Part shown: in pieces, positions 1 to 64,000 of the stretch
Layout of the letters: every line of letters begins with the position of its first letter
Position numbering within the stretch: the stretch's first letter is position 1
Origin: Octopus sinensis
Taxonomy: Eukaryota
Direction: 5' to 3'
Assembly (NCBI RefSeq): GCF_006345805.1
Contig: NC_043004.1
Span: 42,284,001 to 42,348,000 of the forward strand
Length of the DNA: 64,000 bases
Notes under the pieces: generated by a model
Databases searched by the model: none
Told to the model about the DNA's origin: nothing
The model's input: only the letters and a program-made list of their open reading frames with translations
Translations under genes and position numbers: made by a program

Positions 1-404
1 AAGTATGCATGCACACTTAAAATGAATGTGCATTCACATATGTATTAGTTGCACATGTAAAATATAATTCAGGGTTGGGGCGATATGGTTTAGAAATAAC
101 GCAGAAAATAAGGTCACAAATATAAACAATATATGTTAGGGATTGTTATAGAAATGGGAAAGCAATTCTGCGAATTAAATGTTTGGAAAACAAAGCAGCA
201 AAAAAAAAAAAAAAAACAAACAATTTGCAAACAGCGAGTAGTTAGCGATAAGAAACCTACATGGAAACATACCGTATTACACACATGTGGATCTCTCGCA
301 ACTGATGAGGTAAAAATCAATATTTTTTAAATTTCAAATAGATAAAGAAACGTTGGTGTTTTGTTGAAGAAAAGGGATGTAATTAATGGAATTTATCCCA
401 CCCA

Positions 405-606
405 GTTCACTTATCGCGGTTTATTACTCAAGCTTAGATCGATTCCTCCGTGGTGTTGTTTCACATTGATAATAAAATAAATATATACAAATTATAAAAA
501 TAATTAAAAAATACAGTACAGTACTGTTTCTACTTCGCGGATTTTCACCTATCGCGGAGGGATGGGGTTTGGAGCGTAACACCCGCAATAGTCGAGAGAT
601 TACTAT
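405..606 (+). mobile_element. Right end of a Tigger/pogo-like non-autonomous DNA transposon relic
   Basis: Repeated ttcacttatcgcgg / ttcacctatcgcgg and terminal cccgcaatagtcgagagattacta-ta resemble pogo/Tigger subterminal repeats and TIR ending at TA; no left end found. Confidence 0.4.
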
Positions 607-1185
607 AAAACGTTTTTTGATATTAATTGCCCAGGGCTAATACCTTGCTGTACACTAGTTGCCATGAGGAAAGTGATAATGTAAGGAGATACCATATATT
701 ATGATACGGCAACTGCAGCGACTAAAGAGATATGAAAGTTTATGGACATTGTATTTGAAGTTTGAGTTATTTTTAGAATTTACGCAGCCAACATATTCTT
801 CCTTTAGCCTAAAACCCCGTTATTAAGTTCACGAGCAATACAATAGATAAAGTTTGTAGTGAAGTGCTTGAGGTTGACAGTGACATTGGAAGTGGGATTT
901 CGTACCGATTGTGTTGAAAGGTGTAAAGAGTTGAGTATAGTATCATGGCTGAAAACATTCAAGAAGTACTATTACTATTACTGTTTTACTATTTTACTTG
1001 TTTCAGTTAATTGACTGTGGCCATGCTGGAGCACCGCTTTTAGTCGAGCAAATCCACCCCGGGACTTATTCTTTGTAAGCCTAGTACTTATTCTATCGGT
1101 CGCTTTTGCCAAACCGCTAAGTTACAGTGACGTGAACACACCAGCATCGGTTTTCAAGCGATGTCGGGGGAGGGGAACAAACACA

Positions 1186-1237
<52 letters not shown>

Positions 1238-1257
1238 ACATATATATATATATATAT

Positions 1258-1472
1258 ATCGCCATGTTGATTCGCTAGCCTCTGCACGCATTTTGTTTCT
1301 CTACTTGTTTCTTTCTGTGTTTCTTTTCTGTGTATCTTTCTGTTGAAGAGCGTAGGCTCGAAACGTAAAAGACTTGTTTTACTTATATTCCTGAGCGCCA
1401 TACTAATACAATTGTTTGTTTGTATTCCACCTGCCTTCGTCTTTTGTTTATTTTCATAAAGCTTCCCGTTAT
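1258..1472 (+). mobile_element. PLE pseudo-LTR-like repeat carrying a variant hammerhead motif (copy A)
   Basis: Homologous to 11463-11695(-), 31436-31635(-) and 57260-57450(+); sits inside the internal microsatellite of a SINE. Confidence 0.7.
1335..1372 (+). ncRNA. Minimal type I hammerhead-like motif with CUGUUGA core
   Basis: TCTTT-CTGTTGA-A-GAGC-GTAG-GCTC-GAAA-C-GTA-AAAGA: stem I TCTTT/AAAGA, stem II GAGC/GCTC, palindromic ACGT stem III. Confidence 0.6.
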
Positions 1473-1882
1473 ATATATATATATACATATATATGACGGG
1501 GTTCTTTTTGTTTCCGTCTACCAAATCCATTCACAAGACTTTAGTCGACCCGAGGCTTTAGTAGAAGACACTTGCCCAATGTGCCACGCAGTGGGACTGA
1601 ACCCGGAACCATGTGGTTCGTAAACAAGCTACTTACCACACAGCCACACCTACGCCTAGTGCATAGCTACACAGCCACTCCTACGCCTAAGTACAGTTCA
1701 AATTAAGTCGATTTTAACATAGGTCCTCAACAAAATCATATATTTTCAAGGGTGAAGTTTGCGAAAGTTCTGATGATTTCCCGTACAGAGAAAGTGAAAG
1801 TTGCTGAAGATAATGAGTCGTAAAACATAAATTTTGGAGGGAAAGTAAGAAAAAGGAATTGATTCCGAAGGTGCACGCGCGT

Positions 1883-2070
1883 TTGACTGTGTGCGTGTGT
1901 GTATGTGTAACTGTATGAACTTGTGCGTATGTGACTATGTGTGCGTGCGTGTATGTGACTGTATGTACGTGCCCATGTGTAACTGTGTGTGCGTGCGTGA
2001 CCGTATGTGCGTGCGTGACCGTATGTGCGTGCGTGACCGTATGTGCGTGCGTGACCGTATGTGCGTGCGT
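1883..2070. repeat. 18-bp minisatellite (gtgaccgtatgtgcgtgc)n, about 10 units
   Basis: Last four units are identical, earlier ones diverged; source of the THAHTV ORF artefact. Confidence 0.9.
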
Positions 2071-2349
2071 TAGCAATACAATGTTTATGAAGTTAACCCT
2101 GGTCCCAATTTACAGATAAAATCTCTAAGTGGAAGAATAAACTCATGCAAGATTTCTCTTAAAATTTATATGCGAATTTTCGTTGTTTTTATTCAAATTG
2201 CAGGGCTAGAGCTTTCATTATTTGTTAGGAATTAGATTTTTTTCTTCTCCGGACAATTCTAAATCATGAAGAATAATGACGTACATAAATGCATATGCAA
2301 TTATGTATGATATTTTAAAGAAATACACATTGCTTTCTTTAGGCTCGAG

Positions 2350-2730
2350 TCGATGAATGTGTTAACACAAGGTGATAGAATTAACGAAGTCAAAATAAGC
2401 GAATATGCAGTACTGTTTCGTGCATGATCACAATCAATGAAACAATTAAAAGACAGTATGTCCAATTTTTTAAATTTATTGTGACAGCTATCGACATGTG
2501 TGGAAGCTAAATTGATGTCAATAAAGACTCGGGTGGTTGAAACTAGAAATGTGAGGCTTTCTTGTCCACTCATTCTTTTCCCATCCATTTGGTAATAAGT
2601 TCTTACTTTACTCAATACAAAAGCATGAAAAGAAAATTGTGGAAAAGACTGGTTTAAGCAATCTACAGAACTTAGTGTGAATGCTCTAAATCAACAGATA
2701 GCTTTTCTAGGTAGCAGATTGGATACTAAG
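2350..2730 (+). pseudogene. Possible highly decayed LINE reverse transcriptase relic (L1/Tx1-like)
   Basis: Translation RINEVKISEYAVLFRA...KLMSIKTRV resembles the IKISQYADDTVLF...KVNxxKT region with the DD lost; many stops. Confidence 0.25.
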
Positions 2731-3884
2731 TTGAAAAAAGTTACAACAGTAAATTTCTAATGGAAAGGCATGAAAACCTCGTGTCTCGGTTCTATTTCTC
2801 TATCAACTTATTAATTTTGTTATAATAAAAATCATTACTACTAATCAATGTAAGATAGTAAAAACACAGCCTTAAAAATATCACTCGCAGTAAGATAGTT
2901 AAAAGATATGAAGCAGACTGTTTTAAAATGTAGAATGGCGTTCCTGTTTATTACGTTACTATGACATCAAAACAATATAAGATGTTTATGCTCGGAAATT
3001 TCAAAGTAACATCACTAAAACAGAAGCATTAATGATTGCAGTTTGAAAAATGCGAAATTTGCAGGTTGTTTGATATTTTTATTATATAATAATATGATAA
3101 TAGGAGTTCTCATGAAAAAGTCGATTTTGTGAGAAGAGTTATAAACAAGAACGGAAGATTGAGATAATAAAACCACCTATCATTGCTGGCAAGTTAAGCC
3201 TGTCTGTCTGGTTATTGTAATACGAACACAGAGATAGACGAACAGATACATTAAACAGTAAAAGGATTGGTGCGGGTAAACACACACGCCCACACATATA
3301 TTAAGTGGGACACTAACGCAGCGAAATTTAAATCAGATTAATAAACACGGTTACAATAATATTCTTTATCCTTTACACTTTAACTAGCTTCAACTCGAAA
3401 GTTGCGGCCATGCTGGGACACCACTGTTAGAATGTATATAAATAGTTATATGTTTATAAATATCTATTTTCTTTTGGTGTGAATACAGATACTATAGACA
3501 ACCAAGTCAGGAGGAAGTATAGAAACAACTCATTTTGGATTGCATGAAACTCTTGTCAGGTGTTAATTATAAGAGGCAGATGTGGTAATTACACTTTTTC
3601 TTGGGGCGGCAGTGAATTGATAGTATTTACATTACGAAGTTATAATTTTATGAATTAAAATATTCACAAAATCCAAAATTGTTTATGTGTGCATATTCAG
3701 ACGGAGTTTGCATTTTTCAATAAATATATTCTCTTTATTTAATCGCTGTTGCCTAGATATATTTTCGTGCTTTTGGAAAACGGGAAAAACAGAGAAATTT
3801 GATTGGAGATTCTCTGCACATCTCTGTGTGTGTTCACTTATATACAAAGTACATACTAAGTTATACACTTATATACAAAGTTTT

Positions 3885-4250
3885 CTTGTTCAGGAAATGG
3901 AACCATGTTATGACTTCACCAATACAGGACAATAAGTTGACGTTCAATTTCTCCTTGACGATTGGTATTATTTTATCCAGAATGTTCTTGCTTATCCTTC
4001 CCTGGTCAGGTTTGGTTGGGCCTATGAGGCGTAGAGATAGTTTTGCTATAAAGTCCTTCTTATGATCCTTAAAGTTGAAGTGTAGCTATGTAGGGCAGTA
4101 GGGTTCTATGCGATCATCCACGTGCAGCTTTCTTTGGTTGGTGTTAATATTGGTCACGGGCAGATGCCGGTGTCAATTTATATGATTTGTATAGTTCATT
4201 CCTGATGAATTTCGTGTATTCCTCGATAATAATAGGATACATGTTTCCCG
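3885..4250 (-). pseudogene. Penelope-like element reverse transcriptase fragment
   Basis: Minus-strand translation FKDHKKDFIAKLSLRLIGPTKPDQGRISKNILDKIIPIVKEKLNVNLLSCIGEVITWF matches the KDHK..RLINPxK..GRISK.ILD..WF block of PLE RTs. Confidence 0.75.
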
Positions 4251-5219
4251 TTTTATCTGAGAAGACGTGCAATTTAGGTGATGAAACGACCGTTTTAAAG
4301 TTTTGGAAAATTTTTAGAAAATGGCTTTATATTTATTGTTGTATTTCGGGATGGTCATTTTTTGCCAATAAACATATGTACAATATATATTTTTTCTTCA
4401 CCCGTTTATTATTGTTTTATTATATTATTTTAGCTCATGTCCATTATCCTGAAATTTTTCGTCACACATCTGTGACTTCTTCAGCGTCACTTCGTTTACG
4501 TGTGTGTTCTTATGTGCGCATGTGTTTGTGTCCTTCTTTGTGTGTGTATGTGTGTGTATGCTTGTGTGTGTGTCATAGTTTTTAGCAGCATTGTCGCCTT
4601 CCCCTTAGCAGCCCCATCCTCTCATCCCCATTGTACAGCTGCTGTCCTAAGACCCTAAAATATGTTACAGTTCCCGTATACTCCTCTCTATGTGTGTTCG
4701 CCCACAATGCGGACATCGTGGCAGTTGTTGTTGCTGTTATTGCAATTGTTTTCACCACCGCTGATGCTGTCTTTGTTAATCGTATTGTTATCATTGTTGT
4801 GGCCGTCCGTGAAATTTCTTGTGTGTATGGGTTCGCTTCGTATGTTATGTGTATCCCTGCCCTTTATATAGACATATCTATTTATATTATCTATTCCTAT
4901 ATCTTACATTCATCTCAGGTATGTGAAAAATATACTTCTATATTTGTTTATTTATCTCTTTATTTATTTATTTATTTATAAATCTATCTCTGTTTCTCAT
5001 AAGTATCACAGGTAAGTGCAAATATGTCTTTTGTGTGTGTATTATTAACGAGTTTTTGTTTTTCTTTGTTTTTCTTCTCTATTTTCATCCCTTCTGTCTT
5101 TCCATTTCCTGGCTGTTTTCACATGTTGCAGATTACGCCTGAGTTCTATATCCTTCTACTCCCTCAACATCATCACCATTCGTGCTTTCTCTACTTTATA
5201 AGTTTCGACTACTGATGTC

Positions 5220-5700
5220 AGTGGTAACTGCAACAAACCTCTTTGACGATGGAGAGCTGTTCAATATTCGTGATAGGCCAAGCGACTTTGTGACGAACAC
5301 ATCGCACTTTGCTCAATGATTTGTACATGTGAGAGTGCCACGTCGTATATTAAAAGCGGCTACAAATGGTGTGGATATAAACCACATTGTAAGCACCATA
5401 TTTTTTATTTCGCTGGTAGCAATTAGCCATCAATTATTGTTAGTCTATCCTCTTCTTGTTCATAGTCTACATCCTGCGACTCCTATCTGATAATGTTCCA
5501 GCGTAAGCACACCCTAAGCTCTTAACAGTTACTTCCTTGACTACAGGAATACTTTTCCCTGCTATTTTAACGTTTACTTGTTTTTGCACTCCCCTTATAT
5601 ATATCAGACTATGCGGCATTTTTATTCTGAATCACATTATAACTAGAAGGACTCGATTTTTAGTACTCACAGTAGCTCGATTCCTATCATCAGCTGAACC
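5220..5700 (-). pseudogene. Hero-like (restriction-like endonuclease) non-LTR retrotransposon relic
   Basis: Minus-strand HSLIYIRGVQKQVNVKIAGKSIPVVKEVTVKSLG...KIWCLQCGLYP resembles the Hero-clade SRSLV..G....IAGE.IPTV.E.PVKSLG...KVWCLQFGL.P segment. Confidence 0.5.
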
Positions 5701-5754
5701 GAACCTGCTTTTCTGTGGAATATCCGCTACTATCAGAGTCACTTTTTAAGTATA

Positions 5755-5992
5755 TTCTTTACTCTTTTTACTCTTTTACTTGCTTCAATCATGTGACTGT
5801 GGCCATGCTGGTGCACCGCATTTATTCGAGCAAATCGACCCCAGGACTTATTCTATGTAAGCCTAGTACTTATTCTATCGTACTCTTTTGCCGAACCGCT
5901 AAGTTACGGGGACGTAAAAACGCCAGCATCAGTTGTAAAGCGATGTTGGGGGGACAAACACAGACACCAACATATACACACATACACACACA

Positions 5993-6069
<77 letters not shown>

Positions 6070-6240
6070 CATATATACGACGGGCTACTTTCAGTTTTCG
6101 TCTACCAAATCCACTCACAAGGCTTTGGCGGCCCGAGGCTATAGTAGAAGGCACTTGCCTAAGGTGCAAAGCAGTGGGAATCTACCCGGAACCATGTGGT
6201 TGGTAAGCCATCTACTTACCACCACATCCACTCCTACCCC
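5755..6240 (-). mobile_element. SINE family 1, full length
   Basis: Matches 10395-10790; (ttttactc)n tail; internal (CA)n(TA)n. Confidence 0.9.
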
Positions 6241-6722
6241 CAAGAAAGCCTCTGCTGGTAAACCAACACACACACATATATACACACACACCTATGTGTA
6301 TGCGTGTTTTTGTGTGTGTGTGTGTGTGTGTGTATGTGTGTACGTATACACCAAGCACACACACACACACACATATATGCACACGCCTACGTGATGAAAT
6401 ATTGAATAAGAATCTTGTATGAGATCTTTCGTTTAAATTTTTTCATGCTTCATGCTCACACTTTTCCGTTCATTTCTGCTTCTTGTGGTAATATTAGTAT
6501 AGACTTCATAAACACCATACATGAAATCACATTGCTGTTTATGCAATGTTCCAAAATAATAATTTTATATAAAACTTTTAATTAATACTTTTAATTAGTG
6601 TTTTTTATCATAATAAACTATGTGTAAGTATGAAGGTGTTCCTTTTGCATGCGCCTGCACAGACGCACACGTATACACAAATGAGCAACTCATAAACACG
6701 AATATATGTAAATATATATATA

Positions 6723-6890
6723 TATATAAATTAGAGATAAAACCACTATTAGGCAAATTAAACAATAAAAAACATAAACCAAAACATAAAAATAAACATA
6801 ATTTAATTTATATTTATACTGTGAAATTGTATTTATTCCTAAATCTAATTTTTCCCTGTAAGTTTGGATTTACTCCCTAATATTATTATA
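6723..6890. repeat. AT-rich dispersed repeat (probable PLE terminal fragment) also present at 56370-56520
   Basis: Shared tatttatactgtgaaatt...cctaaatctaatttttccctgtaagtttggat.tactccct; first half is inverted between the two copies. Confidence 0.7.
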
Positions 6891-7494
6891 TATATATATA
6901 TATATATTTATATACAGGATTATATGTCCATATATACATATATGCATACATGCCTACATCTACACACATAACTATACAATTATACTCACGCAAATACACA
7001 CAACCATGCATATAAAAAGCTATTATGTAAACAGTCAAAAACAGCTTTTCCTGAACAACAACGAAATATAAGCAGGGTCGGTTTACAAGCTGATGATAGC
7101 AAACTAGCAACTACAAGTACTGGATATAGGAACTTTTCAGCTATAATATATTACACACTGTACATTTGTATTGAGTCCAGTAATTGTATTGCTTCTGGTG
7201 GTGAACCAATACACACTCACACACATACACACGCACACACACAGACACACACACACACACACACATATATATGTACACACAAACTCACATAATATATATT
7301 TTCATATATATGTGTGCGTGTTTGTATTTCTATATAGGTGTGTGTATGTGTTTTTGTTTCCTTCCACCTCGCAAAACTTAGCGTTTCGGCAAATGATACT
7401 GATAGAACAATATCAGACATATAGATTAGTACTGGGTTCGCGTTTGTCGGACAAATAATACACAGCAGCGCCCAAGACAGAAAAAAAAATGATA

Positions 7495-7684
7495 TACAAG
7501 TGGGTGCTGAAAGTTCCTGGTCGATCGCTGCTGCAGAGGCCCGAATGGGGGTGCAGCCTTCCGAGTTCATTTTCGTTTGTGAATCTGAGAGTGGAATATG
7601 TTGAATTTTTAACTGATCATAATTTACTGAACCTTCTGTATTTTCTTTCACCCAAAACCAGGAACTTCTAAGTACCCCATCATA
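7495..7684. mobile_element. Mariner-derived MITE
   Basis: Imperfect TIRs ta-caagtgggtgctgaaagttcctgg ... ccaggaacttctaagtaccccatca-ta with TA flanks. Confidence 0.65.
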
Positions 7685-8504
7685 CATATAGAAATGTTGG
7701 CATTGACTGCACTAGATAGGGTATCAGAGAGGAAAGAAATTCGCTGAGTGAGTCAATCAAATTTCAAGCATTTCGTATTAAGTAATGAAAATCAAACAGC
7801 AACCAAAGAAAGAAAACCATTATACAAAAATGAGAGCGTTTATTGATATGAATAGTTTCTTAAAGTGGCTAGTCTCGGTATAGCACGATTATACATGAAC
7901 CAAACGACGTTAATAAGTCTTCTCCACACGAAACGACATATGTCTACCGTAACAAAGAAAGTGTCGTCATGTATCTACATTGTCTTCGACTGAGAATAGA
8001 CATTTATAGTTTTCTTAACAGCTACAAACTATCAGCTGGTCTTCAAAATCATAATCGCTTTGCACTTTATTAACTGGCAGTGCTGATAAAAATTATTGAA
8101 TAGTTTTTCTGTATACTCACAGTTTGATACACGCACACAAGCAACTGCATATATATTCACCAATTTCACCGGCAAATGACTTTGTGACACTCGGGTTATA
8201 GTAAAAGACAGTTTCCTAAGGTTGAACATAGTTGGACCTAATCCAAATTGACGTGCTTGCGAATCGAACTTTTTAAATACACAGTCTAGTATATCAATTC
8301 CTTAGGTAAACTATACGTGATATTCGGTCAAATATTTCAATCAAAATAACTTTTTAAACCAATTATAAGTCTTAATAGTCTTGCCATATAAAATTACAGG
8401 TAGGGTTGGAAACTGAATTTGAAATTTACGCTACTTCAACCGATTAGGCTGAACATTGCAATGACGTGAAATACGAGCAGAGGAAAAATAAACATGCAGA
8501 AATG

Positions 8505-8534
8505 CACACACACACACACACACAGACACACACT

Positions 8535-8606
<72 letters not shown>

Positions 8607-8620
8607 TACACACACACATA
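8505..8620. repeat. (CA)n microsatellite
   Basis: Direct reading. Confidence 0.95.
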
Positions 8621-9309
8621 AATGTATATATACGTGCATGCGTTTTGCACCTCCCATTCTATGGTTAGTGTACATGATACATTGACCTAGCTTCTTTGCT
8701 ACTATACTTTCTTTGGAAATCGTTAGATTTACCTGAAAATATTCTTAATTTGAAATCCATGACGGAATAGCACGTTGATCAAATTGTTTCCAGCATAAAG
8801 CAGTCGATCAATTGGACGTATGTTTTCAAGAGATTATTTGAAGCGTTAGTTCAAAAGAAATGGAATCGTATTATATTATCCTACTAGTTGAGAGCCTTAT
8901 GCTTGCCAAGAGATAAATAACAAAACAGGATGCGCATTTAAACAGCACTTTGTATTAACAATATTGAATCAAATATAAATATGGATGTTGGGTAGTAAAA
9001 ACGCATTCCGCCACTTTTCGCGGTACATCGCTTTATTTCAGCCAGAAAATGATTAAATAAAACGAAATTTAGCATTGATAAATATATAAAGTTTCCAAAT
9101 TAACAGAATGAAATGAGCGTTACAACTGTCATCTAATGAGCACTCATTGTGATTTCCGCCCCAACAGAACTTAACGAAGAGGAAGAACCCAGGATGAAGT
9201 TATTTAATTATCATCAATCATCATTAAAGATAAACACGTCTAACTCCTCACTATCTACATTTCTGTATCTGTGTATGTATCTATGTATGTATATATAGAG
9301 AGAAATGTA

Positions 9310-9376
<67 letters not shown>

Positions 9377-10069
9377 ATGTATGTATGTATGTATGTATGT
9401 ATGTAGTATGTATGTATGTATGTATGTATGTATGTATGTATACATATGAAAGGAAGAATGAAAAAGAGACAAAAAGAGACAGCGGGGGAATTATAAAAAA
9501 CTGTCTCAATATATCCTTTGATAATACAAGATGTGTGCTTTATTCAAAATATCTACGTATGATAAAATAAATCTAATATATAAGAACATACACGCAAGTA
9601 CTATTGTAAACACGGAAGTTAATAATACCATATACTTTAAGATCAGACATACATTATTGTTAATCTACTGTTTATATCGTGCAAATCTAGCATCTGAATA
9701 TAAGTTTCATCGTGTACTCAGAATTACAAACAGGTTCACACTAGATAAATTTACGAAAAAATCCCATGGAACGTGTTTGTAAATTATTGTTAACACAAAT
9801 ATTTAGATTACATGTTTGTTATTTATTGAACTCTAGAAATGAATAAATATGTTATTTACAGAATAGCTATTGAATACTTATTGTATATAAATATAATGTT
9901 GTTACTTTACCAATATTAGTTTATGATATTAGATGCATCATTATATTCAATGTAGGCTGTATTTACAAGTGATTTCATAGTATTAGAGTAAAACAAAAAT
10001 ATACAGCGGTCTACAGTGTTAGAATATGTGTAAAAAGAAATCAAACATCTTCTCCACTTGAGAAAGACA

Positions 10070-10205
10070 CTACCGGGTTTCCTGCAGCACCAAGGTCGGG
10101 CTGCCGGTCAAGATCAACGCGGCGTCCGAAGATAATCCCAGAGACTCAGTGAGAAACGCGTGCGCCAGATTGCCGAGCCACTTTGAGATTGCCGTATCAG
10201 CTTAC
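10070..10205 (+). pseudogene. Tc1/mariner transposase C-terminal relic
   Basis: STKVGLPVKINAASEDNPRDSVRNACARLPSHFEIAVSA resembles the TK..L..KI..AF..L.R..V..AC.RF..RLE.VV.A tail. Confidence 0.45.
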
Positions 10206-10394
10206 TGTCGTAAAACAAAAATTCTATAACCTGGAGGACCTTAAAGAAATATTATCCTTCCAGAATTAGACCTCCGAGGGTATAATAAGTATAACAAGAC
10301 GTAATAAACCAAGAATCAGGAAACCAAGAAACCTAGGAACCAATTTGAAACAAGAGAACGATTTACGGTCAACAAGTACATCAAAAGTATACAT

Positions 10395-10790
10395 AGGCGC
10401 AGGAGTGGCTGTGTGGTAAGTAGCTTGCTTACCAACCACATGGTTCCGGGTTCAGTCCCACTGCGTGGCATCTTGGGCAAGTGTCTTCTGCTATAGCCCC
10501 GGGCCGACCAATGCCTTGTGAGTGGATTTGGTAGACGGAAACTGAAAGAAGCCTGTCGTATATATATATATATGTATGTGTGTGTTTGTGTGTCTGTGTT
10601 TGTCCCCCTAGCATTGCTTGACAACCGATGCTGGTGTGTTTACGTCTCCGTCACTTAGCGGTTCGGCAAAAAGAGACCGATAGAATAAGTACTGGGCTTA
10701 CAAAAAGGATACGTCCCGGGGTCGAGTTGCTCGACTAAAGGCGGTGCTCCAGCATGGCCGCAGTCAAATGACTGAAACAAGTAAAAAAAA
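10395..10790 (+). mobile_element. SINE family 1, full-length reference copy (tRNA head, CORE-like body, internal TA/GT microsatellite)
   Basis: A-box-like tggctgtgtggt, B-box-like ggttcagtccc, CORE-like cttgggcaagtgtctt, 3' end ccagcatggccgcagtcaaatgactgaaacaagtaaaa; many homologues in the window. Confidence 0.92.
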
Positions 10791-11462
10791 GAAATTAAAA
10801 AAAATATCATCTCTAGATATTATGCTTGCTAAACCTGAGCATTACCAATTAAACGCATAATCGCTGATATGAGAGTTGGTGTCTGAATGTTATTTTCATT
10901 GTGTTGTTGCCGCATGTCGTTTGAATATACACAACGACTTATAATCCGTTTATTTAAAGCTGTATATTTACAATTAGGCGAAATTTCTCTTGACGTACAT
11001 CCGTTAATGGGTAACTAAGAACGCAAAATTCAGTTATATAAAGTGAGATATTACAGAAGTACTTAAAACAAGAACGAAATTATAAAACCAAAGCCAATTT
11101 CTTAAAACCCACCATAAATCTCAAGCACAGGAATAGCATTAGGGTCAACACACACTCTGATACAGCATATTAGAATGCATAGGGAGATGACCGTATAAAA
11201 CTTAATAGACATGACCATAGATCGTCAGGTGATTATAGGTACTTGTGAAAGAAGCCTGTACAAGTGCTTGTTTATAGATTTGAAAAATGTTATCGAAACT
11301 TATGGAATTTTGTTGAATAGTGCATTTAAGCAAAAACAGTGTTTGAATTGCTCAGTGAATTTATGTTCCTAGAGTATCTTTACCCGCAAATTATCACAGA
11401 GTTGTACAAATTATAGAATCTATGGTCGAAGTTAGGATATATATATATATATATATATATTT

Positions 11463-11695
11463 AGAGAGAGTTTACGAAAAAAAAACAAAAGACGAAGACA
11501 GGTGGTGTACAAAACAAACAGGTGTATTAGTATAACGCTCAGGAATAGAAAAAAGTCTTTTACGTTTCGAGCCTACGCTCGTCTACAGAAAGGGACACTG
11601 TAAAAACAAGGAGAGAAACAAGAAGAGAGAAAAAGGAGAGAAAAAAACAAGGAGAAAAAATGTGTGTAGTGGCTAACGATCTATCATGGCGACTA
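11463..11695 (-). mobile_element. PLE pseudo-LTR-like repeat, copy B (variant hammerhead at 11556-11593, core CUGUAGA)
   Basis: Reverse complement ccctttCTGTAGAcgagcgtaggctcGAAAcgtaaaaga; flanked by TA-rich repeats. Confidence 0.7.
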
Positions 11696-11699
11696 TGTA

Positions 11700-12243
11700 T
11701 ATATGTATAGAGAGAGAATTGATAGAGGTTTATAAAGGTCACAGAGGGTACTGACTAGCACCGCTTTTGCTAAAGTTAAGAGTTAAAACAACTCAACAGG
11801 CACAAAAGCACTGCACTTTATGACTGATAAACAGAGGTAAGTCCCCAGAGTACATAGTCAGATCGACCACATTTCCGGGAGCACATCACACCTAACTTCT
11901 GGCCACCTAACTCCCCAGACTGCAACCTCTTGTTTATTATGTGCGGTGCGCAGCTGAGCGAGAGACCAACAAAACTCTTTGTAACACCAAAGATAAACAG
12001 AAGACAAATATGGCAGCACCCCACAACTAAATCAAGGAGGCCGTCCAGAAGAGTTGCAGGAGATTCCGAAGTCGTCTGGAGGAAGTGGTTAAAGCTAATG
12101 GTGATTTTATTGAATAAATTTTCCTGTTTAGTATTTCAAGATATTTTTCTGTAATTTTGGTAAATAGATGTGTTAAAATGAAATGTGAGCATTATTTTCA
12201 TTTTTGCATAATTTAGACGACACTTTATTCACCGCACCCTTTA
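11700..12243 (+). mobile_element. Tc1/mariner-superfamily internally deleted element with transposase C-terminus and right TIR
   Basis: PNFWPPNSPDCN..YYV...ERETNKT.CNTKD then CRRFRSRLEEVVKANGDFIE*; ends ttattcaccgcaccctttata before (TA)n. Confidence 0.75.
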
Positions 12244-12251
12244 TATATATA

Positions 12252-12307
<56 letters not shown>

Positions 12308-12392
12308 TATATATATACATAAGTGTGCGTATGTGTGTTTCTATCTATGTGTCTATCTATATATATATCTCTCTATGTGTCTATCTATCTAT

Positions 12393-12431
<39 letters not shown>

Positions 12432-12768
12432 ATGTCTGGTGTGTGTGTGTATATGTGATAAGGGGATTATGAATATGTGTTATTATGCACCTATGTGTAC
12501 GTGAACATGCAATTACTAAATATTGTTTAAAGGTGTCTTTGAACCTTTTATTGCCATGTTGACCTTTCTTTTAGAAACTACTGAGAATAGAAACGTTATG
12601 ATAAATTTCAAACGTTGGGTATCTTCGTGACTTTGAGCTAATAACCTTTCCTATTCTTCTTCCTCCGTGGCGTGGATATTAATGACTCTATGGAAAACTA
12701 ATAAATGAACGTATACTTATAACTGCTTAAATGCTATACGCTCTGTGTAAATCACCTTTTTACAGAAC

Positions 12769-12812
<44 letters not shown>

Positions 12813-12935
12813 CATTTATATATAATGAATGTATATATATACACTTATGTCTATAAGTGTGTATTGTCTGAAGGTTTCATACCAATCTGTAAGCTATGTA
12901 CAATGTAATATATAACATTGTGCATATATATACAT

Positions 12936-12972
<37 letters not shown>

Positions 12973-13079
12973 ATATATATATATATGCTTTCAAATGAAC
13001 ACACACACGCTCACATGCATATATATTTATATACATTCATGTGCACACATGGAAGCGTTCACACATTTGTGCATGCGCT

Positions 13080-13133
<54 letters not shown>

Positions 13134-40274: not shown

Positions 40275-41785
40275 ATCCTGATGTCTTATCTTGTCTTAAA
40301 AACCATCTAACAGATCTTGATTAAGAACAAGGATAACGTTACACCAATGAAGTACAGACAACTAACTCAACACTACAATAAACTACCACATATGTACGGT
40401 CTCCCTAAGATTAACAAGGATGGTATTCCATTAAGATCTATAGTGAGCTGTGGAGGTACAGCATGTTGTCCACCGACGCGCTTCCTTGTTGATACAATCA
40501 GTCCATTAGCAGGATAGTCAACATCGTGCGTGCAGAATTCCACCCACTTCGCAGAATTGATCAAGGATACCCCATTGAATCCAACAAGGTGTGTCTAGAT
40601 AAATCTGTTCACCAAAGTCGCAACTGGTGAAGCACTATCTGTGATTTAAGAAAAACTAGTGACAGACACCCATCAAAAAAAGAACGCACTAGTATATCAA
40701 TAACGAACTTGATGGAAAAGTTGACATTCTGTTTAGAAACTACCTACTTCAGTATGAACATTGATATATATTGACAAGAAGAGGGTTTAGCTATGGGCTC
40801 GACATTATCACCGATAATAGCCAATATATACATGGAATACTTTGAGAATTTGTCTTTAGGATCAACACTACTAAAACCAATCCTATGACTGCGATATGCT
40901 GATGGCACCTATACCCACCAGGAAGATGTCCAAGTGCTGTTAGATCATGTGAACTCAATACAGCCATCCATACAGTTCACAATGGAAAAGGAAAAAGACA
41001 ATCAGCAAGCATTCCTGGACATATTAATAGCACGCACCAAGAATGGATTCAGGACATCCGTATACTGCAAGCCGATCTTCACTGGGCGATACCTTAACTT
41101 TAATTCCCACCATCCATATAGTGTAAAGAGAGGGATTGCTCAGTGCCTAAAACATCGAGCAATGAATATAAGTAGCGATCGTGATACCCACCACAAAGAA
41201 ATGATGAAGCTCAGTAACAAGCTTTGTTGTTTGTTCCTTCTCGAGCCATGCCTGGCTCATTAGAGTCGGTTTCCTGGTTTCTTGGCGTATAGGTTCCCCA
41301 CCTGGATGGGACGCCGGTCCATCGCAGGTGAGCTGCAAGATGCAGGAGGAAAGAGTGAGAGAAAGTTGTGGCGAAAGAATCAGCAGAAGTTTTGCCATTA
41401 CCTTCTGCCGGAGCTGCCTGGAGCTTAGGTGTTTCGCTCATAAACACACACATCGCCCGGTCTGAGATTCGAACCCGCGATCCCTCGACCGTGAGTCCGC
41501 AGCTCTAACCACTAGGCCATGTGCCTCCACAGTAACAATCTATTAAGCAACAACTAACCCGAAAGTATACTATCCACTCCAATTATGAAGAAAAGAATGG
41601 ATGAAATCCGCAATCTGTCTACCCTATGTGAAAGGCCTCTCCGAAAAGATGCAAAAGATATGCGGGTCATAAGACATCAGGACAGTATTCAAGAGTAATA
41701 CTACACTTCGCAAATATTTCTTTCGAGAAAAACGCCAATAGAAGAGACTATGAGAAAAGAACTGCATGTATTCCATTCCAGCCGG
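40275..41785 (+). pseudogene. Penelope-like element reverse transcriptase pseudogene to the start of GIY-YIG
   Basis: PHMYGLPKINKDGIPLRSIVS; GLAMGSTLSPIIANIYMEYFE; LRYADGT; IQFTMEKEKDNQQAFLDILI; VYCKPIFTGRYLNFNSHHP; ICLPYVKGLSEK; interrupted by a SINE. Confidence 0.92.
41221..41530 (-). mobile_element. SINE family 2, full length, nested in the PLE
   Basis: Head gtggaggcacatggcctagtggttagag, B box ggttcgaatctc, V/Meta-like cctgcgatggaccggcgtcccatccagg; TSD agtaacaa at 41213-41220 and 41531-41538. Confidence 0.92.
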
Positions 41786-42370
41786 CAGGATCTTTAGAGG
41801 AAATGAATATTAGCGACGAAAGCAGTATAAATAATGAATAACAATTTTTATATCATAATTGACGTGGATAGGCTCCTGAGATATTTGCAATCAGAGAACC
41901 TCTAATAAAATAATAATATTCGTATTACAGCACTGGGAATACTTCCAGAGCCCCTGATGTCAGCACACATGAGCTTCATCAGTATCAGGCGTACACTCAT
42001 CACATGCCAGCCACTCGGTGCTAAAACTGCCTTCTTGCTAATATTAAACTTTTTACAAACCTGTGAGCTGTTCGCGACATTGTTAGCTGCATACTCACTG
42101 TGTTTCTATATATGGTTGGCAGAGTGATTTGGCAGGTAAGTTGTGAGAGGGAGCCGGCAATCAATGAAGCTCCTATACACAGAAATAACGTGATCTCGCA
42201 GTTCGACACACTTCCGCTCCTGCTAAGAACATGTCAGTGCATATTTTGTACTATATAGTTTTTATATGAGAGGATCTCTCCAAGTGAAGACCGCGGTAAA
42301 ACAGTATTCTAACAACACATCCACGTTAAGTAGAATACATACAGACACACACATATATAATTATTATTTA

Positions 42371-42403
<33 letters not shown>

Positions 42404-43833
42404 TGTATGTATGTATGTATGTATGTATTATGAATGTATGTATGTATGTATGTATATATGCATATTGGAACATGAATACGTGATTAGCTCATAACAATCA
42501 AATGTCTGCACTCCACATTAGCTCACTCGCTCTATCAAATTCATTTTGCCTGCAAGGTACACAGTGTGCCCCATATGACATATGCACACTCACCTCCTCC
42601 ACATACACTCATGTGCAAGGAAGCTTTATTCTTACATAAGTTATAATGCGAGCGTTTATTTTCAAACAATAAACGTTGGTTTGCTAATCGTGAGAATTCA
42701 TTTCTGCGATTTGATATGACAGTTCACTAGTTTTGTCACTTAAAATAAAAAAATAATAAGATATCTACAAGTTGTCCATGTGTAGCCGCAGGAAACAGTA
42801 TTCTTAACGAATTTATGTGGGTTATCGGAAATCCAAATTATGCAAATTAGCTTCCGTTGTTTTAATCCGTTTAATGAGAAAAGAAATACGAATGCGTAGA
42901 GCTGTAATGTGAACTACAGTTCCGTGCCATGTGACATCATGATGGATTTAACAGAAACTGAGCAGTTGGTTATGTGTAGCATTTTATCAGCCATATTAGA
43001 ACCTGGATTTATGATCTGTTGCTACCTTGCATTTTCCCTTGCAAAGTGCACCTAATACTGCGTTGTTATACAGCGCTTCCATATTGCAAGACTTTTGTTT
43101 GAGACTTGAAAGAGATTGTTGCTGCTATGTTTAGCAGCTGGAGAAGCTGCGAAGAGGCTCCATCTTTGTATGATATTTCTCCACGGTCTCACGCGTTCCA
43201 TTATATATTAGCAAAGAATATTTTCTTGTTTTTGATGTTGTTGAATCGGGATAGGTTGTGTCGATCATAAATCTGATTAAATGACTTAATCATGACTGTC
43301 CCATTGTTTTAGATGTAATATGAATCGACATTATGTCTGTCCTTCCACATTTTTCAAATGAATGATTTAGCTGATATCTCTAGAAGGTCTAGTAACCAGA
43401 AGGACATACCTGCTTACTCGTATAACAGAGAAATTTTAGTGCGAACTCTTTATATCGGCAGAGCCTCTTGATAATTCACCCTACGGAATATTATTCATGT
43501 GCATTCACTGGTAATATTATCCAAAACCAGAAAAAAGAGTACATAATATATACCCAAGGCTTTGATATGAAATTTGATTAATGGTTCTTATATATGTTTC
43601 TTAAAATTATTAGAACATTACATTTAATAATTATTTCTCAATCCGAAATACAGGATGATTTATTCGAGTACAACGTATCGCAAATTACTTTGGAAGGACA
43701 TAATTTGAAATCTGCGCTGAGAGAACAAAACTGTTCTATAGCTTGCAAAAGGAATTAATGGAACAGTCATTTTCAGTTCATTTTCAAATCTGAATCGGAT
43801 ATTCTGCAAACGTGTAATGCACCAATCATACAA

Positions 43834-44070
43834 TCCCTATTTCTTTACTACTCAGAAGGGGCTAAACACAGAGGGAACTAACAAGGACAGACAAACGGAT
43901 TAAGTCGATTGCATCGACCCCAGTGCGTAACTGGTACTTAATTTATCGATCCAGAAAGGATGAAAGGCAAAGTCGACCTCGGCGGAATTTGAACTCAGAA
44001 CGTAACGGCAGATGAAATACGGCTACGCATTTCGTCCGGCGTGCTAACGTTTCTGCCAGCTCGCCGCCTT
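43834..44070 (-). mobile_element. SINE family 4, monomer
   Basis: Matches 14990-15226; TSD tcatacaa at 43826-43833 and 44071-44078. Confidence 0.9.
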
Positions 44071-44858
44071 TCATACAACAATATAATAAATATTTAGCGT
44101 AAAACAAATATAATTATTAATTCGAATAGGACATCATAAATATGTCCTATCTCATGCAAGATAAAACTACACTGATTTTCCAATGAATAGGAATGCGTTA
44201 ATATCGTTGTTAAAAACCAGATATAATGATAGCTGACTTCTTCATTATTAATAAACTCAGAACTAAGAATCATGCTTGCGCAGCGCAATCCTTTGTAAAC
44301 TCTTCCGGACGTATTGAACTACTGATAGACTTCAGATATAATGTCTCATCAGAATATATTATCACGTATATATAATGATTTAACATACATATCGAAGTAA
44401 ATACTTCTACATCATTAAGATCTTCAGAAGTGATAATTATGTATGTTTCATCAAGTCAAGTTTAACATTTTCCCCTTAAGTCCATCTTTCGGTTCTTTAG
44501 TTTCCGTGTAAATTAACGGCTTCACGCTTCACATATTTTAAACCGCGCGGTCTCTTTTGATTTTATCTCTTCTTTACAGCTATTATCTCCTGTCTTTGGT
44601 TCATCTTCGTAGGAAGTATCTCTCTAAATATTTTAGAAGTCATTATAGAACATCAAAAACAATCACGAAGACACGAAATATCACCAAAAATAAAGTGTTT
44701 TGATGTGTTACCAAAACGATTGTGCTCACCATATATATATATATCTATAAATGAAAGTACAATACAAATATAAGTTTCACTGCCGCTGTCTCTGTCTGTC
44801 TCAGTCTGCCTGCTCGTCTGTCTCTCTGTCTCTGTCTCTGTCTCTGCATATATATATA

Positions 44859-44973
<115 letters not shown>

Positions 44974-45015
44974 TATATATTATATATATATATATATAGA
45001 TATATATATATATAT

Positions 45016-45047
<32 letters not shown>

Positions 45048-45059
45048 AATATAAATTTA

Positions 45060-45632
45060 TAAATAAGGATAAGATAGATATTCAAATATCGATCTTATCA
45101 AGTGGTCAGCATGGGAATAAAAACCTTTCAAAGGTAACAATTATTTAAAATTAAAATTTAGGGTATCTGAGAGATACCACCACGCTGAAAATAGCAGTCA
45201 AGACCTAACTCTAAAGCCACATTAAATGTTCCTATAACACTAGGAGAAAAGACAAAAACACAAAATGAACTAGCAAAATTTACTGGGTAATTCCAGTTCC
45301 TGGATTTCTGGCTTTTCATAGGAGATGCTCTGCCTTCGTCAATGGAATATACTTAGATAGTACATAAATACAAATATATATATATACAACATACGATATA
45401 CTTAGATATAGGAACATCTATAGACACACATATATATGCACGTATGTACACGACCAGTTTAAATTGCCCGCCTTAAAGCTCATCGTGCGATATGGTCAGA
45501 ATAAACACTGCAGTGAATATAATGACGCAATAAATATGTAAATTTAAAAATAAAGCTAAGAACAATATTTAAATATCGATCTTATCAAGGGCCAGCGTGG
45601 GAATAAAAGCCTTTCAAAGGTAATAATTATTG
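45060..45632 (-). mobile_element. PLE-like terminal relic with ~60-bp direct repeats and degenerate hammerhead (45291-45347)
   Basis: aaatatcgatcttatcaag...cctttcaaaggtaa.aattatt at 45084-45144 and 45571-45631; reverse complement ttcca-TTGACGA-aggc...gcca-GAAA-tccaggaac-tggaa. Confidence 0.5.
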
Positions 45633-45639
45633 ATATGGA

Positions 45640-46435
45640 TTTCCTGGTGCAGCCTGGGACGTTACAACTGTCTTGTCCAGGCTAATACTGAGTCCAATAT
45701 CTTTCAGGCAGCAGAGAGCAACTGATTTCTTCCGGCCTCTTCAGTCTCGTGTCTGCTCCGTGCATGACATCACGAGGGAAACAAAAAGTGTTGTGTATCT
45801 TTACTCATGTGGGACATGGACCATTTACAAATGTCATGTAAATGTCCTTGAAGGCTTTCATCAGAGATATCTGAGACAAATTCTGAATGTTGTCTGGACC
45901 TTAAAAACTCCAGACACACAGGTCCTGAAGAAAGCTGTTATCTTGACTACTGAGGCGATGGTGCACAATCACTGGTTACGTTGGACTGGAAACCTTCTTA
46001 GAATGACGGATAGCTGGATCCCTAAACAGCTGCTATATGGGGAACTTGCTACTGGAAAGAGACCTCGGAAGAAACCAAGGCTGCGATTTAAGGACTCAGT
46101 CTAATTAAAGTCTTGTGATATGCAAGTAACTGACTGGGAGAGCAATACCTATCATCGCCACAGATGGAGGAAGTAGGTTAAGGAAAGGATTAAAAGCACA
46201 TATTCTGCATGAAGAATTTAAGCGTGCCGTTCCAAAGCGCAGTTAGTGTAGTGAATGGGAAAAGCTTGGTTTGCAATGTTTTCAGCCGTGTATGCTTGTC
46301 AAGAGCAAAACTCATTAACCACCAACGGAGCCGCAAATGCAAAATATAAGTTAGTCCCAGAGCGCACAATGTTCCTAAACTTGAGCAATGGTCTTTGTCG
46401 GTCACGGGTGGACGGCCATCATCATGATCATCATC
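45640..46435 (+). pseudogene. RTE-clade LINE 3' fragment
   Basis: LYSCGTWTIY...LEGFHQRYLRQILNVVW...LRWTGNLLRMTDSWIPKQLLYGELATGKRPRKKPRLRFKD; ends in a (CAT)n tail. Confidence 0.9.
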
Positions 46436-46907
46436 TATATTTGTGTGTGTGTGTAAATGTATGTATCAATATACTAACATATAATCCTACATTCATAGGC
46501 ATTATTATACAGTTTATACTGCTCCTCAGCTCCTTCATTATAAATCAATTATATTATAATGAATCAGGCTGTGTTATTAAGGCCACGTCGTTTAATTAGA
46601 CTGGTTTCAAATACCTATATCCGAAAATTTTCACCAAAAATTTTAGAAAAATTTTCCCCAAAAATTTTTCAAAACCTTTCCCCTAAAAATTTTTTCGAAC
46701 GGTCTCCCCTAAAATTTTACCAAAAAATTTTTCGAAAATTTTCACCGAAAATTTTACCCGAAAAGTTTCCGAAAATTTTCCCGAAAATTTTTCGAAAATT
46801 TTCCCCAAGCTAAAAATAGATGTTATGGCTAAAAAGAGATTTTTTGTGGGCTGCTGCTGCTTTCTGAGTATATATAGAGTGAATTCTGGTTTACTACTAC
46901 AGTGAAG

Positions 46908-47020
46908 ATGCCTCACCAGCCACGATACACCAGATTCTGCATTACACTTAACAACTATGACGATATCGACGTTTATAGACTTCAGCATATGGAGCAATAT
47001 CCGTTATATGGGTTTTCGAA
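46908..47020 (+). pseudogene. CRESS-DNA/circovirus-like Rep N-terminal fragment, cassette 1
   Basis: MPHQPRYTRFCITLNNYDDIDVYRLQHMEQ then a 1-nt frameshift; tatatataga about 35 nt upstream of the ATG. Confidence 0.6.
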
Positions 47021-47782
47021 AATTATCACAAAAAATTTTTCAAAAATTTTCACCGAAAATTTTCCCCAAAAATTTTTCGAAAATTTTTTCCGAGCTGAAC
47101 ATAGATGTTATGGCTAAAAATAGATTTTTAGGTGGCTGCTGCTGCTTTCGCCGAAAATTTTCACCAAAAATTTTTCGAAAATTCTCACCGAAAATTTTAC
47201 CCAAAAATTTTAGAAAATTTTCACCTAAAATTTTACCCAAAAGTTTTTTCGAAAATTTTACCCAAAAATTTTTCGAAAATTTTCATCGAAAATTTTACCC
47301 AAAAATTTTTCGAAAATTTTCTCCGAATATATTACCCAAAAATTTTTTTAAAATTTTTACCTAAAATTTTACCCAAAAGTTTTTCTAAAATTTTCACCTA
47401 AAATTTTACCCAAAAATTTTTCGAAAATTTTCACCTAAAATTTTACCCAAAAATTTTTTCGAAAATTTTCATCGAAAATTTTCTCCGAATATATTACCCC
47501 AAAATTTTTTTTAAATTTTCACCTAAAATTTTACCCAAAAATTTTTCGAAAATTTTCACCTAAAATTTTACCTAAAAATTTTTCGAAAATTTTACCTAAA
47601 AATTTTTCGATAATTTTACCCAAAAATTTTCACCAACAATTTTTGGAAAATTTTCACCGAAAATTTTACCCAAAAATTTTTCGGAAATTTTCACCGAAAA
47701 TTTTCACCAAAAATTTACCCAAAAATTTTTCGAACATTTTCACCGGAAACTTTACCCAACAATTTTTGGAAAATTTTATCCA

Positions 47783-47900
47783 AAATCACAAAGTATGGAA
47801 GGCCAGCGGTGCCCAAATCCCAAAGTATGGAAAGCCAGTGGTGCCAAAATCACAAAGTATGGTACGCCAGCGGTGCCAATATCACAAAGTATGGAAAGCC
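47783..47900. repeat. 32-bp minisatellite, about 3.7 units (aaatcacaaagtatggaaagccagcggtgcca)
   Basis: Units start at 47783, 47815, 47847 and 47879. Confidence 0.92.
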
Positions 47901-48393
47901 ATACTTTTCGAAACTTTTCACGTAAAATTTTACCCAAAAGTTTTCACCAACAATTTTTGGAAATTTTTGTCGAAAATTTTACCCAAACATTTTTCGGAAA
48001 TTTTCACCGAGAATTTTAACCAAAAATTTTACCCAAAAATTTTTCGAATATTTTGACCGAAAATTTTACCCAAAGATTACGCGAAAATTTTAACCAAAAA
48101 TTTTGACCAACAATTTTCGAAAATATTTCGAAAATTTCACCGAAAATCTTCCCCAAAAGTTTTTGAAAAATTTTCACCGAAAATTTTAACCAAAAATTTT
48201 TCGAAAATTTTCACTGAAAATTTTACCCAAAAATTTTTCCTAAATTTTTCCCGAAAATTTTATCCAAAAATTTTTAGAAAATTTTCCGCGAGCTAAAAAT
48301 AGATGTTATGGCTAAAAATAGACTTATAGTTGGCTGCTGCTGCTGTTTTCTGTGTATACATAGAGTTAATTCTGGATAAATACTACAGTCAAG

Positions 48394-48504
48394 ATGCCTC
48401 ACCATCCACTATACACCAGATTATGCTTTACACTTAACAACTATGACGATATCGACGTCTATAGACTTCAGCATATGGAGCATATTCGTTATATGGGTTT
48501 TCGA
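48394..48504 (+). pseudogene. CRESS-like Rep N-terminal fragment, cassette 3
   Basis: MPHHPLYTRLCFTLNNYDDIDVYRLQHMEHIRYMGFR. Confidence 0.62.
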
Positions 48505-48702
48505 ATATTTCACCAAAAATTTTTCGAAAATTTTACCCAAAAATTTTTCAAAAATTTTCCCTGAAAATTTTTCCCAAAAATGTTTCGAAAATTTTCCCCT
48601 ACCTAAAAATAGAAGTTATGGCTAAAAAAAGATTTTTAGTTGACTGTGCTGCTGCTTTCTGTGTATATATAGAGTGAATTCTGGTTTACTACTACAGTGA
48701 AG

Positions 48703-48813
48703 ATGGCTCACCATCCACGATACACCAGATTCTGCTTTACACTTAACAGCTATGACGATATCGACGTTTATGGACTGCAGCATATGGAGCATATTCGTTA
48801 TATGGGTTTTCGA
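48703..48813 (+). pseudogene. CRESS-like Rep N-terminal fragment, cassette 4
   Basis: MAHHPRYTRFCFTLNSYDDIDVYGLQHMEHIRYMGFR. Confidence 0.62.
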
Positions 48814-49009
48814 AAATTTTCAGCGAAAATTTTACGCAAAAATTTCGCGAAAATTTTCCCCAAAAATTTTTCGAAAATTTTCCCCGAGCTAAAAATAGAT
48901 GTTTAGGGATAAAAATAGGTTTTTAGATGGCTGCTGCTTTCTGTGTATATATAGAGTGAATTCTTGTTTACTACTACAGTCAAGATGCCTCAATATCCAC
49001 GATACACCA

Positions 49010-49325
49010 CGATGGCTCAGTGGTTAGATCGTGAAGTTATGAGCTCGAATCCCGGACCGGGCTGTGTTTTGTGCTCTTGAGCAATACACTTTATTTCACG
49101 TTGCTCCAGTTAACTCAGCTGTAGAAATGAGTTGCGACGTCACGGGTGTCAAGCTGTATAGGATGCTGCCCTTCGCTTGGATAACACTGTTTGGTGTGGA
49201 GAGGGGATGCCGGTATGCACGGGCGACTGCTGGTCTTCCATAAACCACCTTGCCCAGACTTGTGACGAGGAGGGTAACTTCCTAGGTGCAATCCCATGGT
49301 CAGTGTCGTGACCGAAGGCGGTCCC
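49010..49325 (+). mobile_element. SINE family 3
   Basis: A box tggctcagtgg, B-box-like gagctcgaatccc, body cttgagcaatacactttatttcacgttgctccagttaactcagctgtagaaatgag; homologous to 26950-27223(-). Confidence 0.85.
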
Positions 49326-49998
49326 GATCTACTCCGTAATGTGATAAGTTTTAACATGTTTGTCATTGTAAAATATTTAGCGATCAAAGCAATACGCTTT
49401 TAGAACCATTACTAGATATTGCAAATGTTGTCTTCCTTTGACATAAAGCAGTGTATTCAATCTGCAGGGTGTACTACTGCGGAATGTGCATGCATTTCTT
49501 ATGCCATTATGGATGCAGTAGAATCGAAAGAACTACTACGATGTAACATTGTGATAAAATTCATAGAGTTGTCATTAAATTGAATCTTTCTTGGACATAC
49601 TAATTTTGTAGTGCCATTACCCAATTCCATGCTCTATTCAATTCTTAGAACCAATATAAAATAAATTCCTTCATTCAGACTCCTTCATAGTTATGTATTA
49701 GGTAGACCTTAGAGAAACAATGAAATTTCACTGGAATGTGCCAATTTACAAGTAGTTCAACAGCTTAATCATGATAGGCATATCTCTGTTATATTAAATC
49801 ATTTGTTCATGTGGAGTAGGTCAGCGTACGACAAATTTACTGGAAATACTAGAGAATTCTTAAGTAAAGACGAACCAAAGATCCTGAAGCCAAAAGACTG
49901 AAGCACGTTTCTTCGAAATAATGCGATTATAAATATAACAGAAGTATTTCTAGATTTCTCTAATTATCTATGTGTCTGTCTAGGTCTGTGTCTAATTC

Positions 49999-50220
<222 letters not shown>

Positions 50221-51179
50221 AATATGTCACAAATATATAAACGATGAATGAGAAAGACAAGCGAAACAAAAAGAAAATAAGAAAGATGAAATATACGTAT
50301 CATGCACACAGATACACACAAACACATACACAAACACACACACGTAGACATATACACGCATAGACACACATAAACGCACACATACACACACATACACATA
50401 CACACACACTCACACAAACATATATATGTGTGTGTATATGTATATGTATATGAGCATACATATACACAAATACGAATATACATTCATACAAATGTATAAG
50501 ATCACATTTATAGAATTTGCAATAACTTGTACTTGCAACAATATATCATACTATTTTTCTTATACTACTGTGTAACATATTTATCTATATCCAAGATTCT
50601 GTGGCCCAAAGGAATACATATTTCACACAGATATCAAGATAATGGACACATCATATTTTTAAATTCTGTCACATTTTTCTCGATGCTAGAATAAACTGAC
50701 AGGTGACATTGATGCTAAATATATAACTCGTTTGCCCGAGGTAGAAAATAGAGATGGCAGAGCAATATATTGTATATAGAAGATTTATTTATTTAAAGAA
50801 AACAATTATGGAATTCATTAGCTAAAATATAAATGCTTGAAACCGAAAGAGATATTTGGTTTTAATTTAGGTCAGTATCTTGAAAGAATGTGATAATGTT
50901 GTAAACACCGAGACAACGGCGGTTAATTTGTTATGCAATATTTTAGAAGGATAATAATTTTCACGGTCAAAGAACAAGAGTGCCAGTCAAAAGCTGGAAA
51001 CGATTGCGGTAGACTACATCCAAACTAGAAAATTAATTGAGATCGGGCGATTATGCAGAAGCACTAGATACCATGTTTTTTGTTTGTTTGTTTCGGAAAA
51101 AGAAACAGAGAGTAGTGAATGGCAGAATAGTAAAGTATCTACTGAAGCGATTTGTATTATTTTAGATTCCTCAATAGCT

Positions 51180-51395
51180 ACGAGGTTGCAGAATCGTTAA
51201 TACATTGAAATAATGCATACCGGGATTTCCTTCACTTCTTTACATCCAAAGTTCAAATCCCACCGATGTCGACTTAGCATTCCATCCTTTCGGGTTTGAT
51301 AGATAAATTAAGTACCAACTGAGCGCTGGTGTCTATGTAATCATCTGATCCACTTCCCATCAAAAATTTGCTAGGTTTGTGCTAAAAGTAAAAAA
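51180..51395 (+). mobile_element. SINE family 4, old diverged copy
   Basis: gcagaatcgttaa...agttcaaatcccaccgatgtcgacttagcattccatcctttcggg...gataaattaagtacca. Confidence 0.7.
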
Positions 51396-54283
51396 GGACT
51401 ACTTTTTCTTTGTGTATTTTTGTTATATCGTTTGTTTAAATAATCGCATCCACATTATTGTACCTTAACTGTCGTATTTATCAACATCCTGTGAATATAT
51501 ATGTTAAATGTCGGCTGACGTATCTGAATTTTGAAAAATATCAGCATAAGTATTAGAAGGTTGTGAGGAATTAATATCTCTGCAAATGTGATGTAAGAAC
51601 AACACCCGTGTATTCGTCAGGGATATGACACGATACGGTGATGCTCTAATTAGTTTTTATGAACTTATATCCATCCGATAGATTTGTAATGTTCCACTTC
51701 CAAATGTACTTATTCCTAGATAAACTGCTCAGTATCTTTCTTTTTCTTTTTAGATCTCTAACACGGATATAACTCCATTTTCTTTTTCGGAATTAGTTGA
51801 CTGCAAAACCTATCAAAATTATGTTCTTCAACCCCAATTAGCTAACTGCATAACCTCTCAACATGATGTTCTGCAACCCTACGGTCATCACCGCTTATTT
51901 TGTGCGTTCTTTTTTAGAAATGCAACACGTTGGAAACCCCTTAACCATTCCAGTTTACCAAAGTAATATATCATGCCGCGTAATTTGAAACTGAACAGCA
52001 ATCTACTATGGCCTGTAATCGTTCTAACGACTACATCTTCTTCATTGATCAATCTACGAAATATAAATCATATTTCATCTGTTTGAATGTCTTCCTTTCA
52101 CTGTAATTGAGAAGTAATTTTGATAATTAAGACAATTTGGGACTGTTCAACCAGTCATTCTATTCGAGGTCTGATGCTTTCCAATGCTTATACCGCTGAA
52201 TACCCTCATATCTCTCAGTCGACTGGAAGCTTGTAAGGGCCTGTACAACAAAAGCGACGCTGCAACTGAAGATTACTTTTAAAAATATTTAATTAATGTA
52301 GTTTTTGACCTTAGAAATAGTAACGATGAGTACCCAGTAAATCAGTAACACGACTGGAAAAAATTAATATTTATTCACCCAAATAAAACTCCTTGTATAG
52401 ATATGCAGCCACATGTAATTTAATCGACACGGATTATGTATAATGTCAAACGGACACGACTATTTATATCAGTAATATTTAGACACTGAATTCTTTCCTT
52501 CCAAGTTTTGTTTCTGCTGGTGTGCATAAATTCGAAGTAGCAATCTTCAGAGAATTCAGTTCGAGATGTTAAAACAACATACAATATGAAGGCATGTTAT
52601 GTGATGCGTGAAGTTTCAGATTTTATATCTGTTCACCCATCACCAAGAAAAGAGTGAGAAAGTAAGAATTTGACGATGTAGCCCAAATAGATATATTATA
52701 TGCATATTTCTGTTCTATATTAATGGAACGCGTGTAAATGTTTTACATTTCTCTGTTGTAAAACAAATTGTACCGTTTTTGTATTTCTTAACGGGTTGGC
52801 TCAGACTAAAATGAGACCAGTCGAGTTAACCGTATAATGTAAGTGCATGTTACACATTCAATGATTTTAAAGAACAAAAACAAACAATTAATCCCATTGT
52901 TTGAACACACATACACACATAGGAAAATATTTGAGTGGTTTAGCATACAGCTTCCAGACCACGAGCCCATGGTTTCAATTCCACGGCGTAACACATTTGC
53001 AAAGTATTTACCATAGACTAGGTTCCCTTCAAGACGTTTGAAAGAAATCTTTATTACTAGAAATGGTTTAGAATGATTTGGGATGGGTTACATTTAGTAA
53101 TTCAAACCATCACCCTTATCACACGGTGCCATGCTGATTGTACGTAGAATTACGTTAAGAGTATTCGCGTCTGTAGATATTTAACCACTAAGCAATCTTA
53201 TTCGTAGTGTACGACATGCAATTGTTTTTACACTGGCCTTTCATACGTCCAAATGGACGGAAGTGTTACCAATACATACAGACATATAAGCATACGTGTG
53301 CGCACATGCATGCACGTCTGTATATAATTGGCCAAAATTTATTTAACTACATAACAGTTGTGGTACAGATTGTAATTGAAAATGAATAGCTCTATTTATC
53401 TTAGTAAATATCGATGTTTTCTGTACAAAGACTATATTTATATATTTCACCAAAAGTGTAAAATTGTTATTTTTGTAATGACCTTGCTCGAACTACTTTT
53501 AAAGTGTCTATAACATATTATATTCTTAAGACAATAAGCAAAGACAAATCTTTCGTTTTGAATAAGTGACTTTCATTTTTCTATTAATTATATACTAACA
53601 CGTAAATAACAAAAATCAGCTATTTATTTGAGAAACTTAAGAGTTCCTCCACATGGTTGTACAAGTGTACTATAGATCTTTAGGAATTCTACCTCACTTA
53701 TTCATATGAAAGAAAATCAATCACATGTGAAGCGTTATGAACACGTATGATATCTCCTAATTGATAGCGACATCCCATTGATAATTTAATATAATTCCTT
53801 TTGAGTTGAGAAGTCTTTCAATCAAGACATCATAGATTATCATAACAGATAATCATAACAATGAAAAACCTATATTTTATTGTTTGATGAATTATTATGA
53901 TTATGCTTATCGGCAAAGTAATATCGGAGATGATAGTGTACTTCTTTGTCTAAATATATACGCTTATCATTTTCCTACTTGAATGTTGAAAGCGGGGAAA
54001 GGTCTTCACATGAACATGTTTGCGCCCTTGTAGTGATTCTCATATTGAACATATAATGTTTGTTCCACTTGGCACACATACGCGCTTCCATCTTATTCAT
54101 CCCTATATCTCTAAGGTGTATGTTTTTCTATCGGATTCCACGTACACATACATACGGAACTAATGAACACACATTCTTTTGGCTGTCTGTTGGCTTCTCT
54201 TTTCCCACATGTGTGTGTGTGTAAGTGTGTGTGTGTACCTGTGAAAGTATGTGTGTGTATATATATATATGTATGTATGTATG

Positions 54284-54316
<33 letters not shown>

Positions 54317-54380
54317 TATATGTATACATATATATATGCATACATATATATATATATATATGTATGCATATATATATGTA

Positions 54381-54428
<48 letters not shown>

Positions 54429-55181
54429 TACACACACATATATATATGTATGTATGTATATATATATATATATATAATATATATATATATATATTATATA
54501 TATATATATATGTACATTTATATATAAGATCCGGGGGTCGAGGTGTAGGACGAAAGTTAGCGTCAAGCAATCTGTAGTTAGTATAAAAAGCAACTTTCAG
54601 GGACAAAATTGGTTTATAGAGACGGAATGGTGTAGATTTTTTCGTATCGTAGTACGATAAACTGTAAAAAAAGTTCTTTTTTATATTTCATGGTAGGTGA
54701 TGAGGGTTGTCCGGTATGCAAATAGGAGTTTAGAAATGTAAGAGGTAAGATCCGAGCTACATATGTTGCATAGCGAGCGGAACCTCGGTAGTGGTAAATA
54801 TCCAAGAGAGGTCTGTATACACACACACACGCGCACACACACACATTTATACGAACAATAGAAGCATAGTTATGTCTGTACAGATCTGTTACATATGATG
54901 GACTCGACCGTCGATGACGGCGTATGAATATTCAGTATTTTGCTGAACTAATTTGGTTATGGTGATGAACTGTATGTGCTGTACATTATTTCACTTCATC
55001 CATCAAATTGTCCATCAAATTGACCTTGCCTGAACAGGTGCACGGTGTGCCACATGTCACAGCTACGTGGGATGAAGTGTTTTGATCGAGAACGCAACTC
55101 ACCACCTAATCTAGAAATTGAAACAATAATCTCGCCATTGTGAGCGACACATCCTAACGATTAGGCCAGCGTGCATCCTAA

Positions 55182-55270
<89 letters not shown>

Positions 55271-55312
55271 CGATCGCTCTCTATCTCCTTCCCTTCTCTC
55301 TCTGTACATGTA

Positions 55313-55359
<47 letters not shown>

Positions 55360-55430
55360 CAATTTAGGAATGGCCTAATCAGGCCATTCGTCCACCAGAA
55401 AGAGCAGCCAGAAAGAGCTACCCTAAATTG
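55360..55430. mobile_element. ~70-bp MITE-like insert in a (TA)n tract
   Basis: Terminal caatttagg...cctaaattg inverted repeat; internal hairpin gaatggcct-aatc-aggccattc; direct repeat ccagaaagagc x2. Confidence 0.45.
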
Positions 55431-55458
55431 ATTATATATATATATATATATATATATC

Positions 55459-55846
55459 TTTTACTCTTTTACTTGTTTCAGTCATTTGACTGCGGCCATG
55501 CTGGAGCACCGTCTTTAGTCGAGCAAATCGACCCCGGGACTTATTCTTTGTAAGCCCAGTACTTATTCTATCGGTCTCTTTTGCCGAACCGCTAAGTTAT
55601 GGGGACATAAACACACCAGCATCGGTTGTCAAGCAATGCTAGGGGGACAAACACAGACACACAAACCTCCCCATACACACATATATACATATACATATAT
55701 ACGACAGGCTTCTTTCAGTTTCCGTCTACCAAATCCATTGGTCGGCATTGGTCGGCCCGGGGCTATAGCAGAAGACACTTGCCCAAGATGCCACGCAGTG
55801 GACTGAACCCGGAACCAAGTGGTTGGTTAGCAAGCTACTTACCACA

Positions 55847-55850
<4 letters not shown>
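55459..55850 (-). mobile_element. SINE family 1, near full length
   Basis: Matches 10395-10790. Confidence 0.9.
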
Positions 55851-55902
<52 letters not shown>

Positions 55903-56016
55903 ATATATATATATATATATATTTATTATAATAATAATTATTTGACGGAATATTAATCCTAACTTACTGGGAAACAATTCAATTTAGAAATACTAAATCG
56001 AATTTCCCACAATATA

Positions 56017-56293
56017 AATTAGAAAAAAACCCCACATTTTATCAATTTAAAATGAACAATTAAATTACACCATCTAGAAAATTACATATACTAGAAATAT
56101 TAAGAATAAAACAACAATAAAATACCAATGATTAAGTAAATAGCAAAAAATGATAATAACGTATTTATTCTACCAATTTAATTAATCATTGGTATTTTAT
56201 TGTTATTTTAATGTTGATATTTCTATTACATGTAATTTTCTAGATGGTGCAATTTAATTGTTCATTTTGAATTGATAAAAGGTGTTTGTTTTC

Positions 56294-56298
<5 letters not shown>
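56017..56298. repeat. Imperfect inverted repeat with ~120-bp arms
   Basis: ttttatcaatttaaaatgaacaattaaattacaccatctagaaaattacat...aataaaataccaatgattaa versus ttaatcattggtattttatt...atgtaattttctagatggtgcaatttaattgttcattttgaattgataaaa. Confidence 0.88.
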
Positions 56299-56332
<34 letters not shown>

Positions 56333-56578
56333 TAAATTAGAGATGAATATAATTAATATAATATTATATTAATTATATTTATTTTTATGTTTTGGTTTAT
56401 GTCTATCACTGTTTGAGTTGCCTAATGGTTTTATCTCTAATTTAATTTATATTTAAACTGTGAAATTTGAGTTAATCCTAAATCTAATTTTTCCTGTAAG
56501 TTTGGATATACTCCCTATTATTATTATTATTATAATTATAATTATTATTATTATTATTATATATATATATTATATATA

Positions 56579-56617
<39 letters not shown>

Positions 56618-56674
56618 AGCGATAATAATTAATTTTATTTTATCGCAATTTGACTTGTTTATATATATATATTA

Positions 56675-56722
<48 letters not shown>

Positions 56723-57259
56723 CTCAGATATACACACATGCGCACACACATGGACAGATACATAGAACCATTATGCATTTGTACACGTCTATATGTACCG
56801 TACTGCATATATGAACGCTATGTAACGCATTCGGTTTCATTAAAAGTCGAAAATATATAATAAACGGTACATACATTTTTGTTAAGTTGAGAGATATAGT
56901 TGTAGATTCACAACGTCTGTGTTAGTCATGAATCGTTATTGTCGCAATAGTTTTCATTTGCTTATAGATTACCCTGCTATAAAATGTAGCACAAACGCTT
57001 AGTTCTGTTTCTTGTGGGAGTAATGAAGCGTTAGCGAAGGAATATGATTAGGAAATTTCTGTTCTTTCGTCACCTTTCAACTGATATTATGCCTTGTACT
57101 TTTCTAACCTTTTATCCTCTAAATCAGTGGTTCTTAACCTTTTATGTAGTTGTTATGAGTAGCGCTCACCTAAAATGCCAGTCAGTTATCACAACTAAAG
57201 ATGGAAGATGGTTATAAAATTTACTCAAAACGTTGATTGTATAAGCTTCTCCGGCACTA

Positions 57260-57450
57260 GTCGCCATGATATATCGTTAGCCACTACACACATATTTTCT
57301 CTACTTGTTTTTTCTGTGTCCTTTTCTGTAGAAGAGCGTAGGCTCGAAACGTAAAATACTTTTCTATTCCTGAGCGTTATACTAATACATCTGTTTGTTT
57401 TGTACACCACCTGTCTTCGTCTTTTGTTTTTTTCGTAAATTATCCCTACA
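57260..57450 (+). mobile_element. PLE pseudo-LTR-like repeat, copy D (variant hammerhead at 57321-57358, core CUGUAGA)
   Basis: cttttCTGTAGAagagcgtaggctcGAAAcgtaaaat; homologous to 1258-1472. Confidence 0.7.
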
Positions 57451-57519
57451 CAAACACACACACACACACACACAGACACACACACACACACACACATACA
57501 CACATATATATATATATAT

Positions 57520-57770
57520 ATATTAGTCGAATATATGGACCCAGTACTTGTTTTTTAAAAGGCTGATACTTATTCTATCGGTCTTTCTCTGAACCACTAA
57601 GTCACGGGGATGTAAACACAACGACACCGGTTCTCAAGCGGCAGTGGTGGAACAAACAGACACACCCATATATTCATCTCTGAGACAGGCTTCTTTCAGT
57701 TTCCGTCTACCAGATCCACCCGTGAGGCTTTGGTTGGTTCGAGTCTATAGTAGAAGCCTCTTGCCCAGGA
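57520..57770 (-). mobile_element. SINE family 1, diverged fragment
   Basis: tacttattctatcggtcttt...taaacacaacgacaccggtt...ttctttcagtttccgtctacc. Confidence 0.8.
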
Positions 57771-58034
57771 AATGAACTGAGTGATTTTTTGGTCACTACA
57801 ATTGTTTCGATACATAATAAAGTGGAAAACGGAATGAAGAATGTAATAAAAATTCAGTGTTTAGAAGTAATAAAGCGTTAAATTGATGAGGCTCGAACAT
57901 TTTTGTTCTGATCAACTGTTTCTCTGAAGGGTCTAAATTACTTCTTGCTTTTCCCTGTAAATGAAAGCCTCCAGGCAACACTCGAATTAGCCTCTATTTA
58001 GCGTTAACTTATGACCATCTAATTTATTCTCTCT

Positions 58035-58326
58035 TGAAATAATTACAAAAAAGGTAAAGAGGCATATCCGCCTCAATATACATACGTATTCTTTCATTCA
58101 AACTAGCTTCGTTAAAGGACCTCGGCGAAGATCAGGTCTCTTACAAAGTCGACACGTCATGTCGCTTCCTCGTCTATGCTCGAACCGTCGCTTCCTCGAT
58201 CGCCACACGTGCGTCCCGCTTGACCGCTTCCGCTCTCCCGCGCACATGCGCCCTCCAGTCTTCCACCGGCCCCTGTAAGCCCTACTTCCGCCCTCCTCAT
58301 CTGTCGTCCTCTCCACCGACACCACA
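58035..58326 (-). other. GC/CpG-rich island, possibly a solo LTR
   Basis: Sharp compositional shift; minus strand could run TGTGGTG...TTTCA; no TSD found. Confidence 0.3.
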
Positions 58327-59229
58327 ATACGATCACGTATATGTTTCCTACATATATCCTTACTCTGTTTCTTTTACTGTTTAAATCTATATCGGTATTT
58401 TGAGTTGAAAGTCTAACCACACATAAGGTAGTGTATATACTTTTATATATACATAGATATATTTATTATACATATATAATTCTCACATTCTTACTATTAT
58501 AGAATGAGACATAAAGACAGTATAATGTATTAAAATGAAATATACACACATTTATTCTATTTATTTATTCTATTTATATATACACACAGAATCTTTCCTA
58601 AGAAAGTAAAAGAAAAATGCATGTATATATATATATTTATATATATTCACACTTTTCAGTCATTTCTCTATTTCTAGTTTTTACTGTATTGTTTGTGTGG
58701 TTATTATTCATGCTTTTGATAAATTCCGCCGAGGTGAACTTTGCCTTTTATCCTTTCGGTGTTGAATACTGGGCCGATGCAATCGAGTAGTCGCCTCCCT
58801 CAATATTTCAGGCCGTATGCATTACAGCATTACAGGCAACGATTCTAGTCATGTACAACCAACGATTCTAGTCAATGCACAAGACAGCCATTATGCTCAC
58901 ACGGACAAAACACCAACACGTGGACTCTGTTAAGACTAGTAAGAAACAATCATGAACTTTTTAATTCCACTTAACTTTTAAAATATTTTTGACAAGTTTC
59001 GTTTTTGAAGAAGGACCGAAACATATAAAATCCCTCAGAAAATAAAAATTTATCTTATATAGTGGCGTTTTCAAACTTCATTTTTATAAATACACACGCA
59101 CACACACACATATATATTATATATACGATTACGTGCGCTACGTAAGTGTTGTAACGAATTATTAAGGCTCCAGTTATAGCCGAGACAGTAGTTATGGAGC
59201 CATTGCAGATTTCCAATGCAGCGGATAAC

Positions 59230-59296
<67 letters not shown>

Positions 59297-59561
59297 ATGG
59301 TATTATTAAAATACCATCACAGTGGTAAGCGAATTATTAGCCATACAGGCAAATTAATTAAATATATACATACAATAGTAGATATGTACATATATACAGA
59401 AGGATACTTCATGAGTACCTATATCGCTAATTATAGAAGTAAAATAATACTTCTGTACCACCGAAAAGTCACAAATCTATTATAGACAAGATAGGAAAAA
59501 TATCAGGGAACAATAATAATGTCTTACCTCAAATGGGTTAGAACAAGTAATGCTCGTCACT

Positions 59562-59619
59562 CTCGGTACGGGTTTCGAAATTCAGCGCCACGTAGGCACG
59601 TGATTTCTCATCAGCCAAA
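59562..59619 (-). ncRNA. Type I hammerhead ribozyme, canonical core
   Basis: Reverse complement tttgg-CTGATGA-gaaat...atttc-GAAA-cccg-TA-ccgag; stem II contains a cacgt/acgtg hairpin; lies in a ~330-bp insert between (TA)n tracts. Confidence 0.72.
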
Positions 59620-59620
59620 G

Positions 59621-59676
<56 letters not shown>

Positions 59677-60561
59677 GTGCCTTGGGTGGACCATTACGCT
59701 AAGAATAATAACACACGTACAAGTAGTTTTACACTCACATTAGACATTGAACCCAGGGTCTCGTCGTTTATATTACAGCTGAAAGGAGTGTCTTTGAATT
59801 CACGGGATATTATTAATATGCGTGTGGCGGTAAATTATCTTCCCATTTCCTGATCAAAATCCTTCTATTGTATAGATTTCTATCACAATAGTAAAACATC
59901 AAAATTTTTAAGCTAGCATAGTCAAATATCAGGAATACTCGTATGATGTTCCTGTTCGCTCGAACCACATCTCAAAGGTCACCTCACTTCTTCGTTGCAA
60001 TATTGATAAATTAGATGTTGTATTTATTTACCGCACAAAAGATCAGTAATACAACATTATGCTTAGTGTATCTTATTTAACGCTTCATGAGAAGAATTAA
60101 TGATCAAATATAAATATCAGTTTAGTTGCAACCTTCAGGAATTTCGTACACAATATCAATGTTGTGATTAATTCACTGAACAAATTAGTAACGGTCGATT
60201 GGAGAGACGAATGCTACTCTCTTGGAGAGATTTTATTTAGAATTCAATGTTTCATCCGTTGAGGTATTAAATATTGCTTAGAGTGGGGTTTGTGTGTTCT
60301 ACTTGAGAAAGCCAAAGCCAGAAGATACAACGGGTGCGTGTGCACACATACACTTATTTTATAGAGTTATTTCTCAGTGCATGTAATGTGATGGGGGCTT
60401 GACTGTTATATCTAACATATCAGGCGTAGGGCACACAGACACATTGATAAATGTACAGAAACTGGGTGAGCATATTTAAGTCAAAAATAGTGAGGGTGAG
60501 AATCAAAGATAGCAATTAGATTTTACACGCATTACACACTCAAAGGGAGGGGAATAATGAC

Positions 60562-60622
<61 letters not shown>

Positions 60623-61264
60623 GAAGCGAGAGAAGAGATATGGAGAGATAGACCCAGGGAGAGAATGAGAGAACGGCAGAGAAGAGAGAGGGAGTAGGAG
60701 AGAGAAAAAAAGGGGGAAGGGAGAGAATGTTTTCGTTGTACTAAACGAAGGGAGTTCATTTTCATTTCATTTTATCTAGTTTCAACTCACGAGTTGTGGC
60801 CATGCTAGGGCACTGCCATTAGTTGTTGATTGTGGTTCTATAATTTATTGAGATCTGTAAATTATAACACTCTAACTGTGTATTTCAAAGACAAATAACA
60901 TAGCTTGTATATTTAAAATGTTATATATATTATTAACAATATTATTAACAATAAAGGAGTCTGACACAATGCGTATAGTTTTACCCTAACGAATTATGCA
61001 TATATCTTGAGAGCACTTTTTATCATATAATTACGTTTTTGCTTAAATGAAATTGTTTAAGATGGTGTTATTAAGTCCATAAATTTTGCAAATAATTATG
61101 CAAACTGTGGTGACAAATATGTAGTAAAATTGCGTTCATGTCATATACTATATAATAACTAATAATCTAATACCTAAGAGAGAGATTATCATAAACACAG
61201 GAACAATATGTTATAACAATAGAATAATAATAATAAAATAATAATAATAATATTAATGATAATG

Positions 61265-61319
<55 letters not shown>

Positions 61320-61645
61320 CAACATTATTTTGTATGATTGTAAGTGTAAGTTAGGAATATAATTATGTAATAAGGAAAAAGGCAATAATATGTCAGGTAT
61401 CTAGATGAAGACACAGGGGTAAAGAATTTAACGAAGAAATAAAGCATAATATGAAAGGCTAGAGGGAATGCAAGTTGCAAATACAGTACGTATGCTAAAA
61501 TAAAATGTGAAATAAAAGTGTGAATACTTAATCATATTGGTGGCTGATATATTAGCACTATTTAAAATACTGCTTATAATATTTCCTTTAACCGGTGTCA
61601 GATTTAGACATGATGAGGCACTAAGTATTATAAAGTTTAAAGATC

Positions 61646-62300
61646 CATTATTTCAACGATTCGAAGATGAAACGAGAGATATTTCGTAAATAACTTGCAT
61701 TCAGCTGAAATGAACTTTACACACGCACGCATGCCCGTGTACACACACACACACACACATTCTCACACATACACATACACTTTTATGAATTGTGTAGACA
61801 TATGCACAGACATATACTCATATATTTATATATACACACACATATATATTTCAGCGGGAGATTTTAAAAAATGCCTTTTAAATATTTTAAGCTCATGAAG
61901 ATTACAAGTCTCTCATTTGAAGTTTGTTTATATTAATTAAATGCGAATCTGATTTTAGACGATAAATATTTTTGCGAATGTATAATTAATGCTATATATT
62001 GAGGTTAAAAATAGCGTTCCGAGAAAGATGTTTCGGAATGGTGTTGCTATTAAAAAGAAGATTGGGGTTACTAGGAACTTAAAACCAACGCGTGTGCTTA
62101 TATGAAAAAAATGTTTCATGTCATTAGTTGTGTGCCTTATAAATATTCATTTTCTTTTATATCAGATAAGATGGCTTTCGATCTGGCCTTTTTTTATGTT
62201 TAACGTTTTTGGAACCACACTCTAACATAAAAAAAACAAGCATTTTTAACTTCTCACCTTCAATGTATATTGCGATTCATTTCACTTCTTCATTTAATCA

Positions 62301-62389
<89 letters not shown>

Positions 62390-62636
62390 GTATATATATA
62401 TATGTATGTATGTACGGATATGTATATATTGTAGTTCTTGTCATTTTTCTCATTATTTCAACGTTCGAAGATGAAACGAGAGATATTTCGTAAATACTTG
62501 CCTTCAGCTGAAATGAACTTTACACACACGCACGCATGCCCGTGTACACACACACACCACACACACACACACACCCATTCTCACACATACACTTACACTT
62601 TTATGAATTGTGTAGACATATGCACAGACATATACT

Positions 62637-62638
<2 letters not shown>
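61646..62638. repeat. Local direct duplication of ~180 bp (61646-61820 and 62451-62638)
   Basis: cattatttcaacg.ttcgaagatgaaacgagagatatttcgtaaata...gtagacatatgcacagacatatactca occurs twice with few differences. Confidence 0.9.
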
Positions 62639-62689
<51 letters not shown>

Positions 62690-62914
62690 TGTATATTTAC
62701 ATATGTATATGCAGATATGTATATATGGCGCAGAAATACATATATTCATGCATACATACGGAGATACATATCTATCTATCTTTCATTCAGTATCTTTATA
62801 TTCACACATATTTGTGTGCGGGTTATTTGAGTCAAACAAGCGAAAACTTATTTCCTTACCTCCAAAAGTTTCCATATGATCTTTAACATGTACATACATA
62901 CATACATACATACA

Positions 62915-62950
<36 letters not shown>

Positions 62951-62970
62951 TATATATAATATATACATAC

Positions 62971-63014
<44 letters not shown>

Positions 63015-64000
63015 GCATACATACATACATATGTGTGTGAGATCATGTGTGCGTGCGTATATATATATATATATATATAGCGTTCAGATTCTCTACTAAA
63101 ACTACAAAAAAGTTGTACAAATAGTAGAAAAAGAGGAAAGGATGTAAAACATAAACCATAACAAAATTATAAAAATACTTCAAATGTAGAACAAATGTAT
63201 ATTTGTTTGATTTCTAAGTTGAATGTATGACGATAGAGAAGCTTCATACATTAGAACAAAGTATTGAAATGTTGACAGCCAATATTCTGACGCATTCTGC
63301 AAACTAAAACTATATTTTTATGCTTCCATAGTACATTTATGACGCCATCACATTTTTATTCTAGCGCCATATATATTCATTCGAATAATAATTTCAAACA
63401 TCAAACCTAGTACGCTGGCATTTAATCCAAGCCTGTAAAATATATATTTGCTTTGGCAAATATATAAATACATACATACATACATACATGCATACATACA
63501 TACATACATACATACATACATACTTACATTCATACATACATCTGTACATACGTCAGTTATACGCATATAAGTATATACATAGATATTTATATATATATAT
63601 GTATTTATGTATGGATATACGTGTATACATGTATGTACACATATATACATATACATATATACATGCATATATATATGTATGTACATTCATATCTACATAT
63701 AGATGTATCTAGCTTTCTATTTATATGTCTGCCTATCATTCTATATATGTAGAAATGAATGTATAGATGTGTATATATACATATATACATACGTACTGAT
63801 ATGTACATATATATGCATACACACACACCACAGACACACATATATTATATATATATATATATAATATATATAATATATATACATATGTATAGATTGATAG
63901 ATCGATAGATCATAGATATAGATATATACTCACATATGTATGTGTATATATATATATATATATATGTATGAGAAATTCTATACCATTATATACATATATA

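Follow-up and report, generated by a model that had tools for sequence, protein, structure and literature searches.

We analysed a 64,000-nucleotide window of Octopus sinensis DNA (contig NC_043004.1, positions 42,284,001 to 42,348,000) and found four dispersed copies of a short repeat that carries a minimal type I hammerhead motif in which the normally near-invariant A6 of the catalytic core is U. The repeat is abundant in the genome, and U6 stands in nearly every sampled copy with the rest of the core intact. Judged by its sequence, the U6 motif is apparently a new core variant within the minimal hammerheads known from Penelope-like elements (PLEs), with a natural A6C core already known, and the repeat that carries it is likely a non-autonomous PLE derivative.

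The four hammerheads each form the centre of a copy of one longer repeat of ~190–250 nt and therefore do not represent four independent origins of U6. Copy 1 (1260..1467, + strand) is inserted in the central (CA)n(TA)n tract of another, SINE-like repeat (985–1658), which it splits into halves at 985–1259 and 1470–1658 that are contiguous in other copies, for example 26654–26202. Copy 2 (11464..11695, − strand) has a longer pyrimidine tract and TA-rich tracts on its flanks, copy 3 (31440..31634, − strand) has (TA)n at its end, and copy 4 (57258..57446, + strand), which has (CA)n(TA)n at its end and is followed by another copy of the SINE-like repeat (57523–57770), served as the reference for the family-wide variant table described below. 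Each copy opens with CGCCATG, which TAGT precedes in copies 2 and 4, and then passes through a pyrimidine tract, the hammerhead and a 3′ segment before stopping at a (TA)n or (CA)n tract. Pairwise identity of the four copies is 85–94% (93.7% for copies 2 and 4, 88.9% for copies 1 and 3), corresponding to a divergence of 6–15%. All four copies have a common 5′ end, a distance of 86–93 nt from the cut site to a conserved 3′ motif, and DNA that runs through the cut site without a break, which implies templates that were uncut or re-joined. A profile of the four copies found no fifth copy in the 64-kb window, which is repeat-dense animal DNA with a GC content of 26–41% and SINE-like repeats that seem similar to octopus ones. 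The repeat is ORF-less and no ORF lies beside any of its copies in the window, where we also met no tandem arrays with a hammerhead in each unit, all four copies being solo and devoid of a dimer partner in cis. Two other readings of the repeat were set aside: that of an antisense tRNA-derived SINE is unsupported (ARAGORN, 0 genes), and a proposed match of the 5′ end, GTCGCCAT, to the C-R-H end of a Hydra-clade ORF was based on 7–8 bases compared by eye.

An earlier note on this DNA had described four 38-nt hammerheads, and its coordinates, strands, one-base bulge, GAAA, palindromic ACGU and A17 agree with our reading, but the details of stems and bulge are not uniform among the copies. The motif of copy 1 (1335..1372, + strand) has a 5-bp stem I, C3 at 1340, U6 at 1343, U7 and A17 at 1367, and that of copy 2 (11556..11593, − strand) has a 4-bp stem I, C3 at 11588, U6 at 11585, A7, a C bulge and A17 at 11561. 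The motif of copy 3 (31535..31572, − strand) has C3 at 31567, U6 at 31564, C7, A17 at 31540 and one stem II mismatch (GAGA/GCUC; A-G). In copy 4 (57321..57358, + strand), C3 lies at 57326, U6 at 57329, A7 at 57330 and A17 at 57353, and a U-U mismatch leaves stem I with 3 bp, a minority state at a position where the family majority is C-G at 84–99% of depth. The outer stem I position is unpaired in copies 2 and 4, an inner stem pair is clearly broken in two of the four copies, and the bulged base between positions 9 and 10.1 is A, C, A and A in copies 1–4. The cores read CUGUUGA, CUGUAGA, CUGUCGA and CUGUAGA, exactly as first reported, and the presence of U6 in all four departs from the canonical C3U4G5A6N7G8A9 and places the motif as a core variant. 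The remaining features of the hammerhead are in place: G12A13A14, A15.1-U16.1 and a base other than G at position 17, together with the G10.1-C11.1 pair and a palindromic ACGU at 15.2–16.2 with no loop III in every copy.

A descriptor with positions 6 and 7 left free gave four matches in the window, all with U6, compared with a mean of 0.04 over 100 dinucleotide shuffles, and we conclude that the motif is not a product of chance; the full set of minimal-hammerhead hallmarks occurred in 0 of the 100 shuffles. Compensatory changes were seen in none of the nine stem pairs across the four copies (89% of cells paired), a comparison of little power with stems that are nearly invariant. The expectation that standard motif searches would miss the U6 motif is borne out by the published descriptors, which require CUGA (PMC8557442, PMC4209133). 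Rfam covariance models gave no hammerhead match to copy 4 at E≤10 and none among the best 150 of 298 matches to the window, and the window matches listed were mostly microsatellite or miRNA noise, none reaching the gathering score. The Rfam miss is not due to U6, since Rfam also misses a minimal hammerhead with a canonical A6 core (CUGAUGA) at 39596..39631 (− strand) in the same window, which belongs to a different repeat and has one decayed base (A15.1 to C). This control has no sequence likeness to the U6 family and occurs as a single copy in the window, and its presence shows that A6 and U6 families coexist there.

We next surveyed variation across the family by aligning contigs from 4 of 20 public runs (organism labels A, C, D and A; 21365, 11927, 7650 and 4069 aligned contigs) to copy 4 at 80% likeness, a threshold that is reference-biased and that a more distant A6 sister family would escape. 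The resulting variant table comprises the best 40 variant rows, in which depth does not equal copy number, and within this table, which carries no haplotypes, no compensatory stem change is visible. Run X15 is possibly the window's own sample, and run X1, which we guess to be RNA, served solely as a variant table. Position 7 is A in 53–56%, C in 10–14%, G in 8–13% and U in 20–27% of depth across the four runs and is the only A>G place in each, confirming the earlier proposal that this position is free. Position 17 is A in ~77% of depth and U in 22–24%, such that the GUA site described previously is the majority triplet but not the sole form, GUU accounting for the rest. Position 6 is absent among the best 40 variant rows of all four runs. 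Counts per kind of change allowed us to locate 30 of 32 variants in X1, 32 of 37 in X16, 32 of 36 in X17 and 40 of 66 in X15. In X1, U6A lies below 1%, as both counted T>A places are located elsewhere, and a single T>C and a single G>T stay unlocated. U6C and U6G lie below 1% in X16, where one T>A place is unlocated, as are two in X15 and one in X17. The absence of position 6 from these rows in four runs, with U6A below 1% in X1, upholds the view that the source elements themselves carried U6.

In run X1, the located variants of the 36-nt hammerhead are five CpG transitions (1–11% of depth), the reference's own mismatch, three position-7 changes and A17U. Outside CpG sites, located variation is confined to places that hammerhead chemistry allows, and rough post-hoc odds for all four non-CpG changes falling on tolerated sites are ~0.001. 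No located change falls at C3, U4, G5, G8, A9, A13, A14, A15.1 or U16.1; on the assumption of a single origin of U6, position 7 later acquired three more states while these nine core sites remained without located change. Common descent alone would leave most positions invariant. The CpG of the ACGU palindrome is changed in 3–11% of depth, compared with 1–4% at the other two CpG stem or core sites; the rate of change at this CpG (57350–57351), similar for its two bases, is 2–3 times that of 57337 and 57346, and the excess could conceal a subfamily with an AUAU palindrome. Aligned depth is highest over the core (about 7.2M versus about 2M in the 3′ flank in X15), a peak that may come partly from poor alignment of the T-rich flanks, and loose contig ends join other flanks to the core. 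In all four runs (TA)n comes after the 3′ end in loose ends (37–98 contigs each), and none of the loose ends listed falls at the cut site.

Comparison with known mobile elements suggests that the repeat matches PLE pseudo-LTRs in its fold and in the spacing of ~90 nt between cut site and 3′ end, although no ORF-linked copy is among those seen. The hallmarks of PLE minimal hammerheads described by Cervera & de la Pena (2014, PMC4209133) are a bulge between positions 9 and 10.1, G10.1-C11.1, a palindromic 15.2–16.2 and a U-rich leader, and all of these are present in the U6 repeat. The likeness extends to the loopless ACGU helix III (PMC4209133; Lunse et al. 2017 via the review PMC6765202), a short helix I and mostly solo dispersed copies (PMC4209133). 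The U6 repeat differs from this group at position 6, which is A in 44 of 44 rows of Fig. S3, where the descriptor demanded A6, and in a helix II of only 4 bp; the core variant reported for the group is U3-A8 (PMC4209133).

A second parallel is the anole Poseidon element PAc, in which reverse transcription starts 111–118 nt into the ORF and the cut site lies at +26 (Frangieh et al. 2024, PMC11167929). By our own subtraction the distance from cut site to reverse transcription start is 85–92 nt in PAc, compared with 86–93 nt from cut site to 3′ motif in the U6 repeat, and in both elements the targets are AT-rich and the inserts derive from RNA that was uncut. Cutting by the PAc hammerhead requires its protein, no RNA ends are reported at its cut site, and mutants with an inactive ribozyme insert equally well in vitro (PMC11167929). 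Unlike the U6 repeat, which lacks both an ORF and an AUG at stem II, PAc is autonomous and has its start codon there (PMC11167929).

Hydra-clade PLEs, including Hydra-1_Obim, likewise insert in (TA)n, as the U6 repeat does, and among them are several whose helix II is 4 bp long and capped by a tetraloop; position 17 is often A or U (Craig et al. 2021, PMC8557442). In contrast to the U6 repeat, they have a longer helix III (3–4 bp in File S2) and A6 in 34 of 34 File S2 rows, from a search that required CUGA; the Hydra-1_Obim hammerhead is unlike the U6 motif in sequence, and a 12-mer of the U6 motif was not found in the supplement of that study (PMC8557442). The (TA)n targets would suit the Hydra or Naiad clade and the loopless helix III the fish- and fluke-type minimal form. 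Helper elements are plausible given the abundance of PLEs in O. vulgaris, where they form 6.83% of the assembly in 190 families, and the supplement of that repeat study did not contain the U6 motif (PMC13282606). Non-LTR retrozymes are also short non-coding repeats with a type I hammerhead, a proposed origin from PLE pseudo-LTRs and common monomers, but they are defined by tandem arrays, whereas the four U6 copies are solo with a minimal U6 core (PMC7229834; bioRxiv 10.64898/2026.07.22.740005), and the retrozymes of PMC7229834 additionally have canonical hammerheads and circular RNAs. PLE minimal hammerheads and their non-autonomous derivatives are thus an already known kind of element (PMC6765202, PMC6155905, PMC7229834; bioRxiv 10.64898/2026.07.22.740005).

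What sets the octopus repeat apart is position 6. In known hammerheads A6 is stacked on G5, and G8 and G12 are catalytic, functionally important bases (PMC11300833), and in a type III hammerhead subjected to deep mutational scanning all single mutants of the CUGA region were low in activity (PMC9901934). The Bcep176 A6C hammerhead also has a natural pyrimidine at position 6 in an otherwise intact core (PMC3088659, PMC7151607). One or two hydrogen bonds are expected to be broken in it and its activity is low but detectable (Perreault 2011, PMC3088659), and A6C cuts slowly in Mg2+ and well in Mn2+, in one construct >10,000-fold better in Mn2+ (Naghdi 2020, PMC7151607). Bcep176 is a single phage example with C, whereas the octopus motif has U, and the animal repeat that holds it is high-copy, with a minimal fold of the dimer type (PMC3088659, PMC7151607). 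Our literature searches, at the level of listings and abstracts, yielded no natural A6U hammerhead; the largest survey of the class (Lunse et al. 2017), covered through a review only, could contain one.

We then searched for U6 hammerheads in other sequence collections. The exact U6 family motif gave 0 matches in metagenome and prokaryote collections, and a relaxed U6 pattern returned 52 metagenome loci, 23 of them with a stem I of at least 4 bp. Loci without stem I were set aside as chance matches, as were L019, L041 and L049, which lie in ORF-dense DNA. About 19 of these loci share one style, that of an AT-rich fold-back or short repeat; they collapse to ~12 independent sites and, by their look, we take them to be probably insect host DNA. 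Unselected neighbouring cores in this unrelated repeat family have A6 in 13 cases (one doubtful) and U6 in one, so U6 is mostly sporadic there, and most of the remaining metagenome loci are U6 copies inside A6-dominated families that were selected by the pattern itself and are therefore no evidence of function. One U6 (CUGUAGA) form of a fold-back repeat in this otherwise A6 family occurs at three sites with different flanks, namely L026 (position 113), L027 (positions 1328 and 1501, in both arms; the same site as L030) and L033 (position 53), with copies 92–99% alike. This mobile form shows that U6 does not bar spreading, and function is not implied by it. A spacing of 90–95 nt, to be set against the 86–93 nt from cut site to 3′ motif in the octopus repeat, was observed in 10 of 20 hammerheads examined in the same unrelated repeat family, and three protein queries from the window found no PLE similarity in 21 of these metagenome loci. 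Among individual loci, L022 carries a single strict minimal hammerhead (1501–1529, − strand) with the core CUGUGGA and a 6-bp stem I, and L020 an inverted pair (1446, − strand; 1501, + strand) with A6 in one arm and U6 in the other. Viral contigs gave two U6 matches and no A6 matches, on contigs with the same lengths and ranges as the stem-less L047 and L039.

The explanation that we favour, and to which we give an even chance, is that a non-autonomous PLE derivative carries the U6 hammerhead as an attenuated ribozyme, one that would be slow to cut and would need either dimer formation or protein assistance to do so. From the 5′ end shared by all four copies, the RNA start would lie ~90–130 nt upstream of the cut site. 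On the model of anole Poseidon, a reverse transcriptase (RT)/endonuclease borrowed from a PLE would nick a (TA)n tract and start reverse transcription ~90 nt downstream of the cut site, and the run-through seen in the DNA means that the template copied was uncut or re-joined. U6 may lower the cutting rate through weaker stacking or hydrogen bonding at position 6, and in an isolated monomer it may let U4-G5-U6 pair with A15.1-C15.2-G16.2. Slower cutting would leave more full-length template for copying and, after U6 arose, residual cutting or active-site geometry would still have been selected on master copies. In folds of isolated 38-mers, the predicted probability of the U6-A15.1 pair is 0.98, 0.56, 0.11 and 0.79 for copies 1–4 and 0 with A at position 6, and U6 gives the predicted three-pair zipper in three of the four. 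In folds of the whole element, the predicted probability is about 0 for stem I, 0–0.31 for G10.1-C11.1 and 0–0.05 for U6-A15.1, and neither the zipper nor stem I is predicted in that context. We also entertain, tentatively, the possibility that U6, a core change damaging to laboratory hammerheads, is a selected tuning in a high-copy retroelement family, with a ribozyme that only the helper RT or dimerisation would activate, U6 zipping the monomer shut and every other catalytic constraint kept. In that case CUGUNGA cores would form a class of conditional ribozymes missed by CUGANGA descriptors, and the second mobile U6 form (L026, L027, L033) would mean that this class arose more than once.

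We keep both options of the earlier note, a functional natural core variant or a fold retained for another role, and add a founder effect on a dead ribozyme. In one alternative, the motif may have no useful cutting rate and persist because its fold serves as a handle, for instance one that the helper RT recognises or that sets an internal RT start, possibly as a U6-A15.1 rod. Consistent with a handle, the templates of all four copies were intact at the cut site, PAc insertion is independent of cutting and no RNA ends are reported at its cut site (PMC11167929), CUGA mutants are low in activity (PMC9901934) and the zipper created by U6 is predicted in three of four 38-mers. In a rod, however, position 7 would face A14 and favour U, yet A is commonest (53–56%) and all four bases occur; no variation was located at C3 or U16.1, although both would be unpaired; G is avoided at position 17, as it is in hammerheads that cut; and the rod is not predicted in the whole element, and we regard this explanation as rather doubtful. 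Variation at positions 7 and 17 also bears on a founder effect, in which A6U abolished or impaired ribozyme activity in a single master copy that was nevertheless amplified, the hammerhead being a passenger, with later variation due to drift. Drift predicts neither position 7 as the four-base site nor A17U as the other located non-CpG core variant, and the core is the best-covered part of the element, which leaves a founder effect unlikely in our view even though a U6 form has spread to at least three distinct sites (L026, L027=L030, L033) in an unrelated family where A6 is the rule, Naiads thrive without canonical hammerheads (Craig et al., PMC8557442) and the window copies are 6–15% diverged, two of the four with a clearly broken inner stem pair.

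The hammerhead-type constraint at every other core position could also reflect a fully competent natural core, compensated by context such as A/U17, the bulge, a dimer partner strand, protein or Mn2+, and A6C indeed barely affects cutting in Mn2+ (PMC7151607). We consider full competence very improbable: a template that was cut efficiently would be truncated, yet the site is spanned in all four copies, none of the loose ends listed falls there, no compensating change was identified, and even canonical minimal hammerheads are already slow as dimers (PMC4209133).

Whether or not the attenuated-ribozyme reading is correct, the family bears on the question of why PLEs carry hammerheads: minimal ones cut poorly (PMC4209133), and the sole PLE tried in vitro inserts without cutting (PMC11167929). 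The U6 repeat is a natural experiment in which a family amplified widely with a damaged-looking core and retained the pattern of a free position 7 and a position 17 that is not G. If the U6 hammerhead cuts, the few natural core variants known would gain A6U, and counts of hammerheads based on CUGA descriptors would be too low; if it does not cut, the family would be a clear instance of a ribozyme fold retained in another role.

The window also contains broken PLE-type ORF pieces at 39880..41780, comprising an RT on the + strand (~40330–41780) and an inverted endonuclease C-terminus on the − strand (~39880–40200), whose motifs probably place them with Penelope/Poseidon. Of 128 candidates compared with the RT piece, 109 were relatives at E≤0.001, and all but two of these carry PF00078 and/or PF26215. 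This element is the sort of helper that is conceivable for the U6 repeat, with no link between the two. The inverted endonuclease piece lies on the 5′ side of the broken ORF, an arrangement described for PLE insertions, and a SINE-like insert at ~41220–41535 interrupts the ORF. A hammerhead-like string at ~40140–40175 (− strand) was rejected as coding sequence of the endonuclease (KGETCR). The A6 control hammerhead at 39596–39631 lies just downstream of the inverted endonuclease fragment, and its repeat has a tRNA-like head (~39770–39840, by eye) and an (AAT)n(AAG)n tract.

Other features of the window include a fragmented DDE transposase at 17920–19194 (− strand; PF13843, E 2e-33), presumably piggyBac-like, and a stretch at ~11800–12100 (+ strand) that by eye we assume to resemble a Tc1/mariner transposase C-terminus. 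A region at 45634–46104 (+ strand), for which Pfam gave no significant match, looks to us like a LINE RT C-terminal fragment, and a long AT-rich tandem-like tract at ~46900–48050 appears as repetitive open frames. Within 26200–28310, near-identical stretches pair ~26390–26650 with ~27250–27515 and ~26990–27250 with ~27850–28100, an arrangement that suggests a local duplication.

Follow-up and report, generated by a model that had tools for sequence, protein, structure and literature searches.

The array described here carries a captured piece of a virus. Its repeated cassette is the TATA region, the leader and the first ~36 codons of the Rep gene of a CRESS virus, it is chromosomal and not a contaminant, and it has probably reached its present distribution through a single capture of this Rep 5′ end by a dispersed minisatellite, followed by passive neutral spread. 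In the window, that is, the whole 64,000-nucleotide stretch of Octopus sinensis DNA that was analysed, the array occupies 2,389 bp (46620–49008) and is composed of three modules (Table 1): a minisatellite with a 12/13-bp unit, a palindromic AAAATTTT core and a 37-bp higher-order period; a 32-bp repeat; and the 210-bp cassette. The core AAAATTTT was counted 82 times within the array versus 5 times in the remaining window. The 32-bp repeat (3.8 copies at 47780–47901) is a third module that was absent from the first-pass annotation of this DNA, whose count of three full and two partial cassettes is confirmed by the coordinates. The full cassettes (starting at ~46809, ~48292 and 48602) share 91–93% pairwise identity, follow the reported order of a doubled GCTAAAAATAGA head, (GCT)n, a TATA-like box and a motif-I frame, and all stop at a common GGGTTTTCGAA end (47010, 48495 and 48804). 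The 36-codon frame that had been ascribed to every full cassette is, however, intact in cassettes 2 and 3 only, cassette 1 being frameshifted near codon 30. One partial cassette consists of the head only; the other is halted at codon 8 by a repeat that we take to be SINE-like from the appearance of its tRNA-like A and B boxes. The left neighbour of the array is presumably a LINE-like frame, for which Pfam returned no match, and an Rfam search of window positions 44000–52000 gave hairpin matches below threshold only. Elsewhere in the window (18326–18877, minus strand) lies a transposase fragment of the DDE_Tnp_1_7 family (E 2e-33), which we assume to be piggyBac-like.

Table 1. Modules of the array and its right-hand boundary, in window coordinates
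Feature	Position	Strand
AAAATTTT minisatellite, left end of array	46620..46808	
Cassette 1 (frameshifted): Rep 5′ end with ATG 46908, preceded by the doubled head, (GCT)n and a TATA-like box at 46869	46809..47020	+
Head-only partial cassette	47094..47150	+
AAAATTTT minisatellite	47151..47779	
Second host module: 3.8 tandem copies of the 32-bp repeat (19-mer with 715 exact matches in the genome)	47780..47901	+
AAAATTTT minisatellite	47911..48289	
Cassette 2: 36-codon frame of the Rep 5′ end, from ATG 48394 into minisatellite; TATA-like box at 48355	48290..48505	+
AAAATTTT minisatellite spacer	48506..48601	
Cassette 3: TATA box 48664 (region homologous to that of fossil L031), ATG 48703, motif I	48602..48814	+
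AAAATTTT minisatellite spacer	48815..48887	
Partial cassette, right end of array: head and TATA-like box (48946), then a frame from ATG 48985 that breaks off at codon 8	48888..49008	+
Presumed SINE-like host repeat bounding the array, outside the element; end approximate	49009..49330	+

The proposal that the frame is a CRESS-virus Rep N-terminus residing in an octopus genome was upheld by a protein match, a match of the upstream DNA and an independent profile. A profile of 76 non-octopus Reps gave the three window peptides 18–21 bits, against a maximum of 5.5 for 1,000 shuffles of each, and when the same profile was run on the six-frame translation of the window the three cassette frames ranked first (E 3e-5 to 4e-4; next 0.13). 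The check suggested in the first-pass annotation, a Pfam search of the peptide, was negative: none of the three cassette peptides (30–37 aa) hit a family, and a PDB search with the cassette peptide alone gave no matches, negatives that we ascribe to the fragment being too short for such searches. Cassette 3 is identical to the Rep of the long fossil L031 at 19 of 34 residues (56%; pairwise E 3e-14). Its TATA region agrees with that of L031 in 20 of 24 columns, a score equalled by 6 of 2,000 shuffles; the corresponding comparisons with the fossils L032 (258 of 2,000 shuffles as good) and L035 (45 of 2,000) were not significant and barely significant, respectively. The cassette is flanked by host repeats and occurs at no fewer than 39 loci, and contigs span it end to end in all four sequencing runs inspected, which bear three other organism labels.

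The long fossils themselves reveal the kind of virus involved. A search of the 2.72-Gb genome with PF02407 found three matches, two of them above the cut-off. L031 (also L104; G000:C3:47.24 Mb) encodes a 272-aa Rep (PF02407 E 2.6e-23; PDB match Replicase 2hw0, E 2e-14) in which motifs I–III and Walker A are visible and which ends, rearranged, within the helicase domain; the names of these motifs, and the nick position used below, follow the convention for the family. Beside it lies an Arg-rich ORF that Atlas groups, at 0.95, with capsids of circovirus type, although weakly, since the recognition value falls short of its threshold; together with the Arg-rich N-terminus this weakly suggests a capsid-like protein. 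Upstream of this fossil we observed a near-perfect palindrome, ~80 bp in length, as well as a small stem-loop whose loop is non-canonical. L035 (G000:C16:4.80 Mb) is a unit-length ambisense Rep/Cap fossil with broken Rep and capsid ORFs, a terminal duplication whose copies lie ~2.14 kb apart, and an origin in which a 9-bp stem (z −3.25) bears a loop with TAGTATTAC. The proteins closest to the fossil Reps are annotated in other octopuses: the L035 Rep is 95% identical over 300 aa to a predicted protein of Octopus vulgaris, likely the same insertion, and an O. bimaculoides protein is 87% identical to the L031 Rep. L035 is arguably the better anchor for host assignment. When the genome was searched with the L031 Rep, 142 of 165 candidates were retained as matches, ~129 of cassette type and 13 to other fossils, L035 among them. 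Further fragments of this lineage, from the Rep helicase domain (L106–L113, on C19, C3, C29, C1, C17 and C16), were matched by tblastn in 7 of 8 stretches and lie without the satellite. By their sequences, L031 and L035 point to a donor lineage with motifs II and III, an SF3-type helicase, a capsid and a nonanucleotide stem-loop, none of which the cassette has.

Among named free viruses, the best match to the long fossil Rep is Dragonfly larvae associated circular virus-10 (DfLaCV-10; Anicreviridae, Mulpavirales), 41% identical over 96%. In a tree made quickly from 81 Reps, built without a circovirus/cyclovirus reference set and with one named Anicreviridae member, the six octopus-group rows do not join DfLaCV-10 with support but form their own clade (SH-aLRT 100) with no supported family link; among solved PDB structures the circovirus-type Rep scores best. 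Scans of IMG/VR and metagenomes for free relatives gave 1, 3 and 1 loci at 35–44% identity, none close enough for a comparison of intergenic DNA. The capsid-like ORF of L031 has a 76% identical counterpart (P0096) in a bacterial assembly, on a contig of 2,467 bp; this contig probably represents contamination, by a circular virus or by octopus DNA, and might lead to a living relative. That the genome also contains longer virus fossils suggests that octopuses have been hosts of an unclassified CRESS-virus lineage.

Divergence at the three codon positions separates the history of the fragment in the virus from its history in the host. The copies differ from L031 and L032 by 0.33–0.35, 0.12–0.19 and 0.52–0.53 at first, second and third positions (pN/pS 0.27–0.31), and from each other by 0.116, 0.105 and 0.106 (pN/pS 0.84, a point estimate slightly below 1). 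Because of the third-position excess against the fossils and the even divergence among the copies, we conclude that the fragment had a coding history in the virus and decayed neutrally after capture. The direct donor is absent from the assembly; the fossils L031 and L032 are 65–67% identical to the cassette in DNA, and the donor would have been a strain separate from both. Among 121 near-full copies, 26 contain stops, 19 frameshifts and 13 lack the ATG, and an open frame with its ATG is kept in 63. Devoid of motifs II and III, the 36-codon frame cannot encode a nicking enzyme, and the cassette is most likely functionless.

Cassette loci number at least 39 and are distributed over 11 contigs of chromosome scale and 5 small ones, this count comprising 37 fetched stretches and two further loci without fetched sequence. 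BLAST recovered 227 pieces, 121 of them near-full, in the 33 regions fetched first, and 250 pieces across all 37 fetched stretches. A 16-mer found in 79 of the 121 copies has 125 exact genomic matches, which suggests ~190 genome-wide copies of the 3′ part of the cassette; the total is estimated at ~190–250 pieces (about 200). The cassette unit is a family dispersed over the genome and not a satellite confined to the window. Identity among copies averages 0.90 within loci and 0.88 between loci, and the nearest relative of 51 of 113 copies lies at another locus. In 14 fetched stretches (e.g. L143–L145) a short cassette made of the last ~55 bp only recurs, amplified as a sub-unit. Three cassette loci (L067, L068 and L074) have a common host flank, two of them also a common adjacent 22-bp repeat, likely reflecting segmental duplication near chromosome ends.

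Nearly all of these pieces break at one point. At the 3′ junction, 198 of the 201 pieces that reach it pass straight into minisatellite, and the motif beyond the junction occurs in the genome only in the two long fossils L031 and L032, which speaks for a single capture. No cassette copy extending into motif II was found in the genome search; thus, the search for longer copies that had been proposed yielded related fossils with motifs II and III, yet no cassette running past its junction. Capsid and helicase queries had no matches in the arrays, and all 169 tblastn matches there fall at the Rep start, what lies beyond residue 45 being low-identity run-ons into minisatellite. With one junction and no motif II copy, truncation therefore predates amplification, as the first-pass annotation had deduced from the common GGGTTTTCGAA end.

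As to mechanism, the Rep 5′ fragment was likely captured once, during repair of a DNA break in the octopus germline; the junction, inspected by eye, has only ~2 nt in common, which would fit end-joining. Local expansion may have followed by slippage or unequal exchange. Between chromosomes, arrays could have moved as satellite circles after excision or through break repair with template switching, with the palindromic core helping, as the shape of the junctions suggests. The cassette would then likely have spread as a passenger of the satellite, decaying neutrally. We favour a passenger because satellite arrays exist without the cassette and because their ends are ragged. Both carriers are more widely spread than the cassette, with 456 genome matches for a minisatellite 22-mer and 715 for the 32-bp repeat. 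Of 26 sampled loci with a 39-nt minisatellite word, 10 were cassette loci and the other 16 stretches had no cassette, as was the case for 9 of 9 loci of the 32-bp repeat chosen outside known cassette loci; these are 8-kb stretches, in which a cassette further out may be missed (the L128 array overruns its stretch). Among the minisatellite matches listed, C1 has 14 loci, 5 of them with cassettes, and C2 has 14 loci without a cassette match. On both chromosomes the minisatellite loci, among the matches listed, are clustered toward the two ends and nearly absent from the middle.

Arrays with and without cassettes end at varied phases, in unique DNA or in other repeats, and no fixed or conserved termini were found among those compared. 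A shared flanking word of at least 7 nt was present in 7 of 25 arrays versus 12.5% of mismatched pairs, a slight and unconvincing excess, with no constant length and with several words resembling the minisatellite; one array outside this target-duplication test shows by eye a candidate duplication of 8 nt. None of 79 arrays had a clean empty site, and 12 of the 79 had an inverted copy of the flank near an end, a raw count that includes nearby repeats (clearest case, 195 bp at 98%). Inversions within stretches are common as well, occurring in 10 of 37. Both kinds of inversion would suit a spread by copying at breaks or by reinsertion of circles. A derivation of the minisatellite, the 32-bp repeat or the head from fossil virus DNA was not detected, the best of 12 comparisons being matched by 7 of 200 nulls, which is not significant after 12 tests. 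The doubled head had no significant match to virus or satellite and could come from either. Five loci (L115, L118, L121, L064 and L103) carry pure 32-bp arrays with a common low-copy flank that includes an exon-like stretch; this region may be the birthplace of the 32-bp repeat.

A different account would make the cassette a non-autonomous replicon, which kept a minimal origin (the iteron-like doubled head, the TATA box and a nonanucleotide) and whose tandem copies are nicked in trans by a viral Rep, so that circles seed new loci and the satellite is carried along. We consider this unlikely. It draws on a site 7 nt before the ATG, at which 16 of the 121 near-full copies have exactly TAATATTAC; genome-wide, TAATATTAC or TAGTATTAC is matched 22 times at 8 loci, versus 33 matches of the TACTACTAC form. 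Nineteen copies with the canonical nonanucleotide fall within one 21-copy clade (support 0.78, in a tree that excluded those columns), the TAATATTAC clade has a between-locus identity of 0.92 versus 0.86, and the TAATATTAC copies thus appear to be one younger clade. The Rep fossils also testify that the lineage entered the germline. Nevertheless, the commonest form at the site is TACTACTAC (51 of 121) and L031 has ACTACTAC there, in common with the non-canonical cassette form, for which reason the canonical nonanucleotide looks derived and the non-canonical form older. No stable origin stem-loop was found in the cassette, where the nonanucleotide is confined to the subfamily; over 18 copies the TAATATTAC site folds at a mean of ~−0.5 kcal/mol, whereas the origins of three free viruses reach −9.7 to −12.9, and L035 by contrast retains its 9-bp stem. 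Early 3′ ends compatible with the nick position number 2 of 49, both internal to arrays, where a rough count expects ~0.8, and none of 90 late 5′ starts lies at the nick. Moreover, another young subfamily, which lacks the canonical nonanucleotide, also spans 4 loci, and cassette-free arrays are at least equally widespread. The first-pass suggestion of a Rep-driven rolling-circle transposon or defective replicon was accordingly not supported, the donor lineage having a capsid and an SF3-type helicase, the cassette no origin hairpin and the arrays no fixed termini, and the satellite also occurring without the cassette. A narrower conjecture is that the minisatellite, with its captured promoter–Rep stub, gained the canonical nonanucleotide later in one lineage and thereby became a substrate for the CRESS Rep of infecting viruses. 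We regard it as improbable; if true, it would be a virus-mobilised satellite DNA, that is, a non-autonomous rolling-circle element without its own transposase in the genome.

It is rather improbable that the host keeps the cassette as a source of antiviral small RNAs, with inverted copies and the TATA box giving double-stranded transcripts directed against CRESS viruses. Ten of the 37 stretches indeed contain both orientations, the copies have kept the TATA region, and endogenous geminivirus repeats of yam are described as yielding siRNAs (PMC5014472). A sequencing run presumed to be of RNA gave 12 short contigs, a result that speaks neither for nor against expression. However, the copies diverge neutrally and evenly, are often internally deleted, and are only 65–67% identical to two fossil strains. 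Slighter still is the chance that the fragment travels inside a conventional transposon of the Merlin, Helitron or Replitron type, of which the minisatellite and the 32-bp repeat would be internal repeats. Here one may cite L032 (G000:C14:52.36 Mb), whose Rep 5′ piece with its TATA region splits a transposase frame of IS1595/Merlin-like type into two halves (each short of the Pfam cut-off, E 0.0011 and 0.014), the carnivore circovirus fossils amplified with LINE-1 (PMC6372831) and the common flank of some 32-bp arrays. Yet those flanks are confined to a few loci, common termini are lacking in cassette and cassette-free arrays alike, and the internal gaps inspected are host repeats or degenerate satellite. 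A non-autonomous Helitron or Replitron is disfavoured, since the arrays compared show no conserved termini and the long relatives recovered resemble viruses in their capsid ORFs and SF3 motifs. Finally, a chance likeness, with FTLNNY arisen in an unrelated repeat, would suit the empty Pfam and PDB searches of the peptide alone, but it can be dismissed in view of the protein match, the upstream DNA match, the independent profile and, above all, the third-position bias against the fossil Reps, which refutes it.

Our preferred reading, one capture by a dispersed minisatellite and passive spread thereafter, has consequences beyond this array. Germline fossils, including a unit-length genome with its origin, point to a host for an unclassified CRESS lineage, with related Reps in O. 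vulgaris and O. bimaculoides. We found no report of cephalopod CRESS fossils in the literature, while the supplementary tables of broad endogenous-virus surveys may list octopus matches. In addition, the 210-bp stub provides a unique-sequence barcode in otherwise unalignable arrays, by which the movement of a minisatellite between chromosomes can be traced.

Several known systems resemble this one in part. Replitrons also tie a CRESS-like HUH Rep to repeated genomic copies, but they are described as helicase-free, with short terminal direct repeats and a whole Rep domain encoded (PMC10288648), whereas the octopus donor had a helicase and a capsid and the repeat keeps motif I only. The TCAST satellite of Tribolium is likewise scattered along chromosome arms in short arrays, and excision of circles followed by reintegration has been proposed as its dispersal route (PMC3411249); unlike TCAST, the octopus array has a module of viral coding origin that is usable as a lineage marker. 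CVe-Carnivora-4 is, as reported, a rep fragment from one germline event that was amplified as the passenger of a host repeat (PMC6372831); the carrier differs, being LINE-1 with 10–20 copies there and a minisatellite with an estimated ~190–250 pieces in the octopus. In Nicotiana, GRD2, GRD3, GRD5 and GRD53 are described as truncated, degenerate rep with upstream intergenic DNA, arranged in multiple direct repeats and evolving neutrally (PMC5014472), all of which applies to the octopus cassette. According to the same source, GRD elements are clustered on one or two chromosomes and carry a v-ori-like sequence, whereas the octopus unit is only 210 bp long, lacks a hairpin, alternates with two tandem repeats of the host and occurs on 11 chromosome-scale contigs. 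The octopus family would be an animal parallel of the tobacco GRD in which a dispersed minisatellite acts as the carrier, a role new for such a repeat.
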